The notes under the pieces are model-generated. The model was given only the letters and a program-made list of their open reading frames with translations. It ran no database searches and was not told where the DNA came from. 64,000 bases of DNA, from the IMG/VR virus record IMGVR_UViG_3300036790_000219, positions 56,058 to 120,057 of that record. One strand, written 5' to 3'. How positions within the stretch are numbered: position 1 is the stretch's first letter; each line of letters opens with the position of its first letter. This DNA is from a virus. Shown here piece after piece: positions 1-64,000 of this stretch. The translations under genes were made by a program, and so were the position numbers.

Positions 1-2
1 GA

Positions 3-2003
3 ATTTCTGTCGTCAATGACCAGTCCGGCAACACATCACTCGCGGGGCCGACGATCTCCGGCATCACCGTTTCAGGCTACGGCAGCAATTGTATCGAGAT
101 TAAAGGCACCAGTGGCACGTCCGGTTTTAACGGCGTCGATATCACCAGGACTACCGCGCACGACTGCACCGGGAATGTCTTACCTGAAACAGTCCTGAAC
201 GGATCGTCCTGCATCACCGGCTTTTCAGGGCCGGCGAGCGGGACGACAAGTGCGTTCTCGAACGTCTCTATTACCTACACCACCGTCTATAATTGCACTG
301 GGATCGCTACCGCTACCGCGACCAACGGCAACGGCGTCACTTTCTTTCAGGTCAATGGCCTGACGATGAAATACAACGTCGCCCGCGACATCGGGACGGC
401 AGTTACCTCGTGCGGCGGCGCTGGCGCATTCTGGACTCAAGATGCCACTAATGCCGACGTCGAATATAACGAAGCCTACCACATCCATCATGGCTCGGGC
501 GGCTGTGACGGCGACGGTTTCGATCTGGACGTCTGTGTCACCAATTCGATTGTGGCGCACAATTACGCTCACGACAACGACAGCTACGATTACCTGACCG
601 ATCCCGGTTCCGACGGCTTTGGCTGCTCGGCGTGGGGCAACAATACGATCGCCTGGAACATCGGCCAGCTCGCTGGCTTGGGCGAACTGGCGCTGGCCAT
701 GACCGGCAACGCGACCGGAGCGCTTTACGCGTACAACAATACTTTCTACTGCGTTGGCTCCGGAACGTGTTTTCTCGAAGCCGATAGCGGCACGCAGAGC
801 GCAACGATTGCCAACAATATTTTCATCGGTCTCGGCGGCGCTGACATTCTCAAACTGACAACGACCAGTTCTATCGATTTCTTGGGCAATGACTACGTTA
901 CGACCACCGGCGTTCCCAGTTTTAATTGGGGCGGTACGACCTACTCCACCTTCGCGGCATGGCAGAGCGCCTCGGGACAGGAAAAAATCAACGGCAGCAA
1001 TGTCGGGCTGACTGTCAATCCGCAAATCTACGTGCCGGGCGGCGGCTGGGCCAATGGCGGCTATGTGCCCGCCAATTTGTACGCTTACAATCTGCAGGCC
1101 GCGTCGCCGATGATCGGCGCCGGTCAGACCTACGCAACGCTCGGCATTCCGTCTCCGATCCTGACGGATTACTACGGCGTCGCTGTCAGCGCAGGTAGCC
1201 CACCCGTCGGTGCAGCGAATGGAGACTTCGGCACCTTCGTGGCATCGTGTACCCCGACGAGCAATTACCTCGCGCGAGTGTCGAGCTTCACCAAGCTTGA
1301 CGAGGTCAACTACAATTCGCTGCTGTGCGGCGAGAATTCCGACGGCGATCTGCCTCTGATTGATGTTGAAAATATCTGGGCGGCACCAAATCACGCTGCG
1401 GCACTGCTCAATCTTGTTAGCAACAACCATAATTCCACCGAGAACGGCACGGTGACATTCAGCGCGCGCGTGGGCATCACGGGTGACGCATCGACCGGCT
1501 ATGAGGACCCGGCTTTCACACCATCGACGGCGGCCGGCAACTATACTCAAAACATCGCAACTGTTGGCGGGTATCTCACCAATAGCCGAACGACGGTGGA
1601 AAACTGGAACATCCTGGGCGCGACTGACACGACCAATACCTATGAAACTAACATTTCGCCCTATACTACCGGGCCGGACGTATTTGCCGACGTTAACAGT
1701 GAAATCGGAACGGAAGCCGGGAGCACGAACGCACAGGGTCAGTGGCTCGCGCAGCGGCTCTCTACTACGTCCGAGGCAATCTACAAAAACGGGGCCAGCG
1801 TCAAACTTTCAACTACCGATACGACTACCAGTCTGCTGAACAACAAGCTGCTAATCGCGGCGGAGACTGCGCCAAATGGCACGGCGGAGAATTTCTCTGG
1901 CGATACGTTTGCGGCTAGCGTCATTGGCGGAGCAATTTCACCTTTGAATGTGTCCAATCGCATCAACTCATTCATGCAAGCCTATGGTATCAATGTGTAT
2001 TGA
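3..2003 (+). CDS. Right-handed beta-helix (pectin-lyase-like) virion protein with C-terminal lectin-like region; 5'-truncated by window edge
   Basis: Frame of ORF 366..2003 stays open back to base 3 (ISVVNDQSGN...). Repeating Asn/Thr/Gly-rich beta-helix turns (NSIVAHNYAHDND, YAYNNTFY, IANNIF). Confidence 0.65.
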   Translation: MSVVNDQSGNTSLAGPTISGITVSGYGSNCIEIKGTSGTSGFNGVDITRTTAHDCTGNVLPETVLNGSSCITGFSGPASGTTSAFSNVSITYTTVYNCTGIATATATNGNGVTFFQVNGLTMKYNVARDIGTAVTSCGGAGAFWTQDATNADVEYNEAYHIHHGSGGCDGDGFDLDVCVTNSIVAHNYAHDNDSYDYLTDPGSDGFGCSAWGNNTIAWNIGQLAGLGELALAMTGNATGALYAYNNTFYCVGSGTCFLEADSGTQSATIANNIFIGLGGADILKLTTTSSIDFLGNDYVTTTGVPSFNWGGTTYSTFAAWQSASGQEKINGSNVGLTVNPQIYVPGGGWANGGYVPANLYAYNLQAASPMIGAGQTYATLGIPSPILTDYYGVAVSAGSPPVGAANGDFGTFVASCTPTSNYLARVSSFTKLDEVNYNSLLCGENSDGDLPLIDVENIWAAPNHAAALLNLVSNNHNSTENGTVTFSARVGITGDASTGYEDPAFTPSTAAGNYTQNIATVGGYLTNSRTTVENWNILGATDTTNTYETNISPYTTGPDVFADVNSEIGTEAGSTNAQGQWLAQRLSTTSEAIYKNGASVKLSTTDTTTSLLNNKLLIAAETAPNGTAENFSGDTFAASVIGGAISPLNVSNRINSFMQAYGINVY

Positions 2004-2180
2004 GAGTGGGGGAGATCTCTTCGGCCACGGTCCACAGGCCGATGGTCCCGGACAATCCCATCTTGCCAAAGCCCCGCGAATCATGCGCCCTGACCATCCT
2101 TGTCCGCGCGCTACAGGAGCCGACATGACACGTCTGGCAGGCACCGTGAAATCACCGTTCAATGATTGGAGGACAAAACA

Positions 2181-2399
2181 GTGAATGATAATGTTACCCA
2201 TTTGCAGACCACGGTTAAGACTGATATTGAAAAGGCAAGAGAGTATCGGGAACGTATGCTTGTGCCACTTCAGGAAATCTGCAAGGTTGTTAGCGAGGCC
2301 AAGCGCGATGGTATTATTATAAGTTACCAAACAGCTGCTGACGGTCTTGGCAATCAGTTCATAGCGAACCTTTCTACGCTGAAAGAACTGAAGGATTAG
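2181..2399 (+). CDS. Small hypothetical protein
   Basis: GGAGG at 2168-2172 precedes GTG 2181, in frame with ORF 2166..2399. Confidence 0.6.
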   Translation: MNDNVTHLQTTVKTDIEKAREYRERMLVPLQEICKVVSEAKRDGIIISYQTAADGLGNQFIANLSTLKELKD

Positions 2400-2402
2400 G
2401 CT

Positions 2403-3707
2403 GTGCTCCTCGACGCCGACTTCAAGGAAGGGGAACACCCGCGCGGCCAGCCGAAGAACTCTGGACAGTTCGCGTCTAAGCCTGGCGGAAAAGGTTCGGA
2501 GAAAGGCAGCGGTGAAGGCGGTAAAGAAGCTCAGGCCGGTGAACAGGGTGAGAAGAAGTCTGTTGGCAAGGTTGCCCCGCGTGAAAAACAGATAGAGGGT
2601 ACGGTTGAACTCTCTGCATACTTGCGCAAGATCGCCAATATCAACAGGATGCCGAAAGGAATGAAGTCTCAGTCTCAGTTTATTCTAGATAACGGCCAGA
2701 ACTATGTCGCTAACGCCAAGACGTACGAGGGTCCTAGGGATCCAATGCATGAGTGTTATAAAAATGCAACCCTCGCTGCTCTAAGCAATAAGGACCGCAC
2801 TTATGTTGAAGGCTATATGACTGTCCATGGTGTTCCAATTGAACACGCTTGGACTGTAGATAAGACTGGCCAGGTTTACGATTCGACCGTTACCCCAGAT
2901 TTGGGGATATCAGGTTATTTTGGCGTACCGTTCAAAACTGATTACGTTCTGGCATCAGGATTGCTGAATAAGGTTTATGGCTTGCTTGGGCACAATAGTC
3001 GAAAGACGCTTGATCCCTTATTGAAAGGTCAAGTTAAGGACTTCCGGGGCGAGGTAGATCCGGATTCGCTCTCGCCTCAGGTGATTGCTGATCGGATAGC
3101 ATACGCAGACGCCGTGGTGCGGTCTATTCCTCCTACGGATAAGATTAATACTCCTGAGCGTAAGCAGATGCGCAAGGAGATTGCGGACAAGCTCTACAAC
3201 AAGGATATTGACAAGCGCAAGCGTAATCGTGAAGCAACAATTGTCTTAGGCTTACCCGGTGCTGGTAAAAGCACATTCATGGACCCGTTGCTCAAGGATG
3301 GCTACTTGAATATGGGTGGTGATGAAGTCAAATATGAGATACCAGAATTTGCTGGCGGCGCGGGCGCTTTTGCCGTACACGAGGAAGGTTCTGGGATCAT
3401 GCGGGATGTTCTGCAGCGTGCCGTTACAAATGGCGACAACCTGGCTTGGGAACGTGTGGATTCCCCGGATAAGATTGTAAGTGACCTCGAAAGTCTAAAG
3501 AAGGCTGGATATAAGGTCAACGTCAAGTTGGTGGATGCTTCGCCTGAAATCGCGATGAAGTCAGCGGTGAAACGTTTCTTGAAGACGGGGCGCTACGTCT
3601 CCCTTGAGAATATAAAAGGTTATGGGGGCGCACCGCGTGATGCGTACGAAGCGGCCAAGAAGACTGGCTTGCTAGAATCAAGTGAGGAGCTTAAACGTGG
3701 ATCTTGA
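2403..3707 (+). CDS. Multidomain head-associated effector: HPRG..GQF motif, papain/transglutaminase-like domain, zeta-toxin-like P-loop kinase
   Basis: DADFKEGEHPRGQPKNSGQF; CYKNA...YVEGY...HAW...YDST (C-H-D); IVLGLPGAGKST, DEVK, HEEGS, NLAWE. Confidence 0.75.
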   Translation: MLLDADFKEGEHPRGQPKNSGQFASKPGGKGSEKGSGEGGKEAQAGEQGEKKSVGKVAPREKQIEGTVELSAYLRKIANINRMPKGMKSQSQFILDNGQNYVANAKTYEGPRDPMHECYKNATLAALSNKDRTYVEGYMTVHGVPIEHAWTVDKTGQVYDSTVTPDLGISGYFGVPFKTDYVLASGLLNKVYGLLGHNSRKTLDPLLKGQVKDFRGEVDPDSLSPQVIADRIAYADAVVRSIPPTDKINTPERKQMRKEIADKLYNKDIDKRKRNREATIVLGLPGAGKSTFMDPLLKDGYLNMGGDEVKYEIPEFAGGAGAFAVHEEGSGIMRDVLQRAVTNGDNLAWERVDSPDKIVSDLESLKKAGYKVNVKLVDASPEIAMKSAVKRFLKTGRYVSLENIKGYGGAPRDAYEAAKKTGLLESSEELKRGS

Positions 3708-4602
3708 GGCAGTTCTAAAGGAACTCCAGGGCGATCCGAACGCGGCGGCGAACGCCAAGTTCTATGCTGAGCTTTTGGCTGGCAGCGAAGACGAGGACAC
3801 GCGCTCTCTGCGCGACTTCGTGGATAAGCTAGCCAAGCAGAACGGTGAGAGCGGAGAGGAGGAGGACAAAGGTAAGGAGGAAACGTCTACTGCTAAGGAC
3901 CGCCGCACAATTACTCTCGACCGCGATGCCCGTGATATTGAGTATTATACCACGGAAGAGCTTGGTCCCCAACGGGAACGGACTCCTGAAGGCTTCTTGA
4001 TTTGTTACGACGTGCCGGTGGCACGTACTGGCGAGATGACTTATGGTCCTGGTGAAACCCCCGTTCCTACTGGTCGGGATGGGCGGGTCAAGATCCACCG
4101 CCGTGAAGGTGAAGTCTTCGCTGCCAAGAGCATGCGTTCGCTGAACGGTAAGCCGGTGACGGACGATCATCCGCCTGTGGACGTGGACCCCAAGAACTGG
4201 CGGTTCTACACGCGGGGGATGGTTGTTAACCCCCGGCGCGGTGAGGGGGAACACAAGAGCTTTCTGGTTGCTGACCTAATCATTCTTGATCATGATTTAA
4301 TTGAGGACATCGAATCGGGCAAGCGCGAGGTGTCCTGTGGTTACAACCCAGACTACCTCCAGATGTTAGATGATCGTGGAGAGCCAGTCGCAGGTGAAGG
4401 TGAGCAGGTAAACATTATTTACAATCACCTGGCTCTGGTTGATCGTGGACGGTGTGGGGCACGGTGCTCCATTGGCGATCGTAAAACAGTTGATGCTCTG
4501 GCACAAGAGTTTGTGCGGGCAACGGAATATCGTGCTATCCGTAAAAAGAAGCACAAAGCAAAAACTCGTCCTCGGGTGGTTATCTTTAACCACACACGCT
4601 AG
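3697..4602 (+). CDS. Capsid maturation protease (DUF2213) with N-terminal extension
   Basis: RERTPEGFLICYDVPVARTGEMTY, GKPVTDDHP, GKREVSCGY, NHLALVDRGRCGARCSIGD. GAGGAG at 3684-3689 precedes GTG 3697. Confidence 0.9.
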   Translation: MDLEAVLKELQGDPNAAANAKFYAELLAGSEDEDTRSLRDFVDKLAKQNGESGEEEDKGKEETSTAKDRRTITLDRDARDIEYYTTEELGPQRERTPEGFLICYDVPVARTGEMTYGPGETPVPTGRDGRVKIHRREGEVFAAKSMRSLNGKPVTDDHPPVDVDPKNWRFYTRGMVVNPRRGEGEHKSFLVADLIILDHDLIEDIESGKREVSCGYNPDYLQMLDDRGEPVAGEGEQVNIIYNHLALVDRGRCGARCSIGDRKTVDALAQEFVRATEYRAIRKKKHKAKTRPRVVIFNHTR

Positions 4603-4713
4603 TTTCTTTCAAAATTCATCTTGGCGCTGGTCGATCCTTGCGGTCGCTGTGGCCTGCGCTGTTCCATACGCGACCGTAATTGTCGGAACCTCATGGGAAA
4701 GGAGAAAGACCCC

Positions 4714-5649
4714 ATGTCTACCAAATCTGTACTTCGTAGGCTTCAGAAGGCATTCTCGGCGAAGGATGAGCGCGCATTTGATGATGCGATGGAAGAGCTC
4801 GAAGAGAAGGAAGACGAAGCCCACGACGAAGAAGACCCGGACACCGTCGAAATCCACAATCACATTCCTGGTGAGGATGGTCTCGGCGAAATGCCGCCAA
4901 AGGATCCAAAAATGCCCGGTGCACGTGACGACGAAATGCCGGAGTGGTTCAAGAAGCACCAGCAGGATTGTGTGGACCGCTTCAAGTCCCTCGACGAAGG
5001 CGTGGCTGGCCTGAAGAAGTGGGCTGAGGAAGAGGGTAAGGAACCTCAACATCAGGACGACGAGGAAGATCCGAACCTCGAAATGGGAATGGAAGATCGT
5101 CGGAGCGATGATCGTCGGTCTGACGATCGCCGTCATGGTAAGGATGCCAAGGATGACGAAGCCAACAAAGCCATTCTTGGCGAGTTGGAATTCGAATCTC
5201 CTCCTGGCACTGGTGATAAGGCGAGCAAGGCACGGGATAGTGAGTATTTGGAAGAGTCCTTCCAAGACACGATCTCGAAGGCCGAGATCCTTGCACCAGG
5301 TATACGCGTGCCAACTTTCGATCGTGCTGTTGACCCCCGTAAGTCATTCCGCACCATCCATGGTCTGCGTTGTACGGCACTGGATCTGGCCTACACCAAG
5401 CCGGAAACCCGTGGCGTTCTTGATGTGGCCCTTGGCGGGCGAGCACTCGATACCAAGGGTCTTGGTTACGGTGCGGCGCGCGTTCTGTTCAATTCCGCAG
5501 CTGCGGTAGTTGCCACAAACAACAACTCTCGTGCCACGGACCGCAGTACTACAACGACACCAACTGGCGGCACACAGAAGGGTCGGCTGAACTCGATTGC
5601 CGACATCAACCAGCGTAACGCAGAACGTTACGGCCGTAAGTCGGCCTAA
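4714..5649 (+). CDS. Capsid scaffolding protein
   Basis: Acidic and low-complexity; lies between protease and decoration/MCP genes; AEILAPGIRVPTFD motif; AAGGAG precedes ATG 4714. Confidence 0.75.
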   Translation: MSTKSVLRRLQKAFSAKDERAFDDAMEELEEKEDEAHDEEDPDTVEIHNHIPGEDGLGEMPPKDPKMPGARDDEMPEWFKKHQQDCVDRFKSLDEGVAGLKKWAEEEGKEPQHQDDEEDPNLEMGMEDRRSDDRRSDDRRHGKDAKDDEANKAILGELEFESPPGTGDKASKARDSEYLEESFQDTISKAEILAPGIRVPTFDRAVDPRKSFRTIHGLRCTALDLAYTKPETRGVLDVALGGRALDTKGLGYGAARVLFNSAAAVVATNNNSRATDRSTTTTPTGGTQKGRLNSIADINQRNAERYGRKSA

Positions 5650-5675
5650 CGCTGCCAGGAAAGGAGAATCATTCC

Positions 5676-6254
5676 ATGAAAGATAACATCCTCGTTCCCG
5701 AGCGCAAATTCCGCGTTCTTGGACGGCACCGTACTTGTGATACGTCGTACACGTTCCGTATGACGGCAGGTGCGGCAGGCGACATCTCTCGTGCCCACCC
5801 GGCGTCTATTCAGCCATGTTTGGGTGATCCTACGAACTTCCCGACTGCATATGGTCAACCAGTTGTTGTTGATTCGGTCTCAGAAGGCGTGCGACCGATT
5901 GGTGCGGGGGACAGTGCTCTCACCCAGATTTGGGGTGTGACGTGTCGTCCATACCCAATTCAGCAGTCCACGACTTCCAACAACTACGGTGAGGTCAATT
6001 ACGGATCGATTGCTCCGCCGTTGTTACAGCCCATCGACGTCATGACGGTAGGATACATGATGGTGCCGGTGGTTGGTGCCCCAATAAAGGGCGGTTCCGT
6101 GTGGATTTGGTACGCGGCCTCAGGTGGTGGCCACACGCAAGGCGGTTTCGAAGCTGCCAACACGGGTGGCAGTACACTGGCGCTGAACGGTAACTATGCC
6201 TGGAATTCGCCACCCGATACCAACGGTATCGCCGAACTCAAGATTGTCGTGTAA
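5676..6254 (+). CDS. Capsid decoration/cement protein
   Basis: FRMTAGAAGDISR and GGFEAA motifs; immediately upstream of MCP as in DUF2184-type phages. Confidence 0.75.
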   Translation: MKDNILVPERKFRVLGRHRTCDTSYTFRMTAGAAGDISRAHPASIQPCLGDPTNFPTAYGQPVVVDSVSEGVRPIGAGDSALTQIWGVTCRPYPIQQSTTSNNYGEVNYGSIAPPLLQPIDVMTVGYMMVPVVGAPIKGGSVWIWYAASGGGHTQGGFEAANTGGSTLALNGNYAWNSPPDTNGIAELKIVV

Positions 6255-6287
6255 TCGGCGGCGATCAGGAAAAGGACAAAGCAAACC

Positions 6288-7478
6288 ATGAAACACGAAC
6301 GTGACTTCCGCTCGGCTAGCGCATTCACGCCGCCCGAGCAGGTCCTGAACCGCCGTCGTTCTCTTGGACGGTTCCGGACCGTTGACATGTTGACTTTCGA
6401 CAAGGGTTACACCTTTGACGAAGGGGGTAACATGCGCGGTAAGTCTCTGGGTCAGGCGTTCAAGACCCACGACGGCCGTACGATTGACTCCACGGGAGCT
6501 TTCCTTGTGGGCGAACTTGAGCGTCTCGATCTGACACTCCACGAGCCATTGGCTGCGGTCAGTTGGGGTCGCGACATTCAACTTCGTGAAGACGTTACGA
6601 CGGCGGACGAGGTCTCCTCGTTCACGGTCTCGACGTACTACTCACCAGGTTCGCTTGGTACTGGTCAGGGTGTTGGCAACGCCAAGTCCTGGATCGGTAA
6701 AGACACCAACCAAGTGACTCGTGTGTCGGTTGACATCGCAAAGGTCACTCAACCTCTCATCCCGTGGGGCAAGGAACTTGCCTATACGGTTCTTGAGCTT
6801 GAGTCCGCTGCGAAGCTCGGCCGTCCGGTGGACGAGCAGAAGTACCGTGCACTCCAACTCGCCCATCAGATGGAAGTGGACGAAATGGTGTACTATGGTG
6901 ACACCCCTGGTGCCTTCTACGGTCTGGTCAATTCGAACAACCGTACGTTCATCGACCAGGTCACGAACGTTTCCAACGTCGCCAACGGTGCGCAAGGTTC
7001 GCCACTTTGGACGCAGAAGACGCCTGCTGAGATTCTTCAGGACTTCAATGAGGAACTGACCTCGGCATGGGCGGCTACGGGTTGGGCTATCCTGCCTGAT
7101 TCCATTCTGCTGCCACCAGCGGATTTTGGTTACATTTCAACCCAGACCGTGTCTACGGCTGGTAACGTATCCATTCTGAACTACGTGCTTGAAAACAATA
7201 TCACGGCACGGCAGGGTGGCGCAACGCTGGACATCAAGCCGGTCAAGTGGTGTTTGGGAACTGGCATAGGTGGTACGGTAGGGGTTGGTGCTGCGGGCCA
7301 TGATCGTATGGTGGTGTACACCAACGATAAGGAGCGCGTTCGCTACCCGATGACTATGTTAAGCAAGACGCCTCTCCAATATGACTCGATTTGGCATCGC
7401 TCAACTTATTATGGCCGTCTTGGCGTTTTGGAGATCGTCTACCCCGAATGTATATGTTATAGGGATGGAATCAGCTAG
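6288..7478 (+). CDS. Major capsid protein (DUF2184)
   Basis: DSTGAFLVGELERLD, YYGD...GLVNS, TPAEILQDFNE, C-terminal YPECICYRDGI. Confidence 0.92.
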   Translation: MKHERDFRSASAFTPPEQVLNRRRSLGRFRTVDMLTFDKGYTFDEGGNMRGKSLGQAFKTHDGRTIDSTGAFLVGELERLDLTLHEPLAAVSWGRDIQLREDVTTADEVSSFTVSTYYSPGSLGTGQGVGNAKSWIGKDTNQVTRVSVDIAKVTQPLIPWGKELAYTVLELESAAKLGRPVDEQKYRALQLAHQMEVDEMVYYGDTPGAFYGLVNSNNRTFIDQVTNVSNVANGAQGSPLWTQKTPAEILQDFNEELTSAWAATGWAILPDSILLPPADFGYISTQTVSTAGNVSILNYVLENNITARQGGATLDIKPVKWCLGTGIGGTVGVGAAGHDRMVVYTNDKERVRYPMTMLSKTPLQYDSIWHRSTYYGRLGVLEIVYPECICYRDGIS

Positions 7479-7498
7479 GAGACGGCTTATCCTAATCC

Positions 7499-7527
7499 TT
7501 GACCGTGTGCTTCTGTGAGGTTATACT
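7499..7527 (+). promoter_or_regulatory. Sigma70-type promoter for the homing endonuclease gene
   Basis: TTGACC (7499-7504), 17-nt spacer, TATACT (7522-7527). Confidence 0.75.
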
Positions 7528-7549
7528 CCGGTAAATTCTAACCGGAGTA
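7524..7549 (+). promoter_or_regulatory. Hairpin sequestering the endonuclease ribosome-binding site
   Basis: TACTCCGGT (7524-7532) / ACCGGAGTA (7541-7549) perfect 9-bp inverted repeat; 3' arm holds the GGAG upstream of ATG 7554. Confidence 0.7.
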
Positions 7550-7553
7550 CTCT

Positions 7554-8555
7554 ATGCCTAAGCACACGATCTACGGCCTCTACGATCCGAGCGATCGGAA
7601 AAAGGAGGTTCGCTATGTTGGAGCAACTAAGTTCACGCCTGAGCAACGTTTAACTGATCACATCTCCGGTGCAGAAGCCGCAGACACTTATAAGAAGAAG
7701 TGGATCAGAAAACTGCTCAGGCAGAACTTGGTTCCTGCCATCCTAGTTCTTGAAGTCACAACGACGAGACACTGGAAGAAGCGGGAGAAGTATTGGATCG
7801 CCTACCTTCGTTCTAAAGGTAGCCGCCTAACGAACTCAACGGAAGGCGGGGAGGGCCTGGTCAACCCAACGAAAAATGTTCGGGCCAGGATTGCCAAGAA
7901 GGTTTCTGAGCTTCTTATTGGAAACCAACGCGCTACAGGAATGAGTCACACAAAAGAAGCCTGTCTGGCTATTTCGAAGGGATTACGGGAATCCAAGAAG
8001 TTTCAGCGGTCCCAGCGAAAATGGCGAGGGAAGGCGCGTTATACTCCAACCGAGGAATCTAAGCTCAAAATCTCCTTGGCTAACTTGGGAAGACCCCGTC
8101 CGGATGTACGAGCTCTTGCTCTTCGCTTAAACAAACGCCGGAAAGGTTCGGTCTGGGTAACAGATGGAAAGAGCAATAAGCAGATTCTAAAGGGAACCCC
8201 AATTCCTAAGGGATTTGTTTGTGGTCGGCTTATGACTTGGCAAGAACCTGGTAAGGGGCCGACGAAAGGGCGACGGTACATAACTAATGGAGTTGAAAAC
8301 CAGATGATCGAAATTTCGGCTCCAATCCCCGAGGGCTTTAAGTTTGGACAAACACGTCATAATCCGCGTCGGGATACAAAGGTAGGTTTAAGAAAATTGA
8401 GTGAAACAGTACGGCAACTTAAACTAGGTTTTCGTTTAATCACTGATGGTGCGGTTCGCCGTCAGCTTCCAAGGGATCAGGTACTTCCAGCGGGTTGGGT
8501 GTTTGTTAAAAAGAACACTCTAAAGTCGCTTACAACCTCGGTCTCGTTAGATTGA
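7554..8555 (+). mobile_element. Free-standing GIY-YIG homing endonuclease
   Basis: TIYGLYDP...RYVGAT, R..H, E.YWI, LTNSTEGGEG; three C-terminal W/Y/L-(I/V)T(D/N)G...(I/L)PxG(F/W) repeats. Confidence 0.85.
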
Positions 8556-8593
8556 CAGAGTCATATCGTTAACCCCTAAAGGAGTAGAGTGAA

Positions 8594-9061
8594 ATGGCTG
8601 AACGTGTAATCCCAAAGACCGGCAGAGATATGTCGGGAGTTGCTCCGGCAAAACAGGAGCTCTTGAACCAGGACGACGACAAGGAACTTGAGTCGAAGGC
8701 TAAGAAGGTTGCCGACGACGAGGAAGACGAAGTTGACGAAGCCGAATCTCCGGAGTATTCCCGCGAGACTATTGGCCCACGCGTCGGTGAGGAGGTGGGT
8801 AAGGCCAACTCCGCGGAAGGCGCTGCCGCGCTCGAACAGAAGCTCGACACTGAAGATGTCGTTCCTCTGATTTTCTCAAGGGCGGTCAACCTTCAGGACA
8901 AGGGGTTGATGCATCATTGGGCACCTGGTATTCATATGGTCCCAATTTCCCTTGCCGGCACCGACAAGAAGACCATGCATTGGTGGTTGCGCCACAATGG
9001 TGTCCGCCGCGCGGGCAAACCGTTGCCCAATCCGAATGCTGAGGAAAAGGTGCAGGAGTAA
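8594..9061 (+). CDS. Hypothetical head-module protein (acidic N-terminus)
   Basis: AAGGAG RBS, co-directional with head genes. Confidence 0.65.
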   Translation: MAERVIPKTGRDMSGVAPAKQELLNQDDDKELESKAKKVADDEEDEVDEAESPEYSRETIGPRVGEEVGKANSAEGAAALEQKLDTEDVVPLIFSRAVNLQDKGLMHHWAPGIHMVPISLAGTDKKTMHWWLRHNGVRRAGKPLPNPNAEEKVQE

Positions 9062-9064
9062 AGA

Positions 9065-9247
9065 ATGTCCGAGCGTACGCCAAGCTTCTTGATTCCGTGC
9101 GCGCTCGAAGTCGATGAGGACGGGGTCATTGTGAAAGTACTGCCCGACGTGGTCTGGCTTTCACAAACCCGTGTCCGTCTTGAAACTCACGGTGACACAA
9201 CGGACTTCCGGCTAGAACCTAAAGGAAAGGAAATGTCCAATGGTTGA
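9065..9247 (+). CDS. Small hypothetical protein
   Basis: Tightly packed between 8594..9061 and 9240..9563. Confidence 0.5.
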   Translation: MSERTPSFLIPCALEVDEDGVIVKVLPDVVWLSQTRVRLETHGDTTDFRLEPKGKEMSNG

Positions 9248-9563
9248 TTCTAACGACGCTCCTGTATCCGAGGCCCAGCGCAAAGCAATGGGCGCAGCGA
9301 TGGGTGGCCACTCTACCCTAGGGATCCCCAAGGCTGCAGGGAAAGAATTTATCGACAAGGACCCCGGTGGGAAGCTGCCGGAGAAGTCCAAGGATGCTAC
9401 CTCACCGAAGCCGGGCTCGGGACCGATGTCACCAAATGGTCCGCAAGGAAGTGAGGAGGGTCTGCCAAAAACTACCCGTTCCTTCGGAGCAGGAGATGGG
9501 GTTGGGAAAGCGATGAGTCTCGATGAAATAAAAAGCCAGGCCAAAAGAATCGGCCGTTATTAA
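9240..9563 (+). CDS. Small head accessory protein
   Basis: PVSEAQRKAMGAAMGGHSTLGIPKAAGKEF motif, which I recognise from head-module genes of DUF2213 phages. Confidence 0.7.
   Translation: MVDSNDAPVSEAQRKAMGAAMGGHSTLGIPKAAGKEFIDKDPGGKLPEKSKDATSPKPGSGPMSPNGPQGSEEGLPKTTRSFGAGDGVGKAMSLDEIKSQAKRIGRY
9526..9555 (-). terminator. Possible intrinsic terminator of the RAMP/array transcript
   Basis: Minus strand GGCCGA-TTCTT-TTGGCC, then TGGC and TTTTTATTT, just past the last GGT unit. Confidence 0.4.
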
Positions 9564-9628
9564 ACCATACCGAACCGAACCGGACGCTACCCCAACAAAC
9601 CACAACGTACCAAACCCCAACTTACCGC
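9564..9628 (-). ncRNA. Guide-like pentamer tract B (13 x NN-GGT/GTT)
   Basis: Plus strand ACCAT ACCGA ACCGA ACCGG ACGCT ACCCC AACAA ACCAC AACGT ACCAA ACCCC AACTT ACCGC; strict 5-nt period, constant 3 nt plus variable 2 nt. Confidence 0.85.
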
Positions 9629-9657
9629 ACAAAAAGTAGGAAATTTTCAAAACTAAA

Positions 9658-9727
9658 GCCACACCTCACCGCACCGCAACTAAACATTCCTGACCGTACC
9701 CGATCCGACCAGAACCCACCACACCTA
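9658..9727 (-). ncRNA. Guide-like pentamer tract A (14 x NN-GGY)
   Basis: Plus strand GCCAC ACCTC ACCGC ACCGC AACTA AACAT TCCTG ACCGT ACCCG ATCCG ACCAG AACCC ACCAC ACCTA; begins at the RAMP stop codon; 29-nt AT-rich linker to tract B. Confidence 0.85.
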
Positions 9728-10357
9728 AGTTTTGAATTTAGTTGTCTGAAATCGTCCATATGTAGGGCGGAAGTCTCCTAGAGCACAGAAACGTCCAGCA
9801 TTGGTTAGAGCGGAATTCAGGATATCCGGTGAGATATACTCGGGAAGAAGTACTTGGATATCAAAATCCAATTCCCAGCCAGTTTTGAGCGCTGGGCGGA
9901 CGCGAGTAATAGCGTTTCGCTGAATGACAGCACGACAGCGGTGTTCGTAGTGCCAATTTTTGGTTCCAACACTTGCGAGATCAGTTAATACCACAATGCC
10001 AGCTTTGAAAAGATCCATGGCTGATTTACGGGGTGATCGTGGATCTTGTAGGAACTTTGCTGCGTAGACGAGTGCCATACGTAGCTGCGTTCCTGGTACA
10101 CAAAGAAAACCTGCGTCGTTTCGATAGACGTAGGACTCAAGGTCATCGGTCTTTTTTTTTTTTTTTTTTGCTTTCGAGCCTTTTGCGGCATTCGCACTTT
10201 CAGCGACCGATTCACAGTTATATCGATGATATAGGTAATCGGCAACGCCACTGATAGTAACAGAAGCGACGTAAGGTTCAATAAGTTTGTTGGCCGCACC
10301 GTTGGTAGGAACTCCCCCACCAATAGATATGACTTCTGCAGTTACTCTTTTAGCCAT
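9725..10357 (-). CDS. Solo RAMP/Cas7-like RNA-binding protein (Vipr-like)
   Basis: N-terminal beta strand VTISGVADYLYH, VPGTQLRMAL helix, ITRVRP..GWELDFDI, C-terminal glycine loop AGRFCALGDFRPTYGRF; AAGGAG RBS. Confidence 0.8.
   Translation of the reverse strand: MAKRVTAEVISIGGGVPTNGAANKLIEPYVASVTISGVADYLYHRYNCESVAESANAAKGSKAKKKKKKTDDLESYVYRNDAGFLCVPGTQLRMALVYAAKFLQDPRSPRKSAMDLFKAGIVVLTDLASVGTKNWHYEHRCRAVIQRNAITRVRPALKTGWELDFDIQVLLPEYISPDILNSALTNAGRFCALGDFRPTYGRFQTTKFKT
10152..10169 (-). repeat. In-frame A18 homopolymer in the RAMP gene (Lys6)
   Basis: 18 consecutive T on the plus strand; no comparable run seen elsewhere in the window. Confidence 0.9.
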
Positions 10358-10503
10358 AGTAAGGTCTCCTTCGCGCCCAGCCAGTAAAGCCCGGAACGCG
10401 GTTCAGGGGTCACATTTCTGCGACACCAGACGCGAAGGAGGTTCGTGTAGGGTGCCGCGTTCTAAAGCCGGTTTACTGCCCAGCTACTAAGAACATACTG
10501 GGC
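10358..10503 (-). promoter_or_regulatory. Structured 5' leader of the RAMP gene with anti-Shine-Dalgarno
   Basis: CTCCTTCGCG (10366-75) / CGCGAAGGAG (10431-40); CAGTAAA/TTTACTG; GAACGCGG/CCGCGTTC; GCCCAG/CTGGGC. Confidence 0.6.
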
Positions 10504-10508
10504 ATTGA

Positions 10509-10517
10509 ATTTTATCA
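10509..10517 (-). promoter_or_regulatory. Possible extended -10 promoter for the RAMP cassette
   Basis: Minus strand TGA-TAAAAT; predicted start near 10503 matches the first leader stem. Confidence 0.45.
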
Positions 10518-10535
10518 AAATGGAGAAAGATCAAC

Positions 10536-10802
10536 ATGGTCGAAAAACCCAACTCCCAACCAGGTATCCCGCCGACGTCTGAACCGTCCAGCATGCGGCT
10601 ACAACAGCCAGGTGAGCCAGCGACGGTCGTGTCGGGAATGCCAGGTATTGGACAGCCCATCAAGCAGGGACCGTTGTATCGTGATGGCGCTCCGCCTAGC
10701 AAGTTCAAGTTGCCGGAATCGGTTACTCCGGCTGAGATCAAGGATCAGAGCTACCGTTATGGGGGTGGTAGATCAGCAGGGCGAAAGAGCACCGAACCAT
10801 GA
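10536..10802 (+). CDS. Hypothetical Pro-rich protein
   Basis: GGAG RBS; resumes the plus-strand operon. Confidence 0.55.
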   Translation: MVEKPNSQPGIPPTSEPSSMRLQQPGEPATVVSGMPGIGQPIKQGPLYRDGAPPSKFKLPESVTPAEIKDQSYRYGGGRSAGRKSTEP

Positions 10803-11008
10803 AACCTCGTGTCAAGATTATCAATCACGTTGGCCGTAGACGAACTGGCGACGCAGAAAATGAACAAGAAGCAGTTATTCTTATGGGGCGCGCAGCGTTT
10901 TGCGTGCGTGAAATTACGAGTCGAGCAAAAGCTAACGCTCAAATAACTGGAAGGGAGCTTGCACAACTTAAGCAAGCTGTAAAACTGTTGGAGAGCGTTG
11001 CTTACTAA
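10799..11008 (+). CDS. Small head-module protein
   Basis: ATGA overlap with upstream ORF; KIINH..RRTGD motif. Confidence 0.55.
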   Translation: MKPRVKIINHVGRRRTGDAENEQEAVILMGRAAFCVREITSRAKANAQITGRELAQLKQAVKLLESVAY

Positions 11009-11535
11009 TGATCACTCCTGGTACTTTTCGAGCGGATTGGCCTGAGTTTGGGAGCCTTTCGGTTTACCCAAACAACGTCGTTGCGTATTGGATCGCGATA
11101 GCTGGGATGCTTCTGAATACTGTGTATTGGGGCATTGGCTCAACGGTGGCTGTTGCTCCCCCCACAACGAAGTTGGATTTTGCCACTGAACTCTTCGTTG
11201 CCCACAATTTGGTCCTTGAGCAACAAGCCTTTGCTGCGGCGCAGAGTGGTGGTACGCCTGGTACACAACAAGGTGTTGTCACTAGCAAGTCCGTGGGTTC
11301 TGTCAGTCTCGGCTATTCGGTAGCAGAAGTTCTAAATCTTGACGGGAGTTTCTGGAACGCTACGAATTATGGCGTTCGGTTTCTCTGGTTAGCACGTTTG
11401 GTGGGTTCTGGCCCAATCCAAATTGGGATCGGCAAAGTACCACTGCCGTTTCTGACATTTGTGGGTTGGGGTGAGAGCGCGTGGGCCGGACCTTATCCAT
11501 ATCCTCAACAAGGTGATTCTGGTTTCTCAAGCTAA
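11008..11535 (+). CDS. Head-tail adaptor (DUF4054)
   Basis: FRADWPEF..YP, SKSVGSVSLGY, WNATNYGVRFLWLARLVGSGP. Confidence 0.85.
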   Translation: MITPGTFRADWPEFGSLSVYPNNVVAYWIAIAGMLLNTVYWGIGSTVAVAPPTTKLDFATELFVAHNLVLEQQAFAAAQSGGTPGTQQGVVTSKSVGSVSLGYSVAEVLNLDGSFWNATNYGVRFLWLARLVGSGPIQIGIGKVPLPFLTFVGWGESAWAGPYPYPQQGDSGFSS

Positions 11536-11975
11536 TGCACCGCAAATACGTCGTTCATAATACCCGTGATATCAGCTGGGTTGAGGAAGCTCGCGGGCGG
11601 GGCTTTACTGCTGGCTGGCGGAACGACCGTTGGCAGGACAATCCGTTTGATGATCCTAAGATGAACTTGGCTTGGCAGGCAGGATACAGACAGGGGCGCA
11701 ACAAGGCGCAGATGCGGTCAAATTATCATAAGGGTGAGCTCCGCAACAAGAAGTTCGAAGCTCCTAGTCGAGATTTCAAAAGTGAGAGAGGATTTCAGGC
11801 AAAAGTATTCTCAAGCACTGGCGGTGTGGTAGCAACGTCTCCACCATTCTTGAAAGAGCTCCCGGCCCAGCAGTGGGCTAGCAAGAAGATTGAAGAAGCC
11901 TTGAAGAAAGGCTTTCGTGTTTCTAGCAAGGTGTTTGCCGGTTTCTTTGATCCTTTCCAACTCAAGGAAGCTTAG
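11535..11975 (+). CDS. Hypothetical basic protein with Rmf-like motif
   Basis: GFTAG...NPF...AWQAGY; N-terminal VVHNTRD. Confidence 0.55.
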   Translation: MHRKYVVHNTRDISWVEEARGRGFTAGWRNDRWQDNPFDDPKMNLAWQAGYRQGRNKAQMRSNYHKGELRNKKFEAPSRDFKSERGFQAKVFSSTGGVVATSPPFLKELPAQQWASKKIEEALKKGFRVSSKVFAGFFDPFQLKEA

Positions 11976-11979
11976 TCCT

Positions 11980-12552
11980 GTGGCTGCTAAATCTGGCGTG
12001 GTTAAGACTGTAAGCAACCTTGCCAAAGTTATGGCTGGCATAAACTTGTTAGCCGGGACCGATGTAATGGTTGGTGTACCGAGCACTAAGGCCGGACGTA
12101 GAGAAGGACCCATCAACAACGCGGCACTTGCTTACATCCACGATAAAGGCGCACCGGCTGCTCACATTCCCGCCCGTCCGTTTATGGAGCCTGGTATCAA
12201 ATCCGTTCAGGCTAAGATTGCTGCTGAGCTTGAGAAAGCTGGACCGCTCGCTCTCCAAGGCAAGGTCTCCGGGGTCCAGACTACCCTCAACCGGGTAGGG
12301 ATCATCGCGAGTCAGGCGATAAAGGCCAAGATCTCAGAGGGTATCCCGCCGCCGCTGGCTCCTTCTACCATAAAGGGTAGAATTAGAAGAATCAAAGGCA
12401 AGAAACGGCGACAAAAAATTGCTGTTGCTTTAGCTTCGGGAGTAGCACCAAGTGTTCAGGGTGGCCAACCTGGGCTATTTGTGCCGTTAATTGTTACGGG
12501 AGCCCTTAGAAATTCAATAACGTATGTGCTTAGGAAGGCGCAGGGGAAGTAG
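11980..12552 (+). CDS. Neck/virion morphogenesis protein
   Basis: VMVGVP, NAALAYIHDKG, IPARPFM, PPLAPSTI, LIVTGALRNSITY; AAGGAAG precedes GTG 11980. Confidence 0.85.
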   Translation: MAAKSGVVKTVSNLAKVMAGINLLAGTDVMVGVPSTKAGRREGPINNAALAYIHDKGAPAAHIPARPFMEPGIKSVQAKIAAELEKAGPLALQGKVSGVQTTLNRVGIIASQAIKAKISEGIPPPLAPSTIKGRIRRIKGKKRRQKIAVALASGVAPSVQGGQPGLFVPLIVTGALRNSITYVLRKAQGK

Positions 12553-12561
12553 GATAAACTT

Positions 12562-13314
12562 TTGAGACATTATTTATACGTATTTACTTTTCCGAATGAA
12601 AAGCAATACTTTGGACACGCACGTGATGTGAAACGGCGATGGGTAGAGCATAAGAAAGCTGCCAAGCGCAATCGACAAACACCAATTTACCGTGCAATTC
12701 GTAAATACGGTTGGGGCGCCATTAAAAAGCAAGTCGTGGTTGTTGGCCCAGAAGACTATATTGTTGGAATGGAGGCTACCGCAATAGAAAAATTTAATAC
12801 CCTAGTTCCTCAGGGGTACAATCTCTCACCTGGGGGGTTTTCTGCACCAACTTCAAACCCCGAAGTAGCTGCCAAACTTAGCCGTTATATGATTGAGCGC
12901 TGGAAAGACCCCAAATACCGAGCGTATATTGAGGAGTGCTCTAGAAATCGAGAACCCACCAACGAAAGCCGTGACAAAATTTCTGTGGCTGCGCGTTTAA
13001 GATGGCAGAATCCAAATTACCGAGACAACTTTATCAAAAACCGAACTGGTAAGGGGCGTGGGCGAGTTTGGATAACTAATGGCAAGGCACGACGGTTAGT
13101 TCTTCCGGATGCGGAGCTACCTTTTGGTTGGGTTGTTGGAATGGGCCGAATTTATACGGCCCAGGAACTAAGAGCACGAAGTAACTCTATGCTTGGGCAC
13201 TTACGGATTACTAATGGGGCAGAAGAGCGGTGTATATCCCCAGAGACGCCTCTTCCTATAGGTTGGCATTACGGTCGTAAGTTGGGTATAGATTATAGTG
13301 GGAAATTCAAATGA
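12562..13314 (+). mobile_element. Free-standing GIY-YIG homing endonuclease
   Basis: YLYVFTFPNEKQYFG, RRWVEH, AIRKYG, GYNLSPGG; WKDPKYR/WQNPNYR repeats and two ITNG..LPxGW repeats. Confidence 0.85.
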
Positions 13315-13973
13315 GTGCTCTTATTATCAAGACGGGTATGTCGGTCGAAAACTCGATTGCCGAGGCCTACGCCGCCAAAGATATCTTAAAGTTGACCGGG
13401 GCATTCACCGTTGATACGCTCGACGCTGCGGTACCGGTAGATGCTAAAGCAATCATTAGCTTCGGTGTTTGTGGTGGGTTATCACCTGATGCTCAGATTG
13501 GCCAGGCTTTTATCTACAGTGCATGTGTCACCCCGAACGGAACCTTCTACGTAGATACAGCTTGGCGCATGCGGCTATTTGCCGCTACGAAGTACTACGA
13601 GCGCAAGTGCTGGTCATCGGGGGAGTTCAACACCGCCAACACCGTTGAAGAACGCGCCAAGCTTTTTGCTCAGACCGAATGCTCGGTTATTGACGATGAG
13701 ACCTTCGCGGTGGCTGAGTTGGCTCACAAGCGAGGAATTGCCTGGATTGGGTTGCGCACAGTGAGTGACGGTGCCGAGGACAACTTACCTCCGGCCGTAG
13801 TCAATGCCCTCAATCCAGATGGGGATGTCGATATTGAAGCCGTTCTAGCTTCTGTAGTTGAGGACCCGCTTCAGATTCCGGCTCTGCTAGAGACCGCTGA
13901 GGAAGCGCAGACATCCTTCGACGAGTTGCGCACTGCTGCGATAGCAATCGGCCCTAACTTCCAGTGGTTGTAG
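13311..13973 (+). CDS. hpnG: Nucleoside phosphorylase-fold protein, HpnG (hopanoid-associated phosphorylase)-like
   Basis: IISFGVCGGLSP, VIDDETFAVAELAHKRGIAWIGLRTVSD, LPPAVVNALNPDGDVDIEAVLASVVEDPLQIPALLETA. Confidence 0.72.
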   Translation: MSALIIKTGMSVENSIAEAYAAKDILKLTGAFTVDTLDAAVPVDAKAIISFGVCGGLSPDAQIGQAFIYSACVTPNGTFYVDTAWRMRLFAATKYYERKCWSSGEFNTANTVEERAKLFAQTECSVIDDETFAVAELAHKRGIAWIGLRTVSDGAEDNLPPAVVNALNPDGDVDIEAVLASVVEDPLQIPALLETAEEAQTSFDELRTAAIAIGPNFQWL

Positions 13974-14450
13974 ATGCCTTCTATTGATGTCACTGAGGCT
14001 CTGGTTAGTCCTGATATTGCTGCAGAGCAATTTACGGTCATTCGCAGACAAGAGGTCGTTAATGACTTTGGCGAATCAACTGTCCTAGTAGAGACTTCTA
14101 TTCAAATAGGAGCCGTTCAACCGGGGGGTGAGCAAAGTCTGTTGCGGGAAGAAGGCCAGGATGCCCAGACTAAAACCCTAAACATAGTGACCAAATTTCG
14201 GTTGCGTGGTGTTAGTAAAAGCACTAGCGGAAGCCGCTATAAGCCCGATCAAATAAATTGGAATGGTAATATTTACGAGGTCAAGGACGTTACTTCGTAT
14301 AGCCGCTTCGGCGCGGGTTTTGTTGAAGCCACCGCCGCATCTATTGACTACGTCGATTACCCACCTGCTGAATTGCCTGGTTACATCGGTCGGTTGGACT
14401 TTAGTCGGATCCAAAATACTGTCCTGGCTCGTGGAGGCAGACCGTGCTGA
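13974..14450 (+). CDS. Head closure / head-tail joining protein
   Basis: FTVIRRQEVVNDFG, GAVQP, PDQINWNGNIYEV; syntenic position. Confidence 0.75.
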   Translation: MPSIDVTEALVSPDIAAEQFTVIRRQEVVNDFGESTVLVETSIQIGAVQPGGEQSLLREEGQDAQTKTLNIVTKFRLRGVSKSTSGSRYKPDQINWNGNIYEVKDVTSYSRFGAGFVEATAASIDYVDYPPAELPGYIGRLDFSRIQNTVLARGGRPC

Positions 14451-14818
14451 TTCAAGTTCTAGATGCTGGCGGTACGCCACACTGGGTTGTGTTTCAAGGC
14501 CAGGACCAGATCAATGATGCTTCTGGAATACTGGGGGCTGGGGCGGTTGGAGAAAATCCGGAACCACAACAAATTCTAGCAGCTAACGACGAGCGTGCCG
14601 GGTGGTTGTTCCAGAACACATCACCGAACCCCATGTTCTTACTAGAAATAGTTGCGGAAGAGCCTGCGATCTCTTCATGGCTTGTTAACCCCGGCGAGTG
14701 CTTTCCGCCTTGCGGCTATCCTATTCCTGTAGGCGCTATTTCGGTGTTTGGATCAGGCACGTCAGTAGAGAACGACCCATTTACGGCGCGCGAGTGGGTT
14801 AACGCGGCGGGCGAGTGA
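14444..14818 (+). CDS. Hypothetical virion protein
   Basis: QQILAANDERAGWLFQN motif; in neck module. Confidence 0.55.
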   Translation: MLIQVLDAGGTPHWVVFQGQDQINDASGILGAGAVGENPEPQQILAANDERAGWLFQNTSPNPMFLLEIVAEEPAISSWLVNPGECFPPCGYPIPVGAISVFGSGTSVENDPFTAREWVNAAGE

Positions 14819-14819
14819 T

Positions 14820-15590
14820 TTGTTGGGGCTAGCATTGCAAAACAACAAGTACCGTCGTTGGTATAATGAGCTCATAGCGAGAGCAAAGAACCGCCACTTA
14901 AGTTGTTATTTTGAAAGACACCATATAAAGCCTAAAGCTCTCGGCGGTGGAAATGAGAAGTCCAATATTGTAAAGTTGACTTACAGAGAGCACTTTCTAG
15001 CACATTGGCTGTTGACTAAGTGTACGCTTGGGGTGGCCCAACAAAAGATGTTCGCTGCATTAGCATATATGACTAGGGCAACGAGTGGCCGCACAGTTTC
15101 GAGTTGGCAGTTTTCTTTGGCACGCACTGCACGAGTGTTAGTAATAGAGGCAATTTTAAAGGAGTGTTGGAAGAACCCTTCCTACCGTGAACTTCAGTTT
15201 ACACAGCAAAGTTTGTCAATGAAGAATCGATGGAAGGACGATGATTGGCGTGTGTATATGGAGAGACTTATTTCAGCGAAAAACCGGGCGTTATGGCAGG
15301 ATCCTAGTTACCGGGAGAAGCAAACTAAAACTCGGCGTAGTACTGCCTTTCGGGAAGGTCAACGTAAAAAGGCAAAAGCAGCGTGGGCTAAAGCTGAATG
15401 TCGCAAGAAGTATTTAGCTACGAATAGTTTACGTACTCTATTGAAGGACCCTATGTTTGTCAGAAAAAGGATAAGAAAGTTTAGAGCAGCGATAAAAGTT
15501 TTGTGGCAGGATCCTATTTGGCGGGCTAACACTTTGGCGGCGCAGGCTGCTGGGCGACTAAAGAAAAAAGCTCTCCAAAATGGTCAATAA
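14820..15590 (+). mobile_element. Free-standing HNH homing endonuclease
   Basis: ERHHIKPKALGGGNEKSNIVKLTYREHFLAHWLL; repeated WxDPxYR units. Confidence 0.85.
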
Positions 15591-16215
15591 TTCAGCAACT
15601 GGTGGTTACTTACTGCCGGCTTCTTCTCCTGCTCCGTTGGAAGATCAAGCACTACTTCGATTCTTTCAAACCCTCATAGTTGGAATTACAGGGTTGCCTG
15701 GCTCTTTGGTGAGACCCTACTGGCAGGAACGCCCACCGGACGTTCCTGATGCAGGGGTGGCTTGGGCTGCGTTCAAGATAACAAAGCGCCCCTCGGATGA
15801 GTATCCTTATGTGGGCCGCAACCCTTACGGCGCGGAGGACGGTGCTGATCACCTGCAACGTCACGAGTTGCTGGAGATTCTAACCAGCTTCTACGACACA
15901 GGCGTCACTGGATTAGCCAATACTGGGGGAAGTGCTGATGCGAACGCAGCACTCTTACGAGACGGCTTAATGATCGGGCAGAACCGTGAGCCGTTGTTCA
16001 AAATTGGCTACGGTTTGGTTCGAATTGGAGAAGTTGTAACGCTTCCCAACCTCTTCAAGCAGCGTTGGCAGAACCGCGTTGACTTTGAATGGGCGGTCCG
16101 CCGTCAGATTGACCGCTCCTACCCTGTGGAAACTTTGGTTGCCGCCACAGGCGATTTGTATACGGACACCGGGCTTCCGCCTGAGCCGTTTAACGTTCCT
16201 AGTCCCTCAGAATAA
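15580..16215 (+). CDS. Tail terminator / neck protein
   Basis: ITGLPGSLVRPYWQ..PP, LRDGLMIGQNRE, WQNRVDF; upstream of sheath. Confidence 0.8.
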   Translation: MVNNSATGGYLLPASSPAPLEDQALLRFFQTLIVGITGLPGSLVRPYWQERPPDVPDAGVAWAAFKITKRPSDEYPYVGRNPYGAEDGADHLQRHELLEILTSFYDTGVTGLANTGGSADANAALLRDGLMIGQNREPLFKIGYGLVRIGEVVTLPNLFKQRWQNRVDFEWAVRRQIDRSYPVETLVAATGDLYTDTGLPPEPFNVPSPSE

Positions 16216-16227
16216 TTGGAGGCCCTT

Positions 16228-16581
16228 ATGGCCGATAAATACGATACGGAACCTCAGGCGGTTCCGGTGATGGAGGCTGCGCCTCCGGCCAAGCTGGAAG
16301 GCGACGCAGAAAGAAGTGTTCGGCGGAAGGTGGATCTCGATGCTCTCTTCGCTGCGCATATGAACGCGGTAAGGCTTGCCCACAAGCTTTTCCCTACCCC
16401 TGCGATACCTTTTGCGCGGATGAAGAAGTCTGACAAGATCAAGGCACGGGAAAAGCAGAAACTTATCATCGTGGCCAACAAGAAGTATCACGTAGCGGTG
16501 CGTGAGACTTGTCGTCGGCACAGAGACGAAGAGAGCGTACGGCTTCGCAAGATAGCCCAAGCCAAGAAGGAGGCTGCGTAA
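16228..16581 (+). CDS. Hypothetical basic protein
   Basis: GGAGG RBS; fills the gap before the sheath gene. Confidence 0.55.
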   Translation: MADKYDTEPQAVPVMEAAPPAKLEGDAERSVRRKVDLDALFAAHMNAVRLAHKLFPTPAIPFARMKKSDKIKAREKQKLIIVANKKYHVAVRETCRRHRDEESVRLRKIAQAKKEAA

Positions 16582-18099
16582 ATGAACGCAACTGTGAACC
16601 TTCCAATCTCACTTCTCGTTGATGTTACGGTGGACCTGACCCCCGTTGGGGCGCAGGCACCGTCGCTCAACACGGGGTTGTTGCTCGGTACTAGCGCAGT
16701 CATTGACGTGGTAACCCGTATGCGTGTTTACGCTACGTTGGCTGCTGTAGCAACCGACTTTGGTAACGACGCCGAAGAATATCTGGCTGCGGAACTCTGG
16801 TTTGGGCAGAGCCCACAGCCAACGTCGTTGAACATCGGCCGGTGGGCAAAGACTGCTAGTGCGGGCCAGTTGTACTGCGGTGAGTTGAGTGAAGCTGACA
16901 CTCTCATTTCGGCTTGGACTGGTATTACCACCGGTAGTTTTAAGGTCGCTGTGGATGGTGGTGCGGTAACGAACGTTCCCGACCTTGACTTCGCTGCTGC
17001 AGGTAACCTCAACGCTGTTGCGGTAATCATTCAAACTGCTCTTCAAGGCATAGGTGGTGCCTTCGCAACTGTGACTTGCGTGTACAATGCGACGTACAAC
17101 CGCTTTGTTATTACGAGTGGCACCACAGGTACGAGTTCTGAGATCTCCTTCCTGACCGCAGGCAGCACGGGTATAGATATCTCTGCAATGCTGCAAGGAC
17201 TTTCCACAAGCGACGGTGCTTACATTGCTAATGGTATCGCTGCTGAGACTGCTTTGTCTTGTGTTGAGTTGTTTGACAATCAGTTTGCGGGTCAGTGGTA
17301 CAATCTGTTCATCCCAGAAGCAAGTGACAGTGATGATACGGCCATCGCACCGTATATTGATGGCGACGGGACACCACACTTCTACTGGATCAATACCCAA
17401 GAGGAAGCCCTGCTCTCTCTGGGGGACACAACGCATATCGGCTACTTGCTACAACAGTTGCAGTCCCAACACACAGCGTGGCAGTATTCGAGTACGTCGC
17501 TGTATGCGGTGTGGAGTATGGCGGCCCGGATTGCTACGGTGAACTGGCAAGGCTCGCTAACGGCGCTCTCGCTGATGTACAAGACTGAGCCAAGTGTTGA
17601 TGCAGAAGCGTTGACGGTGGATCAACGAGATGCTCTGCTCAGTTATAATGGTAACGTTTATGACACGTACTCCAATCCGAGTGGGGTACCACTTATTGAG
17701 CCGGGCATTTGTCCTTCCGGACAGTTCATTGATACCATTATCGGAGTGGACTGGCTGCGAACTCAAATCCAGACGAATATCTTCAACATTCTTCTGGGTT
17801 CAACAACGAAGATCCCGCAGACTGATCCTGGTGTAAATCAGTTGGTCAACGGTGCTTCTACTGCCTGTGGTCAGGGGGTAGTCAATGGTCTTCTGGCACC
17901 GGGGACTTGGAACTCTGGTGGCTTCGGGCAGCTGACCGAAGGCCAGTGGCTAGATAAGGGCTACTACATTTACGCCCAGCCCATTGCCAGTCAGCCAGAG
18001 GACCAACGGCAGGCACGTATCTCACCCCCGATCCAAGTGGCCGCGAAGCTTGCTGGGGCAATTGACACGGTCTCCGTGACCGTAGTTGTAAATCAATAA
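16582..18099 (+). CDS. Contractile tail sheath (DUF3383)
   Basis: LPISLLVDVTV, EYLAAELWFGQSPQP, IGRWAK, MYKTEPSV, GVDWL, KIPQTDPG, KLAGAIDTV. Confidence 0.92.
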   Translation: MNATVNLPISLLVDVTVDLTPVGAQAPSLNTGLLLGTSAVIDVVTRMRVYATLAAVATDFGNDAEEYLAAELWFGQSPQPTSLNIGRWAKTASAGQLYCGELSEADTLISAWTGITTGSFKVAVDGGAVTNVPDLDFAAAGNLNAVAVIIQTALQGIGGAFATVTCVYNATYNRFVITSGTTGTSSEISFLTAGSTGIDISAMLQGLSTSDGAYIANGIAAETALSCVELFDNQFAGQWYNLFIPEASDSDDTAIAPYIDGDGTPHFYWINTQEEALLSLGDTTHIGYLLQQLQSQHTAWQYSSTSLYAVWSMAARIATVNWQGSLTALSLMYKTEPSVDAEALTVDQRDALLSYNGNVYDTYSNPSGVPLIEPGICPSGQFIDTIIGVDWLRTQIQTNIFNILLGSTTKIPQTDPGVNQLVNGASTACGQGVVNGLLAPGTWNSGGFGQLTEGQWLDKGYYIYAQPIASQPEDQRQARISPPIQVAAKLAGAIDTVSVTVVVNQ

Positions 18100-18112
18100 T
18101 TGAGGCACAGAC

Positions 18113-18571
18113 ATGAGCGCATATAGCTTTCTAAACGTAGCTGCTGCCATTGCTGGGCCGGGTCTTGTGGCTCAGATTGGTTCCTCAGCGGGCGCGGCGA
18201 AAGAAGGTATTTCGACGGGCTTCGATGAAGACAAGACGACAATCACGACCGGTGCTGATGGGTCAATCATGACCTCGCTTCGTGCGACCATGACGGGCCG
18301 CATAACCGTACGGTTGTTGAAGGTATCACCCATCAACGCCATCCTAAGTCAAGCGTACAACTTCCAGCGGGTAAACGTTCTCAATTGGGGGCAGAATTCC
18401 ATTACTGTTACCGACACGGCACGGGGGGATGTTGTGACGGGGCGACAGATGGCCTTCATCAAGTTCCCAGACAATGGTTGGGCCGAGGATGGTAATACTC
18501 TGGACTGGGTCTTTCAGGGCATCATCAACGAAATCCTCGGTGTTGGAATTCCTGACGTCAATACTCCGTAA
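18113..18571 (+). CDS. Tail tube protein (DUF3277-like)
   Basis: YSFLNV.AAIAGP, EGI, TGADG, ITVRLLKVSP.N. Confidence 0.88.
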   Translation: MSAYSFLNVAAAIAGPGLVAQIGSSAGAAKEGISTGFDEDKTTITTGADGSIMTSLRATMTGRITVRLLKVSPINAILSQAYNFQRVNVLNWGQNSITVTDTARGDVVTGRQMAFIKFPDNGWAEDGNTLDWVFQGIINEILGVGIPDVNTP

Positions 18572-18593
18572 CCCCCTCTAACGCGAGTTCTCT

Positions 18594-19070
18594 ATGGTCC
18601 CCGAACTAGAGTTTACCGTAAACAGTCACAAGTACCGCGCTACTCGGTTAAGTGTCTTTCAACAGTTCAATCTTGCTGCTGACTTTCGTGATGTGTTAGT
18701 CGGTCTGGCTGTCTTGAAGAAAGACCGACCAAAGGAGTTGGATGAGAAGGCTTTTACCAAAGCTATTGAGTTCATCGTAACTGGTGGCTCAAAAGCTCTC
18801 AGTCCTGAAATCCGCGAACGGACGATGCATTTGTGTCTCTCCGTTATAGCTAGACAGGTGGCGTCTCCTGGTGTGGGTTGGACAGCTATTCAGACAGCTG
18901 ACGGCGTACTAACCCACCAAGATATTCAGCTTCCGGAAATGATTGCGATCATGTACCACGTGATCGATCACAACGGGCTGCTGGATTTTTTCTTCGAAGG
19001 CCCGTCAACTTCGGACGGGCCGGAGACGGAAAAGTCTGGGCCACACTCCCTGACGGCGAAGACTGGTTAA
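18594..19070 (+). CDS. Tail assembly chaperone (G product)
   Basis: Between tube and tape measure; LSVFQQF motif. Confidence 0.8.
   Translation: MVPELEFTVNSHKYRATRLSVFQQFNLAADFRDVLVGLAVLKKDRPKELDEKAFTKAIEFIVTGGSKALSPEIRERTMHLCLSVIARQVASPGVGWTAIQTADGVLTHQDIQLPEMIAIMYHVIDHNGLLDFFFEGPSTSDGPETEKSGPHSLTAKTG
18986..19021 (+). promoter_or_regulatory. Programmed -1 ribosomal frameshift signal
   Basis: T TTT TTC (18986-92), 6-nt spacer, stem GGCCCGTC/GACGGGCC (18999-19021). Confidence 0.8.
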
Positions 19071-19207
19071 TGGGACCAATTCCTGAAGGCTTCTATACCC
19101 TTCCCGACTTGAACGAAGGTACTATAACGCTCTGTGATGTCGCTCGCGCCAACGACATGTTGGCGGTCAGAGCCGAGAACCGTCGGCGCGCTGAAAGTAA
19201 GCCATGA
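18986..19207 (+). CDS. C-terminal part of the frameshifted chaperone (GT product); not in the ORF track
   Basis: -1 frame open: ...WATLPDGEDWLMGPIPEGFYTLPDLNEGTITLCDVARANDMLAVRAENRRRAESKP*; stop overlaps the tape measure ATG. Confidence 0.8.
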   Translation, partial: FFLRRPVNFGRAGDGKVWATLPDGEDWLMGPIPEGFYTLPDLNEGTITLCDVARANDMLAVRAENRRRAESKP

Positions 19208-20811
19208 CCCTTGAAGAATATCTTATTCGTCTTGGCTGGAATATTGACGAGCCAAGCTTCAAGAAGTTTGTCAATGCGGTTTCGGCAACGAGCAAGCTCA
19301 CTGCCGAAGTTGGCGGCGTGGCTTTGGAGACGGCAGGGGCTATTGAGTTGATGGTCACGCGCGTGGCGCGACAGTATGAGACGCTCTACTACGTCAGCCA
19401 GCGTACCAATCAGTCAGTACGGTATATCCAGGCTACCCAGTACGCCTTCGGTCAGATTGGGTTAAGTGCAGACGATGCCTCCTCAGCAATTGAGAACTTT
19501 GGGGCTAAGATGCGTACCCAGCCTTGGTTACGGGCTGTGTTGGGTGGCGCGACAACTCCTCAACAAGTTGTTCAGAATCTCAGCAAGTCGGGCTTACCAT
19601 ACTTCTTGCAGGCACAATTTGCCGAACAGTTTGCTGGTATTCCGGAGCAGACTTATTTTCACATGCTCAAGTACCAGGCAGCGCAAGCCCAGGCTGACGC
19701 TGAGTTCAGGACGCGTCAAGGTCAAGCTGGAATCGACCCCGACGCATTTGCCAAACGCATTTCTGAACCAAAGCCGGGTTCTTTCATTTGGTCACTGAAC
19801 CGTTTGGAAAGTGACCTTGGTATCTTTGGTCAGCGTATGGCAATGGACTTTGTCGATCCGGCTCAGAGAGGCATAGATACTGTTGACCGTCTCGTTCAGT
19901 GGCTCAACCGGGCGGATGCCGCGACAAAGGGTTGGTTAGGTACGTTAGAGACGCTCGCAGGGACCGTGGCGGGAAGTTGGGTCCTTGAGGGCCTCTTTCG
20001 CAAGGTCTTTGGCCTTGGGGGTAAGACACTTGCTGGGCGGGTCGTAGGGACGGCTGCAAGGGCGGTAGGAATTACAGGGGGGCTTGCAGGGGGCGCTACG
20101 GTAGCCCTTGCGGGCGGCGCTCTCCTCGCCTCCACGACGGCTGCAAACCAGGATGAAGCCTCACGGCCTTGGAACCAGCCCCTCGGTGCCCCCGATACGG
20201 GGGGTGCAGGGGCGACGAAGCGGATCAATCAGGCTATCGCATACTTTATGGCGCAAGGCTACTCTCAATCAGCCGCACAAGGTATTGCCTCAGCGCTGTT
20301 CTTTGAGAGTGGTAAGACCCTTTCGCCTACGGCCTTCAACGGCGCGGGCGGTGGCGCGGGCGCGCGAGGTATCGGGCAGTGGCGCGGGGAACGGCTGGCG
20401 GCTTTCCGTAAGATGTTTGGAAAGGACCCACTCAATGCGACGTTCGAAGAGCAACTACAGTTTGTGGCTTGGGAACTTGCCCATGGCACAGACAAGGGTG
20501 CACTGAGTGCAGGCAAGCTGCTTCGCGGTGGCAAGCTAGGTGCGGGGCAATCTGCCGGTACCTTTATCGACATGTTTGAACGGCCGGGCGACAATGGGCA
20601 GGAAGCCGGACGAGCTTCTCGGTTTGCCGAAGGGCTTTCAGCCCTTGCTGCGCAACAACACCGGGGCACAACCAATAACGTGACCGTCACAAACAAGACT
20701 GATATTCATGTTAGTGGTGTTGGCGCACAAGACGCTGCCAATAAAGTGGCTACTGCCCAGGATAAGGTTGGTCAAGACACAGCACGTTCCGTGGTTGGAG
20801 CCTTGCGTTGA
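19204..20811 (+). CDS. Tape measure protein with C-terminal tail lysozyme domain
   Basis: EEYLIRLGW start; AQGIASALFFESG...ARGIGQWRGERL...EEQLQFVAWEL. Confidence 0.88.
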   Translation: MTLEEYLIRLGWNIDEPSFKKFVNAVSATSKLTAEVGGVALETAGAIELMVTRVARQYETLYYVSQRTNQSVRYIQATQYAFGQIGLSADDASSAIENFGAKMRTQPWLRAVLGGATTPQQVVQNLSKSGLPYFLQAQFAEQFAGIPEQTYFHMLKYQAAQAQADAEFRTRQGQAGIDPDAFAKRISEPKPGSFIWSLNRLESDLGIFGQRMAMDFVDPAQRGIDTVDRLVQWLNRADAATKGWLGTLETLAGTVAGSWVLEGLFRKVFGLGGKTLAGRVVGTAARAVGITGGLAGGATVALAGGALLASTTAANQDEASRPWNQPLGAPDTGGAGATKRINQAIAYFMAQGYSQSAAQGIASALFFESGKTLSPTAFNGAGGGAGARGIGQWRGERLAAFRKMFGKDPLNATFEEQLQFVAWELAHGTDKGALSAGKLLRGGKLGAGQSAGTFIDMFERPGDNGQEAGRASRFAEGLSALAAQQHRGTTNNVTVTNKTDIHVSGVGAQDAANKVATAQDKVGQDTARSVVGALR

Positions 20812-21518
20812 GTATCTTCCCTCTGAATGGCACAGTAGGGGTCATCGCCAGCATCGGTCTCAGCACCCTTCTTCAAAGCATTGTCTTCCCCCGTGGCTTT
20901 GGTGCCGATATAACTGTCGAGGAGAAGCATTCAGACATTTTGACTGTTACTGAGAACCCTGTTGAGCAGGGCGCGGCTATTACTGACCATGCGTTTAAGC
21001 GCCCTGCCGAACTTACGGTGCGGGTGGGTTACTCCGATAGCAGTCCCGCTTCGGTCATTGGAACCGGCTTGGCGGTAATGAGTGCGGCTTCTGCTTTAGC
21101 CGCCGCATCAGCCCTCTCCTCGGGTGGTAGTCTTTCGAGCGTACTCAGTACAACAACGGGACTTTCATTAGTTGAAGCGGCAACCACAGCAGATTACGTG
21201 GAAGCCGTTTACAACATGTTTCTCATTTTACAGTCTAGTCGCGTTCCGTTTGGGTTGATCACGGGCAAACGCATTTACAACACCTTATTGATCACGGCGC
21301 TCCACACTTCAACGACAGAGGAGTGGGAGAACTCCATGATCCTTGAAGTTGAGATGCGGGAGATCATTCTGGTTAACACCCAGACAGTCTCGGTTCCCCC
21401 CGCAGCCAATATGGCGAATCCACAAATAAACGGGGCTACACAGAACCTAGGAGCCAATAATTTGACTCCTGGGAATGGCTACAATGCCGCAGCCGCGCCA
21501 GCACCGCTGAGCCAATGA
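20808..21518 (+). CDS. Distal tail / tube initiator (Dit-like)
   Basis: EEKHSD.L.VTENPVEQGAAITDHAFKRP, LITGKRIYN. Confidence 0.8.
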   Translation: MSIFPLNGTVGVIASIGLSTLLQSIVFPRGFGADITVEEKHSDILTVTENPVEQGAAITDHAFKRPAELTVRVGYSDSSPASVIGTGLAVMSAASALAAASALSSGGSLSSVLSTTTGLSLVEAATTADYVEAVYNMFLILQSSRVPFGLITGKRIYNTLLITALHTSTTEEWENSMILEVEMREIILVNTQTVSVPPAANMANPQINGATQNLGANNLTPGNGYNAAAAPAPLSQ

Positions 21519-21841
21519 GTGATGTTACGTATACCCCGTACCTGGTTCCTCTTCAGCCAACGGCTCAGCAGTTTACGGTATCTCTGGCAGGGGTGACGTA
21601 TACCGTAAAGTTGCGGTGGAATGCGCAGAATGCATCTTGGGTCCTGGACTTGATGGACTCAAATCAGAATCCAATATTGACCGGCCTTCCGCTCGTCACG
21701 GGGGTAGACCTTCTGGAACAGTACGGCTACCTCGGGATTGGCGGGTCCCTGGTCGTTCAAAGCACTAACGACCCGAGCCTTGTGCCAAACTATGACACGC
21801 TCGGTTCTACGGGAAACCTCTTCTTTGTGGTTGCATCTTGA
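21515..21841 (+). CDS. Baseplate protein
   Basis: QQFTVSLAG, WVLDL, GLPLVTGVDLLEQY.YL. Confidence 0.8.
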   Translation: MSDVTYTPYLVPLQPTAQQFTVSLAGVTYTVKLRWNAQNASWVLDLMDSNQNPILTGLPLVTGVDLLEQYGYLGIGGSLVVQSTNDPSLVPNYDTLGSTGNLFFVVAS

Positions 21842-22965
21842 ACAATCAGTTCATCCGCAAGTGCTCCTTGATCGTTTACGGAACACCGCCTACGCCAGCT
21901 GGAACTGGATTAGCGGTACCGTCAAGTTCGGGCAGTAGTACAACTATAACAGCGAGTGGTGCTACGGCGATTGTTATTCCAAACAGTCAGCTACAATCAG
22001 CACAGAACCAGCCTGGCATAGAACTCGGTGCCCTTCGTATCCAGTTCAACGTCTCGGCAATGGATATTGATTCCCCACCGACGGCGCGTATCAGAGTTAT
22101 TAATCTTTCTGATACTACTGCGAAGCTTATCCAACAAGAATTCTCAGGTGTTGTTCTTCAAGCCGGATATGAGAACGGTAACTTTGGTGTGATTTTTCAA
22201 GGGACTATTATTCGTGTCCGGAAAGGTCGCCTTAGTAATATTGATACGTACGTCGAGATTCTAGCATCGAACTTTGACCTTTTGTACAACTACGGCTTCG
22301 TCAACAAAACGGTCGCTAAGGGTAGTAGTGCGCAAGACCGTGCTAACGCTATAGCGGCGGCGGCTAACCAATCCGCTGCCGTACAATCTGCTGCTGCTCA
22401 AGTCCAGCAAGTACAGACAAGCGGCTGGCAATACGGTTACATTTCTAACAGTTTCGGTACAGGGGGTGTTCTCCCACGTGGCAAGGTGATGTTTGGTCTT
22501 GCCCGAAAGTATATGAACCACTTGACTGACACACAAGGGGCCACCTGGTCGATTGATCCTTCAGGCAAGGTTCAGATCATCTCCTATAACGACGTTTTAC
22601 CAGGACAAGCTGTTGTTATCAATGCCCAGACGGGAATGGTTGGTATCCCGGAAGCGACGCAGCAAGGGGTTGAAGTGGGTTGCTTACTTAATCCCAATAT
22701 TAAGACCGGACAACAGATCCAACTGGATAACGCTTCAATAAACACAACGACGAACCGCAGTAATATAGGCTTTCCCGCATACTCTGACTTTGAGTTCTTC
22801 GCTAGTACTTCGGATGACGGTATTTACCGCGCACTCGTTGTTGAGCATGAAGGTGACAGTCGTGGTGAAGGAGCGGATTGGCTTACAAAGATAACGGCGT
22901 TGGCAGTGGACCAAAGCGTTCCCGCTGGGGCAAGTTCTCAAGTCAAAGTGGCCTATTCAGGCTAG
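21838..22965 (+). CDS. Baseplate hub protein
   Basis: IRVINLS, LQAGY, IFQG.I, INAQTGMVGIPE, CLLNPNI. Confidence 0.8.
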   Translation: MNNQFIRKCSLIVYGTPPTPAGTGLAVPSSSGSSTTITASGATAIVIPNSQLQSAQNQPGIELGALRIQFNVSAMDIDSPPTARIRVINLSDTTAKLIQQEFSGVVLQAGYENGNFGVIFQGTIIRVRKGRLSNIDTYVEILASNFDLLYNYGFVNKTVAKGSSAQDRANAIAAAANQSAAVQSAAAQVQQVQTSGWQYGYISNSFGTGGVLPRGKVMFGLARKYMNHLTDTQGATWSIDPSGKVQIISYNDVLPGQAVVINAQTGMVGIPEATQQGVEVGCLLNPNIKTGQQIQLDNASINTTTNRSNIGFPAYSDFEFFASTSDDGIYRALVVEHEGDSRGEGADWLTKITALAVDQSVPAGASSQVKVAYSG

Positions 22966-22974
22966 GAGTTCTTT

Positions 22975-23583
22975 GTGGATCGGAGGGAACGTCTCAATAG
23001 CTTAGCTGTTACCCTACGCATGGCGTTGCAGGACTTCCAGAGCGGTCTCTGGACCGCGTTACCCGCAGTAGTAGAGAGTTTTGATGCTACAACGTTAACG
23101 GTCACAGCCCAGCCGACTATCCAAGGACAGGTTCGCCAACCGGATGGTACGTGGTTTAATACCACAATGCCGTTGTGCACAGAGTGTCCTGTTATTTTAC
23201 CGGGAGGAGGTTCCTTCGTTTTGACGTTTCCTATTACTAAGGGCGACGAAGGAACAATTATTTTTGCATCGCGGTGTATAGATTCCTGGTGGCAGAGTGG
23301 TGGCATCCAAACTCAAGCCGAGTTGCGGATGCACGACTTATCTGATGGTTTCTTTCTGCCAAAATGCTTTTCGCTACCAAACGTTCCTGGTTCAATCAGC
23401 ACAACAGCGGTTGAGCTTCGCAGTCTCGATGGCAAAACACTGGTCCACGTTGAAACCGATAAGATCATTCTTTCACTGAATAACGGTAGAACAGTGCTTA
23501 CGGTAGATGATAGTGTCCAGAAGGTTGAAATCACGGCTGTTGGTGGGTTGTGGGTTAACGGCGTTCAGGTGACAGTCCCTTGA
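22975..23583 (+). CDS. Baseplate spike / puncturing protein
   Basis: LWTALPAVV, PVILPGGG, FPITKGDEG, RCIDSWW, RMHDLSDG. Confidence 0.85.
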   Translation: MDRRERLNSLAVTLRMALQDFQSGLWTALPAVVESFDATTLTVTAQPTIQGQVRQPDGTWFNTTMPLCTECPVILPGGGSFVLTFPITKGDEGTIIFASRCIDSWWQSGGIQTQAELRMHDLSDGFFLPKCFSLPNVPGSISTTAVELRSLDGKTLVHVETDKIILSLNNGRTVLTVDDSVQKVEITAVGGLWVNGVQVTVP

Positions 23584-23972
23584 GATACCGCGCGCTTTCC
23601 GCTACGGGCGACTATACTTTTGGTCAAGGCGAAGCTAACTTTTTGATCAACAGTCCCGCAGCGGTAGCGCAATCTGTTTTAACAAGGCTCCGGCTGTGGG
23701 AAGGGGAGTGGTTTCTTGATCAAACTCTAGGAACTCCCTACACGCAACAGATATTGGGCTACAATACGGCGGGGCTTTACGACCTCGCTATTCAACAACA
23801 GATTCTTAACACCCCTGGTGTTACATCGATTACACAATACTCCTCGTCCGTTGATCCGGAAACACGGGCGCTTACGATTAACGCCGCCATCAATACCCAA
23901 TATGGCCCCACAGCAGTTACAAACACCTTTACTGCTGGTCCCACAAGCTTCACCCCGGCGCTCGCTGCATGA
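23580..23972 (+). CDS. Baseplate wedge / sheath initiator
   Basis: GDYTFGQG, AVAQSVLTRLRLWEGEWFLD. Confidence 0.85.
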   Translation: MRYRALSATGDYTFGQGEANFLINSPAAVAQSVLTRLRLWEGEWFLDQTLGTPYTQQILGYNTAGLYDLAIQQQILNTPGVTSITQYSSSVDPETRALTINAAINTQYGPTAVTNTFTAGPTSFTPALAA

Positions 23973-25147
23973 CAACACTTGCTTGCACTGTTAGCTCAAC
24001 CGGTATTACTGCGCCGGATTACGCTGATATCTTAGCCGAATTGCAGAATGCCTACTACAGTATTTACGGTGCGGACTCAGATCTCGATGCAGATTCACAG
24101 GACGGGCAGTTCATCGCGATCCTAGCACAGGCCATTTACGACACGAATCAGATTGCCATCGCAGTGTACAATGCGTACTCACCGGCGACGTCGCAAGGCA
24201 CGGCCTTGTCGAGTGTCGTTAAGATAAACGGCATTGAACGGCAGTCTGCCAGTAACAGTACTGATGTTGTAACACTGATGGGTGTGGCGGGGACTGTTAT
24301 AACAGGAGGTCAGGTAGGTGACAACCTAAGCCAGGGTACGATCTGGAACCTGCCGCCGTCTGTTACGATTCCGGATAGCGGTACAATTGATGAGACCGTA
24401 ACCTGTGCAGAGCAAGGTGATATCCAATTTGCTCCAGGATCGCTAACGGTCATTCTTACACCTACGCGGAACTGGCAGTCCGTTACAAATATTGGACCAA
24501 ATTCTCCAGGCAACCCGATTGAAAGCGACGCCACACTTCGTCAGCGTCAGGCACAATCAACTGCCTTGCCATCCCTTTCCATTATAGAGGGCATTTACGG
24601 TGCAGTGGCTGCAATTTCCGGGGTCTCGGAGTTACAGATTTACGAGAACCAGACTGATATAACTGATGGTAATGGTATTCCACCACACTCGATTGCCGTG
24701 GTCGTTTTGGGTGGGGACATTCAGACTATTGCGGATACAATTGCGTTGAAGAAGACGCCAGGAACGAACACCTACGGTGATATTTCGGTGTTAACGGTAG
24801 ACCAGAATGGTGTGCCGTTGACCATCAATTTTACTGAGCTTGAACAGGTCCCGCTTTTTGTTACTGTTACACTTAATCCGTTGTCGGGGTACACTTCACT
24901 AATTGGCGAGGAAATTCAGACAGCAGTGGCTAGCTTTATTAATAGCCTCTTGTCGGGCGAAGACAGTTACCTCGCGCGGTTGTACTCTCCCGCCAACTTG
25001 GGAGGAACAGGGGATGGTGCCACTTTTGTTGTTACTGGTATAGTTCAAGGTACGGTGTCTGGAGATCAGGCAGCTGCAGATATTGATGCCACTTACGAGC
25101 AGCAATTCACCTGTACCACAGATAACGTAACCATCACGGTGCTGTAG
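23969..25147 (+). CDS. Baseplate J-like protein
   Basis: DSQDGQ, GIERQ, ESDATLRQR, PPHSIAVVVLGG, KKTPG. Confidence 0.9.
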   Translation: MTTLACTVSSTGITAPDYADILAELQNAYYSIYGADSDLDADSQDGQFIAILAQAIYDTNQIAIAVYNAYSPATSQGTALSSVVKINGIERQSASNSTDVVTLMGVAGTVITGGQVGDNLSQGTIWNLPPSVTIPDSGTIDETVTCAEQGDIQFAPGSLTVILTPTRNWQSVTNIGPNSPGNPIESDATLRQRQAQSTALPSLSIIEGIYGAVAAISGVSELQIYENQTDITDGNGIPPHSIAVVVLGGDIQTIADTIALKKTPGTNTYGDISVLTVDQNGVPLTINFTELEQVPLFVTVTLNPLSGYTSLIGEEIQTAVASFINSLLSGEDSYLARLYSPANLGGTGDGATFVVTGIVQGTVSGDQAAADIDATYEQQFTCTTDNVTITVL

Positions 25148-25148
25148 C

Positions 25149-27200
25149 GTGACTTTTATTGATACCTGGGATTCTGGCCAGCCCAATGGTCTCTGGGATG
25201 TGGGGATTCAATGGGACGTGAATTCTCCTTCTCCTGGGGGTGACCCCACACCCTACTTAAATCTCGTAACGTCGGAGCACCGGGACCAACCTGATTTTAT
25301 TGCAACGCTAACAGCAGTTCTGCAGCCCTTTGCTGACCTGCAGACTGTGATGTCGTCTTTCCCTACTCTTTTTGACATTGACGTTGCTGTTGGTGTACAA
25401 GAAGACGCAGTAGGTAAGTGGGTTGGGGTTTCTAGGAATCTGAATGAACCATTAACGGGCGTTTACTTTGAGTTGGACTCTGCTACTCTTGGTCTAGATC
25501 AAGGTATTCTTCAAGGCCCATTTGATCCAACATCAGGTATTGTACAGCTTCCGGACGATGTCTACCGTCAATTGTTGCAGGCAGAGGTTCTTAACAATTC
25601 TTGGGATGGAACTGTTACCGAAGCTTACGCCATCTGGAAAACTCTCTTTCCAGACACTCTTCCCAGTCTAGTTCCAACCGAGTTAGTTGATTTTACAACC
25701 AATTATGTTAACGGGGTAGTATACCCCTCTTCGGAAGCGGTATTCAGCCGCGCAGAGTTGACGCTCACCCGTAATGGTCCTGCTACCTATACGGATTCAT
25801 TCGGGTTATTAGTGACCGCTGCTGCGAATGTACCCAGGTTCAACTATGTTGGCGGCGTCGCGGTCGGGATTTTGCTGGAAGGGGCCAGCACCAATAATTT
25901 TACCTATTCAAACGACTTTTCCAATGCGGCGTGGACGTTGTCTGATCCAACGCTATCTCAAAACGCTTTGGGGCCGGATGGCGGATCATCATCAGCGTGG
26001 ACCGCAACGGCTGCGAGTTTTGCCGCCAACAGAGCCTACCGCAGCGACAATATAGCGTCGAGCCAAACGATTTCGTTCTATGTGGAGGCCGGCACCTGCG
26101 GCTTCGCCTATATATGGGCAATCGAAAGTGGCGGTGGTCAGATCGGCACATGGTTCAATCTGTTGGCTGGAGTGAAGGGGACCAACAACTACACGATAAC
26201 TGGCTCACCCGTTGGCTCGTTTTCCAACGTCACCATCACTCCGGCCGCAAACGGCTTTTATCGAATTTCAGCTTACTACAATTACGTCTCGGGGACCGTC
26301 AGCGCGGGGTGGGGATTTTCCGATAGCGATGCATCCAATGCCGCAACGATTGGGCATACCGGGATTATTTTCGGAGCACAGATGGAGTCCCTGCAGTACG
26401 CCTCTTCGTACATCCCGACCACGACCGCTGCCGCCTCCCGCGTTGCCGACAGCATCACCCGCACCCGCAGCAGCCCGACGGCGTTCACGCGGCTGGTGTC
26501 GGGCATCACGCCTGCGGGATTGCCGTCGGCAGGGAGTGCGTTTTGGACCCTCGATGACGGCACGACCAGTAACATAATCTTCGCCTACTATACCCCTGCC
26601 GGTCATATTGAGGTCCTGGCTAATATCGGCGGCACTACGGTCGTTGCGCTCGACATGGGCGCAGTCGCATTCAACGCGGCATTCTCCTTGGCCGTCACTG
26701 CGTCGGCCGGTAATTTCGCCGCCTCGCTCAACGGTGGCGCGGTGGTCTCCAGTTCCTACGGCACCATGCCGACCGGCCTCATCAACGATTGGATCGGCGA
26801 GGCGTTCTCGGCCGGAAACTATCCGCTCAACTCCAATCTTGGCGTGTTCGCCGAATGGACCGGCGTGGTGATGACGAATGCACAATTGCAGGCCCTGGCC
26901 GCGCCAGGGGGCGCTGCTGCGCTTGAAGCGTCTTGGGTTGTTGGTCCTGAGCTTCTAATCCAGGACGAAAGCAATATGCACATGATTCTTGCTTTAACTG
27001 GAACGCCTCCTTCCCCTCTCGACTTGGCACTTTTTCTAAGTGGGAGTTTGAACGTACGACCTGACGGTGTACAGATAGATTATTACTTAACTCCTGATAC
27101 TTCTGGTGACCCGTACTTTGGTCTTGATATTGAGAACGCAAATATTGCGGGGCTGGACGTTGGCGGCTTTGGTTTCTTAAATAACGGCACCGGGTACTGA
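25149..27200 (+). CDS. Baseplate wedge subunit (DUF2612) with ~430-aa internal fibre/lectin-like insertion
   Basis: DUF2612 motifs (DIDVAVGVQ.D.VGKWVG, WDG; IQD..NM, VRPDGV) flank RNGPATY.D..G, VPRFNY, LLEGASTN and a LamG-like segment. Confidence 0.75.
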   Translation: MTFIDTWDSGQPNGLWDVGIQWDVNSPSPGGDPTPYLNLVTSEHRDQPDFIATLTAVLQPFADLQTVMSSFPTLFDIDVAVGVQEDAVGKWVGVSRNLNEPLTGVYFELDSATLGLDQGILQGPFDPTSGIVQLPDDVYRQLLQAEVLNNSWDGTVTEAYAIWKTLFPDTLPSLVPTELVDFTTNYVNGVVYPSSEAVFSRAELTLTRNGPATYTDSFGLLVTAAANVPRFNYVGGVAVGILLEGASTNNFTYSNDFSNAAWTLSDPTLSQNALGPDGGSSSAWTATAASFAANRAYRSDNIASSQTISFYVEAGTCGFAYIWAIESGGGQIGTWFNLLAGVKGTNNYTITGSPVGSFSNVTITPAANGFYRISAYYNYVSGTVSAGWGFSDSDASNAATIGHTGIIFGAQMESLQYASSYIPTTTAAASRVADSITRTRSSPTAFTRLVSGITPAGLPSAGSAFWTLDDGTTSNIIFAYYTPAGHIEVLANIGGTTVVALDMGAVAFNAAFSLAVTASAGNFAASLNGGAVVSSSYGTMPTGLINDWIGEAFSAGNYPLNSNLGVFAEWTGVVMTNAQLQALAAPGGAAALEASWVVGPELLIQDESNMHMILALTGTPPSPLDLALFLSGSLNVRPDGVQIDYYLTPDTSGDPYFGLDIENANIAGLDVGGFGFLNNGTGY

Positions 27201-27210
27201 GGAAAAAGCA

Positions 27211-27795
27211 ATGCCTGTAGAAAATGACTTTCTTTATTTTGCCACAGGTGTTGGGGCAAACGTAGTTGACCAGGCGACTTATGCCGCCGCTAGTTATATC
27301 TCACCGGGGCTAGGCAGTGGTATTCTCGCCTCGGCAGTGTTCAATAAGATAGTTCGCCAGGGTAGTGCTGGCGCGGCGATGCTGGCGCAGTTCATTGTAG
27401 ATCAACTTGATCAAGCTGTTCTTGATGGTGGTGATGCTGAAACTCTGGCTTTACAGCTTACTGCTGCGATCCAACAAAGTTCAACGCAGAAGCCCGCACG
27501 AATTGTGACAGCTAGTACTACGTTGACAGTAAGTCTGACTGACTGGTATATCGGGATTAACCGTAGCTCAGCGCCTGCTGCCATTAACGTAGACTTACCG
27601 ACGGGTCCGGCTGTGGGTCAAGAATTCGTCTTTGAGGATCTTTATGGTAATGCACAAGCGTATCCAATTACGTTAGTACCACCAGGGGGTACCACCTTCA
27701 AAGGCGGCCGCAATTCCTGGATTATAGACGAGGACGGCGGCGCGGTCTCAGTGGTTTACGCAGGTTCTGATATCTTCGGAGCGAGAATGACATGA
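27211..27795 (+). CDS. Tail fibre-associated protein
   Basis: NDFLYFATG.GANV, FNKIVRQ.S...AMLAQFI N-terminal anchor. Confidence 0.7.
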   Translation: MPVENDFLYFATGVGANVVDQATYAAASYISPGLGSGILASAVFNKIVRQGSAGAAMLAQFIVDQLDQAVLDGGDAETLALQLTAAIQQSSTQKPARIVTASTTLTVSLTDWYIGINRSSAPAAINVDLPTGPAVGQEFVFEDLYGNAQAYPITLVPPGGTTFKGGRNSWIIDEDGGAVSVVYAGSDIFGARMT

Positions 27796-29147
27796 TGAAG
27801 AAACTCTTTACCGCACTCTTACTCCTTGTTCTCAGCGTCAGCGTTACGTCTGCGCAGTTTACTGACCAGCGTACGTGGGGTGGAACTGCTGGGGGCAGTG
27901 CCAATGCTTTGACGCTGACCATAAGCAACTGGCCAACAACACCTGCTGTTGGGGTGGCCGTTACGTTCTTTCCCAATGTAGCTAACACAACAACTGCTAC
28001 GGTTGCAATTTCTGGGCAAGGTGGTAGCTCTGGAACGTACCCAATCTACAAGAAGTCTGGAGCGGGACCCGTCGCTCTGATCGGGGGTGAACTCCAGCCC
28101 AATCAACCCGTAGTGCTTTTATGGAATGCGTCGCTCAGTGTCTACGTCATTCAGAACGGCATTAACGACGCGATAGCCGCTATCACGACACCACCGGAAG
28201 GGTATCTGACGCCGTGTAACTATGCTAACAGCCCTTCGGTAAGTGGTTGCACAGCGAATCAGATGTTGCCTACCAGTGACGTTAGTGGTGTTGCTGCGGT
28301 ATACTATGGTACATGGTTTGGCAATCAAATTCCGATATACAATGGGTCGGCTTTAGTTAACATCAACTTTTCGGAGCTTTCACTCAGTCTACCTTCTAGC
28401 TTCGCCAGTGGCACTATTCGTGACGTTTGCGTGTTCCTCAATTCTGGTGCCCCTACGCTGGTATTGTCCACGGCTTGGACAACGAGCACCGCAGGTTCTG
28501 GTAACCGAGGAACAGGGGCCAGCACCGCGCAAATTGCTCTCATTGCTGGTGTGTGGACAAATGCGGTTACGATCAACGGTGTCAATGGATCGACTACGTA
28601 CAGTAACATCCCGGCCAACGAGTGCACAGTGGTCGGTAGTCTATTGGCATCCGCTAACGGACAGATCACGTGGAGCGTGGCCTACGGTCAGAGTAGACAG
28701 ATCGATGTGGCAAATATCTACAACCGGCAGCCCATTGGGGAGAAGGCTGGTGATTCGACGGCCAGTTGGGCGGACGCCAACAACAGTAGTTTTGGCCCCG
28801 TGAATGGTACGGCAAACAATTCGTTGGAGATCCTTCTTTCTCTGCCAACCAAGATGTCGCTGACCTATAATCAGAACATCAATCAGTTGAATGAGGGGAT
28901 GCAAACTCTAATTGGGATAGGGGTAGATTCCACGACTACAACTAGTGGCACTCGTGGGGCGATGTATACTTACTCTAGTCTGTCTGGGGTTGGCAATACT
29001 CTCCAGACTAATCCAGTTGCCATGTACGCGGCTCAGGGTACGATCGGTGCTCACGTAATTACGGCGTTGTCCAAGTCGGTCACAAATACTGCGACCCTGT
29101 ACGGGACCGAGACCGATATGCAGTTACGGGCAGAGATACAGCAGTAA
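27792..29147 (+). CDS. Tail fibre / receptor-binding protein
   Basis: GGTAGGSANALTL; G/S/T-rich; syntenic. Confidence 0.65.
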   Translation: MMKKLFTALLLLVLSVSVTSAQFTDQRTWGGTAGGSANALTLTISNWPTTPAVGVAVTFFPNVANTTTATVAISGQGGSSGTYPIYKKSGAGPVALIGGELQPNQPVVLLWNASLSVYVIQNGINDAIAAITTPPEGYLTPCNYANSPSVSGCTANQMLPTSDVSGVAAVYYGTWFGNQIPIYNGSALVNINFSELSLSLPSSFASGTIRDVCVFLNSGAPTLVLSTAWTTSTAGSGNRGTGASTAQIALIAGVWTNAVTINGVNGSTTYSNIPANECTVVGSLLASANGQITWSVAYGQSRQIDVANIYNRQPIGEKAGDSTASWADANNSSFGPVNGTANNSLEILLSLPTKMSLTYNQNINQLNEGMQTLIGIGVDSTTTTSGTRGAMYTYSSLSGVGNTLQTNPVAMYAAQGTIGAHVITALSKSVTNTATLYGTETDMQLRAEIQQ

Positions 29148-29163
29148 GAGGCCAGCTAAATCC

Positions 29164-30570
29164 ATGAGAAAGATTCTAGCAGCGTTGATCTACGTTACGC
29201 TTGGAACACCACTCGCCCTGGCGCAGAGTACGATCAACCCTAATATACCAACACAGAATTCGCCTCTGAATTCCGCACCGGTACGGGGTAACTTCGCCGC
29301 CGCCTACAACGACGTCAACGGCCTTCTGCAGATGCATGCCGCGACGATTATAGGGAACTGTCCTAGTACACCAACTGTTGGTGAGGACTGTCTTGTCTCC
29401 GGTGTTCCCTATACATGGTATAAATGGTCACCAGCTGGGAACTGGTCAGCCATAGGGACCCTCAATGCAGGGACTGGAGTGTTTAGCCCCACGCTGCCTC
29501 TCGGCACAAATACTAGCCTTGGTGCCGTTCGGTGTGATGGTGTAACTATTAATTGTACGTCTGGTATTATCACTGCAGTCGGAGCGGCGGCGTCCAGCAT
29601 CGGCGTTGGTACGACAACCATTGCGGCAGGAACGAGCAAGGGGTTATTGTTTAATAACGGCACGCTCGGCGATACCATGACGTCCCTGAGCGCCTCCTCA
29701 GGCATTTATCCAATTCTGAACATGGGATCGTCGGCCACTATTCCGACTAATCTTGGGTACGGTACACACGCTGATTTTCAGCTTGTCGGGGCGGACAGTG
29801 ATCAGAACAGCCAGTTTCAGATCAATGGAGTGACGTCGTCTGGTGATTCTACCCCTGGTATTTTTCTGGCGAGCTACGGTAATACGACCGCTTCGCCATC
29901 ATCGTTGGCGGCGGGCAATCTTCTAGGCAACGTAAGTTTCTTCGGGTACGTCGGCGGGACAGGGGGGTATGAGGGAACAGATTATGCCAACGGCGCGACT
30001 TTCGACTGCTATGCGACACAGAACTGGTCAACTACCCAAGCTGGAACAGCGTGTCAGATTTTGACCACGGCGAACGGAGGTCTGACCTACGCGGTCGCCG
30101 CGACGTTCGGACAAGATCAGAGCCTCACAGTCGCGGGAATAATAAAGACGCCGACGATCTCTTCGCCGACGATCTCTCTTGGCACCGGTGGTGGCGCGAC
30201 GGCCACGGTCCTGGCCAGTTCCACGGCGACGGGGTTCGAGAACGCCTATGAAATCGCCAACTCCGGCGATCATACCAACTCGCAGACGCAGGCCGCGTAT
30301 GAGGCCACCCTGACCGAGAGCGGATGCACGAACTGCTTTTTGGTGAACGCTGTGGGCGGCGGGACCAACCCGGCCGCCATCATCGAGACCGGGTCCGGGT
30401 TGTCCGGCGGTCTCACGATCACGACTAACGGAGGCGGGACGTTGTCCGTCGTCGCGCCGACGCTTTCAGGAGCCGTCAACGTCAACGGTGCCAGCGGCGG
30501 CGGCGCGGCCAGCAAATACGTCTGCACCGACTCCTCCGGTACCATCGTCGTTCAGGCAGGAGCTTGTTGA
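29164..30570 (+). CDS. Tail fibre-like protein
   Basis: G/T/S-rich beta-type composition; SAPVRGNFAAAYND N-terminus. Confidence 0.6.
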   Translation: MRKILAALIYVTLGTPLALAQSTINPNIPTQNSPLNSAPVRGNFAAAYNDVNGLLQMHAATIIGNCPSTPTVGEDCLVSGVPYTWYKWSPAGNWSAIGTLNAGTGVFSPTLPLGTNTSLGAVRCDGVTINCTSGIITAVGAAASSIGVGTTTIAAGTSKGLLFNNGTLGDTMTSLSASSGIYPILNMGSSATIPTNLGYGTHADFQLVGADSDQNSQFQINGVTSSGDSTPGIFLASYGNTTASPSSLAAGNLLGNVSFFGYVGGTGGYEGTDYANGATFDCYATQNWSTTQAGTACQILTTANGGLTYAVAATFGQDQSLTVAGIIKTPTISSPTISLGTGGGATATVLASSTATGFENAYEIANSGDHTNSQTQAAYEATLTESGCTNCFLVNAVGGGTNPAAIIETGSGLSGGLTITTNGGGTLSVVAPTLSGAVNVNGASGGGAASKYVCTDSSGTIVVQAGAC

Positions 30571-30612
30571 TACTGTATGTTAAAAGATCCCAAACGTAAA
30601 ACGGAGTAGTTT

Positions 30613-31053
30613 ATGATGTTGAAATTGTTGGTGTGTGTTCTTACCAGTGTCTTTCTTATTTCGCCTGCTTTTGCGGCAGAAACTCAGATCGACTTTACGG
30701 CTACCCTTACGGGGCCGAATGGTGTAGCACAACAAGACTGTGATCACGTCAATGAGAATAATCCACAGGCTCCCTTCTGTGACAAGTTTGTTCCCTTAAC
30801 GCTCGGCCGATTGGCGGCAGCGGCCTTGGACCAGATCGAACCCAACCTCAAACCCGAAGATATCGTTGTGCGGGGTTCGTTAGCGCGGCGAATTCGTGAC
30901 AGTATGTCCCCGCTCTCTTCTACCCATGGTAAACTGGGTTTGGATCCTAGAGATATTGACCTCATACGGGGTCAACTCGCCAAAATGCGGGAGAACCCTT
31001 CGATTATAGACGAGGCATATGACTTGTTGACGCCTTCTCCAGCGACCAAGTAG
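30613..31053 (+). CDS. Hypothetical protein with signal peptide
   Basis: Hydrophobic N-terminus ending AFA-AE; GGAG RBS. Confidence 0.55.
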   Translation: MMLKLLVCVLTSVFLISPAFAAETQIDFTATLTGPNGVAQQDCDHVNENNPQAPFCDKFVPLTLGRLAAAALDQIEPNLKPEDIVVRGSLARRIRDSMSPLSSTHGKLGLDPRDIDLIRGQLAKMRENPSIIDEAYDLLTPSPATK

Positions 31054-31091
31054 AATACCGTTCCCTGAAACGGCTGAATGAGGACAGTTTT

Positions 31092-31721
31092 ATGAGGGCT
31101 TTCTTTGCACTCGTTTTTCTTCTTGCACTTTCCATTACCCCTGCAGTCGCTAAGACCCATCACCATCATTATCACTACCATCATCGAGCAGTATATCGCT
31201 CATTTGGGTTCGGTGGCAGTAACGTCGCTGCAGCAAGAGCACAAGGCTTGCCTTGGTGTGGCGCTGAGATGGCGGACGAGTTTGGTTTTCGTGGTGCACA
31301 AGGCCGGGATCTTTGGCTAGCCCGTAATTGGGCTAATATTGGCAGTGCAACATCGGCGCATGTTGGTGCCGTAGTTGTGTGGCGGCACCATGTTGGCCGA
31401 ATTGTTGGACGAGAAAACGGTCAATGGGTCGTGCATTCTGGTAACGACGGAGGGGGTGTTCGCTCCCGTCCCCGTTCCCTAGCAGGAGTCATCGCAATCC
31501 GCGACGTCGGTGGGGCTTCATCCTTTGTAAGTGCGTCTGCGTACACTCCGCAACGGGTTGCCCGGAGACGCCCCACCTTCACCTTTACTTTCGCTTCAAC
31601 TTACGTAGGGTCTTTCTTTGACGTTGCAGCGCAACCAGCGTATCCGGAGGCTGTGGTGGTGACCAAACGCCGCCACTTCCGACAGCGTTATGCCCGCTCT
31701 AATCAAAGGGGCACCACCTAA
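31092..31721 (+). CDS. Secreted CHAP/NlpC-like amidase
   Basis: Signal peptide, His-rich linker, PWCG, ARNW, VVVWRHHVG, SGNDG. Confidence 0.65.
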   Translation: MRAFFALVFLLALSITPAVAKTHHHHYHYHHRAVYRSFGFGGSNVAAARAQGLPWCGAEMADEFGFRGAQGRDLWLARNWANIGSATSAHVGAVVVWRHHVGRIVGRENGQWVVHSGNDGGGVRSRPRSLAGVIAIRDVGGASSFVSASAYTPQRVARRRPTFTFTFASTYVGSFFDVAAQPAYPEAVVVTKRRHFRQRYARSNQRGTT

Positions 31722-31918
31722 TGCCACGGCGCTTTAGGGTTACCGATCACACCGAAATTGAAACCTTTAACCCTGAAGCGCCGTTTAATACTCCGAACAA
31801 GAGTGCGGCCATGAGTTGGCCTGCTTGGATAAAGACTATTTCTGCCATCGTTCTCGCTTTTCTAGTCGTTCTCTTATTCTTGGCGCTGTTAGTACCAGTC
31901 TTTATAGGAACCCCATGA
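31721..31918 (+). CDS. Small membrane protein
   Basis: Single C-terminal transmembrane helix. Confidence 0.5.
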   Translation: MPRRFRVTDHTEIETFNPEAPFNTPNKSAAMSWPAWIKTISAIVLAFLVVLLFLALLVPVFIGTP

Positions 31919-32652
31919 TTCTGGACACCGCTGAGATTACTACACCACAGATTGAGCATCTGGTAGCAGACAAATCGGAAGCTGTTCTGCGCTACGTTTC
32001 CCCTATTAGTCCCAAGGGTGCAAAATGCATCCAACCAGGGGAGGCCCTAGCTCTTGCTAAGGCCAACATCCGTCTTGGTCTCGTCTGTGAAGGCTGGGGT
32101 GACTTCAAGAACCATGAGGATGACTTCCCCCAGATAAGTGCCCAAGCAGGTGCTCGTGATGGAAAGTTCTGTGCTAATTACGCAGCTACTGTTGGTGCCC
32201 CAGTGGGCGCTTGTATCTATATTGCAATTGATACTGACGCCATAGCTACTCAAATCAGCCGGTTTGTGGTTCCACATTTCATTGCAGTAAAAAACGCCTT
32301 TACCGCAGCAGGTACTGGTTTCCTACTTGGGGCCTACGGTTCCGGTGCAGTGTGTTCGGTTCTAGCAAAGGCAGGATTGATTACCCACGCTTGGCTTTCA
32401 CAGTCAATGGGGTGGAGCGGTTCCAAAGAATATCTAACCGCGAAGCCTCCGGAACTTGTTTTAGTCCAAGGGGCGTCAATTCGAATTGCAAACCTTAGGT
32501 GTGATCCTAATACTGCTTACGGTGACTTTGGCGACTTCCTGCCATTTGATATTTCGCCCCCCACACCCACTGTGGTTGAAGCGCCGCGCCCTGTACATCC
32601 CGGTGAAGACCGGATTCTGGCGTGGCTCGAGGACCTCCGCAAGGTTCTTTAG
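31915..32652 (+). CDS. Endolysin, DUF1906 / GH25-like glycoside hydrolase
   Basis: VLRYVS, EALAL, CIYIAIDTD, GAYGSG, AWLSQSMGWSGS. Confidence 0.8.
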   Translation: MILDTAEITTPQIEHLVADKSEAVLRYVSPISPKGAKCIQPGEALALAKANIRLGLVCEGWGDFKNHEDDFPQISAQAGARDGKFCANYAATVGAPVGACIYIAIDTDAIATQISRFVVPHFIAVKNAFTAAGTGFLLGAYGSGAVCSVLAKAGLITHAWLSQSMGWSGSKEYLTAKPPELVLVQGASIRIANLRCDPNTAYGDFGDFLPFDISPPTPTVVEAPRPVHPGEDRILAWLEDLRKVL

Positions 32653-32736
32653 GCCCCACCCCTACCCCTTCTATCGTAAAATCGCTCTAGAGCCTCTGCA
32701 ACGGCTGCAGAAAGGCTTCTAAAAGGAGAGTTAGAT

Positions 32737-33294
32737 ATGGCTAAAGCCTATGCCTTCTGGATGTATGGCATGTGGGGGCCGGTTACGGACCCCGGTTCCC
32801 GTACAATGTCGGAACGGATCGCTGAGCTTCCGGGGGTAGATATTGGAGCATCGCCTTACCGGGATTATGATGTCAACACGATAGTCGCGGCTATTCTAGC
32901 ATTGCCGTTGAGCGTGCCAGTGATTGTTGGTGGTACTTCGTTGGGGTGTAACAACACCCCGGTGGTAGCCGCCTACGTTTATGCTCAGAACCCGAAGCGA
33001 ATTATTCAGGGCATTTGGGGCTTTCAAGCGTCAGAGTACGGTGCCAAAGCTGGTGTGGAAAGCTATTACCCTGGTATCACACCAAATGTTCTCTTTGCCC
33101 ATCTAGTTTCAAGTGACAATCCAATTCCATTCCCTGGTTTGGGTTCATACCGTTGGAAAAACGCACCGGGCAATAACGTTACAAGCCTCCACCTTGATAC
33201 GGTTGATGACCCACATCCGGGTGATACCAACGTAACCGAGCAAGATAAATTCCTTGCCGAAATGCAGCGTGTCATTGCAAACGCCGAAGGCTAG
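32737..33294 (+). CDS. Alpha/beta hydrolase-like protein
   Basis: VIVGGTSLGC nucleophile elbow (GxSxG); late DDPHP. Confidence 0.55.
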   Translation: MAKAYAFWMYGMWGPVTDPGSRTMSERIAELPGVDIGASPYRDYDVNTIVAAILALPLSVPVIVGGTSLGCNNTPVVAAYVYAQNPKRIIQGIWGFQASEYGAKAGVESYYPGITPNVLFAHLVSSDNPIPFPGLGSYRWKNAPGNNVTSLHLDTVDDPHPGDTNVTEQDKFLAEMQRVIANAEG

Positions 33295-33299
33295 CCCAA

Positions 33300-33776
33300 G
33301 TGCCGATTACATTACAATTTATCCAAGGGGAGAACGTCTTTGATAAGGCAATCATGGCGTACAGTCATGGGTGGGCAACTCATGTGGACGCCGTTATGCC
33401 TGATGAACGGCTTCTCGGTTCGCAATCACATGTGATTGGTGGAATCCCGGAAGGAGTACAGATCCGGCCCCCGAAGTATGAACCCTTCGCCAAAATTATC
33501 CGAGTAACGCTTCCGGCATCACCACAGCAAGAGAAAGTCTTCTGGAACTTCCTCAATGCCCAGCTTGGGAAGCCCTATGATTATGCTGCCATCTTCGGGA
33601 TGGCCTTTGGACGTGATTGGCATCGAGACGGCTCCTGGTTCTGTTCCGAACTTGCCGGTGTTGGTTTAGAAAATTGTGGGGTGTTCCCTAATGGCTTGGC
33701 GGAAACCACGAGCACGCTCACTCCTCCTGGCTTGCTACTCGCTTGTAGTGTGTTAACAAAAGTTGAAGGAGTATAA
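33300..33776 (+). CDS. Permuted papain-like amidase (YiiX/YaeF, C92-like)
   Basis: THVD, QLGKPYDY, WFCSEL. Confidence 0.8.
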   Translation: MPITLQFIQGENVFDKAIMAYSHGWATHVDAVMPDERLLGSQSHVIGGIPEGVQIRPPKYEPFAKIIRVTLPASPQQEKVFWNFLNAQLGKPYDYAAIFGMAFGRDWHRDGSWFCSELAGVGLENCGVFPNGLAETTSTLTPPGLLLACSVLTKVEGV

Positions 33777-33781
33777 GGGTT

Positions 33782-34093
33782 ATGGCTACCGATGCAGAAA
33801 TCGCGGCTGGTTTGAGCGCACTTTCAGTTTATCTTGGCACCGCTCTTGGGTGGGAAGCGTCCTTTATACCGGAGTATGCGGAGCAGGATGCTGTTACGGA
33901 TGTCATAACTGCGGCAGATGCGGCCGCTGACCAATCTGCCGGCGGACGGCAGCAAGCCGGAGTGATGGCACTTCGCACTGGCCTCAATAACGCGGGCTAC
34001 GGCTCGGAAGTAACCGACCAAATGTGCGCCGACGCTGTCCAGACAATTCTGGCAGCGATAGCCCAGGTTAGAAACCCAACAACTGGAGCGTAG
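33782..34093 (+). CDS. Hypothetical protein
   Basis: Packed in lysis operon. Confidence 0.55.
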   Translation: MATDAEIAAGLSALSVYLGTALGWEASFIPEYAEQDAVTDVITAADAAADQSAGGRQQAGVMALRTGLNNAGYGSEVTDQMCADAVQTILAAIAQVRNPTTGA

Positions 34094-34097
34094 AAAG

Positions 34098-34349
34098 ATG
34101 TCGTCTCAAGCACCACAGACGGCTGTCGTTACGGTTACGTCAGCGTGGACCTCAAAAATTAACTGGACGCAAGCTATTGCTGCGTTAGCAATGTTGTTGA
34201 CCTGGTTGACTGGTGGGCAAATCGATTTGTCTGCTTCCGATCAAGCCGCGATCATTCTAGTGATCGGGTTGATTAGTCAAGTCGTGACGTGGGTTCTAAA
34301 GACCTTCTTCACGAGTACGGTGCACGCTTCTTCCCTTCCATCAAAGTAA
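34098..34349 (+). CDS. Holin-like two-TM protein
   Basis: SAWTSKINWTQ followed by two hydrophobic helices. Confidence 0.65.
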   Translation: MSSQAPQTAVVTVTSAWTSKINWTQAIAALAMLLTWLTGGQIDLSASDQAAIILVIGLISQVVTWVLKTFFTSTVHASSLPSK

Positions 34350-34362
34350 AGGAGATATTGAA

Positions 34363-34767
34363 ATGAATATGTCACGTCGAAAGCTTCTTACCGGCGTAGC
34401 GGTGGGCGCAGTTGCTGCTAGCGTTGCAGCATGCTCAACCACGCAGATTGCTTCCTTTGAATCCGCCTGGGCTTCCATCGTGGATGAAGTTCAATCAGCG
34501 GTAGCAGCGGCTGCGCAGTACATCCCTACTGTGGAGAGTATTGCTCAGACGGCGGCTTCGTTGTTTGGTCCCGCTTGGCAAGCTGCAGTTGCGGCAGGCA
34601 CAGTGGTGGTCAATCAAATCATCACGACCCTCACCAGTGTGGTGAATAGCCTGACGCCTCCAGCGGTGACTTCGTTGCGTGCCAAGTTGCGGGCGAGCTC
34701 TGTTGCCGCCCCGGTCGTTATTGGTACGACAACGGGTGGTGTTGTGGTCCACGGCTACAAGGTCTGA
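34363..34767 (+). CDS. Tat-signal lipoprotein
   Basis: MSRRKLL twin-arginine motif, h-region, lipobox VAAC. Confidence 0.65.
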   Translation: MNMSRRKLLTGVAVGAVAASVAACSTTQIASFESAWASIVDEVQSAVAAAAQYIPTVESIAQTAASLFGPAWQAAVAAGTVVVNQIITTLTSVVNSLTPPAVTSLRAKLRASSVAAPVVIGTTTGGVVVHGYKV

Positions 34768-34774
34768 GGACCAC

Positions 34775-35584
34775 ATGAGCGCCGCTGTCAAAACTATCTT
34801 CCATCCGGTAACAGGTCGGAAGTTTCGATTAGGGCGGCGGCGACCGCTCTCACGTCCACCATTCAGATTGCGGGCGGCGATGCTGCCCGCATTTCCTCCT
34901 CCCCCTCCGAGTGTAAATTATACGGTGAAAGCTGCAACGTGTCTTAGCCAAGTCTACGCCAACGACGAGTTAGGGGACTGTACCGCAGCGGGGGCTTTTC
35001 ACATTGGCGGAACTTTCCTCGCCAATGCTGAGGAGAACGTAGCTTTCACTAAATTGGATGTTATTGCTTTCTACTCAGCATCCTGTGGGTACGTCCCTGG
35101 TGATGAGAGTACAGACCAGGGTGGCGACGAGCAGACGGTTCTCAACTACTGGAAGAAGGCTGGGTTGGTTGGGGGCCTTCACAAAATTACAGCTTGGAGT
35201 GGGGTTGACGGCCTTAACGTGACTGAAGTCAAGGCCGCAATCTGGTTGTTTGAGGCTTGCTATTTTGGTATTGAACTTCCCGACGCTTGGATAAACCCAA
35301 TGCCTTCTGCACCAGGGTTCATTTGGGACGTAGAAGGGAATGCCGACCCAGAAAATGGACATGCGTTTTGCGGCTTGGGATACACTGCCCAAGGAGTGAT
35401 CATTGATACATGGGGAATGTTGGGGATCATCACTTGGGCGGCAATAGCAAAATACGCCACGGCGGGTTTGGCGGGCGAACTCTACACCGTATTAGGGGCA
35501 GACGCAATAATCAAAGCCACAGCCAAGGCTCCGAATGGCTTCGATGTTTCACAATTGACATCGGACTTTGGAAGTTTTGGGTAG
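34775..35584 (+). CDS. Papain-like (C1-type) cysteine peptidase
   Basis: NDELGDCTAAG, ENGHAF..LGY, IIDTWG. Confidence 0.75.
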   Translation: MSAAVKTIFHPVTGRKFRLGRRRPLSRPPFRLRAAMLPAFPPPPPSVNYTVKAATCLSQVYANDELGDCTAAGAFHIGGTFLANAEENVAFTKLDVIAFYSASCGYVPGDESTDQGGDEQTVLNYWKKAGLVGGLHKITAWSGVDGLNVTEVKAAIWLFEACYFGIELPDAWINPMPSAPGFIWDVEGNADPENGHAFCGLGYTAQGVIIDTWGMLGIITWAAIAKYATAGLAGELYTVLGADAIIKATAKAPNGFDVSQLTSDFGSFG

Positions 35585-35595
35585 GAGAACTTGAA

Positions 35596-35847
35596 ATGTC
35601 AAAAAGACTGCTCGCGTTTGCTTTCGGTTTGATCCTTGGTATAGGAGGGCTTTCCCTCAGTTTTGCTGCTGGAAGCTTTCCCAGTGTGGAGGATCTTCAA
35701 GAGCAACTCCCTTTGCTTCCGGGGTCACCGCTGCCCAAGCAGGTGATGAACTCCCGAACCGGGCAAATTTTCAACGTCTTCTACGTCCGGGGCCACTACC
35801 TTGGGAATGGGCTTTACGAAGCCGAGCTTCGGTTGGCAGTGAGGTAG
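35596..35847 (+). CDS. Small secreted protein
   Basis: AGGAG RBS; signal peptide MSKRLLAFAFGLILG...SFA. Confidence 0.55.
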   Translation: MSKRLLAFAFGLILGIGGLSLSFAAGSFPSVEDLQEQLPLLPGSPLPKQVMNSRTGQIFNVFYVRGHYLGNGLYEAELRLAVR

Positions 35848-35894
35848 TACCCCAACCCCACCCTGCTCCTTCAAAAGAAGAGGCAGAAACGGAT

Positions 35895-36296
35895 GTGGTT
35901 ATGAATCAGTGGGAATTCGTTGTGGCGATAGGTGGGTTGGTGGTTAACTTACTTGCTGCAGTGATTGGGGGGACTTGGGTTCTAAGCAAAAATAATACGA
36001 AGCTGCTCGGCAAGTTCTACAAGCAACTAGATCTTGAACGCAGGGAAATCGATATCAAGATCGAAAATGTTGCACACTACTTTGGGGAAAGTGTAAGCGC
36101 TATCCGAACGAAGGTGACCGAAGTGGAACTTTGGAACCGCGATAATTTAGCCAGTAAAACAACATTTCAACAGGTAATTGCCGATTTCCGTTCTACCCTC
36201 CAACGCTTTGAAGATAAGCTAGACAAGCGGCTTGGTCGTATTGAAAGCAAACTTGACGACAAGCCAAATAGAGTTTCCCCTGATGATGGGGAATAG
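35895..36296 (+). CDS. N-terminal TM plus coiled-coil protein (lysis accessory)
   Basis: TM at about residues 6-30, then heptad-like segment. Confidence 0.55.
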   Translation: MVMNQWEFVVAIGGLVVNLLAAVIGGTWVLSKNNTKLLGKFYKQLDLERREIDIKIENVAHYFGESVSAIRTKVTEVELWNRDNLASKTTFQQVIADFRSTLQRFEDKLDKRLGRIESKLDDKPNRVSPDDGE

Positions 36297-36341
36297 AGGT
36301 TGCGGCTCCTAAACCGCGACACTGGCGTACTGAGCAAACTT

Positions 36342-36376
36342 GACCCCTGGTGCCTCGCGGTGCCGGGGGTCTTTTC
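36342..36376 (+). terminator. Intrinsic terminator ending the late operon
   Basis: GACCCC...GGGGTC hairpin followed by TTTTCATTT, at the strand switch. Confidence 0.7.
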
Positions 36377-36380
36377 ATTT

Positions 36381-36923
36381 CTAACGTGCGTTCGTGACTT
36401 CCTTAGCGTTGCGAATCTCGACCAGAGAAGCTTCGGGCGCGGGAGGATCAAACTCCATCAGTGCACTTGCAGTCTGTTCGGCGCGACCATACCAGTTCTT
36501 TGTATCAAGCTCATCACTGATCTTGGTTGTGGGGCTATTAATAACCTCCCGCAATAGTCCCGCTGCTTTTACGCAAAGCTTTTTGATCAGGATCATTTCT
36601 TCATGTTCTTCCTCACCCGCCGCCGATACGCCACCTTCATCAAAAGGCTTCTCAATTTTGTCTCGTAGTTGAATCAGTTTGTCCACAGGTAGAAACGTTG
36701 CCGCCCAATGGAGACACTTGCGCAAGTTGGAGTTCTCAAGATCACAGAGATTGTAGTCCTCCTCTCTGACCGTGGGAGGAAGACGCAAAGCCCAATAGCC
36801 ATCGGGGCGTTGTATCCACTCACCGTAGTTGATACTCTTGCCGCTGGCGTCTTCAACCTCAACAAAGCGCCCAGCCACTGGACCAGGCGGTCCGTCGAAT
36901 ACAATATCAATACGTTTGTGCAT
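36381..36923 (-). CDS. Hypothetical protein
   Basis: GGAGG precedes ATG 36923 (MHKRIDIVFDGPPGP). Confidence 0.6.
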   Translation of the reverse strand: MHKRIDIVFDGPPGPVAGRFVEVEDASGKSINYGEWIQRPDGYWALRLPPTVREEDYNLCDLENSNLRKCLHWAATFLPVDKLIQLRDKIEKPFDEGGVSAAGEEEHEEMILIKKLCVKAAGLLREVINSPTTKISDELDTKNWYGRAEQTASALMEFDPPAPEASLVEIRNAKEVTNAR

Positions 36924-37246
36924 AGTCCTGCCTCCGGGCGGTGTGGTTCGTGTTGATTCGCTCTGCGCCAGAACATGTGTTCGTCCCCGCGCATAAGCAT
37001 AAGATGTGCAATGACATCGTCTGTGGGGCACATGGCTCCAGCCCAGGATCCTTGGTAGTACGCAATTGGGGGAATCTCTCCTTCAGGTCACCAAGGATTT
37101 AGCTGTCATTTTTATTATCATCCTCTTCCTCGTAGGCCTCATAAGCGATGCAGTCACATTCGGTGCAGGCGGTAGAACCAGGATGCTTTGGGTCGCTGCC
37201 GTGTTCCTCAATCGAATGGCCACAGTGACAGGGCTTGTCCATGGAC

Positions 37247-37711
37247 TTATTTCTCCAAGAGGGGTTTGAGTTTCTCGATGGTAGACTTTGCAGAGGTGTG
37301 GGTAACCCAGATTCCACCGGCCTGTACCCAAAGGTGTTGGTATTTTGTCCAATCGTCAACCAGGACGTCACCGTGTTGGGCGTGTAGACACTTCTCTTTT
37401 GATAGGCAACACCGCACTTCGACATGCTTGCCTAAGTGCTTGGCAACCCACTTGCGTTTGTTATTAACGGCTTTATCGACCGAAACCGGAACGCCAGTCA
37501 AAACGATTGGTTTGTAGGGGCTGATAAAGTGCCAGAGTTCAAGCATATCTGCCATTGGGGGAATGTTCAAATGAAAGCCTGGGTACTCGTTCACCCGTGA
37601 CCAATCCACATTATCTGCCTCTTTACTGGCACGCTCGCCAAAGACAGTTTCGTGGTGACGGTCAAAATCTGCGAGCACGCCATCCATATCAACAAATAGT
37701 TGCACCTTCAA
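37247..37711 (-). CDS. HAD-family 5'(3')-deoxyribonucleotidase (NT5C-like)
   Basis: FVDMDGVLADFD, VLTG, K..WV.KHLG, LVDDW. Confidence 0.85.
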   Translation of the reverse strand: MKVQLFVDMDGVLADFDRHHETVFGERASKEADNVDWSRVNEYPGFHLNIPPMADMLELWHFISPYKPIVLTGVPVSVDKAVNNKRKWVAKHLGKHVEVRCCLSKEKCLHAQHGDVLVDDWTKYQHLWVQAGGIWVTHTSAKSTIEKLKPLLEK

Positions 37712-37741
37712 TTCTCCCTTCCTCAGCTTTATTCTGGTCCA

Positions 37742-38077
37742 TTATTCCCCACTCATAATTGCTACGTGAAGCGCCTTGTAGTCAATATCCGCTGGCCCTT
37801 CCATCTTGATGAAATGGGTTGGTGTGACTTTGACTTCGTACCACTCGTCGTTGGTCATGCTCCACTTGCAGGCAAGCCAGCCGTCGTAGTTTACACCCGG
37901 TTCTCGCACCGCGCCGTGTTCGTTACTTGGCACATCACGTTCATCTTGGAAGTACCCCATCCCAATACCGAAGGGATTGCAGTTCAAGTCGATGAGCTCC
38001 GGCGCACAGAGAAGCAAGTTGGTATCATACTTGTCCTCAGATACGAGCTCCAAAATGGGACGCCAAGGAAGTTTCAT
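37742..38077 (-). CDS. Hypothetical phage protein
   Basis: LPWRPI...PTHF termini. Confidence 0.55.
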   Translation of the reverse strand: MKLPWRPILELVSEDKYDTNLLLCAPELIDLNCNPFGIGMGYFQDERDVPSNEHGAVREPGVNYDGWLACKWSMTNDEWYEVKVTPTHFIKMEGPADIDYKALHVAIMSGE

Positions 38078-38115
38078 TGTTAGTTCTCCACGGCAATAGT
38101 TTGCATTGGTCGCTC

Positions 38116-38403
38116 CTACTGTGACTGGCGCTTGTTGTGGTTCGCGCGCCTAGACGTTGGTAATTTCTGTTCGGCGTCCGACGCGATTAAGAGATTACTT
38201 CGCGAGCGACTTCCGAAATAGGTAACGCGCTTGAGCATCCCCAAGCCGCGCTCGACGATGTAGCGGACGGTCGGATTCTTGGGAGAAAACCGGCCATTGC
38301 CGCTATGAGATACCGCGCCGTCAACGCCAACAATCTTCTGGCGTTGAACTTCGCGCAGCAGCACCATAGCTCTCGCCTTTTTCTTTCCCTTGTCGGCGCT
38401 CAC
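38116..38403 (-). CDS. Hypothetical basic protein
   Basis: AGGAG RBS, GTG start. Confidence 0.5.
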   Translation of the reverse strand: MSADKGKKKARAMVLLREVQRQKIVGVDGAVSHSGNGRFSPKNPTVRYIVERGLGMLKRVTYFGSRSRSNLLIASDAEQKLPTSRRANHNKRQSQ

Positions 38404-38423
38404 AAAAATCTCCTATTTAATTA

Positions 38424-38525
38424 AGTGTGGGGCTTGACTGGAAGGTGGCCCCACGGTCACCCAGGAGAAAGCAGAGGCTGCGTACTCGGGGGTAACATCA
38501 CAGCCTCGGCTAGGTCGCCAGTCTC
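38424..38525. ncRNA. Candidate structured RNA (pseudoknotted)
   Basis: Stems GTGGGGC/GCCCCAC, GACTGG/CCAGTC, GAGGCTG/CAGCCTC, GGTG/CACC in a 155-nt intergenic gap. Confidence 0.4.
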
Positions 38526-38557
38526 AACCATTCATACTCCTAATGGCTACGCTGGTA

Positions 38558-39628
38558 CTACGCTGCTTCCAGGACTTCAACCCAGTCCTTCTTTGGCAGG
38601 TCGATCAGCCGGTCGCCCATGGACTCAAATTCGACTGCTCGGTCGTAGTTTAGAGCCTTGTGGGCTTGGGCTGTCACAGCGTTGATCACTCCCCACCGTG
38701 ATAGATCAGCGCCTTCGATCAGCGCCGTCAAGATACCACCGCGTTCGGCATCGCTAACGCCGATCTTCTGGGCCAAGACTTCCACGGCCTTGGGGACATC
38801 GCCGGTGATCTTCCCTTCCGTCATTCCCCGAGCCTTTTCGAGCCAACCCTTGAATCGGGTCTCATCAACCACCGCCCGAACCATGTCGCGGATCTTCAAG
38901 AGAATCGCGGCGTCGTCGGCTGCGCGCGTGTCATCCGCCCAGTCGATCTCACCGGTCTCCTGAATGGCTCGGCCAGCATGGTACTTGCGGTAAGCTTCCT
39001 CACCCTTCATACCGTTGAGGCAGAGCAGCCGCCACCGCAGCGCCGACACCGCAGCCGACCCACAACCAACCTCGGAGTTGGAGATCACGCCACCAGCCTG
39101 GACCACGTCGCCCCGCTTGACTTCGCCTTGAACCGTCGGTACGACGAAGTGAATGTACAGCCGCTTCTCCGTGACTTCGGAGGACACGATCTGTACACCG
39201 GGAAGGTCAAACAACACCGGCAACGCCACTTCGGCGATCTCGTTGTTGTCCACGCGCTGATAACGGTTGGAGAGGAAAGCCCGCGCCCGCCCGTGAAGAG
39301 TACGAACCATACGCTTGCGATCATCGGCTTGCAACCAGGTGTTGACGTTTTGCGCAAGCAGAGTAGGCCGTTCGACAAGCATGCGGTCGTAGTACGGCTT
39401 TGGGATCTTCAAGAAGGAACCGACTTGTTCGTGGGCGAGGGGTTGCAATGGGAACGTTCCATTGTCGGGGATGACTAGCGATGTACGAGAAGTACTCTCG
39501 CCGTCTACCGGGCGAACTGATTGGACCGTCATTTGCAACCCACGCGAATCGGCTACGAAGTCCTGCTTCGCTTTTGCGTTCGCGGTGATCTTCGCGGCAA
39601 GTTCATTGAGTGTAATGCCTTTCAACAT
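38558..39628 (-). CDS. DUF932-like protein
   Basis: MVRTL.G.ARAFLSNRY..VDN, GGVISNSEVGCGS, RLLCLNGM, SRWGVINAVT; AGGAG precedes ATG 39628. Confidence 0.8.
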   Translation of the reverse strand: MLKGITLNELAAKITANAKAKQDFVADSRGLQMTVQSVRPVDGESTSRTSLVIPDNGTFPLQPLAHEQVGSFLKIPKPYYDRMLVERPTLLAQNVNTWLQADDRKRMVRTLHGRARAFLSNRYQRVDNNEIAEVALPVLFDLPGVQIVSSEVTEKRLYIHFVVPTVQGEVKRGDVVQAGGVISNSEVGCGSAAVSALRWRLLCLNGMKGEEAYRKYHAGRAIQETGEIDWADDTRAADDAAILLKIRDMVRAVVDETRFKGWLEKARGMTEGKITGDVPKAVEVLAQKIGVSDAERGGILTALIEGADLSRWGVINAVTAQAHKALNYDRAVEFESMGDRLIDLPKKDWVEVLEAA

Positions 39629-39645
39629 TTGCTTTCTCCTGTTAT

Positions 39646-39708
39646 CGGCCTGTCTCATCAGTACAGGTAGGCCATTTCCTGCATACGGCGAACTAGCGCC
39701 GTTTCAAC
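39646..39708 (-). ncRNA. Type II hammerhead ribozyme 1
   Basis: GUU-GAAA-CGGCG(CUAGUU)CGCCG-UA^-UGCAGG(AAAUGGCCUA)CCUGUA-CUGAUGA-GAC-AGGCC. Confidence 0.8.
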
Positions 39709-39825
39709 TAACTACCCCATCTACCAGTGACAATTCTATAGAGGAGGGATCCTAAAATTGCAGTTATAATGAGGCTATTTATAGACCAAATTCCAAGAAG
39801 CCAGCTGATGTAGATGTTCATTTCT

Positions 39826-40266
39826 TCATCCCTCCACAATTCTTTTGGACAGCGGCGCAACCGAATCCGTGGTACAAGTTGCTGCAATCTTGTCGAGCGC
39901 CGCCCGGTCTAGCTTGTACCGTTTGGCCACGGCCTCGACAAATTTATCCTTAGAGAACGTCTGCCGTGGTTTGTCTACCGTGACCATGCAGGTAAACGCA
40001 GTGGACTGCGTGATGACGTGCTCTTCACCTTGCTTCTTCTCGCGCAGAACGTCATCATCGTCAATGAGACCTTCGTCGGCCGCCGCCTTCCAAACCTTCT
40101 TCAGTTGAGAATCAGCGTACTTCTTGGTCTCCTGCCAGACGTATATCTCACCGAGCAACGGGCCTTGGTTGTCGTTCCGTTTGAATGTGAGTACCCCGCC
40201 GTCAGGAGTGGCGAGTTTGTCCAGCTTTGTAGTAAGTAGGGTCTTGACTTTCTTGTCGTCACTCAT
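39826..40266 (-). CDS. Hypothetical protein
   Basis: ORF track; coupled to upstream ORF. Confidence 0.55.
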   Translation of the reverse strand: MSDDKKVKTLLTTKLDKLATPDGGVLTFKRNDNQGPLLGEIYVWQETKKYADSQLKKVWKAAADEGLIDDDDVLREKKQGEEHVITQSTAFTCMVTVDKPRQTFSKDKFVEAVAKRYKLDRAALDKIAATCTTDSVAPLSKRIVEG

Positions 40267-40550
40267 TTGAGCAGTTCCTCTACCGCCATTTGAAATTTCA
40301 TGGCATCGCTGCGGTCGCAGAAGCCAATCTTCACGTAGTGAATCTCACCAATTGTATCAAGAGTTGTGTACGTAGACGCGTTAGCCATAAGTTCAAGCAC
40401 CCCCAATTCCGGTTTGGATCTTGGTTGACCAAGAAGATTAACAATCTCATGACGGAGCTTGTCCTGCTTACTAGAGAGGGGGTACTCTGTGAGCACCGTT
40501 GCAACAGCCTTGGCTGTTGCAATTAGAAGCTTCTGCTCGTCTGTATTCAT
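40263..40550 (-). CDS. Hypothetical protein
   Basis: GGAG RBS. Confidence 0.5.
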   Translation of the reverse strand: MNTDEQKLLIATAKAVATVLTEYPLSSKQDKLRHEIVNLLGQPRSKPELGVLELMANASTYTTLDTIGEIHYVKIGFCDRSDAMKFQMAVEELLK

Positions 40551-40562
40551 CTTTTCTCTCCA

Positions 40563-40832
40563 TTAATCTGTAAACCCATACATGTGTTTTCTAGCCTTCT
40601 GGGAGTCACTTTCAATCCAGTTTGAACCATCGCTGAAAGCAAACCCAAAAATTATGGTTTCCTTCCCATCGGCAACTCTTTCGTACGCCCGCAGTTTAGC
40701 ATGCTCACTCATTTCAGAGAAAGCGAGGTTTATGGCATCGGTATGGAAAGGACCAGCAACATAAATTTTGCCTCGGAATTTAATTGCTGGTTGCCTCACC
40801 ATGAGTTTAACTCCGATTTTTGCCTGGTGCAT
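40563..40832 (-). CDS. Hypothetical protein
   Basis: PAIKFRGKIYVAG..H motif. Confidence 0.5.
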   Translation of the reverse strand: MHQAKIGVKLMVRQPAIKFRGKIYVAGPFHTDAINLAFSEMSEHAKLRAYERVADGKETIIFGFAFSDGSNWIESDSQKARKHMYGFTD

Positions 40833-40843
40833 TTTGCCAGCGG

Positions 40844-41368
40844 TTAGACCCCGCCAGGGAGGGGTCTATCCACAAACCACCAAGCGGCTCCGTTGTGTAC
40901 CTTTTGAAAGGCATCCTTACTTGCAAGCATTGAAGCGATACTGTCACTATTAGCTTGTCGGTACTTCGCAACGTAAGCGCAAAGTTCACGAAAGCTGAGT
41001 GGATGGTTGGCTTCGTTCAAGGCTTGTGCAACCAGGACTGGATATGTAAGTGGTGGCTGTGACACATCCTGTACCTTACCAACGTCCTCTTCCTCGTGCG
41101 TTTCCGGTGCCTGTTCTTGAGGCACTTGGTACCCCATTGCGATCAGGACAGTATCCGCTGATTGGTCAACTGATGTGAAGTCCTTGCTCGTGTAGAAGAG
41201 TTTGCTACCACTTCCATAGTCAGCCTCAATTCGTCGTACTAGGCTGGTATTGGCCCAGATAGTACGACCGTTCTTACTCAATTTAACCCACATTTTGGTT
41301 TCTCCGTTTTGAAAGAATTCCCTGACGCTCACTAAAGAGGCGTCAGGGGTTGAGTTAGCGAGACGCAA
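40844..41368 (-). CDS. Protein with FlbD-like domain and C-terminal winged helix
   Basis: MWVKLSKNGRTIWANTSLVRRIE...; HPLSFRELCAYV. Confidence 0.4.
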   Translation of the reverse strand: MRLANSTPDASLVSVREFFQNGETKMWVKLSKNGRTIWANTSLVRRIEADYGSGSKLFYTSKDFTSVDQSADTVLIAMGYQVPQEQAPETHEEEDVGKVQDVSQPPLTYPVLVAQALNEANHPLSFRELCAYVAKYRQANSDSIASMLASKDAFQKVHNGAAWWFVDRPLPGGV

Positions 41369-41639
41369 CGACCTTGAGATGTGACTTTACCTTCCGGTCC
41401 ACCATCACAAAGTCTTTGCCCATCGCACGTGCTGTCGCAACCACCGTAGCGTGCTTGGGGCGGCGGGTTTTTCCGTTCCACCACGCTCCGTAAGTTGAGG
41501 CACTGACGCCGGTGATCTCGCTGAGCCTTTGATAGCTCTTGATCCCGGAATCCTCCCACACGGTACGTAGAGCGTCAATAACCGGGTCCTTGTCCCGGAA
41601 ATTGTACGTCTTATAGGGCTTCAAGAATCCCCTGCTCAT
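41355..41639 (-). CDS. XRE-family HTH regulator
   Basis: SYQRLSEITGVSASTYGAWWNGKTRRP. Confidence 0.8.
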   Translation of the reverse strand: MSRGFLKPYKTYNFRDKDPVIDALRTVWEDSGIKSYQRLSEITGVSASTYGAWWNGKTRRPKHATVVATARAMGKDFVMVDRKVKSHLKVVASR

Positions 41640-41962
41640 TTGAGTACCTCGTAGATTCCCCGCGACTTGCGGCGGATGAGCTTCTCGCTGAGCATCCTAG
41701 TGGTTGCAGACCCGAGGGACTTCTTAGAGAAGCCCGCCGCAGCTACAATCACCCCGGCCTCAGCGAAGGTGAAGGTCTTCTTGCGTTGGGCATGAAGGGT
41801 CTGAAGAAGAACCTCATGCGCCATACCGGTGGCTTGGACCTTTCCATTTTTCGTCTGTGCCCCCGCCACGGGTTGTACAGACAAGTTGAGTGCCAGCCCG
41901 TCTAGGCTTTTGAGTGTAGGGACTAGCTTCTTGTCATCGACAAAGAACTCTATTCGGAACAC
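41636..41962 (-). CDS. Winged-helix DNA-binding protein
   Basis: C-terminal RMLSEKLIRRKSRGIYEV; similar to 46435..46791. Confidence 0.55.
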   Translation of the reverse strand: MFRIEFFVDDKKLVPTLKSLDGLALNLSVQPVAGAQTKNGKVQATGMAHEVLLQTLHAQRKKTFTFAEAGVIVAAAGFSKKSLGSATTRMLSEKLIRRKSRGIYEVLK

Positions 41963-41989
41963 AACATGCTTTCTCCTTTTGATTAAGTG

Positions 41990-42057
41990 GGCCTGTCATC
42001 GTCAGGCGGAGCTAGGCCAAGTGCTCCACGACCGGGAACTAAAAGCCTGGTTTCGAC
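41990..42057 (-). ncRNA. Type II hammerhead ribozyme 2
   Basis: GUC-GAAA-CCAGG(CUUUUAGUU)CCCGG-UC^-GUGGAGC(ACUUGGCCUA)GCUCCGC-CUGACGA-U-GAC-AGGCC. Confidence 0.78.
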
Positions 42058-42076
42058 TATTTGTTAAACAGTAGAA

Positions 42077-42436
42077 TCACCGCCGATACCGGGACGGTTC
42101 GTCTCGTTTGGTTCCACTGCTTTCAATTGGGGCATTCGCTTTCTCCTTCTCCTGCTGCTTTGCTAGTTTTTCACACCGCTGGCAATTTGCATCCTCACGG
42201 AAGACCGTAACCTCACCCAGCGTTAGACCAAATTTGCCGCAGAGTGAGGCGGCGGAAACAACATCCCGAATTGCGGGTGGGCCTTGGGTATAGAGCCAAT
42301 ATAGATGAATGGCTCTAAACGCCGCAATATTTGCAAAACTCTCTCGTACACCCTTAGACTTCAACCAAGCCATCCAACCCTGCCCGGTGAGAGCGGAAGG
42401 CACTTCGACAACGTGCTCCTTCGGCTTCCGCCGCAT
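42077..42436 (-). CDS. Hypothetical protein
   Basis: ORF track. Confidence 0.45.
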   Translation of the reverse strand: MRRKPKEHVVEVPSALTGQGWMAWLKSKGVRESFANIAAFRAIHLYWLYTQGPPAIRDVVSAASLCGKFGLTLGEVTVFREDANCQRCEKLAKQQEKEKANAPIESSGTKRDEPSRYRR

Positions 42437-42487
42437 TGGTAAAACCCGGCGCGGGAAACAGGCGGTTTTTGCGCGACGCTTTGGGGT

Positions 42488-42820
42488 CTATGCATTTCTC
42501 AACTCCGCGATCTCCGCGCGGAGGTTTTCGATCAGCGCCAGCATCGTTTTCGGATCGACGGTCGCAATATATCGCATATCGTTCCACCCGCTGGCGTGCG
42601 GGTTAACACCGAAATGAGCTTGGCCCTCAAGGTGCGGCTGATACGCGATGTCAAACGAGACATCCCTTACGCTGCCATCCGGTAAGACTCCTAAGTCGTG
42701 CTTGATGACGACGCCATGACTGATTGCCCATGGACCGGGCGTCGCCTTCTTGGCGTTGCCTTCAATCTCGGCGAACACCCGGCGGATAAAATTGAGACGT
42801 TTGGTTCTATCTTCGATCAT
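42488..42820 (-). CDS. Ead/Ea22-like hypothetical protein
   Basis: ATPGPW...YIA..DP..MLALI..L motif. Confidence 0.6.
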   Translation of the reverse strand: MIEDRTKRLNFIRRVFAEIEGNAKKATPGPWAISHGVVIKHDLGVLPDGSVRDVSFDIAYQPHLEGQAHFGVNPHASGWNDMRYIATVDPKTMLALIENLRAEIAELRNA

Positions 42821-43056
42821 CGGACCACCTTTACATCCTTTTCAAAGAGTGTCTTTGCTTCCGGGTCGAGTGTTGCGAGTTCAGCCATAACTTTATTGAA
42901 CCGAATACGAGCCTTGCCAATGTCCGGGCGAATGTGTTCAGCTAGGCGTGCGCCACAGTCCAGACCGACAGAGCGGTTGTGAATTGTGAGATAAAGTCGC
43001 CGCGCTTCGGCTTTTAATACAACAACGTGCATTGCGTCACCGATCTTTTTGAACAT
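42817..43056 (-). CDS. Hypothetical protein
   Basis: Coupled ORF. Confidence 0.45.
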   Translation of the reverse strand: MFKKIGDAMHVVVLKAEARRLYLTIHNRSVGLDCGARLAEHIRPDIGKARIRFNKVMAELATLDPEAKTLFEKDVKVVR

Positions 43057-43273
43057 TTAGCGTTTCCCATGATTTTTGTAGAGGGGGTGTTCGTAGTTCA
43101 TCGGGCAGTCTCGTATATCCGTTGCCCGCAATCGCCGCCCAAACCGCTTTTCCATGCATTGCTGACACAGAAATGTTTCATAGGATTGAGCTTTAGGAAC
43201 GATCATGTTCCATGCTTTTGTGGTTAACATCGGCCCCCAACCGTATCCCGGGCAATCATCACAGATAGGGTAG

Positions 43274-43627
43274 TCAGACCCTCTGGGCATGTTTAGCCTT
43301 CCACTCGTTAACGTATTTGAGCCAGTCTTTGGGCGCGATGCAGAATGAGCGATTATCGGATGCCACCACATAGACCATGGCTTTCGGATTCCGAAACAAC
43401 CTTCCATCCTTTTTGTACACTGCCGCTCGCATGGCGTCCAGAAGGTCGTTGTAGCGGTGAGAGTGTACGGTACCCGGCCCGATCACAAGTGTTACTCGGA
43501 AGTAGTCGGCCTTGGCAAAGATATCGGCGTCCCACTCGCTGCTCTTCTTGAACGGGATATCGGGGAAGGCTGGGACACGTAACTCCGTGTTTTGTCTAAG
43601 TGGGCGTGTGAGGCGTTGCTTTGTCAT
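43274..43627 (-). CDS. Hypothetical protein
   Basis: Coupled ORF (ATGA overlap). Confidence 0.5.
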   Translation of the reverse strand: MTKQRLTRPLRQNTELRVPAFPDIPFKKSSEWDADIFAKADYFRVTLVIGPGTVHSHRYNDLLDAMRAAVYKKDGRLFRNPKAMVYVVASDNRSFCIAPKDWLKYVNEWKAKHAQRV

Positions 43628-44121
43628 CCTTGACTCCTTTCTCTAGCCCGGTTATCCAGCATATCCTGCGCAACTTGTATAGCTAGGGGATTCATCCTTT
43701 CGTGGGCTTCCTTCTCCCACGGGCGGTCGCGATATGGGATGGTGGACTGGTTAAGTGGGGTGTTATAGAAGAGCGTGATTGGTCTCTTCGCTTTGTCAAC
43801 ACCACATCCTAGCACCCCTATCAAATGTTGCTTGACGTGGACCATTTCGTGGCAGAATGCTTGAAGCATCGTTGCACGATCCTGACGGGTGATCTGCATT
43901 TCAAACTCGCGGATAGGCTTACCGCCAAAAATCCTTCTTTTGTTTTGGGAAGTGCCGGCCGGACCAAGACGGCCATTCTCCCCTGGATTGTGTCCCGCGT
44001 AGAGTTCGACGGTGGCCTTATACTCTGATATGCCCAACCGTTTCGTCAGCACCGGAAAGGCTTCCGCGAAGAAGCGGCGCTCCGGTGCGGTAAAGCATTT
44101 ATTGGAAATGCGTAATTTCAT
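43624..44121 (-). CDS. HExxH metallopeptidase-like protein
   Basis: FCHEMVHVKQ...PWEKEAH. Confidence 0.75.
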   Translation of the reverse strand: MKLRISNKCFTAPERRFFAEAFPVLTKRLGISEYKATVELYAGHNPGENGRLGPAGTSQNKRRIFGGKPIREFEMQITRQDRATMLQAFCHEMVHVKQHLIGVLGCGVDKAKRPITLFYNTPLNQSTIPYRDRPWEKEAHERMNPLAIQVAQDMLDNRARERSQG

Positions 44122-44336
44122 GGGATCAGGGCCTCCTAGTTCCCTAAGTCACCAAAAGGTTTTAGTACTCCATGCAACCACAACGAGAACAGTAGCAGAT
44201 CTCTTCGTCCTCGTCACTAACTACCCAGCAACGCGAGCAAGAACGCCCATAAACAGTTCGCATCTTTTGTAATGTAAAGCCCTACACACACGGCGACGGA
44301 GACACTGATCCACATAGCGGCGTATCTGTTCATGGA

Positions 44337-44909
44337 TCACCTTCCTCCGTGCCATTCGAGTGTTCCGTTGTTGGGTTGGACGGCTCGCGTTCCCCTTACG
44401 GAAGCGGCGGAGTTTAACCCATAATCACACAAGTATACCCATGCTTCGACTTCTTGCCCATTTGGGAGCAAAAAGTTGTGTAGCTCCCGATGGTAGAAAT
44501 TTGGGTGTCCTTCCAGCCCGTCACAAGCGGCGAACTCTTGAGCATTTACTCGGAAGAGTTCACCTTTGACAGCATGCCCAGTTCCAGCCTTTGCCAGAAA
44601 CGGAAAGCCACCAGAAGTCATCTGATAGTTTGTATCAGCAGAAACGGCTTCGCCTAGGAACGTAGCTTGGCTAAGCAATCGTGAGTAATTGCCGTAGCCC
44701 CGTTTTAGCGTGCCGTAAACGAAAATGGTATACTCTGGGGTATCTTGAACTAGCCAGATACGGGTAAGATGTGGGTACGCCCACCTGCCAGAGAACTTCA
44801 AGCAAGGCTTCCCTTTGGACGCATAGCAATAGGGGCACTCCACCCGGTAGTATCTGGATGTGTTACCCTTGAGGTTGTAGCGCAATGCATAAGTGTTTGA
44901 GCCTGACAT
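44337..44909 (-). CDS. Gamma-glutamylcyclotransferase (AIG2-like) with N-terminal CxxC module
   Basis: IFVYGTLKRGYGN, VKGELF, LEGHP.FY.R, AWVY. Confidence 0.85.
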   Translation of the reverse strand: MSGSNTYALRYNLKGNTSRYYRVECPYCYASKGKPCLKFSGRWAYPHLTRIWLVQDTPEYTIFVYGTLKRGYGNYSRLLSQATFLGEAVSADTNYQMTSGGFPFLAKAGTGHAVKGELFRVNAQEFAACDGLEGHPNFYHRELHNFLLPNGQEVEAWVYLCDYGLNSAASVRGTRAVQPNNGTLEWHGGR

Positions 44910-45407
44910 TTATTCCCCCGGTAGTTGATAGTAATTGTGGAGCGCACAAATTTCCTCTGCAAGTTTGCGAACTTGATTCTGATCCCGCCCTATCCCAAGA
45001 TTACGTGGGATAATACAAATGGGTTGATGCTTCTCATCAAAGACAACCGCGCCTTCTGCACGGCCATCTATATAGCGATCTTCAAAAGACCATTGCGGCT
45101 TTTGATCAAACCTAAATGCTGAAATTCCCACACAAGCTTCGGCGGCTTCCGTTAATGACAGCGTATCAGACGTGAGATAGCGAATGTTAGGCCCTTCCTC
45201 CAAAGGAAAGTAGAAGGGGCCTCGTGTAGCTAGATAATCTACTGCGTCACTAATCTGGAGCACTTCCAATATTGACTCGATGCAAGCGGCTTTGGTTTTA
45301 TTGTCAATACCAAATATGAGAACTTGAAACCCCGTTTCACATTTTTCTATAGACAACACTTTTGCCCCGTCTGGGAGCTCTTCACGTTTAAGTGGTCGTT
45401 CCAGCAT
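44910..45407 (-). CDS. Hypothetical protein
   Basis: GGAGG RBS. Confidence 0.5.
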   Translation of the reverse strand: MLERPLKREELPDGAKVLSIEKCETGFQVLIFGIDNKTKAACIESILEVLQISDAVDYLATRGPFYFPLEEGPNIRYLTSDTLSLTEAAEACVGISAFRFDQKPQWSFEDRYIDGRAEGAVVFDEKHQPICIIPRNLGIGRDQNQVRKLAEEICALHNYYQLPGE

Positions 45408-45419
45408 TTTGATCCTCCT

Positions 45420-45974
45420 CTATTCGTAGTGTGGACGTGTAGAAGGAAAGTGCGGGTTTGGGTACCCTGCACAAACATGGGCAGCGTACCGTCCCGTAGA
45501 TAACACACTTGAGAGGGGTCGCCGGTCCTTGTTGACCCCTTCCCGCATAAGAGAGTTAACCTGTTCGGCAAAATCGTATGCCTCATCCCGGTCATGAAAA
45601 ATACGTGGGCAATTGAATGGTGCATCTGGGTTGATTTGCTTCAACTCAAGAGCATCATTCACCCGTCGTCCGGCTGTGTAGTACCAGCCGCCCTCCTCTG
45701 CACCACCGTAGACCCGGTCCTCAAGGTAAAGTGCGACGGTATAGAATGCCACTTCGGGCGTTGCTTGATGGGCCTGCGCTTCGTCCAAATCTTCAATCTG
45801 CATATCCCCTCCTACCATTGTAAACCTAAGCCCAACCAAATCCCACCGACCGTGAAGACTGTACCTGCCAGTAAGACCACGGGTATCATGTCGAACGCAA
45901 GTTGTTTCCAAGTCATTTTGGTAAGTCTCCTTAAAACTAAATGGATGAAAGCGAGCTCGCCGAAAATACCCCAT
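45420..45974 (-). CDS. Conserved phage hypothetical protein
   Basis: DRVYGGAEEGGWYY...FP..RPHYE motif. Confidence 0.55.
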   Translation of the reverse strand: MGYFRRARFHPFSFKETYQNDLETTCVRHDTRGLTGRYSLHGRWDLVGLRFTMVGGDMQIEDLDEAQAHQATPEVAFYTVALYLEDRVYGGAEEGGWYYTAGRRVNDALELKQINPDAPFNCPRIFHDRDEAYDFAEQVNSLMREGVNKDRRPLSSVLSTGRYAAHVCAGYPNPHFPSTRPHYE

Positions 45975-46009
45975 GATTCAATTATATGAAACGTAGTCAT
46001 GAGAAATCC

Positions 46010-46363
46010 TCAGATGTTGCCGACCAACTCCGGGTCCTGTTTGGTCTCTCGGGTTTTGGTAGTGAGTTTCAGCGTGCCGTCCATAGAGGCGGCAGCCCGA
46101 ATGTCCTTCCAGTTTAACCGCACCTTACGTTTGCCCACTGCAGGCCCGATGCAGCGTCCGTTGGGGTACATTACCCCAAACATTTCACCGTGCTGAAGGA
46201 AGACAATCATAGAAGTACTACCTCCACCATCGGTTATAGTTTGATAGACGTGCCAGCCAGCGGCTATGTACTCCGCTGCCGCTTTGGCTTGTTTAGGGTG
46301 ACGAGAATTCAACGCGGCTGCGTTGAGCTCCTCTTGGGTTATATAGTGTCTACGTTTGTGCAT
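46010..46363 (-). CDS. Hypothetical protein
   Basis: AAGGAG RBS. Confidence 0.5.
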   Translation of the reverse strand: MHKRRHYITQEELNAAALNSRHPKQAKAAAEYIAAGWHVYQTITDGGGSTSMIVFLQHGEMFGVMYPNGRCIGPAVGKRKVRLNWKDIRAAASMDGTLKLTTKTRETKQDPELVGNI

Positions 46364-46434
46364 GCTTCTTCTCCTTTCGTAAGGCGTACGCCCCTGTGGG
46401 CCAGTGTGAAATACCGACCCACAGAAGCTTACGT

Positions 46435-46791
46435 CTATTCCCCTTTTACAAGGTGGTAGGTCCCATCGCTGTCCTTGCGGATGCGACCGGCGCTAAGAAG
46501 CTTCGAGAGATTGGGGCCAACGCTCTCTTTCGAGAAGCCTCGGTCCACAAAAACTTCATCGAAGTCCCCGGCAAGCATAGGAGAATTACGGAGTGAAGCA
46601 AGAACGAGCTCCGGTCCGGTAATACCCTTGTCGTGCTTACCATTAACGTACCGGCTTTTGGGGGTCTTCTCTCCCGTAGTCGGCACAACCCCGCTTAACG
46701 CAACCCGCCGCTCCCCGGCAATCAAAGCCAAGAACCAAGCGAGATTCTTCTCGTCGATGCGAAGTTTGACGTCGAAGGAAGTCAAGGTCAC
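46435..46791 (-). CDS. Winged-helix DNA-binding protein
   Basis: LSKLLSAGRIRKDSDGTYHL. Confidence 0.55.
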   Translation of the reverse strand: MTLTSFDVKLRIDEKNLAWFLALIAGERRVALSGVVPTTGEKTPKSRYVNGKHDKGITGPELVLASLRNSPMLAGDFDEVFVDRGFSKESVGPNLSKLLSAGRIRKDSDGTYHLVKGE

Positions 46792-46795
46792 CCCC

Positions 46796-47155
46796 TCAGT
46801 TCATGAGGGAAGTGAGCTTCGACTTCACTTCGTCGTAGGTCTCCCGAACCGGACGACCCGCGCCGTTGGTGTAAGTAATGCGGGTACCGGGCTTGCCGCC
46901 GTGACGCGGGTAGTATTCCCGAATCTCATCGACATAAACGGTGACTGGGAAAGTCGCCGAATCCGGTGTGGTGAACGGCGTGGGTGTAGTAGGCTGCTCC
47001 AGGTCATTCGTAGTTTGAGCAGCAACTGCGGCGTTAGCGTACGCAGTACGCTCCGCATCGGTATCGATCGCAGTGAGTTCAATAGAAGCACGCATTGGTA
47101 GGTTTCCTTCTTTTGCCCGCAATTTGGGGATTAAGCCGACCGGGGCGGGCGTCAC
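46796..47155 (-). CDS. Protein with C-terminal FlbD-like domain
   Basis: VTVYVDEIREY...TRITYTNG...VRETYDEVK. Confidence 0.45.
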   Translation of the reverse strand: MTPAPVGLIPKLRAKEGNLPMRASIELTAIDTDAERTAYANAAVAAQTTNDLEQPTTPTPFTTPDSATFPVTVYVDEIREYYPRHGGKPGTRITYTNGAGRPVRETYDEVKSKLTSLMN

Positions 47156-47407
47156 CAGTTGGCTATTCTGTGCACAAAACTGTGCTCCATTACACCGTCA
47201 CGAGAACGGTGCAACAGGCCACAGTTATTTCTTCAAGGATTCTGTCCAATAAAACCTGCTCGGACAAGAATCTGTTTGACCTGAGTTGCGCTCGTCATTG
47301 CAACAACATCCATTCGAACAGCTGCTCAATGCTGTACGCAGCTGCCATTATAACGGCCCAAGCAACTACTGTCAGCATGGCCTTTTCTGCCTTGCCTATT
47401 GGCATCA

Positions 47408-47983
47408 TCATTGTAGCGGTCCTCCCTTCGGTGGCACGGCCTGCGCGGCGCGGCGGATATCTAGCCGCCGTAACGCCACGCTTTCCGGCATCTTGACTAG
47501 CTGCTTGTGTAACTGGGTATCTTTTTGTCGCTCACGGCGGGCTTGGGTTTCGACATCAGGACGCTTCTCGTCCCACGACTGTTTGATCGCCGTGTTCAGG
47601 AATTTCTCGTCGAGTTCGAAGTCCTTATAGCCGCGCCGGATGATGTCAGCGTAATGCTGTGACGGTGGCATGATACCATCACTACTACGCATCAAGTACA
47701 TGAGTGTGTTACGCGGTCGCCCACAGTATTCGATAACGACGCCGGTCTCTTTGTAGTAGCCCGCCCCTTCGTACCGGTCTAACGCTGCTTCGTCGGCTTG
47801 ATTGATTGCCCAAAGCCCGCAAGGAACCTTATCCCCAGGGGAGTACTCAACGTCTGCCGCGCCACGGAAGACCAGCTTGGCATCCGTCAGGTAAAACTTG
47901 CCCAGCGGGCGCGCGGTAGAACACCGCTGACGCATCTGGCGCTTGTTCAAGTTTGAGCCATAACTGATGTATAGTTTTGTCAT
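47408..47983 (-). CDS. Gamma-glutamylcyclotransferase family protein
   Basis: LYISYGSNLNKRQMRQRC, LVFRG.A, LDRYEG, PSQHY. Confidence 0.85.
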   Translation of the reverse strand: MTKLYISYGSNLNKRQMRQRCSTARPLGKFYLTDAKLVFRGAADVEYSPGDKVPCGLWAINQADEAALDRYEGAGYYKETGVVIEYCGRPRNTLMYLMRSSDGIMPPSQHYADIIRRGYKDFELDEKFLNTAIKQSWDEKRPDVETQARRERQKDTQLHKQLVKMPESVALRRLDIRRAAQAVPPKGGPLQ

Positions 47984-48183
47984 TATCCTTCCCCCTTTCG
48001 TGTGTTCCAATGCTCCGTAGCGGCTCTCTCATTCGCAAATGATGATGTGGCACAGTCCACATCAAATAGCGGTCCCTCTGCGCCGCAGCTAGTACACCGG
48101 ATCTTCACATCAAAGAAGGAGTGTTCGCCACGAGCCACCCTTGCTTCGCTCGCACAGAATGGGCAATTTTTTAGCATTGTCAT
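47983..48183 (-). CDS. Lar-like restriction alleviation zinc finger
   Basis: LKNCPFC...CTSC...WNTR. Confidence 0.7.
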   Translation of the reverse strand: MTMLKNCPFCASEARVARGEHSFFDVKIRCTSCGAEGPLFDVDCATSSFANERAATEHWNTRKGEG

Positions 48184-48413
48184 TCAGTTACCTCGCTCAA
48201 GAGACCGGTCCGTAACAACGCGGCTACAAACTCGCTCTCAGAATCTGTTGGGATATAGACACCGGAGGTTTGCCGAACACGCCGCGCCATCTGTTTCATA
48301 AAGGCTTCGGTGTTTGGCTCCGGATCGCGTGACGCGGTGCGAAGCTGACGAATCACATCGCGTGAGTTATCAGCTTCGAATACCGCGCCGTCGTCTGTCT
48401 TGTAGTGTTTCAT
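48180..48413 (-). CDS. Small protein adjacent to amidoligase
   Basis: Coupled to the amidoligase stop; FVAALL..GLL. Confidence 0.55.
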   Translation of the reverse strand: MKHYKTDDGAVFEADNSRDVIRQLRTASRDPEPNTEAFMKQMARRVRQTSGVYIPTDSESEFVAALLRTGLLSEVTE

Positions 48414-49519
48414 GGTACCACCGTACTCACCACATCAACTGTGGGTGGCGAGCCAATCTCACCGTTAGAACCCACCTGCGCTGTTCCTAACGCAACTGTC
48501 CGTTGCTGCCAGAAGGCCTTATCCATATCGTCGAGTTGTAACTTCTCGTATAACTCCACGAGGGACATGGCAACGTGCGAGGGCGCGGTAGAGCCACCGG
48601 AAGAGGCAGTGGGGTCAAGCTTAAACACTTCCCGTCCGTACCGGTGCCCCATCACGACTTCGGCCGCTCCGGCGCGGCGCAAATGTCCTTGAATGTAAGG
48701 TTGAGAGCGAATACCAAGGGCCAAGCGAATATCTTCGGAAGTAGCGCCTTCCTCACGGCTTAGTAACCGGTAGATCACTCGCCGTGCCCGGCCACTTTGC
48801 CAGTACGCTCGCTCACCGATACCGTGAGTACCACCAGCAATAGGCTGGCCCGCTTCACGCACCGCCGTTTCAACCATCTTCGAGCAGAAGATCACCCACT
48901 TGATAATCTTCTGTGCATCAACGGTCCCCGAGTGGTGTCGGAATTCAACCGTGCCGTGTTTCCAATACGCGGTAAAGTTGAGCTTGACGTAGCGGTTGTG
49001 TTCCCCACCAACAGCGCTGGCGATCTCTGTCACCGTTGTAGCTTGGTTGAGCCTCACCATGTCAGCACGGGTTGCATTCGAACCGCAGTACTGATTCGCA
49101 TTGCCGCGCCGTGACGGAGGTAGCAGTTGGTCAATGAGGCACTCGTGTTGAACATAAAGTTCAGCAAGCTTCTTCAACGCCGCCACTGACATGCGGTTCC
49201 GCGCTCCGATGTGGATGTGAAGACCACAGGAACGGTTGACCACCGCGCCGAGTTGTGTCAACACCGCGCCAACCTTCTCAATCTGCTCGAAGTTGGCTTC
49301 GCTTAGCGGCGGTGACACAAGTTCCATGCCCACACCGCCCGGTACGTGCATTGACCGTAACGAACCGTCGGTAACGATCTTCCACCGTTCCCGCTCAGCG
49401 CGGTGTGTGTACCCCGCGTTGAGGCACGACACCCCGGCCGCTTCGATCGCCGCCGCCACGCCAACATACGTTGAACCGGCAGGCGCGATGAACTCAATTT
49501 CTACCCCAAAATCAAGCAT
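48410..49519 (-). CDS. Putative amidoligase (COOH-NH2 ligase fold)
   Basis: FGVEIEF, WKIVTDGSL, ELVSPPL, SCGLHIHIG, RYVKLNF, GTVEFRHHSGT. Confidence 0.9.
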   Translation of the reverse strand: MLDFGVEIEFIAPAGSTYVGVAAAIEAAGVSCLNAGYTHRAERERWKIVTDGSLRSMHVPGGVGMELVSPPLSEANFEQIEKVGAVLTQLGAVVNRSCGLHIHIGARNRMSVAALKKLAELYVQHECLIDQLLPPSRRGNANQYCGSNATRADMVRLNQATTVTEIASAVGGEHNRYVKLNFTAYWKHGTVEFRHHSGTVDAQKIIKWVIFCSKMVETAVREAGQPIAGGTHGIGERAYWQSGRARRVIYRLLSREEGATSEDIRLALGIRSQPYIQGHLRRAGAAEVVMGHRYGREVFKLDPTASSGGSTAPSHVAMSLVELYEKLQLDDMDKAFWQQRTVALGTAQVGSNGEIGSPPTVDVVSTVVP

Positions 49520-49546
49520 TCGTATTCTCCCCTTCTAACATACCGT

Positions 49547-49829
49547 TTAGTCAGCGTTGGTTGGCCAAAGATAGTGAAATTCGGTTCTAACCTGATCGCC
49601 GTTGCCACCTTTCTTAACGATGGCGGCAAGCAAAGTTGTCACGCGAAGCAACGTAATCACCGAGTGTCGCTGGACCGTTGTCATTGACGGCATTGTCGAT
49701 ACCAGCCAATTCCCAACACTCTGAGCACAGTTCGCTGTCGGCTCCTTGATCGGTGCGGCGGGTGTTGCGCCCACAGATTTCACACTTGAACACCCCACGT
49801 CCACCGCGTTCAAAGTATCGTTTAGTCAT
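49547..49829 (-). pseudogene. Cys-rich ORF apparently split by a 1-nt frameshift
   Basis: MTKRY...CEIC...CSEC...RDN continues as LLAAIVKKGG...WPTNAD if one T near 49632-49634 is removed. Confidence 0.45.
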
Positions 49830-49843
49830 GCTGGTTTCCTTCC

Positions 49844-50227
49844 TTAGTCGGCGTACGGCAAGTGATTCGACGGTCTTACCGTTCCTCGTTCCAAGAAATC
49901 GGAGATTAGCCATACACCGTGGCCGATTGGCGTAAGAGTGGCTGAGTGGTCGAGAAAGATATCCTTCTCGCCATCGGTGCGAACCCAATATTCTCGCCCG
50001 CTCAGCGGGCCGGTCTCGGAGTATTTATAGCCCCGACGCTGAAGTTCACACGCCGCTTGATTGTGGTTCATTCCTTTCCTTTGTTGTATCAGTACATTGC
50101 GCTGGCCCTGAACGTACGTATATTCGAGAAGCTTGTTAAGCCGCTCGACAAAGGCAGCATATTGAGTAGTACTGAGCTTGATACAGTTTGTAGAAGCGAA
50201 CTGCTTCGCTTGCTTCTCAAAGTTCAT
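49844..50227 (-). CDS. Hypothetical protein, first gene of the leftward operon
   Basis: GAGG RBS precedes ATG. Confidence 0.5.
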   Translation of the reverse strand: MNFEKQAKQFASTNCIKLSTTQYAAFVERLNKLLEYTYVQGQRNVLIQQRKGMNHNQAACELQRRGYKYSETGPLSGREYWVRTDGEKDIFLDHSATLTPIGHGVWLISDFLERGTVRPSNHLPYAD

Positions 50228-50650
50228 TGCTTTTTCCTCTCTTCAACAAAACGCCAAGCAGGGGCGGCCATACGGCTACGCCCCTGCGTAACTTTGTGTT
50301 GAGTTGTCTGCTGCTGTCTTGACGTACCACCGCGCCGCTCGCTCCGCCCCAGAAACCCAGTGCGTCTAAACCGGGCAACCAAAAACGGGTTGTGGCGTGG
50401 CTTTGTGTCAACCGGGGTTGGTGGCTACCCCCGCCAGTCCCTACCGCGCCGCCGCCCCTACCGCCTAGTTTGGCTCGAGGGCTACGTGGGTTTCGGGCTG
50501 ACTTACCCCTGACAGCGCGCGGTCGTCATCACCGCTCGGGCCGTAGGCGCGGCGGGCTTCCCTCTCCCAAGGGGCCACCGGCTTCTTTGGCGCACCCCGG
50601 AGTGGCGAACGTAGGGCCTGCTCATTTTCGAGATTCCGGGGTCCACCCTC

Positions 50651-50679
50651 AATATGGACGTTCCATCAAATAAAGTCAA
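50651..50679 (-). promoter_or_regulatory. Leftward sigma70-type promoter
   Basis: Minus strand TTGACT, 17-nt spacer, CATATT. Confidence 0.6.
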
Positions 50680-51091
50680 GTCCTATTTCGACAAAACCGG
50701 CAAAGATTTAGTCAAATTAAATCAATCATTTAGACACAAAAATTGACTAGTGGCTAATAAGGCTCCGAAGGCCGAGAGAAGCCCCTAGAGGAGCCGAGGC
50801 CGGGGAGGGTAGCCACGCCTGGGCGGGGCAGAAATAACTTCCCTGTGGCCGTTTGCAGGAGCCGATTATAGACCCTACCCGGCCGAAACGGGCTACTCGA
50901 CGGGTAAACGGCCCTCCGCCCGGTCTATCGCTTGACATTATATACTTTTCTACGATCCTGTAGAGTCACCGTGTTGACTCTTTTCCCACGGCCATAGGCC
51001 GTCAACCGCCCTGAGATAAAGAAACATCAATCCCACTATTGCCCCAACTGCTACTAAAGCAAATAAAAATATACACATAAATCACTCCCAA

Positions 51092-51367
51092 TTACACCAA
51101 AGGCCACTGTTTTTGTTCAAACACATGAAATACCAGATCGCCGTCATAAAACGTTCCTAGGTACTTGCCTACGGCATTAGGATGTCCGGTACCCCGCATA
51201 ATTAAGGTGCGCCGTTCTTTTAATGCGGTCGGATTACACCGATACCAAACGCATACTTGCTTATGCTGTACCTGAACACAAAGGAACTCTGCTCCCTTGG
51301 GAACCAGAATATCCTGAGTATCAACGATACCTAATGTGGCCTTCCAGACCACCTCAAGTTCAGCCAC
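51092..51367 (-). CDS. Conserved phage hypothetical protein
   Basis: LCVQVQ..VCVWY, GTGHP, YLGT..DG.LVFHVF. Confidence 0.65.
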   Translation of the reverse strand: MAELEVVWKATLGIVDTQDILVPKGAEFLCVQVQHKQVCVWYRCNPTALKERRTLIMRGTGHPNAVGKYLGTFYDGDLVFHVFEQKQWPLV

Positions 51368-51680
51368 TAAGCTTCTCCGTTTGCATGTATATAGCCAACC
51401 GCTCCTTCTTCCGCCGACGGCCTAAGAGTTTGTAGCTATAATTAATCAACTGCTCTTGCTTAGCTAATGATAGCATATACTCAAGATCCCCCACCTCAAG
51501 GGAAAGGTCTATAATATTGGTATAGTTAGTAGAAGCATTAGGGTTGTGATCTTGCTTTCCGAACCGCAGTATCTTGCTGCAGGATCGAATTACTTCAGCG
51601 CACTCTTCCATCAAAATAGTTAGGACTTCCCGTTCAAAGGGGGTAACTTGAGGGTGGGGAGAAATATAGCGTGTGGTCAT
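51360..51680 (-). CDS. MazG-like nucleotide pyrophosphohydrolase
   Basis: LMEECAEVI..CSKILRFG...LEVGDL. Confidence 0.75.
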   Translation of the reverse strand: MTTRYISPHPQVTPFEREVLTILMEECAEVIRSCSKILRFGKQDHNPNASTNYTNIIDLSLEVGDLEYMLSLAKQEQLINYSYKLLGRRRKKERLAIYMQTEKLSG

Positions 51681-51983
51681 TTTTGATCCCTAAGTATGTT
51701 TACTATTGCCCATACTGCACTAGCATTTAGGCTGAATGCCAACACCGCAATTGCACATCCGGGCAGAAACACGTGGGGTGTAGGAGTCATACCTCCTTCC
51801 TGATGCGTGTCTAAAGAAGTGACGGATAGGCCCTCGTCCAGTTCGGCTCCGATAGTCAAGCTGGAGGCTGAATACAGTCCTCTTTATCCTCAGGTATCTT
51901 TATCGGGGGTAAGGGGGAGTATTCGGCCTCTGAACCAGTTCTCACCGATAGTCAAATAAAAAAAGGTTAGGGTATAAATTGAC

Positions 51984-52012
51984 TTGCCGAAATAGGGGGT
52001 GTGTCGTATGAT
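51984..52012 (+). promoter_or_regulatory. Rightward sigma70-type promoter
   Basis: TTGCCG, 17-nt spacer, TATGAT. Confidence 0.55.
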
Positions 52013-52078
52013 TGGGTTGGAGACTATCCCAGCAGCAGGTCAAGGCTTTGATGCTTATTGGAAGGGTTGCGGTAAAAA

Positions 52079-52678
52079 ATGCCTACTGGTTACACAGCAA
52101 ACGTTCAAGAAGGCAAAATCAAGACACTACGAGAATACGCTTTGTGTTGTGCTAGAGCATTTGGTGCTCTCATCAATATGCGAGACGAGCCTTACGACAA
52201 ACCCGTTCCCAAGATATTACCAATGAATATGACCTACTACGACGAGCGAATTGCCGCCCGTCAAAAGACCTTTGACGAGGTAACTGGTTTATCAATTAGT
52301 GAGTGTACTGAGCGAGCCAGGATGGAATTTGGTCAACTGTTGAAAGCTCATTGGGAGAGAGAAAATACGCGTGCCACTCAACAGCACCGTTATGAAGAAA
52401 TGCTTACGCGCGTTCTAAACTGGAAAGTCCCGGAGGAACTGCAGGGGTTGAAGGAGTTTATGACTTCTCAACTACAAGAATCTATTGAGCACGATTGTAG
52501 CTACCGCTCTAAAGCCCCGGTGTTGTTGACTGGGAAGAACTGGCGGGCGAAGGAATTAGCTAACGTTGTTGATGATCTTGCTTGGTATTCCAAGCGCCGT
52601 CAGGAAGAGATAGCCCGTGTAGAAGATCGTAATGCCTGGCTAAAAGCATTATGGGGTTCTTTGGAGAGTTACGTATAA
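52079..52678 (+). CDS. Conserved phage hypothetical protein
   Basis: MPTGYTA...CARAFGALINMRD. Confidence 0.7.
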   Translation: MPTGYTANVQEGKIKTLREYALCCARAFGALINMRDEPYDKPVPKILPMNMTYYDERIAARQKTFDEVTGLSISECTERARMEFGQLLKAHWERENTRATQQHRYEEMLTRVLNWKVPEELQGLKEFMTSQLQESIEHDCSYRSKAPVLLTGKNWRAKELANVVDDLAWYSKRRQEEIARVEDRNAWLKALWGSLESYV

Positions 52679-52702
52679 CCGCAGCCTGAAAGGAAACCAC
52701 TG

Positions 52703-53017
52703 ATGAAACTCTTGCCGTGTCCTTTTTGCAATTCCGTTAATATTGACCCTGAAGGATGGGCGAGCACGGAACGCGCTGGTCCTGCATGTGACAATTGCGG
52801 GGGCACTGCCAACACTATCGAGCTTTGGAATACTCGTAAGGGTGAACAAGCGGAGCACGGGGTCGAAGATAGCTCTCACAATGATAGGGAAGCACATCTT
52901 TTACTCGACCTGATTTGTGCTGAGTTCACCAGTGATCCGTTGAGCGTCCAATGCTTTGACCTGCAAATAGTAGAGCGGGTGAAAATTTGCGTAGCAGCAC
53001 ACCGCTTGGAGGAATAG
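52703..53017 (+). CDS. Lar-like zinc finger protein
   Basis: LLPCPFC...CDNC...WNTR. Confidence 0.7.
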   Translation: MKLLPCPFCNSVNIDPEGWASTERAGPACDNCGGTANTIELWNTRKGEQAEHGVEDSSHNDREAHLLLDLICAEFTSDPLSVQCFDLQIVERVKICVAAHRLEE

Positions 53018-53019
53018 CC

Positions 53020-55324
53020 ATGATGGCCGGATATTATCTAGACGTGACAATCAATCGCAAGAACGGCGAGACAAAAGAGCACCGAAACGAAAAGGACGTC
53101 TCGCTCGCCGGGATTGCACTTACTGATCTCTTAGAAAAACACCCCGACGCCACATCATTTGTCGTAGCCGTCGTCCCGAAGTCAGAGTAGGCTACCCGAT
53201 GAAAATGTCGAAGATAGAGGTCGGCATGAGGCTCATCTGCAAAAACAGAGGGGCGCTTTCTCCCATTACCGTGACGGAGCTTACCTCGCGCGGCTTCAAA
53301 TACCGTTTGGATGAGGTAAGGTTACTCATGCCGGGCAAGACGTTTGCCATAGACGGCCACGAGCATTTTGGTATCGACGGCGAGTCATTCTACGAGTTGG
53401 AGAAATAGCCCCGATGGCAACAATCACACTCAAACTTCAAGCCAAAACTACTAAGGCCGAGGACGACGAAGCCAATCTGTTACTCGCTGCTGCCTTGTGT
53501 CGTGACACCGACGAAATTACTGATCGCTTCAAACGACCAGCGATAAAGAAACTGCTCAGGCGCGGCGTTCTAAAAATCAACTGCAGCAACTTGGATATTT
53601 AGGCCAGTCATGCCACTGCGCGAAAAAGCACTGGAAATGAGGAATGCCATTGACGGCATAGAATTGGCATTGCACGGCAACAACAAGATCACGGACACGG
53701 CAAGACTGTTCGACGATGCGGAGGATGATCTTGTTGTGAAGGTGGCTATGACTGCCGGCAATCTTCGTCAAATTTGCACAGCACTCGATGAGTGCAACCG
53801 CATTATCCACTCGCCGGAATTTATCCCGGCCAACCTGGCAGAGTAGTCCCGATGAATCGACGTCAGATAGATGAGGCAGAACAGGAAGTCGAACAAATGA
53901 AGCAGGCATATCTTCGCCGCTTCGGTTGGGACTTAACCTGCAATACGCCGGGTTCGTATTGGCTCTGGCGCCGGGATTTTGCAACTGAGGACGCCGCAAG
54001 CCATCGTCGTTGGGAAGAGCGCGGTCCTGGCCCGCTGGGGTGGCCGTCCCAACCACGGCCTTATGGCGTCATAACCGCATCGCTCGACCTCGCCGTTTCA
54101 ATGACGGAACGATTTCTTGACGAGCATCCGGACGTAGCAGAGTAGGATTACGCCCATGGCAACGCTTTCGCTTGATCTCACCAAAAAAGCTTCCGAGACA
54201 GAGATCGCGGCTGCGCAAAAGCTGCAGGTGGCTGCGCTTACTAGGGACGTTGACGAAACCAACCGTCTCCTGAAAACACCAACCATAAAATCGCTTCTCA
54301 AGCGCGGCGTGCTTCGTATTGATCGACGCACTGTCCTCGACTTTGAGGGCGAGCAACACGAACTGTCAGAGTAGCCCGCCATGACCGACGCTGAAATTCA
54401 GGCGATCCTGAGCGAAAAGAATGTATTAATCGACGCCCTCACGTTGGAGCGCGATCAACTACGCGGCGCGTTGAACTTTATAGAAGCTGCAGCGAGCGAT
54501 GTGTTGGCCGGATATGTTGCTGCTGCAGGATGGGTCACGCAAAACGATGATGGTTCTATCGTCGCGGCGAGATCGTTCCTAACTCAGTAGGAAGAGGCCG
54601 CCATGTCTGCCATATTCAATTTCATCAGCGGAAAACGGCGCGGCAAGATCGCCGAGCTTGAGGCATCGGTTGGACACACCGCTGGCTACCTCGGCTTGGA
54701 ACTTGAGGAAAACGAGAGGCTCCGCGCCAAGCTCGATCAGATTGCGGCCGTCTGCGACGACAATGCCGCGGCGACCTGCGACGCTCACATGACGTTGAAA
54801 TTCATCCGCCAGATCGCAGCCGCCTAACCGAGTAGGATTACGCCGCCATGAAAGTATATCGGCTTAACGAGTGGCACGAGGCTTGCGGCGATGTGCTGTG
54901 GTGGAAATTTCCGGTCACTGAGCCGCCTTATATTGGATCGCCCCTGGACGTTGGTCGCGCCGTGGAAGTGACAATCCGCGATAGCGTTCGGAATTATACT
55001 TATACGCAGCATTTCGGTGGCTGGCCTGGCTATCACACGCACTGGACTCAAATCGATGTCCCAACTCTTTGAAGGTAGAGGCCGATGCAGCACGCGACGA
55101 CACTTGACGAAGTCTTGTCGCTCCGCGACGAGAATGCGCGGCTCTTAAGTATATTGATGCGTTACCGCTACGCAGTCGCATTTGCCGCCGCAGAAGCATG
55201 GGCTGGAACTGCTGAGACACGCGATAGGTTTGAATGGGCGCGCGCGAGCGACCGGCACGGCAATCTTAGCGACGGCGAACTGGCTGGTGTCGGCGCTGAA
55301 TTTCATCGTACTGCTGGCCTATAG
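53020..55324 (+). other. Run of ten small ORFs joined by similar TAG-(GATTAC)-CCS-ATG linkers
   Basis: ORFs 53020-53190, 53199-53408, 53414-53602, 53610-53846, 53852-54145, 54156-54374, 54381-54590, 54603-54827, 54848-55072, 55085-55324. Confidence 0.65.
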
Positions 55325-55340
55325 GATTACCCCCCCCCCG

Positions 55341-55895
55341 ATGAACCGCCGAACGACACTCACAGGACTTGCCGCCGCGCTCGCGGCCGCAGCGTTCCCA
55401 TTGCCCATTTCCGCAAAGGTCAAGCATGTCATTATGCCTAGCCTCTCCTGCGTGGAACAATGTAGTGAGGCGATTCGCGAGAATACGCGAACGATCTTTT
55501 GGGAAGTGATGGAACGATGGAGTTGCCGCGACGGCAAACTTTATTCCATCGAAACGGCGAAGGTAGTATCACCGCGCTACTGGCAATGGCTCGCCGAGGA
55601 GACAGAGCCGCGCAATCACTATCCTCATATCCAATTCGGCGGGGCAGTTGTCGCCGGCAAGGGCGATCCTGAGTTCTACAATCGATGGCTCACCTACGCT
55701 CGCACACTCAGCCGCAATTGGCCGGAGATCGGCGATGCAAGGTCGCTTGCTGCCGCAAATCGTCTCGAAGATAAGTTTATATCTCGCCCGGACTATGAAA
55801 GCGATGTCCAGTGGTTGCTAGAAAGGCAATCCGGGGACGCAGTTTTTGAAGGGATTACCCCGAGTGATCCACACTCAGATGGGGAATTATTATGA
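55341..55895 (+). CDS. Hypothetical protein with Tat-like signal
   Basis: MNRRTTLTGLAAALAAAA. Confidence 0.5.
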   Translation: MNRRTTLTGLAAALAAAAFPLPISAKVKHVIMPSLSCVEQCSEAIRENTRTIFWEVMERWSCRDGKLYSIETAKVVSPRYWQWLAEETEPRNHYPHIQFGGAVVAGKGDPEFYNRWLTYARTLSRNWPEIGDARSLAAANRLEDKFISRPDYESDVQWLLERQSGDAVFEGITPSDPHSDGELL

Positions 55896-56365
55896 CTACT
55901 TTGATCCGACTTCTGGAACCGTGTGATATACCGGCTTGCGTGCGTCTCGGCGTTTTAGGGTTTGGTCCTTTTGTTGGCCATTTGGCCCATGTCGATTTGA
56001 ATGAAGCGTTCAATTCGACAGCATGGCGTCCAACGTTTTACGTCGCGGAAATTGACGGTAATGTGGTTGGGATGGGTGCCTATAACATCGCATGGCTCGG
56101 GTACGGCATCTATTCGCTAACTTGGCTGATCGTCGCGCCGGACTTTCGGCGAAGGGGTATAGCCAAGGCGTTGATTGATCGCCGCCTCGCCGATCTCCGG
56201 CCAATGGCTCGGCTTATATTGACCGAAACGCCTCGTGAGGAAGTCGCGCACCTCTACGAGGGCCGATACGGGTTTCGTCGGTTACTAACCATTCCAGGGG
56301 AGTTGGAAAGAGAACGGTCTGAAATTCTTCTTGGATGGACGCCGAAAGCGTCGCCAAGGGCGTGA
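55892..56365 (+). CDS. GNAT acetyltransferase
   Basis: VAEIDGNVVG, LIVAPDFRRRGIAKALI, LYEGRYGF. Confidence 0.88.
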   Translation: MTTLIRLLEPCDIPACVRLGVLGFGPFVGHLAHVDLNEAFNSTAWRPTFYVAEIDGNVVGMGAYNIAWLGYGIYSLTWLIVAPDFRRRGIAKALIDRRLADLRPMARLILTETPREEVAHLYEGRYGFRRLLTIPGELERERSEILLGWTPKASPRA

Positions 56366-56403
56366 ATTGAAGAATTTGGCCGCCAAAATGAGGAGGTAGT
56401 TTT

Positions 56404-56625
56404 TTGGTGATAATTTGTGGTTTTGTAGCGGCTGGTGGTGCACTTTACGCTTTGCTTGGCGTCGTAGCTGCCAGGAATATCAATAAGCAGGTTAAACGCA
56501 ACGGGTACGACGAACACGCTACGGGCTTCCTCTTTGGTTGTTTTTGGCCCCTTGCTATAGTACTAGTGGGTACTGCTACCGTATTGTTTGATGCTCCAAT
56601 CGGTGGCTCGGACCTTGTCAAATGA
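56404..56625 (+). CDS. Small membrane protein
   Basis: Two hydrophobic segments; GAGGAGG RBS. Confidence 0.5.
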   Translation: MVIICGFVAAGGALYALLGVVAARNINKQVKRNGYDEHATGFLFGCFWPLAIVLVGTATVLFDAPIGGSDLVK

Positions 56626-57062
56626 CCGAGAAGAATCCCTACAAGATGGACTACCCCGGTTGGCTAGAACTAAAATGGCACGACGGCTATGAGGATCTGA
56701 AACGGTGGTTTTACAATTACCGTACAGGTCTCAACGTAGCGTTCTGTAATGATTCCGAATGGTTGGTCATCGATGACAAGAAGTTTACGGTGCGGAACAA
56801 GCAACATGTCCACTATACGGGGCAGATAGGATCTGATCACTATCCAAATTCCGTTCGCAAGGTGGACTTCGAGATTGATGCCCCACCGCCACCGACATTT
56901 ATGCAAGCCCCCAAACGGCCTAAACGGTTGGAGGTTCCTTCACATATATCCCCTAGGAACATGTACGCGAATCTAGTAAGTTCCGCATGTGCCCCCACTA
57001 GCCCTAGGATTGGGCTGAGGACGGACGACACATGCTTTTTTTCAAATTTCTCGCGCTTGTAG
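56622..57062 (+). CDS. Hypothetical protein
   Basis: ATGA coupling. Confidence 0.45.
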   Translation: MTEKNPYKMDYPGWLELKWHDGYEDLKRWFYNYRTGLNVAFCNDSEWLVIDDKKFTVRNKQHVHYTGQIGSDHYPNSVRKVDFEIDAPPPPTFMQAPKRPKRLEVPSHISPRNMYANLVSSACAPTSPRIGLRTDDTCFFSNFSRL

Positions 57063-57952
57063 GTGCTCTCTTGGGCATCTATGTCGCGGCGGCACTGCAA
57101 AGCAGCCCAGAGGTCGCAGATGCGAACCTCTGCAAGCTCTTACGTCGTATATCGTCAGAAGTGCCGGATAGGTGCACTCAATCAATTGACAATTATGCAA
57201 CTGTGATTGCGATCCTCTTTGTGCTGCTATGCGTGCTAATATTACTTTGGGATTTTCGAAAACATCCGTTTTGGCACACCGTAAAAATCGGTTTGGCTAA
57301 GGTGGTACCACATCTCATTCCTATTGGCCTGATTGTTATAGTTATAGGTGCGGTCATCGTCGGGATTGGCGCTTGGCAAAAGCCAAATATTGTCGAAGTA
57401 CGCAGTTTCGGCTTTGCACCTTCTCCCTCACCGCCGCCATTGCCGCCGGAACCGCCGCCCCGTCGCTACACGGCGTATGAAAAAGAACAAAGGTTGCGAG
57501 CAGTCGATGAAATATACAGCGTTCTGACAACTGAAATTGCCCCCGCTTATACACAAGTTCGAGATGTCATCAACAATATTTACACTACCGTTGGCGACGG
57601 TACCGCCGTTCCGAAATTGCAAGACTACTCAGTCAAAGCTCATGCGGCATTTAATGACCTAAATACTCTTTTGGAAAAATACGAATACTTTCCAGACATC
57701 GTACAATCTGTAAAAAAGAACCCTTATAACGTCGTGGCAGCTACAAATGCCGCTCAGAATCTAACGGAAGAAATTCAACAATTACGGAACAAAGTTCCTA
57801 ATGACATGCGTTGGTTTCTAGATCGCGATGTGGTCTTAATGGAAGCGCGCAATTCTATGAGGGATTTTGACACCTATCTAAAGGAAACGATGCCACGCCT
57901 ACAAGAGAAACGCGCCGAGATCGAAAAGGCCGACGTTTACTCGGATAAGTGA
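57032..57952 (+). CDS. Membrane-anchored protein (2-3 TM, poly-Pro linker, helical domain)
   Basis: Hydrophobic helices, then PSPSPPPLPPEPPP. Confidence 0.55.
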   Translation: MLFFKFLALVGALLGIYVAAALQSSPEVADANLCKLLRRISSEVPDRCTQSIDNYATVIAILFVLLCVLILLWDFRKHPFWHTVKIGLAKVVPHLIPIGLIVIVIGAVIVGIGAWQKPNIVEVRSFGFAPSPSPPPLPPEPPPRRYTAYEKEQRLRAVDEIYSVLTTEIAPAYTQVRDVINNIYTTVGDGTAVPKLQDYSVKAHAAFNDLNTLLEKYEYFPDIVQSVKKNPYNVVAATNAAQNLTEEIQQLRNKVPNDMRWFLDRDVVLMEARNSMRDFDTYLKETMPRLQEKRAEIEKADVYSDK

Positions 57953-58140
57953 CATGACATCAAACAAAACCACGGATCGATTTGACCAGCTTCTCCGGGC
58001 CATTGTCACCCAACCCGAACCTTCGGTTCCTTTCGTCTTAATGGGCAGACTGTTCGGGCACACCGCTTCTCTTGTGAGGTTTTGGGGCACCGTTCCTGTC
58101 CACCGGAACATCACCGTGATCACACCTGCAAGTTCTCGCT

Positions 58141-58500
58141 ATGCGTAAACCCCGAACACATCGAAGTCGTCCACAAGAAGGTCAACCAAGACCGCAGGTG
58201 GGAAGGAAAACGAAAGGTCCAGAGCTAGAGCCGGACCCGCTTAAAGAGGAACTTATGCTGGGAGCCTATCTCAGCTTCCTAAGTTGGGCAGCGAAGCGGA
58301 AAGATCTTTGGGAGGGGTTTGCGGTAGCTACTGGGTTAAAGTTGCCTGAAAGTTCGTCGGTTATTGAGTGTATGATTGATAGAGCCACCGGCTTCGAGGA
58401 GAACGTGGCAACACATTTCATAAAGTGGGTAACGGAGAACTACTGGGGAGTAGATGATGCCCCGGCTGTGTACTATAAGATCATCGCGGGGTTGAAATGA
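58141..58500 (+). CDS. Hypothetical protein
   Basis: ORF track. Confidence 0.45.
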   Translation: MRKPRTHRSRPQEGQPRPQVGRKTKGPELEPDPLKEELMLGAYLSFLSWAAKRKDLWEGFAVATGLKLPESSSVIECMIDRATGFEENVATHFIKWVTENYWGVDDAPAVYYKIIAGLK

Positions 58501-58690
58501 GTATTTGGCCATGTCAGAACGGGGCCTTATGCTTAGTACCATGTGCGGGCTGTCCGGGGCCGGAATGTGATCACCTTCTGCCACTATTTCTTTGTCGGCA
58601 GTGCGTACCAATGAAGACCGCTTCCACTAACAGTAGCGGGAAGAAGACGGAACGGTACCGCCCAAAATTTTTGGAGGACTGATTGGTCTG

Positions 58691-59164
58691 ATGGGGAAAC
58701 TTGAGCTACAAGAGATCATTCGAAAGTTACCCCGGTTAACCCTAGTTGAAAAGCGCATTCTGCTGAAGGAGCTTGGGTCAGCCTCTGTTACCCCCCCAGA
58801 AAAGTCGTTGGATGATTGGCTGCTTCCTGGAATTGAAGCTGAGCTTAGGCGACGTGGTCTTTCACACCGAGCGCTGAATCAGAAGTTAATTAATCGCCTT
58901 GCGCCAAACTACTTCGAAGAATCAAAGCGGGTACGGGAGCACTTGTTAGGCCAACTTAAGCCCCTCAAGCTCAAGCATGCGGAATTGATCTCGCTTGGCG
59001 GTATCTTTGCACAAGCGTTAGCTTCGTACCGTTCACCGGTCACGCCTATAGGTATCAAGTTTATGCTACAAAACGTTGGCAACATTCCGGAAGCGATTGA
59101 GCAGTCCTTTCCAGGGTACCTTGGCGCTGGCATGTTACAGTACTTGATTAAGGAGATCCGATGA
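58691..59164 (+). CDS. Hypothetical protein
   Basis: ORF track; upstream of helicase. Confidence 0.55.
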   Translation: MGKLELQEIIRKLPRLTLVEKRILLKELGSASVTPPEKSLDDWLLPGIEAELRRRGLSHRALNQKLINRLAPNYFEESKRVREHLLGQLKPLKLKHAELISLGGIFAQALASYRSPVTPIGIKFMLQNVGNIPEAIEQSFPGYLGAGMLQYLIKEIR

Positions 59165-59371
59165 ACGATAAAAATTTTTTCGGGGCCGTGCAGGAGTGGT
59201 CCTTATGCTGGTCAAGCTTTGACGCACTATACGGACAAGTTTGTAGTGTATAAACCGATGATGCAGTTTTCTTTGGCTTCTTCTTCAGAATGCCAAGCCG
59301 TCCCGCTTGGTGAGTACTGGTTTGTACACGGAATGTGGATGTGGTGCCCGACTTAGTATGTTCTAGTTGGA

Positions 59372-61717
59372 ATGGCTGCAGACGAACTATCTCCCTCATT
59401 GCAGGAATCAATTTTAGCGGCTCTCATTTTTGATGAGAAAGCAGGCGCGGCTATCGCTATACAGGTTCTGCCCCGCCACTTTGATGAGAACTACCGTCCA
59501 ATAGCAGAACGGGTTCTGGGCTACCGTAGGAAGTACGGGCGTGGTCCTGGCCGCCAACACCTAGATGATCTCTTCGGAAAGCTTCTACACGAAGGCCGTA
59601 CGCCTAGGCTGCGTCGGGTGCTCTTTGGTCTGGCCGAATTAGCTGAGGGTCTAAACGGAGACTACGTTGTTGCCCGAACGCAGGATTTTGTCCGTGAGCA
59701 GCAACTTAAGGCGGCGCTCATTGATGCGAATTCGCGTTTTGAGCAAGGTGGTGAGGGTCTTGCGCCGGATATCGAGGGCATATTTGGCAAGGCGCTCCGC
59801 TACCGTGCCCAGACGTTGGATGCAGGGACCTTCCTAAGTGATACAACGAAGTCGCTCAAGTTTCTAGACCGTAATATTGAGGGGGGAATTTCACTTGGTA
59901 TTCGCGAGCTAGATCGAATAGGTGTCCAACTCATGCCAGGGGAACTTTTGCTTTATATCGGTGCGAAGGGCTGTTTGGTTGGAGAAACCTTAGTGGACTG
60001 CCCTAGGGATCTTAAGAGGTACCCTCGGGGAATCCCTCTTAAAAATTTGGTAGGTAAGAAGTTCCTGACCTATAGCTGGGATACTTGGCAAAACAAGTTG
60101 GTTTTGTCTAGGGTTTTAGACGTGTGGAAGACTGGTGAGAGACCCGTTTATCGGGTGGTGTTGACTGCGTACCCAACGCGAAAAGCTGGTGAATCAGGTA
60201 GACGCAATGGCGGGAAAGCGGTTAGTCCTTATTTGCCTCCCACTGAATTAATTGGAACCTACGACCATCCAGTTCTATTGTGTGATGGAACCTGGAAAAA
60301 ACTTGGAGAATTGACACCCGGATCGTCGTTGAAGTCCTTGTACCGGGGTGGATTGGGATCGCTTTCTACGGTGGGCTTACGTGTTTCTAAAGAGAAACCT
60401 ACAGTTGTTTCTCGTCATTGGTATTGGACAAGTAAGCTCAAAACGCCAATTATTTACCACAGCCTTGGGAGCGCAGTGGAAGAACACCGTTTCGTTTGTG
60501 CGGCCGTGAACGGGCCGTGTTCTGCCAAGTTTCACGCCCACCATAAAGATCGTAATAGCTACAATAACACCCCGGATAACCTTGAATGGCTGAGTGCTCC
60601 GGATCACGCTTCCCACCATCTGCGCTTGCGTAATTTAGAGGGAACTGCCGGTTGGAAAGTCTCGGGGGTACACCCTCGCGGAATGAAGGATAAAACGCAT
60701 TCTTCTAGGACTAAAAAGCGTCAACAAAAGGCGTCAAAGCAGTTGGCGGTAAGAAGACGGCGCGACGGGGCGGGTCGATTTGTTGTTGATCAGGTCAATC
60801 ACAAAGTAGTTTCCGTTGAGTATCTTGGGGTTCGGCCAGTGTACGATATGGAGGTTGAGAACACATCCAATTTTGTTGCTAACGGAGTATTTGTCCATAA
60901 TTCAGGCAAGACTTGGGCTTGTATTCATGTTGGTAAGCAAGCCCTCGTCCAACGTAAGAAGGTCCTGCATATTTCTAATGAAGTTGATGAAGACGTTATG
61001 ACGGGGCGATATTACCAAGCCTTATTTGCTGCTTCTACCCGCCCCGATAAGTATGATAAGACCTTCCTCGAATTTGATAAGTTGGGAAGGCTAGCTGGAT
61101 TTAGAACCCGTAAGGTCTCCCCAAAATGGGACTTCTCTGCGCCCTCTGCTCGGCGGGAGCTCCGTAAGAAGCTACAGCCTTGGGGCACTCGATTAGGTAG
61201 GCTTTGTGTTAAGCGGTTCCCGTCAGGGTCACTGACCATGTCACAGCTAGAAGCCTATTTGGACTTCCTGGAGAGTGAGCACAAGTTCATTCCACAGGTT
61301 CTGATTATTGACTACCCCGATTTGATGGCGCAGGATGTTAAGAACTATCGAATTAGCCTCGGCCGTACTTTTGTGGATATTCGGGGGTTGCTCGGGGAGC
61401 GCAGTATAGCGGGGTTTACGCCTACCCAGGGTAATCGGGCGTCTATAAAAGCTTCTCGTGTAAGTTCAGATATGGTGGCGGAGGATATAACAAAGGTCAA
61501 TACCGCTGATAATGTTTTGACTTATTCCCGCACTGAAGCGGAGAAGCGTCTCGGACTGGCGCGGTTACACGTGGCCCATGCTAGGAATGGTCGTGATGGT
61601 GATGTGATTATAATCACGCAAAGTTACACAACTGGGCAGTATGTTTTGGATAGTGCTCTTATGCAGCAGGCATATTGGACTCAACTCGAAGGCGAAGAAG
61701 GGGACGACGATGAGTAG
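59372..61717 (+). CDS. DnaB-like replicative helicase containing an intein
   Basis: Walker A YIGAKG|SGKT split by intein; VLHISNE; LIIDYPD; TPTQGNR; VAHARNG. Confidence 0.88.
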   Translation: MAADELSPSLQESILAALIFDEKAGAAIAIQVLPRHFDENYRPIAERVLGYRRKYGRGPGRQHLDDLFGKLLHEGRTPRLRRVLFGLAELAEGLNGDYVVARTQDFVREQQLKAALIDANSRFEQGGEGLAPDIEGIFGKALRYRAQTLDAGTFLSDTTKSLKFLDRNIEGGISLGIRELDRIGVQLMPGELLLYIGAKGCLVGETLVDCPRDLKRYPRGIPLKNLVGKKFLTYSWDTWQNKLVLSRVLDVWKTGERPVYRVVLTAYPTRKAGESGRRNGGKAVSPYLPPTELIGTYDHPVLLCDGTWKKLGELTPGSSLKSLYRGGLGSLSTVGLRVSKEKPTVVSRHWYWTSKLKTPIIYHSLGSAVEEHRFVCAAVNGPCSAKFHAHHKDRNSYNNTPDNLEWLSAPDHASHHLRLRNLEGTAGWKVSGVHPRGMKDKTHSSRTKKRQQKASKQLAVRRRRDGAGRFVVDQVNHKVVSVEYLGVRPVYDMEVENTSNFVANGVFVHNSGKTWACIHVGKQALVQRKKVLHISNEVDEDVMTGRYYQALFAASTRPDKYDKTFLEFDKLGRLAGFRTRKVSPKWDFSAPSARRELRKKLQPWGTRLGRLCVKRFPSGSLTMSQLEAYLDFLESEHKFIPQVLIIDYPDLMAQDVKNYRISLGRTFVDIRGLLGERSIAGFTPTQGNRASIKASRVSSDMVAEDITKVNTADNVLTYSRTEAEKRLGLARLHVAHARNGRDGDVIIITQSYTTGQYVLDSALMQQAYWTQLEGEEGDDDE
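59972..60901 (+). mobile_element. Intein (310 aa) with HNH endonuclease
   Basis: Starts CLVGETLV; block B LIGTYDHPVL; HNH HAHHKDRNSYNNTPDNLEWL..H..HH; ends VYDMEVENTSNFVANGVFVHN; +1 Ser. Confidence 0.92.
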
Positions 61718-61725
61718 GGGGGAAG

Positions 61726-61929
61726 ATGCCTATTCGCTTGGCAATTGACAAACGAGACTGTGATGGGGCACTTCAAATTTGTATTGAACGAACTCAAACA
61801 GGCACAGGGTTAAGACTTCTTGGGCCTAAGTATGATGGAAAAGGTAAGCGTCTCGCGAGTAGCGTGCTTACCAAAGCAGATGCTGACCAAATTCGCTCGT
61901 ATCTTGACGAATATGAGTTAGACGCCTAA
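61726..61929 (+). CDS. Hypothetical protein
   Basis: GTGLRL.GPK motif. Confidence 0.5.
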   Translation: MPIRLAIDKRDCDGALQICIERTQTGTGLRLLGPKYDGKGKRLASSVLTKADADQIRSYLDEYELDA

Positions 61930-61951
61930 CACATTTTAAGGGAGCGCGGTA

Positions 61952-62203
61952 ATGAATGAGCTAGGACGCCGCCCGGATTATCGAATCATGGCACTAGACA
62001 AGGACACTGAGGAACGGGGTGAGCTCGGTGCCGGGTGGTTGAAGGAGGACGGTTCGATCTACCTCAAGTTTAACCCTTTCGTCACCGTCCCGGTGGGAGG
62101 ACGGTTCTCAGTTGCTGCTTTCCCAATTGATCATGAGCGGGACGAGCGCATTCGCCGTTCTTCTGCTGCTGCAGATGCAAAGCGTAGACCCCGCCGTAGA
62201 TGA
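61952..62203 (+). CDS. Hypothetical protein (DUF736-like)
   Basis: RPDYR...ELGAGW..DG.IYL. Confidence 0.5.
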   Translation: MNELGRRPDYRIMALDKDTEERGELGAGWLKEDGSIYLKFNPFVTVPVGGRFSVAAFPIDHERDERIRRSSAAADAKRRPRRR

Positions 62204-63774
62204 TCCCAGCGAAGGCGGTTAAGAAGTACCTCGTACAAACACGGGATGATCATCGCTGGCTTAAGAAGCTTAAGCACAAAGACCTTGATAGGCTTTTGGC
62301 GGAGCTCAATCCCCCGCCGAAGCCTTGGCACAAGTTAGGGCTTCATCAAAAGGTCTGCCTCTACCTCGGCATCAAGTACGGCTGTTTTGCTTTCTGGCTC
62401 GATATGGGTACGGGTAAGACGCTCGTTGCTCTTGAGCTTATGCAGTACTGGTGGGACAACAACCTTCTGCGTCGTGCACTGATCTTCGTCATTTCTGATA
62501 AGGCTTTCTCAACTTGGGAACGCCAGGTCAAGCAGTATAAGATTTCTGTTCCCTTCGTTTCCCTTGATGCTAGTTCGTCGGAGGAAAAGTGGCGGTTGCT
62601 TGACCGTTTTGATCGCGGGCTTGTGCTTCTGCACTACCCCGGCACAGTCGCCATGGTCTCTGAGCCCAGCCAGAAAAAGAAGAAGGGTTGGCAGCTATCT
62701 GAAGATGGCCTTAAGCGATTACTTAAGGAAGTAGATGCCGTAGTTCTTGATGAGAGCACGAAGTGCGGGAACACTGGATCATTAACTTACAAGCTTTGTA
62801 AACGAGCATCGAAGCAGGCTGAGTTTGTTTATGCTTTAGCAGGTATGCCGTTCGGGCGTGACCCCACACCGCTCTGGCCCCAGATGTTCCTGGTAGATTT
62901 AGGAGAGACACTAGGCCCTACGAAAGGGTTGTTTCGTGAGGCATTCTTCACTGAAGAGGACAACCCACATGGGAATGAGTATTCCAAGAACTACAAGTTC
63001 CGGAAGGTAATGAAGCCAAAGCTGTCTCAGATTCTACAACATCGGTCAGTTACTTACACTGCTGAGGAGTGCATTGACCTACCATCCTTCCGCAGGATCT
63101 TGGAGGAGGTCAAGCTTTCGCTTGAGGTTCGGGAGCAATACGAAGCTCTCGTCGAGGAGCTCATTGAAGCTGGTGGAAATAAGCGGGTCGTGAAGAACGC
63201 CTTCCTGAGAATGCGACAGCTGTCCTCTGGGTTCCTGGGTCTCAAGGATGATGAGACCGGCGAGCGGGCGACGATTGAGTTCGATCAGAACCCGAAGCTG
63301 GAGCGTACGCTTGAACTCGTTGATTCCCTTCCGGAGAACCGTAAGGTGTTGATTTTTTACCAGTACACGTATTCCGGGCGGCGGTTGACTGAAGAGCTTA
63401 CCAAAATGGGGCTAAAGCCGGTCTGGCTCTGGTCGGGTACCAAAGCTCCTAGGAAGGCCATGGAGCGGTTTATGGAGGACCCAGCCACGACCGTAGCGGT
63501 TGTAAACAACCAGCTTGGAGCCTATTCTCTGGATGGTTTGCAGGTGGCTAATTACGAGCTTTTCTATGAAAGCCCAGTCTCGGCAATAGATCGGGTGCAG
63601 GCGGAGAGGCGTATCCGTCGCCAAGGCCAGGTGCGGAGGTGCTTTTATTATGACGTCATCTGCAGAGGGACGGTGGATACTAAGATATTGGATTTTCATC
63701 GTGAAGGCGAGGATTTGTTTAAGTCATTGTTAACTCACCCGAAAGCGATTTTAAGGGGTGGGGCCGCCCCGTAG
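62200..63774 (+). CDS. SNF2-like helicase
   Basis: DMGTGKT, VVLDEST, LAGMP, RMRQLSSGF, NPKL, QAERRIRRQGQ. Confidence 0.9.
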   Translation: MIPAKAVKKYLVQTRDDHRWLKKLKHKDLDRLLAELNPPPKPWHKLGLHQKVCLYLGIKYGCFAFWLDMGTGKTLVALELMQYWWDNNLLRRALIFVISDKAFSTWERQVKQYKISVPFVSLDASSSEEKWRLLDRFDRGLVLLHYPGTVAMVSEPSQKKKKGWQLSEDGLKRLLKEVDAVVLDESTKCGNTGSLTYKLCKRASKQAEFVYALAGMPFGRDPTPLWPQMFLVDLGETLGPTKGLFREAFFTEEDNPHGNEYSKNYKFRKVMKPKLSQILQHRSVTYTAEECIDLPSFRRILEEVKLSLEVREQYEALVEELIEAGGNKRVVKNAFLRMRQLSSGFLGLKDDETGERATIEFDQNPKLERTLELVDSLPENRKVLIFYQYTYSGRRLTEELTKMGLKPVWLWSGTKAPRKAMERFMEDPATTVAVVNNQLGAYSLDGLQVANYELFYESPVSAIDRVQAERRIRRQGQVRRCFYYDVICRGTVDTKILDFHREGEDLFKSLLTHPKAILRGGAAP

Positions 63775-63781
63775 CTTAGTC

Positions 63782-63812
63782 AAATTAGCAGGGAGAGGCC
63801 CTGCTAATTTTT
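63782..63812 (+). terminator. Intrinsic terminator
   Basis: AAATTAGCAGGG-AGAGG-CCCTGCTAATTT-TT. Confidence 0.7.
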
Positions 63813-63851
63813 CATCTCGCACCTCGCCCTGCTAATTTTTCATCTCGCACC
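63798..63851. repeat. 26-bp direct repeat, 28-bp period
   Basis: GCCCTGCTAATTTTTCATCTCGCACC at 63798-63823 and 63826-63851. Confidence 0.9.
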
Positions 63852-64000
63852 CTCCTTTGCGTTCGCCCGTGAATATTTTTTGAAAGCTCCCTATACTTTG
63901 CGAGTATGTTGGTGTATAAGCTTCGTACTGTTAAGAGTCACTGTTCGAATATGCGTAGCGACTTTGCCGCCCCTGGGCTATGTCCTAGGGAGCAGCGATT

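What the first reader, a model, noticed from the sequence alone, without database searches (positions are those of the whole stretch)
9450..9628. Tract B decodes to the neighbouring head gene, skipping every wobble base
Seen: plus-strand NN of tract B are AT GA GA GG CT CC AA AC GT AA CC TT GC. The ORF 9240..9563 codons at 9450-9488 are AGt GAg GAg GGt CTg CCa AAa ACt ACc CGt TCc TTc GGa. Seven consecutive dinucleotides match exactly (14/14 nt), 19/26 overall, with the skipped base always at codon position 3. Rough chance: 4^-14 x 128,000 positions x ~15 windows is about 0.007 window-wide, and the hit is only ~100 bp from the array. The guide would pair with the coding strand. Inference: the true target is the homologous gene of a related phage, predicted peptide (I/M)(D/E)(D/E)GLP(K/N)TV(K/N)P(F/L)A versus SEEGLPKTTRSFG here. 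The resident allele would have diverged to escape, much like a homing site, and wobble skipping would blunt synonymous escape.
Basis: partly seen in the sequence, partly recalled or inferred. Interest (0 to 1): 0.93.

Follow-up and report, generated by a model that had tools for sequence, protein, structure and literature searches.

The report
VIPR guide aimed at rival allele
The five-letter repeat tract is a guide RNA of a VIPR system, a phage RNA-guided gene silencer first described in 2026. Its code spells 12 of 12 codons of a rival version of the neighbouring gene but only 7 of 12 of the phage's own copy, so this is a well-decoded new example of a known kind.

Summary
Tract B's dinucleotides match the codon positions 1-2 of window 9450-9488 at 19 of 26 letters, with 7 exact units in a row. 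Shuffled guides reach a 7-unit run anywhere in the 120-kb phage genome in only about 1% of cases.

The cassette is a VIPR system, described in three 2026 bioRxiv preprints. It has a Vipr gene (9725..10357, minus strand) followed by two GGY-NN vrRNA tracts.

A metagenomic homologue of the neighbouring gene, P0013, reads EEGLPKTVKPFA. That fits 12 of 12 guide units (23-24 of 24 letters). No shuffled guide among 2000 scored above 20. The phage's own copy fits 18 of 24 (75%), below the published 80% cut-off. Its KTTRSF motif is unique among 26 homologues.

Three things stay open. P0013's DNA and its neighbouring genes could not be fetched. Tract A has no target. Expression and binding were not tested.

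This scan has already noted VIPR loci in at least 268 other genomes. Verdict: a new member of a known kind. The target is an allele of the gene that flanks the cassette, which is a neat detail. Interest is moderate.

The parts
9725..10357 (-). vipr gene (P0001, 210 aa), a stand-alone Cas7-like RAMP protein
   Evidence: Translation. A profile of 31 homologues matches PDB 36pp_D, 'SUSP1 Vipr protein', at E 1.6e-10 over 34-204 of 210. The single sequence gives E 5.5e-5. The AF2 model's top Foldseek hits are Cas7/Csm3. It matches phrog_4652 and has 6208 homologues.
9656..9725 (-). vrRNA tract A: 14 GGY-NN pentamers that start inside the vipr stop codon. The first 12 NN are taken as guide (GT GG CT CG CG AC CA AT TA GC GC GA). 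The last two pentamers (GGTGT GGCTT) fit the clade's 3' end motif.
   Evidence: No target was found.
9632..9655 (-). AT-rich 24-nt spacer, or short tail of vrRNA A, between the two tracts
   Evidence: Sequence. No Rfam family, and so no hammerhead match.
9562..9631 (-). vrRNA tract B: 14 pentamers. Guide NN units 1-12 are GC AA GG TT AC GT TT GG AG CC TC TC. The last two pentamers (GGTAT GGTTT) are tail-like and overlap the stop codon of 9240..9563 by 2 nt.
   Evidence: Target decoded.
9539..9555 (-). Terminator-like hairpin plus T run after tract B, lying antisense inside the 3' end of the neighbouring gene
   Evidence: This is a consensus scan only, and the count is no higher than in shuffles.
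9453..9487 (+). Resident, sub-threshold copy of the tract B target (EEGLPKTTRSFG). It matches 18 of 24 letters. Seven units are exact, and the mismatches sit opposite guide units 1, 3, 4 and 5.
9240..9563 (+). Neighbouring gene (P0002, 107 aa, function unknown) whose C-terminal tail module carries the target motif
10358..10535 (-). Leader and presumed promoter region of the cassette, predicted to be structured
   Evidence: The RNA fold has a z-score of -3.2. No sigma-70 consensus and no Rfam match.

Best explanation
The inverted 1-kb cassette is a minimal VIPR system: a vipr gene, two vrRNAs and no vap gene.

By analogy with the SUSP1 system, Vipr protomers polymerise on the GGY scaffold of each vrRNA and present the NN dinucleotides. 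The filament binds double-stranded DNA whose sequence matches NNxNNx... and blocks transcription.

vrRNA B is programmed against the motif EEGLPKTVKPFA in the C-terminal tail module of a P0013-type gene. That gene is carried by a rival mobile element, either a sibling phage or a satellite. It is allelic to the gene that flanks the cassette.

The skipped base falls on the wobble position, so synonymous changes cannot free the rival. The phage's own copy differs at four of the twelve units (75% match), so it is spared.

What is shown here: the anatomy, the homology to Vipr, the fit of the code to P0013, and the sub-threshold self match. What is inferred: expression, RNP assembly, DNA binding, silencing and the competitive benefit.
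For: Vipr homology:
- The family profile matches the solved SUSP1 Vipr at E 1.6e-10 over nearly the full length.
- The model has a RAMP/Cas7 fold.

vrRNA anatomy:
- There are only two GGY-NN tracts in the 120-kb genome. Both lie directly downstream of vipr on its strand.
- 70 of 80 IMG/VR loci that encode relatives of the protein have such tracts on the vipr strand, against 2 on the other strand.

The rule works in this clade:
- A guide of L005 reads the conserved RTRPALKAGW motif in the vipr genes of L027, L054 and L056 at 19 of 20 letters.
- The skipped base falls on the wobble position there too. About 1e-4 such hits are expected by chance.

The target:
- P0013 fits 12 of 12 units (23-24 of 24 letters).
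- P0172 fits 10 of 12 units (20-21 of 24 letters).
- The resident copy fits 7 of 12 units and 18 of 24 letters (DNA scan).
- All other homologues score 20 of 24 or less.
- 2000 guides with shuffled unit order reached at most 20 of 24 on the same 167 homologues.

Self versus non-self:
- The self match of 75% (68% if all 14 units are counted) is below the 80% cut-off of the paper, which also reports no self-target at 80% or more.
- The resident R-S replaces E/K-P, which is conserved in 20-21 of 26 homologues.

The cassette is an insertion:
- L001 keeps the two flanking genes next to each other, with a different small inverted ORF between them.

The mechanism (1-nt skip, no PAM, either strand, transcriptional repression) comes.
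Against: - The DNA of P0013 was never seen, so the fit rests on the protein sequence and the Leu codon could be TTR.
- P0013's owner and its gene neighbourhood are unknown.
- The protein is only remotely related to the one Vipr studied by experiment. The single sequence aligns only over its C-terminal 57 residues.
- No vap gene and no pseudoknot tail were found.
- There is no RNA evidence that the tracts are transcribed or processed, and no promoter consensus was found.
- Tract A has no target anywhere that was searched.
- Differences between P0002 and P0013 are about as dense in the 15 residues before the target as inside it, so escape by selection is not demonstrated.
Confidence: 0.78

Rival explanations
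1. Self-regulation. vrRNA B is meant for the phage's own site at 9453-9487. Partial pairing (7 contiguous units, 18 of 24 letters) lets Vipr dampen or time transcription of the phage's own head-neck operon.
For: The site is the only 7-unit run in the genome and lies about 100 bp from the tract. No mismatch-tolerance data appear in the structural paper. The paper reports that the RNP binds imperfect substrates when no competitor is present.
Against: A homologue fits all 12 units, which self-regulation does not predict. The self match is below the published 80% cut-off, and the paper found no self-targets. By total letters the site is no better than another random site in the genome.
Confidence: 0.08
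2. Chance. The 7-unit run and the P0013 fit are coincidences in a low-complexity, Gly/Pro/Lys-rich linker.
For: A run of 7 or more units arises in about 1% of shuffled guides genome-wide. The adjacency was noticed after the fact.
Against: Extending from 7 to 12 exact units in a homologue, in the same register, has a chance of order 4^-10 per allele. No shuffle among 2000 exceeded 20 of 24 on the homologue set.
Confidence: 0.02
3. Relic or copy. Tract B was derived from an ancestral version of the adjacent gene, for instance by some unknown templated guide-making process or an old self-match, and has no present target. P0013 merely keeps the ancestral sequence.
For: The guide sits next to its own gene family. 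The guide fits the family consensus EGLPKTVEPF at 10 of 12 units. How vrRNAs acquire new specificities is not described in the three papers read.
Against: The guide carries K (AA) where 19 of 26 homologues have E. This matches a specific present-day subclade, P0013 and P0172. The GGY scaffold is well kept, with 9 of 14 strict GGY and the rest differing at one position. Nothing in the locus looks like acquisition machinery.
Confidence: 0.07

Closest known systems
VIPR systems (Vipr plus vrRNA). The experimental exemplar is type II of Escherichia phage SUSP1 (bioRxiv 10.64898/2026.04.26.720920; structures in 10.64898/2026.04.26.720927, PDB 36pp).
   Same: A stand-alone RAMP protein homologous to SUSP1 Vipr. 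vrRNAs of 12-14 GGY-NN pentamers on the same strand next to the gene. A target that fits the 1-nt-skip rule with the skip on the wobble base. Carried by a phage. The target lies in another mobile element. The self match is below 80%.
   Different: Only remote sequence similarity to SUSP1 Vipr. No vap gene in the cassette. A short U-rich end motif (GGYRTGGNTTT) instead of a roughly 40-nt pseudoknot tail. Only two guides. The cassette is inverted inside the head-neck module. The type (I-VII) could not be assigned, because the paper's tree and tables were not read.
Solo and VIPR+ vrRNAs that target relatives' vipr genes or vrRNAs, with self-match scores lower than non-self scores (bioRxiv 10.64898/2026.10.15.759431)
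   Same: Guides aimed at a close relative's version of a locus that the carrier also has. The carrier's own copy scores lower and so avoids autoimmunity. Targets are aligned on the wobble position.
   Different: Here the target is not the VIPR locus. It is the ordinary gene that flanks the cassette, and the immune allele and the cassette are physically linked within about 100 bp.
Cas7/Csm3 backbone subunits of class 1 CRISPR effectors (types III and VII)
   Same: The best structural matches of the model (Foldseek probability 1.0, TM about 0.5). Both use periodic interruption of guide-target pairing by a thumb.
   Different: No CRISPR array and no other cas genes. The period is 5 nt on the guide against 3 nt on the target, rather than 6 against 6.
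Homing endonuclease genes and marker exclusion in T-even-type phages (functional analogy only)
   Same: A selfish cassette sits next to a gene whose allele in cassette-free relatives is recognised, while the resident allele is immune. Two homing-endonuclease-like genes lie in the same structural module.
   Different: The cassette has no nuclease, so no double-strand break or repair-driven copying is expected. Any drive would come from silencing plus linkage.

Membership tests
VIPR system | A Vipr protein: a single-RRM RAMP homologous to characterised Vipr | tested here: met
   Profile against PDB 36pp_D (SUSP1 Vipr) gives E 1.6e-10 over 34-204 of 210 against 5-188 of 202. The model's best fold matches are Cas7/Csm3. 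The Foldseek library predates entry 36pp, so no direct fold comparison with a Vipr structure was possible.
VIPR system | vrRNA: 9-16 tandem YNNGG (GGY/NN) pentamers next to vipr, with a conserved scaffold and variable NN | tested here: met
   Two tracts of 14 pentamers lie directly after the stop codon on the vipr strand, and they are the only ones in the genome. The same arrangement is seen in 70 of 80 related loci.
VIPR system | An invariable, structured 3' tail (a pseudoknot in the SUSP1 clade) | tested here: inconclusive
   No pseudoknot or Rfam match was found. A short shared end motif, GGYRTGGNTTT(T)A, closes tracts here and in about 11 distinct tracts of relatives. The paper says architectures differ between types.
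VIPR system | The NN series matches a natural DNA target under the 1-nt-skip rule at 80% or more | tested here: met
   Tract B against P0013 scores 23-24 of 24, inferred from the protein. Shuffles reach 20 at most. The DNA of the target was not available. Tract A has no target.
VIPR system | No self-target at 80% NN match or more | tested here: met
   The best self hits are 18 of 24 (19 of 28) for B and 18 of 24 (19 of 28) for A.
VIPR system | An accessory vap gene beside vipr (said to be typical, not universal) | tested here: not met
   The cassette between the two flanking plus-strand genes holds only vipr. No neighbour is shared by most of the 80 relatives. The commonest neighbours are phage replication genes (AAA_24, DUF669, RusA, helicase) in 16-19 loci.
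VIPR system | vrRNA expression, co-purification with Vipr, dsDNA binding and transcriptional repression | not testable with these tools
CRISPR-Cas | A repeat-spacer array and further cas genes | tested here: not met
   TRF finds no such array around the locus. The ORF list shows only a lone RAMP gene.

The most novel reading that the evidence does not exclude
The cassette works as a nuclease-free drive. It is welded, within 100 bp, to an immune allele of its own target. In mixed infection it silences the late operon of relatives that carry the sensitive P0013-type allele. Progeny are then enriched for genomes, including recombinants, that carry the immune allele and with it the cassette. This would be a homing-like spread achieved by RNA-guided repression and linkage rather than by DNA cleavage.
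Probability: 0.2. Interest if true: 0.6.

Novelty: new member of a known kind. Interest (0 to 1): 0.38.

Why it matters
This gives a clean natural example, outside the Enterobacteria and Pseudomonas systems studied so far, in which a VIPR guide can be decoded to a specific target.

A peptide predicted from the guide alone was then found in metagenomic data. This shows that the 1-nt-skip code can be used to predict targets in a distant Vipr clade that has no vap gene and thousands of members.

It also shows a guide that discriminates between alleles of the gene right beside the cassette. That raises the testable idea that VIPR cassettes can promote their own spread through linkage to an immune allele.

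The mechanism itself (gapped code, wobble skipping, rivalry between phages) is already in print, so it adds no new principle.

Tried and rejected
Fetching P0013's DNA and context failed by every route:
- The exact 13-, 12- and 11-unit tract B patterns gave nothing in IMG/VR.
- P0002 and the alignments A2 and A4 were searched against IMG/VR, JGI metagenomes and GTDB genomes. They gave only L001, a 52% relative, and loci that share just the N-terminal module of P0013.
- INPHARED phages have nothing similar by DNA, and only two remote protein hits.

The tract A target was not found:
- Own genome.
- 160 fetched loci.
- Exact 12-unit pattern in IMG/VR and GTDB genomes.
- Five complete phages of about 110 kb, with up to 3 mismatches.
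- Protein-level scan of 287 proteins in both senses.

Other dead ends and rejected ideas:
- Those five large IMG/VR phages have no P0002 homologue, so they are not close kin.
- Rfam has no family in 9300-10700, so there is no hammerhead between the guides.
- No sigma-70 promoter consensus was found.
- I considered that all 14 pentamers of tract B are guide. P0013 would still score 23-25 of 28 (82-89%), so the conclusion does not depend on the 12-unit reading.
- I considered that the escape changes are enriched inside the target. The difference density there (4 of 12) is like that of the preceding linker (5 of 15), so I do not claim enrichment.

Full report
What is there. The window is the right-hand 64 kb of a 120,057-bp virus record. 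A head-neck module is transcribed on the plus strand: the major head protein gene 6288..7478, a homing-endonuclease-like gene 7554..8555, a virion protein gene 11008..11535 and the Neck1 gene 11917..12552. Inside this module, a cassette of about 1 kb lies on the minus strand. It holds one ORF, 9725..10357 (P0001, 210 aa). Two tracts with a strict 5-nt period start inside the ORF's stop codon. On the RNA-sense (minus) strand they read as (GGY-like triplet + NN) x 14. Tract A runs 9725..9656 and tract B runs 9631..9562, with 24 AT-rich bases between them. A terminator-like hairpin follows tract B at 9555..9539. These are the only such tracts in the whole genome.

Checking the observation. The codons at 9450-9488 are as quoted and are in frame. 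There are 19 of 26 letters matching, 7 exact units in a row, and the skipped base is always at codon position 3. In shuffles of the guide, a run of 7 or more units anywhere in the genome on either strand occurred in 3 to 6 of 400 cases. By total letters the site is not unusual, since a second site also scores 19 of 28. The run length and the adjacency carry the signal.

What it is. P0001 matches one solved structure by sequence: 36pp, 'SUSP1 Vipr protein' (E 5.5e-5 for the single sequence). A profile of 31 homologues raises this to E 1.6e-10 over almost the whole length. An AlphaFold model (pLDDT 74) finds Cas7/Csm3 subunits of type III and VII CRISPR effectors as its best structural matches.

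The literature search leads to three 2026 preprints on VIPR (Viral Interference Programmable Repeat) systems:
- vrRNAs consist of 9-16 GGY/NN pentamers plus a 3' tail.
- Vipr polymerises on the GGY motifs.
- The NN dinucleotides pair with double-stranded DNA while every third target base is skipped.
- The skipped base usually falls on the codon wobble position.
- There is no PAM, either strand works, and the outcome is transcriptional repression.
- Natural targets are competing phages, satellites and other VIPR loci.
- A natural target is defined as an NN match of 80% or more, and no self-target reaches that.

They are correct, and they are already in print.

Does the family behave that way? 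The protein has 6208 homologues in the metagenomic protein collection. Of 80 IMG/VR loci that encode relatives, 70 carry GGY-NN tracts flanking the gene on its own strand, and only 2 carry them on the other strand. I tested 1462 ten-unit guide windows from these loci against all fetched DNA. This gave five hits at 19 of 20 letters, where about 1e-4 are expected by chance. A guide of L005 reads the conserved Vipr motif R-T-R-P-A-L/V-K-A-G-W in the vipr genes of three other loci, with the skipped base on the wobble position. So the published code and the published habit of targeting rivals' vipr genes both hold in this distant clade.

A search with the neighbouring protein (P0002) found 51 homologues. 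In the alignment, P0013 (94 aa, seen on six Logan/ENA contigs) reads GS-EEGLPKTVKPFA-GD where the resident protein reads GS-EEGLPKTTRSFG-AGD. All amino acids except Leu, Ser and Arg fix codon positions 1 and 2, so the protein sequence alone determines 11 of the 12 units. The scores out of 24 letters are as follows:
- P0013: 23-24, with 12 of 12 units compatible.
- P0172, its closest relative: 20-21.
- The resident copy: 18 by the DNA scan.
- Every other homologue: 20 or less.

On the same 167 homologues, 2000 guides with shuffled unit order never exceeded 20, and reversed controls gave 16-19.

The only predicted residue that fails is the first one (I/M, unit AT). That unit and the following TT unit form GGTAT-GGTTT. 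Tract A ends in the matching GGTGT-GGCTT, and the motif GGYRTGGNTTT(T)A closes tracts in about eleven distinct cases among relatives while being rare elsewhere. I therefore read the guides as 12 units plus a short tail. If all 14 units are counted, P0013 still scores 82-89%.

Self against non-self. The resident site scores 75% (12 units) or 68% (14 units), below the published cut-off. Its mismatches lie opposite guide units 1, 3, 4 and 5. Among 26 homologues that keep the motif, the positions before the Phe are E (19) or K (2), then P (20). The resident's R-S is unique. The guide carries K, not the majority E, so it is tuned to the P0013/P0172 subclade. This fits an immune resident allele. However, P0002 and P0013 differ about as densely in the 15 residues before the target as inside it, so I cannot show that selection against self-targeting caused the changes.

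Context of the target. The targeted motif lies in a C-terminal tail module (…PKPASGPMST.GP.G.SEGLPKTVEPF…MSLDEIK..KRIGRY). This tail is fused to at least three unrelated N-terminal modules, as seen in P0002, P0013 and L001. Its function is unknown, with no Pfam or annotated PHROG family, so 'head gene' is not established. The one relative for which DNA was available (L001, a 1.4-kb JGI contig) keeps the same two flanking genes. Its P0288 homologue is 46% identical. Between them it has a different inverted ORF of about 99 aa in place of vipr. The site is therefore a hot spot for inverted cassettes, and the VIPR cassette is an insertion.

How it most likely works. By homology, Vipr and vrRNA B form a filament that binds the P0013-type site on a co-infecting or resident rival. 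There it blocks transcription through the rival's late operon, while the phage's own late operon is spared. Whether the rival is a sibling phage or a satellite that borrows structural genes (as in SUSP1) cannot be decided, because P0013's contigs could not be fetched. Expression, processing, binding and benefit are all inferred.

Rivals. Self-regulation through the partial match is possible but does not predict a perfect match elsewhere. Chance is excluded by the shuffles. A relic or copied guide is argued against by the subclade-specific K unit and the intact scaffold.

Loose ends. Tract A would read VGLRRT[HQ][IM]YAA[DE] in wobble phase, or SAAY[IM][CW]VRR[SR]PT on the other strand. It has no target in anything I could search. 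The cassette has no vap gene, and relatives share none. The VIPR type could not be assigned.

Novelty. The system, its code, the wobble logic and the rule of self below non-self are all published. This scan has itself noted VIPR loci 342 times in at least 268 genomes. This locus is a new member. Its points of interest are a successful blind prediction of a target peptide, and a guide that discriminates between alleles of the gene next to the cassette. The second point allows, but does not show, a linkage-based homing-like spread.

Noticed in passing
window 10152-10169: An A18 run (T18 on the plus strand) inside vipr encodes four extra lysines (KAKKKKKKTDD) compared with KAKKTDD in all 30 aligned homologues. 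The segment aligns with SSKRKKTDE of SUSP1 Vipr. That lies near K33, which the structural paper says contacts the DNA backbone beside the skipped base. It could be a slippage-prone switch or an assembly artefact.
   Followed up: partly
window 10358-10535 (minus strand): The leader upstream of vipr folds more stably than shuffles (-68.4 kcal/mol, z -3.2). A long stem pairs CUCCUUCGCG with the region of the ribosome-binding site. There is no Rfam family and no sigma-70 consensus.
   Followed up: partly
L001:838-1164: In a JGI soil or peat contig, the gap between the homologues of 9240..9563 and 10536..10802 is 323 bp. It holds a different inverted ORF of about 99 aa with no known family. The same intergenic site takes different inverted cassettes.
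   Followed up: partly
L005:3129-3178, with targets at L027:3415-3443, L054:3451-3479 and L056:3451-3479: A vrRNA of one IMG/VR phage spells the conserved RTRPALKAGW motif of the vipr genes of three other phages at 19 of 20 letters, in wobble phase. A guide of L013 likewise hits L041 and L053 about 450 bp upstream of their vipr genes.
   Followed up: partly
L026, L031, L033, L037, L041, L044-L046 and others: In 16-19 IMG/VR relatives, vipr sits in a phage replication and recombination module (AAA_24/Sak4-like, DUF669, vipr, RusA, DEAD-box helicase) rather than in a structural module. Some loci have very long tracts (up to 60 pentamers in L005).
   Followed up: partly
window 9240-9563, plus P0013 and L001:545-841: One conserved C-terminal tail module (…ASGPMST.GP…EGLPKTVEPF…MSLDEIK..KRIGRY) is fused to at least three unrelated short N-terminal modules in different phages. 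Many homologues of 58-66 aa consist of an N-terminal module alone.
   Followed up: partly
window 7554-8555 and 12562-13314: Two homing-endonuclease-like genes (phrog_314; the second also matches GIY-YIG families) interrupt the same head-neck module. The region is rich in selfish insertions.
   Followed up: no

Follow-up and report, generated by a model that had tools for sequence, protein, structure and literature searches.

[quoted passage not shown] In the same study, clusters of hammerheads were found to flank genes in prophages, arrays of them cleaved in vitro and in E. coli, and the authors proposed a role in the processing of long phage transcripts into mRNAs that span a single gene or an operon. 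Three type II hammerheads located near phage-like genes were shown by cyPhyRNA-seq to cleave in cells of Desulfovibrio vulgaris (PMC8782182). According to a review of 2019, the purpose of bacterial hammerhead ribozymes is still undefined (PMC6765202).

The DNA analyzed here, referred to as the window, is a stretch of 64 kb that represents the right-hand part of a complete IMG/VR record of 120,057 bp with direct terminal repeats. On its minus strand, positions 39708-39646 form a 63-base pseudoknotted type II hammerhead motif, which is intergenic in this 120-kb phage and lies just 5' of a ribosome-binding site. The element is one more type II hammerhead in a class known since 2011, and its setting is the usual one; the statement of the original prediction that pseudoknotted type II hammerheads are known from bacteria and phages is correct (PMC3088659). 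With the RF02276 hammerheads of bacteria, prophages and metagenomes (PMC3088659) it shares the capped stems I and III, the short open stem II, the core, a pseudoknot (4-6 bp in this class) between loop I and the nucleotides directly 3' of stem II, and the location between phage genes, where several copies flank short gene blocks and transcript processing has been proposed. It differs from them by a score 5.7 bits under the Rfam threshold, by a G10.1·U11.1 wobble, by the triplet GUA instead of GUC, and by its origin from an uncultivated 120-kb myovirus rather than an integrase-adjacent prophage. Like the triple hammerhead flanking ardA in Agrobacterium tumefaciens and the Legionella hammerheads directly upstream of ardA (PMC3088659), it is located directly 5' of a mobile-element gene and has a partner ribozyme at a distance of a few genes, although the gene in question is DUF932-like and not ardA. 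The D. vulgaris ribozymes (PMC8782182) are likewise of type II, with hypothetical and phage-like genes nearby and with two of the ribozymes in close proximity, but these loci are chromosomal and belong to a cultivated bacterium. Cleavage was shown in vitro and in vivo (E. coli expression) for the ardA cases, and both cleavage fragments were captured from cellular RNA of D. vulgaris.

We consider it likely that the element works as a type II hammerhead in a polycistronic RNA transcribed from the minus strand of the 120-kb myovirus, and that it lies in the gap that separates a small ORF's stop codon from the ribosome-binding site belonging to a DUF932-like gene. The phage was recognized as a myovirus by PHROG matches: as far as about 35.6 kb, the plus strand encodes the major head protein, the tail sheath, the tape measure and tail proteins, and a DnaB-like helicase and a DNA helicase follow on this strand from 57 kb. 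The gene of the DnaB-like helicase (59372-61717, plus strand) shows HNH endonuclease matches in the middle of the protein (residues about 367-460), which is consistent with an intein or an inserted homing endonuclease. From about 36.3 to 50 kb, the minus strand carries tightly packed, mostly small ORFs without assigned function, and the ribozymes described below lie inside this block. An amidoligase-family gene (phrog_2443, E 3e-44) is present at 48410-49519 on the minus strand of the same block, upstream of the ribozymes. The best promoter-like site upstream on the same strand is a possible start of the polycistron (Table 1), and a consensus scan revealed no convincing terminator between this site (47375-47347) and the ribozymes. 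Since blastn of a 1.8-kb region against 50,697 phage records returned no match, no annotated close relative of this phage region was available.

The anatomy of the ribozyme was read from the sequence (Table 1). In the RNA, the elements follow each other in the order stem II 5' strand, GAAA, stem III hairpin, cleavage site, stem I hairpin, CUGAUGA and stem II 3' strand. Thus, loops cap stems I and III while stem II stays open, as in the circular permutation of type II, and the RF02276 model was matched in full (positions 1-66). Stem II comprises 3 bp (G39708-U39707-U39706 with G39654-A39653-C39652), and the pseudoknot comprises 6 bp with one U-G pair (39674-39669 with 39651-39646). By the list of core nucleotides in PMC3088659, the conserved core is complete, with C3 U4 G5 A6 N7 G8 A9, G12 A13 A14, the pair A15.1-U16.1 (A39702-U39685) and H17 (A39684). 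The pairs adjacent to the core were Watson-Crick for U1.1-A2.1 and A15.1-U16.1, and a G·U wobble (39654·39706) was found at 10.1-11.1, which is paired but is not the usual G-C. This wobble, which may slow catalysis, is the sole deviation of the window copy and had been missing from the elements listed in the original prediction. All other elements of that prediction were confirmed where it had placed them: the intact CUGAUGA and GAAA cores, stems III, I and II of 6, 6 and 3 bp, the GUA triplet with the predicted cut between 39684 and 39683, and the complementarity of UGGCCU in loop I to AGGCCG. The AGGAG predicted within about 6 nt was located 5 nt past the pseudoknot.

Table 1. Features of the two hammerhead ribozymes and their surroundings, in window positions.
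Feature	Position	Strand	Basis or remark
Hammerhead ribozyme 1, type II with pseudoknot (whole motif)	39646-39708	-	Rfam match 39644-39709
Stem II, 5' strand (GUU; 11.3-11.1 = G, U, U)	39706-39708	-	sequence read
Core G12 A13 A14 (GAA)	39703-39705	-	invariant in family
Stem III hairpin ACGGCG/CGCCGU, 6 bp including A15.1-U16.1, loop CUAGUU	39685-39702	-	covariation
Stem III strands; loop	39702-39697 / 39690-39685; 39696-39691	-	sequence read
Cleavage site, triplet GUA, predicted cut between A17 (39684) and U1.1 (39683)	39683-39684	-	H17 = A in 7/117 relatives
Stem I hairpin UGCAGG/CCUGUA, 6 bp, one G-U, 10-nt loop I AAAUGGCCUA	39662-39683	-	covariation
Stem I strands; loop I	39683-39678 / 39667-39662; 39677-39668	-	sequence read
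Core C3 U4 G5 A6 U7 G8 A9 (CUGAUGA), spurious ATG 39658 inside	39655-39661	-	sequence read
Stem II, 3' strand (10.1-10.3 = G, A, C)	39652-39654	-	G39654 in wobble with U39706
Pseudoknot strand in loop I, UGGCCU	39669-39674	-	helix 4 in covariation test
Pseudoknot strand AGGCCG, directly 3' of stem II, no linker	39646-39651	-	helix 4 in covariation test
Shine-Dalgarno AGGAG, 5 nt past pseudoknot, 7 nt before start codon	39636-39640	-	same layout in 114/124 related hammerheads
Downstream gene, DUF932-like protein, 356 aa (phrog_1362)	38558-39628	-	family matches, homologue alignment
Small ORF upstream, hydrophobic 37-aa product, start ATG 39821 with GGAGGG 7 nt before it, TAG stop 39710-39708	39708-39821	-	coding status inferred
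Hammerhead ribozyme 2, same type and pseudoknot	41990-42057	-	covariance model 60 bits; predicted cut 42030/42029, then AGGAG
Best promoter-like site upstream on the same strand, CTGACA-17-TATAAT, 11/12	47347-47375	-	consensus match only

The genes on both sides adjoin the ribozyme closely. G39708 is at the same time the last base of the TAG stop codon of the upstream ORF and the first base of stem II. The 37-aa product of this ORF matched no family in Pfam or PHROG; strongly hydrophobic and preceded by a good ribosome-binding site, it could be a small membrane peptide. As had been pointed out in the original prediction, the ATG at 39658 taken by the ORF track lies inside the catalytic core, with 39658-39656 corresponding to A6-U7-G8. 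The true start is ATG 39628, given that an identical database protein has 356 residues and that homologues of 347-356 residues align over the full length from residue 1. The downstream gene had been named DUF932, and this naming held in part. The match to Pfam DUF932 (PF06067) reached 17.4 bits (E 0.0039) against a gathering cut-off of 23, the match to phrog_1362 was clear (E 1.3e-43), and many homologues with about 60% identity bear PF06067 in precomputed annotation. Therefore, the gene is called DUF932-like here.

The full-length match to RF02276 (Hammerhead_II) scored 31.3 bits, with an E-value of 1.9e-4 when all families were searched in 551 nt and of 9.8e-6 when that family alone was searched in the whole 120-kb genome. 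Because the gathering threshold of this family is 37 bits, a default Rfam scan of the window reported nothing, and the ribozyme appeared only when E-value thresholds were applied. A strict descriptor (GAAA, CUGANGA, U16.1, H17, stems I and III of at least 4 bp and stem II of at least 2 bp) was run on 558 kb comprising the window and homologous loci. It returned 11 rows, corresponding to nine distinct hammerheads, since two rows were duplicates of the window copy; shuffled sequences yielded 0.2. Plain minimum-free-energy folding did not return the hammerhead, and the z-score was only -1.0 in a calculation that excludes pseudoknots. The nested hammerhead fold amounted to -13.4 kcal/mol and the isolated pseudoknot duplex to about -9 kcal/mol; at -18.7 kcal/mol, the best nested alternative takes up the 3' strand of stem I in a competing hairpin CCUGU/ACAGG. 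The outcome of plain folding says little because the pseudoknot cannot be modelled, and the active fold is kinetically plausible since stem I is transcribed first.

A second hammerhead of the same type and with the same pseudoknot was found in the same gene block (Table 1). The rebuilt covariance model, R2, gave 72.8 bits for the window copy and 60 bits for the copy at 42057-41990, and nothing else in the genome was matched. Hammerhead 2 had no Rfam match at E <= 0.1. The two copies are alike in type, loop I UGGCCUA, the GACAGGCC tail, the AGGAGAAAGCA ribosome-binding context, strand and gene block. They differ in stem I, which in hammerhead 2 has 7 bp and another sequence that is still paired, and in stem III, which is bulged. 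Hammerhead 2 alone has an additional U after A9, before G10.1, and 32 of 117 relatives have an insertion there, too. In addition, it has a GUC site and the canonical G-C at 10.1-11.1, whereas the window copy has GUA and G·U. The occurrence of AGGAGAAAGCA after both ribozymes was considered as a sign of a duplicated module, and this was rejected: with at most one mismatch, AGGAGAAAGCA occurred nine times on the two strands of the window versus 1.08 expected, and it therefore appears to be the usual ribosome-binding context of the phage. The AGGAG after hammerhead 2 precedes an ATG (41967) with a reading frame of just five codons, and a 108-aa ORF begins in another frame at GTG 41962. This arrangement (41960-41978, minus strand) could reflect a GTG start, a tiny leader peptide or an assembly frameshift.

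Homologues of the downstream protein were found in metagenomes in the thousands, the closest with 84% (P0002) and 68% (P0003) identity. A single-protein search of viral contigs yielded two distant loci only, both without ribozymes, and alignment-based searches were needed for more. From metagenome and viral contigs, 142 loci encoding a homologous protein were taken. Since MAFFT misaligned stem III of the ribozymes, a covariance model was seeded from the window copy and the copy of equal length in locus L041 and was then rebuilt from 13 hits. Of 102 distinct upstream regions, six (L007, L038, L041, L053, L116 and L142) had a hammerhead immediately before the homologous gene, and the proteins encoded there were 30-63% identical to that of the window. 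The copies in L041 and L142 scored 46.7 and 45.2 bits, respectively, i.e., above the Rfam threshold. Other copies were located just after the homologous gene (L084, L105) or elsewhere in the loci. No hammerhead was found at the homologous gene in five loci of bacterial genomes (Rhodopseudomonas, Duganella, Pseudoduganella, a Rhodomicrobiaceae MAG and a Spirochaetales MAG). The occurrence of homologues in the genomes of Rhodopseudomonas faecalis, Pseudoduganella and Duganella vulcania (L255, L257 and L258) may be taken as a hint of proteobacterial hosts for this gene family.

A pattern for the subtype (loop UGGCC, core, AGGCC tail) matched 107 IMG/VR stretches; covariance-model matches in 80 loci from the pattern and in the window gave a set of 117 hammerheads. 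The possibility that this subtype is specially tied to DUF932-like genes was rejected, as no downstream ORF in the 80 pattern-derived viral loci was DUF932-like. The downstream genes of related hammerheads were diverse and mostly small; therefore, the link to the DUF932-like gene is recurrent and not specific. No paper that mentions both DUF932 and hammerhead turned up in a full-text literature search.

Covariation was determined in two sets, using alignments fitted to the model, which somewhat favours the structure. In 20 sequences from the homologous loci, 92.3% of the cells were paired, as compared to 63.1% in shuffles and at most 51.5% with slid partners, and 105 cells were changed on both sides. 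In the 117 sequences, 96.3% of the cells were paired versus 68.7% in shuffles, with changes on both sides in all four helices. The pseudoknot helix was paired to 90.1% in the latter set and showed changes on both sides at all six pairs; here, one copy per pattern locus had been chosen by the subtype pattern, in which part of the pseudoknot is fixed, while the extra copies in those loci had not been so chosen. In either set, 0 of 500 shuffles reached the observed pairing. The core positions were essentially invariant across the 117 relatives; G·U at 10.1/11.1 was rare (4/117), and A17, i.e., the GUA triplet, was a minority form (7/117). Thus, anatomy, Rfam match, homologous ribozymes at the same position and covariation of four helices agree with the original identification as a pseudoknotted type II hammerhead.

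The gene layout around these ribozymes was very regular. Among 135 hammerheads (loci L007-L227 and the window), 124 had an ORF and a Shine-Dalgarno-like motif close downstream, with the start codon 10-29 nt past the pseudoknot in 114 of these. Relative to the base with which stem II begins, the upstream stop codon ended at -4 to +1 nt in 86 of 120 cases and exactly on that base in 33, including the window copy; often it was a TAG whose G is base 11.3. Since the stop abuts stem II and the start lies just past the pseudoknot, the ribozyme fills the intergenic gap. At least two same-strand copies were present in 28 of 67 loci, with a median spacing of 583 nt. In L187 (3598-9070, minus strand), 12 hammerheads occurred within 5.5 kb. 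Such same-strand arrays of up to 12 hammerheads, 284-825 nt apart and with a ribozyme between nearly every small gene, were also seen in L148, L176, L201 and L207.

Alternative explanations were weighed against a functional ribozyme. A chance likeness to the hammerhead consensus in an ordinary intergenic region is extremely improbable: the empty default Rfam scan would fit it, as would the weak RF02276 matches (E up to 10) that also occurred in 11 of 14 control genomes, but the E-value per genome, the ratio of real to shuffled descriptor hits, the second copy in the same operon and the homologues at the same position elsewhere with their compensatory changes speak against it. On the conservation data, this explanation appears effectively refuted. 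The copy might instead be a decaying one that, owing to the wobble, the weak 3-bp stem II and the GUA triplet, cleaves too slowly and persists as a neutral intergenic spacer. This we regard as unlikely. It would agree with the Rfam score under the threshold, the rarity of both G·U at 10.1/11.1 and A17 among the relatives, and the CCUGU/ACAGG hairpin that brings the nested minimum free energy under that of the hammerhead fold. However, NUH sites, GUA included, are cleavable by an established hammerhead rule. GUA is among the sites allowed by the H17 criterion in PMC3088659, all catalytic nucleotides are intact, and G10.1 is kept, only its partner being changed to a base that still pairs. Moreover, the same G·U arises independently in otherwise perfect copies (e.g., L216), the pseudoknot has its full length of 6 bp, and the stem lengths match those of the copy in L041, which exceeds the Rfam threshold.

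It is less probable still that the element matters mainly as an RNA fold or as a cassette junction at the DNA level rather than by cleavage, acting as a 5' stabilizer, a translational gate or a gene-shuffling junction. As a translational gate, it would involve ribosomes on the upstream stop and the downstream ribosome-binding site competing with stem II and the pseudoknot. The overlap of the upstream stop with stem II and the ribosome-binding site 5 nt past the pseudoknot are in line with this explanation, as are the same-strand arrays between small genes on other viral contigs and the diversity of the downstream genes. On the other hand, near-invariance of exactly the catalytic nucleotides is predicted by selection for cleavage and is needless for a mere fold. 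Since the stems vary among copies, the common DNA identity is short and makes a poor substrate for recombination, and genome compaction in phages alone can explain the tight spacing of stop and ribosome-binding site. A broader proposal, which we hold with little confidence, retains cleavage and regards the hammerhead as one unit of a general phage module of stop codon, ribozyme and ribosome-binding site, in which cleavage is set by translation and the modules move with gene cassettes. A ribosome terminating on the upstream ORF would melt stems II and III, and 30S loading on the downstream site would compete with the pseudoknot.

For the functional hammerhead, which is the preferred reading, the most likely role, which is the standard one and was also proposed in the original prediction, would be self-processing of a polycistronic phage mRNA, giving a DUF932-like mRNA with a 5'-OH end. 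We infer cleavage itself, transcription of the block as one polycistron, early timing and a benefit for stability; early timing is suggested by the position of the small minus-strand genes between the structural and the replication modules. During transcription, stems III and I would fold as hairpins, the 3-bp stem II would close the three-way junction, and the tail after stem II would pair with loop I (UGGCCU/AGGCCG), thereby holding stems I and II parallel. The core would then cut after A39684. The upstream product is predicted to terminate with the stem III hairpin and to carry a 2',3'-cyclic phosphate at that end; the downstream product would have a 5'-OH and the stem I hairpin at its head, and its first nucleotide would lie 43 nt ahead of AGGAG. 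Since the two products would be joined by the 3-bp stem II only, they should separate, and from the type II topology each would carry a terminal hairpin. Terminal hairpins of this kind shield bacterial mRNAs from exonucleases and from 5'-end-dependent decay. Together with hammerhead 2, which lies 2.3 kb upstream, the ribozyme would split the operon, giving individual mRNAs, each with a stability and translation of its own, and an RNA of 2,346 nt (42029-39684) with seven small ORFs would be released. Perreault et al. detected no circular RNA in the cases that they studied.

As a single element, the ribozyme is of little importance on its own. Both ribozymes of this phage fall under the threshold of Rfam, by which real copies are thus missed. 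The link of a hammerhead with the start of the DUF932-like gene, which is widespread in phages and plasmids and has no assigned function, is recurrent but sporadic (about 6% of loci). The survey of about 130 viral hammerheads revealed a very regular layout, with the upstream stop adjacent to stem II and the start codon shortly after the pseudoknot. If the proposed gating were true, translation would set cleavage and hence the fate of the mRNA of each small accessory gene, and travel of the cassettes would yield arrays of up to a dozen ribozymes. Phage operons with a ribozyme between every gene would be good material to test the effect of cleavage on mRNA stability or translation.

Follow-up and report, generated by a model that had tools for sequence, protein, structure and literature searches.

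Pseudoknotted type II hammerhead ribozymes that flank phage genes have been found to cleave both in vitro and in vivo (PMC3088659; PMC8782182), and it was proposed by Perreault et al. in 2011 that type II hammerheads process polycistronic phage transcripts (PMC3088659). Cleavage in vivo was detected by cyPhyRNA-seq for type II hammerheads near phage-like genes of Desulfovibrio vulgaris (PMC8782182) and was also reported for a triple hammerhead that flanks ardA in Agrobacterium tumefaciens (PMC3088659). According to a review, the biological role of such hammerheads is still regarded as open (PMC6765202). The crystal structure of a "PK hammerhead" (PMC11300833) was considered as a direct model for the motif analysed here and was rejected, as its pseudoknot has a different topology and its helix II is replaced.

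The present analysis concerns a motif, referred to as copy 2, in a window of 64,000 nt, bases 56058-120057 of an IMG/VR virus record that is 120,057 bp long and bounded by direct terminal repeats; unless stated otherwise, positions are those of the window. Copy 2 shares with the type II set of Perreault et al. an open stem II (2-3 bp in that set), closed stems I and III, a pseudoknot between loop I and the tail, and a location between phage genes, often with several hammerheads per region. It departs from that set and from the Rfam family RF02276 in its U after A9, its stem I of 7 bp and the mismatch in its stem III, and in remaining under Rfam detection. The D. vulgaris and A. tumefaciens cases are likewise type II or clustered hammerheads beside phage-type genes, and ArdC-like anti-restriction genes lie downstream of some relatives of copy 2. 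However, those cases are chromosomal or located in prophages and have been tested experimentally, whereas copy 2 is a predicted ribozyme of an uncultured 120-kb lytic-type phage. In RiboJ-type synthetic insulators, a ribozyme is reportedly placed between promoter and RBS. Copy 2 resembles them in being a hammerhead directly 5' of an RBS, an arrangement by which the translated mRNA would always begin with the same 5'-OH end and hairpin leader, whatever sequence lies upstream. In contrast to RiboJ, which is an engineered type III satellite-RNA hammerhead with an added hairpin, copy 2 is a natural type II module with a putative effect on expression.

Copy 2 and its genomic neighbourhood

The plus-strand genes up to about 36 kb of the window encode a major head protein, a tail sheath, a tape measure and tail proteins, which identify the virus as a contractile-tailed phage. 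A block of small minus-strand genes extends from about 51 kb down to 36.4 kb and contains copy 2; its recognisable members are an amidoligase, a gamma-glutamyl cyclotransferase-like protein and several weak HTH-like proteins (Table 1). Where the structural genes meet this block, a 13-bp GC-rich hairpin with T tracts (36342-36371) was observed, which is probably a bidirectional terminator. Promoter and terminator scans performed no better than on shuffled sequences, and a blastn search with 7.5 kb against GenBank phages returned zero matches. Elsewhere in the window, a DnaB-like helicase ORF (59372-61717, plus strand) contains an HNH endonuclease-like segment at residues ~367-460, which separates the N-terminal part from the helicase domain and may be an inserted homing-type element or an intein.

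Table 1. Positions of the hammerhead motifs, their parts and the surrounding genes in the window.
Feature	Position	Strand	Remarks
Amidoligase-like gene	48410-49519	-	phrog_2443, E 3e-44; same minus-strand block as the hammerheads
Gamma-glutamyl cyclotransferase-like gene	44337-44909	-	phrog_2520, E 3e-23; same minus-strand block as the hammerheads
Gene upstream of copy 2, 119 aa	42077-42436	-	Stop at 42079-42077, 19 nt 5' of the ribozyme
Hammerhead copy 2, type II, pseudoknotted, full covariance-model extent	41987-42059	-	R1 53.2 bits, E 2.2e-11
UA, stem II 3' strand GUC (42057-42055), then G12 A13 A14 A15.1 (GAAA, 42054-42051)	42051-42059	-
Stem III hairpin CCAGG (42050-46)/9-nt loop/CCCGG (42036-32), then U16.1 (42031)	42031-42050	-	5 positions, A42048.C42034 mismatch
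Predicted cleavage site, after C17 (42030) and before G1.1 (42029)	42029-42030	-	GUC triplet, located where the hammerhead consensus requires it
Stem I hairpin GUGGAGC (42029-23)/GCUCCGC (42012-06)	42006-42029	-	7 bp; 10-nt loop ACUUGGCCUA
Core C3 U4 G5 A6 C7 G8 A9 (CUGACGA)	41999-42005	-	Fits CUGANGA; read from the sequence
Extra U between A9 and G10.1	41998	-	Aligned by R1 as an insertion
Stem II 5' strand GAC (41997-95) and pseudoknot 3' strand AGGCC (41994-90)	41990-41997	-
Shine-Dalgarno AGGAG (41977-73) and GTG start (41962-60) of the 108-aa gene	41960-41977	-
Gene downstream of copy 2, 108 aa	41636-41962	-	Weak similarity to AbiEi_4 winged-helix domain
Hammerhead copy 1, canonical CUGAUGA-GAC junction, GUA site	39644-39710	-	R1 75.8 bits; predicted cut 39684/39683
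Gene after copy 1	38561-39628	-	phrog_1362, weakly DUF932-like

Copy 2 fills the 114-nt spacer between a 119-aa and a 108-aa gene, all three being encoded on the same strand. From its pseudoknot, the distance is about 13 nt to AGGAG and 27 nt to the GTG start of the 108-aa gene. A homologue in the viral locus L034 has ATG at the equivalent codon (MFRVEFFVDDKKL), and GTG 41962 is confirmed by this homologue as the true start. An out-of-frame AUG at 41967 opens a mini-ORF of 5 codons (MLCSE*, 41950-41967, minus strand), which overlaps the GTG start; its spacing from the Shine-Dalgarno sequence is better than that of the true start. At the corresponding place copy 1 carries AAAUGUUG, and AUGUUG may have been left over from a cassette common to both.

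With regard to class membership, copy 2 displays every defining feature of the hammerhead class and of type II that can be read at the sequence level. The core box C3 U4 G5 A6 N7 G8 A9 is complete. It is joined by G12 A13 A14 and by the A15.1-U16.1 pair, which is invariant in 72 of 72 distinct rows of the family alignment described below; U16.1 is followed by C17, a nucleotide other than G being required there. The GUC-GAAA columns to which copy 2 contributes are invariant or nearly so across the family. Three helices are present, with 7 bp in stem I, 3 bp in stem II (GAC/GUC) and five positions including one mismatch in stem III. The G10.1-C11.1 pair can form only if U41998 is bulged, and this residue is read as a nucleotide bulged at the A9/G10.1 junction. 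The order of the elements is that of type II (stem II 3' strand, GAAA, hairpin III, UH, hairpin I, CUGANGA, stem II 5' strand), stem II being open and stems I and III closed by loops. The loop of stem I includes UGGCCU (42019-42014), of which GGCCU (42018-14) can pair with the tail AGGCC over 5 bp, type II requiring at least 4 bp. The position between cistrons, on the coding strand and with a start codon shortly after the pseudoknot, is that of the subfamily represented by the R1 model. On these features, copy 2 is to be assigned to the pseudoknotted type II hammerheads, known in phages and prophages since 2011, as an additional member.

Copy 1 lies in the same block; next come AGGAG and the ATG at which a DUF932-like gene of 356 aa starts. 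The original prediction, which had listed the motifs of copy 2 together with a cleavage site at 42030/42029, proved correct in all positions when these were read on the minus strand. It had also described copy 2 as having the same pseudoknot as copy 1, and both copies indeed have the layout of a pseudoknotted type II hammerhead. Its statement that the stems of the two copies differ in sequence and still pair, with a single mismatch in stem III (A42048.C42034), holds as well, and the downstream context AGGAGAAAGCA that it considered common to both was found after each of them.

The hammerhead family and the inserted uridine

A descriptor specifying GAAA, a stem III of at least 4 bp, UH, a stem I of at least 4 bp, CUGANGA, 0 or 1 nt and a stem II of at least 3 bp was applied to both strands of the whole 120-kb genome. 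It returned exactly two matches, copies 1 and 2, against a chance expectation of 0.05 matches (mean of 100 dinucleotide shuffles). For copy 2, Rfam gave no match at gathering thresholds, nor at E<=10 over 12 kb, nor at E<=10 on a slice of 131 nt. Copy 2 is thus below the 37-bit gathering threshold of RF02276 (Hammerhead_II), which is the operational cut-off of one model and not a defining property of the hammerhead class, and copy 1 is under it too, with 31.3 bits. The failure of Rfam to detect copy 2 is partly due to the extra U. As the Rfam model was too narrow for this variant, we built a subfamily model, R1, a covariance model derived from 26 non-redundant hammerheads of other viral contigs and containing no sequence of the window. 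In the window and in the whole genome, R1 recognised only copy 1 and copy 2. A weak Rfam match of 13.4 bits (G000:C1:24603-24676) was rejected; it lies inside a coding sequence, has no stems and was missed by both the descriptor and R1.

A pattern describing the 3' half of the motif detected 29 loci in a scan of viral contigs; 28 of these loci also contain the independent 5' half, consisting of (UA)GUC-GAAA-C, a paired stem III, GUC and a pairing stem I 5' strand. The pattern used to fetch the training loci had been taken from the window copies, which makes the 3' half of R1 partly circular, whereas the 5' half and the stem pairings are independent. The single exception (L030:3406-3485, plus strand) retains the stems, CUGAUGA and the pseudoknot, and its GUC-GAAA box is replaced; it is probably a dead copy. 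When R1 was run on 100 sources, comprising 99 fetched loci and the window, 75 matches were obtained, many of them extra copies outside both search patterns. The searches show that Rfam Hammerhead_II overlooks a sizeable share of the predicted phage hammerheads.

The alignments indicate that stems I, II and III and the pseudoknot covary across the family. When the 26 external sequences are aligned with MAFFT, 97.8% of the cells are paired; both sides have changed in 11 pairs, which belong exclusively to stems I and III. The model-fitted alignment of the R1 family matches gives 99.2% paired cells and compensatory changes in 13 of 15 pairs, a result equalled in none of 500 shuffles, with slid controls at 29-53% paired; this alignment is biased to the structure of the model, and the MAFFT figures are more conservative. 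It also reveals covariation in stem II, where GUC/GAC is exchanged for GCC/GGC. For the 28 members with tails other than AGGCC, the pseudoknot comprises 5.7 bp on average, compared with 3.7 +/- 0.18 bp for shuffled tails (0 of 1000 shuffles as high), and compensated loop I/tail combinations include UUACCU/AGGUAA, UGACCU/AGGUCA and UCGAGC/GCUCGA. The earlier argument that covariation between copies 1 and 2 supports function is upheld at the level of the family but does not follow from two copies alone.

The two copies are not mutual nearest relatives within the family. A recent intragenomic duplication is not supported as an explanation for them, since each resembles hammerheads of unrelated contigs as closely as it does the other copy; only the loop III sequence UAGUU and a shared 11-mer RBS hint at such an event. 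Among the fetched hammerhead loci, the phrog_1362 gene that follows copy 1 has a sole homologue, in L028 (33% identity). This homologue is located about 5 kb from the ribozyme of its contig, and the copy 1 ribozyme and the phrog_1362 gene are therefore not a fixed pair.

The original prediction had proposed a reusable unit of ribozyme and RBS, and this arrangement does recur in the family: the start codon, mostly an SD-led ATG, follows the pseudoknot after 10-35 nt in most loci, with a mode of 17-19 nt. In approximately half of the first locus set, the upstream stop codon lies at most 5 nt from the ribozyme or overlaps it. At such loci the conserved UAG of UAGUC-GAAA is the upstream stop codon, and where the stop overlaps, a terminating ribosome would sit on the 5' strand of the ribozyme. 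Family copies always share the orientation of the genes and often occur in series, many contigs having several on one strand. The contig IMGVR_UViG_3300006104_000014 (77 kb; L003 and L009) contains 12 hammerheads on one strand within 14 kb (record positions 57381-71304), a complete 57.7-kb genome (L010) contains six, and the locus L015 contains seven, which is essentially one per small gene. The genes after the ribozymes encode ArdC-like anti-restriction proteins, Mu Gam-like proteins, Mu transposase, anti-repressors, HNH endonucleases and many small proteins, a set that fits early or anti-defence regions and gives indirect support to the early mRNA supposed in the original prediction.

Copy 2 departs from the canonical junction by the U between A9 and G10.1. 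The presence of this U agrees with the original prediction, and the core position that it occupies (41998) is a tolerated one. It is no peculiarity of copy 2 and marks a frequent subtype of the family. Among the 34 R1 matches outside both search patterns, which are unbiased for the frequency of the insertion, 9 (26%) have an inserted U and none an inserted A, C or G. A scan with CTGANGA-N-GACAGGCC, limited to matches positive for the full descriptor, gave 21 cases with U, 3 with A, 1 with C and 0 with G. Two close relatives, L006 and L017, have the same stems, one with the U and one without it.

Insertions at this place are known from other hammerheads. The CChMVd (+) hammerhead has an extra A at this position, whose replacement by U makes trans-cleavage 3-4 fold faster and whose replacement by C or G is harmful (PMC3705267), and hammerheads of Penelope-like elements conserve a nucleotide between A9 and G10.1 (PMC4209133). 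The likeness to CChMVd lies in a one-nucleotide insertion at the identical core position, and the tolerance measured there matches the frequencies in phages (U>A>>C,G). However, the CChMVd and Penelope-like hammerheads are of type III (viroid) and type I (retroelement), respectively, rely on loop-loop contacts and belong to eukaryotic replicons or retrotransposons, whereas copy 2 is of the pseudoknotted type II and would act in phage mRNA. The extra U represents a natural subtype of the family, which is regular and probably benign. The screening rules of Perreault et al. rejected matches with mispairs next to the core (PMC3088659), and for this reason both their set and the Rfam model may contain too few members of the U-insert subtype.

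Proposed action of copy 2 and competing explanations

We consider it probable, with moderate confidence, that copy 2 is a self-cleaving type II hammerhead which is held by its 5-bp pseudoknot and cuts polycistronic phage mRNA between co-oriented genes, the cut probably falling ahead of the RBS. The minus-strand block would be transcribed as a polycistronic RNA in which the flanking genes are joined. Copy 2 would then fold, its active form being held by the pairing of loop I with the tail, and cut after C42030. The upstream RNA would carry the stem III hairpin and a 2',3'-cyclic phosphate at its 3' end, and the downstream RNA would start with a 5'-OH, followed by the stem I hairpin with the pseudoknot and by an AGGAG exposed about 13 nt further on. 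Cuts at both copies would free a piece of 2,346 nt (42029 to 39684). Its six or seven genes, which are small and in part HTH-like, would then be carried on an mRNA of their own, with stability and translation uncoupled from those of the neighbouring segments. The most economical reading is that co-transcriptional self-cleavage would turn a long phage transcript into gene- or block-length mRNAs, every downstream piece having a 5'-OH and a structured leader right in front of its RBS. This processing role is not a new idea, having been proposed by Perreault et al. in 2011.

Several properties of copy 2 bear on its activity. Its stem III hairpin, at -1.9 kcal/mol, is the weakest of the scored members (one unparsed member aside), the others ranging from about -7 to -22 kcal/mol, and mismatches of stem III pairs are rare in the model-fitted family alignment. 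Stem-loop I measures 24 nt in copy 2; among the external members, 22 nt is the most frequent length (52 of 70) and 24 nt the next commonest (7 of 70). According to Perreault et al. (PMC3088659), even slight alterations in the lengths of the stems near the pseudoknot can slow cleavage by orders of magnitude. Nested minimum free energy (MFE) folding recovered the hammerhead fold for neither copy, nor for most family members, and the z-score was not significant. For copy 2 it favoured a fold that pairs loop I with AGGCU from the 5' strand of stem III (-20.1 versus -14.8 kcal/mol, the pseudoknot not being counted), and the same energy gap toward the alternative fold is found for copy 1 and most family members. 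Nested MFE folding is uninformative on the hammerhead fold, because it does not model the pseudoknot. The stem III 5' strand AGGCU (42042-42048) mimics the pseudoknot tail AGGCC in pairing with loop I (42014-42018), and A42048, the source of the stem III mismatch, also completes this alternative pairing, which is possibly a misfold or a switch. The activity of copy 2 is likely but not assured, and our confidence is lowered by the weak stem III.

No orthologous copy 2 was found among the relatives of the downstream protein, the upstream protein and the tail sheath of this phage. Homologues of the downstream protein (30-35% identity) have no hammerhead, the upstream protein has only two relatives, both distant, from soil metagenomes and lacking a hammerhead, and the tail-sheath relatives are short fragments.

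It is conceivable, though somewhat unlikely, that copy 2, although recognisable as a descendant of the family, is in decay or cleaves very slowly and is kept only as a spacer or structure ahead of the RBS. Its mismatched stem III, its inserted U and a stem I longer by one base pair would jointly leave little or no activity, in a class of hammerheads that is sensitive to changes in helix length. This explanation would agree with the weakness of stem III, with the rarity of mismatches in the family and with a score that is mid to low among the 75 matches and accompanied by the failure of Rfam to detect copy 2, and the degenerate copy in L030, which has lost GAAA, illustrates that loss does occur. 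However, all 13 of 13 conserved core nucleotides are intact in copy 2, as are G10.1-C11.1, A15.1-U16.1 and the 5-bp pseudoknot; both the U insertion (26%) and the 24-nt stem-loop I (10%) have precedents in the family, and a weak stem III is common in natural hammerheads. A role mainly as a structure, and not by cleavage, would be in keeping with the presence of two stable hairpins and a pseudoknot directly 5' of the Shine-Dalgarno sequence, which could serve as 5' or 3' protective hairpins, as a ribosome stand-by or insulating fold or as the target of a host or phage RNase. Translation and folding could also interact in the many members whose first ribozyme nucleotides are overlapped by the upstream stop codon. 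This role is nevertheless highly unlikely, as it leaves unexplained why CUGANGA, GAAA and UH are invariant over 75 diverged copies whose helices change freely.

The two remaining explanations concern the pair of copies and the motif as such. Since two ribozymes on the same strand bracket a gene block, copies 1 and 2 might excise the 2,346-nt RNA between their cleavage sites, which an RtcB-type ligase or reversal of the ribozyme reaction would convert into circular or spliced RNA. RNA ends of the 5'-OH and 2',3'-cyclic-phosphate type are substrates of RtcB. The idea was raised as a possibility by Perreault et al., who looked for such products and found none (PMC3088659). Moreover, related contigs carry single ribozymes or arrays of up to 12, one per gene, for which serial processing is a better fit, and no ligase gene was noted in the phage under study, so that paired excision is extremely unlikely. 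The possibility that an intergenic spacer resembles the hammerhead consensus by accident, for which the missing Rfam match might speak, is negligible. It is effectively refuted by the descriptor's expectation per genome and the R1 E-value, and the architecture, including the pseudoknot and the placement relative to the RBS, matches dozens of viral loci. Processing of the transcript by self-cleavage of copy 2 accordingly remains the reading that we prefer, at the strength given above.

Implications for phage gene expression

Copy 2 leaves the picture of phage hammerheads drawn in 2011 unchanged. With it, the minus-strand block of this genome has two sites at which RNA is probably processed. The family comparison yielded, as by-products, the frequency of the U-insert subtype (approximately a quarter of the subfamily), the covariation of the pseudoknot and the arrays in which stop codon, ribozyme and RBS form modules, sometimes one per gene across many genes.

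Canonical and U-insert hammerheads occur side by side, with one of each in the phage under study and three U-insert copies among the 12 of the 77-kb contig. The U-insert hammerheads might constitute a kinetically distinct subtype that phages use beside canonical copies within one operon, such that individual intercistronic junctions are cut at different rates or under different conditions; we regard this as a doubtful proposal. If it were true, the ribozymes would encode a programme of mRNA stoichiometry and stability, gene by gene, in an early or anti-defence block. The paired canonical and U-insert ribozymes provide a natural set that could be used to ask what self-cleavage does in phage gene expression.
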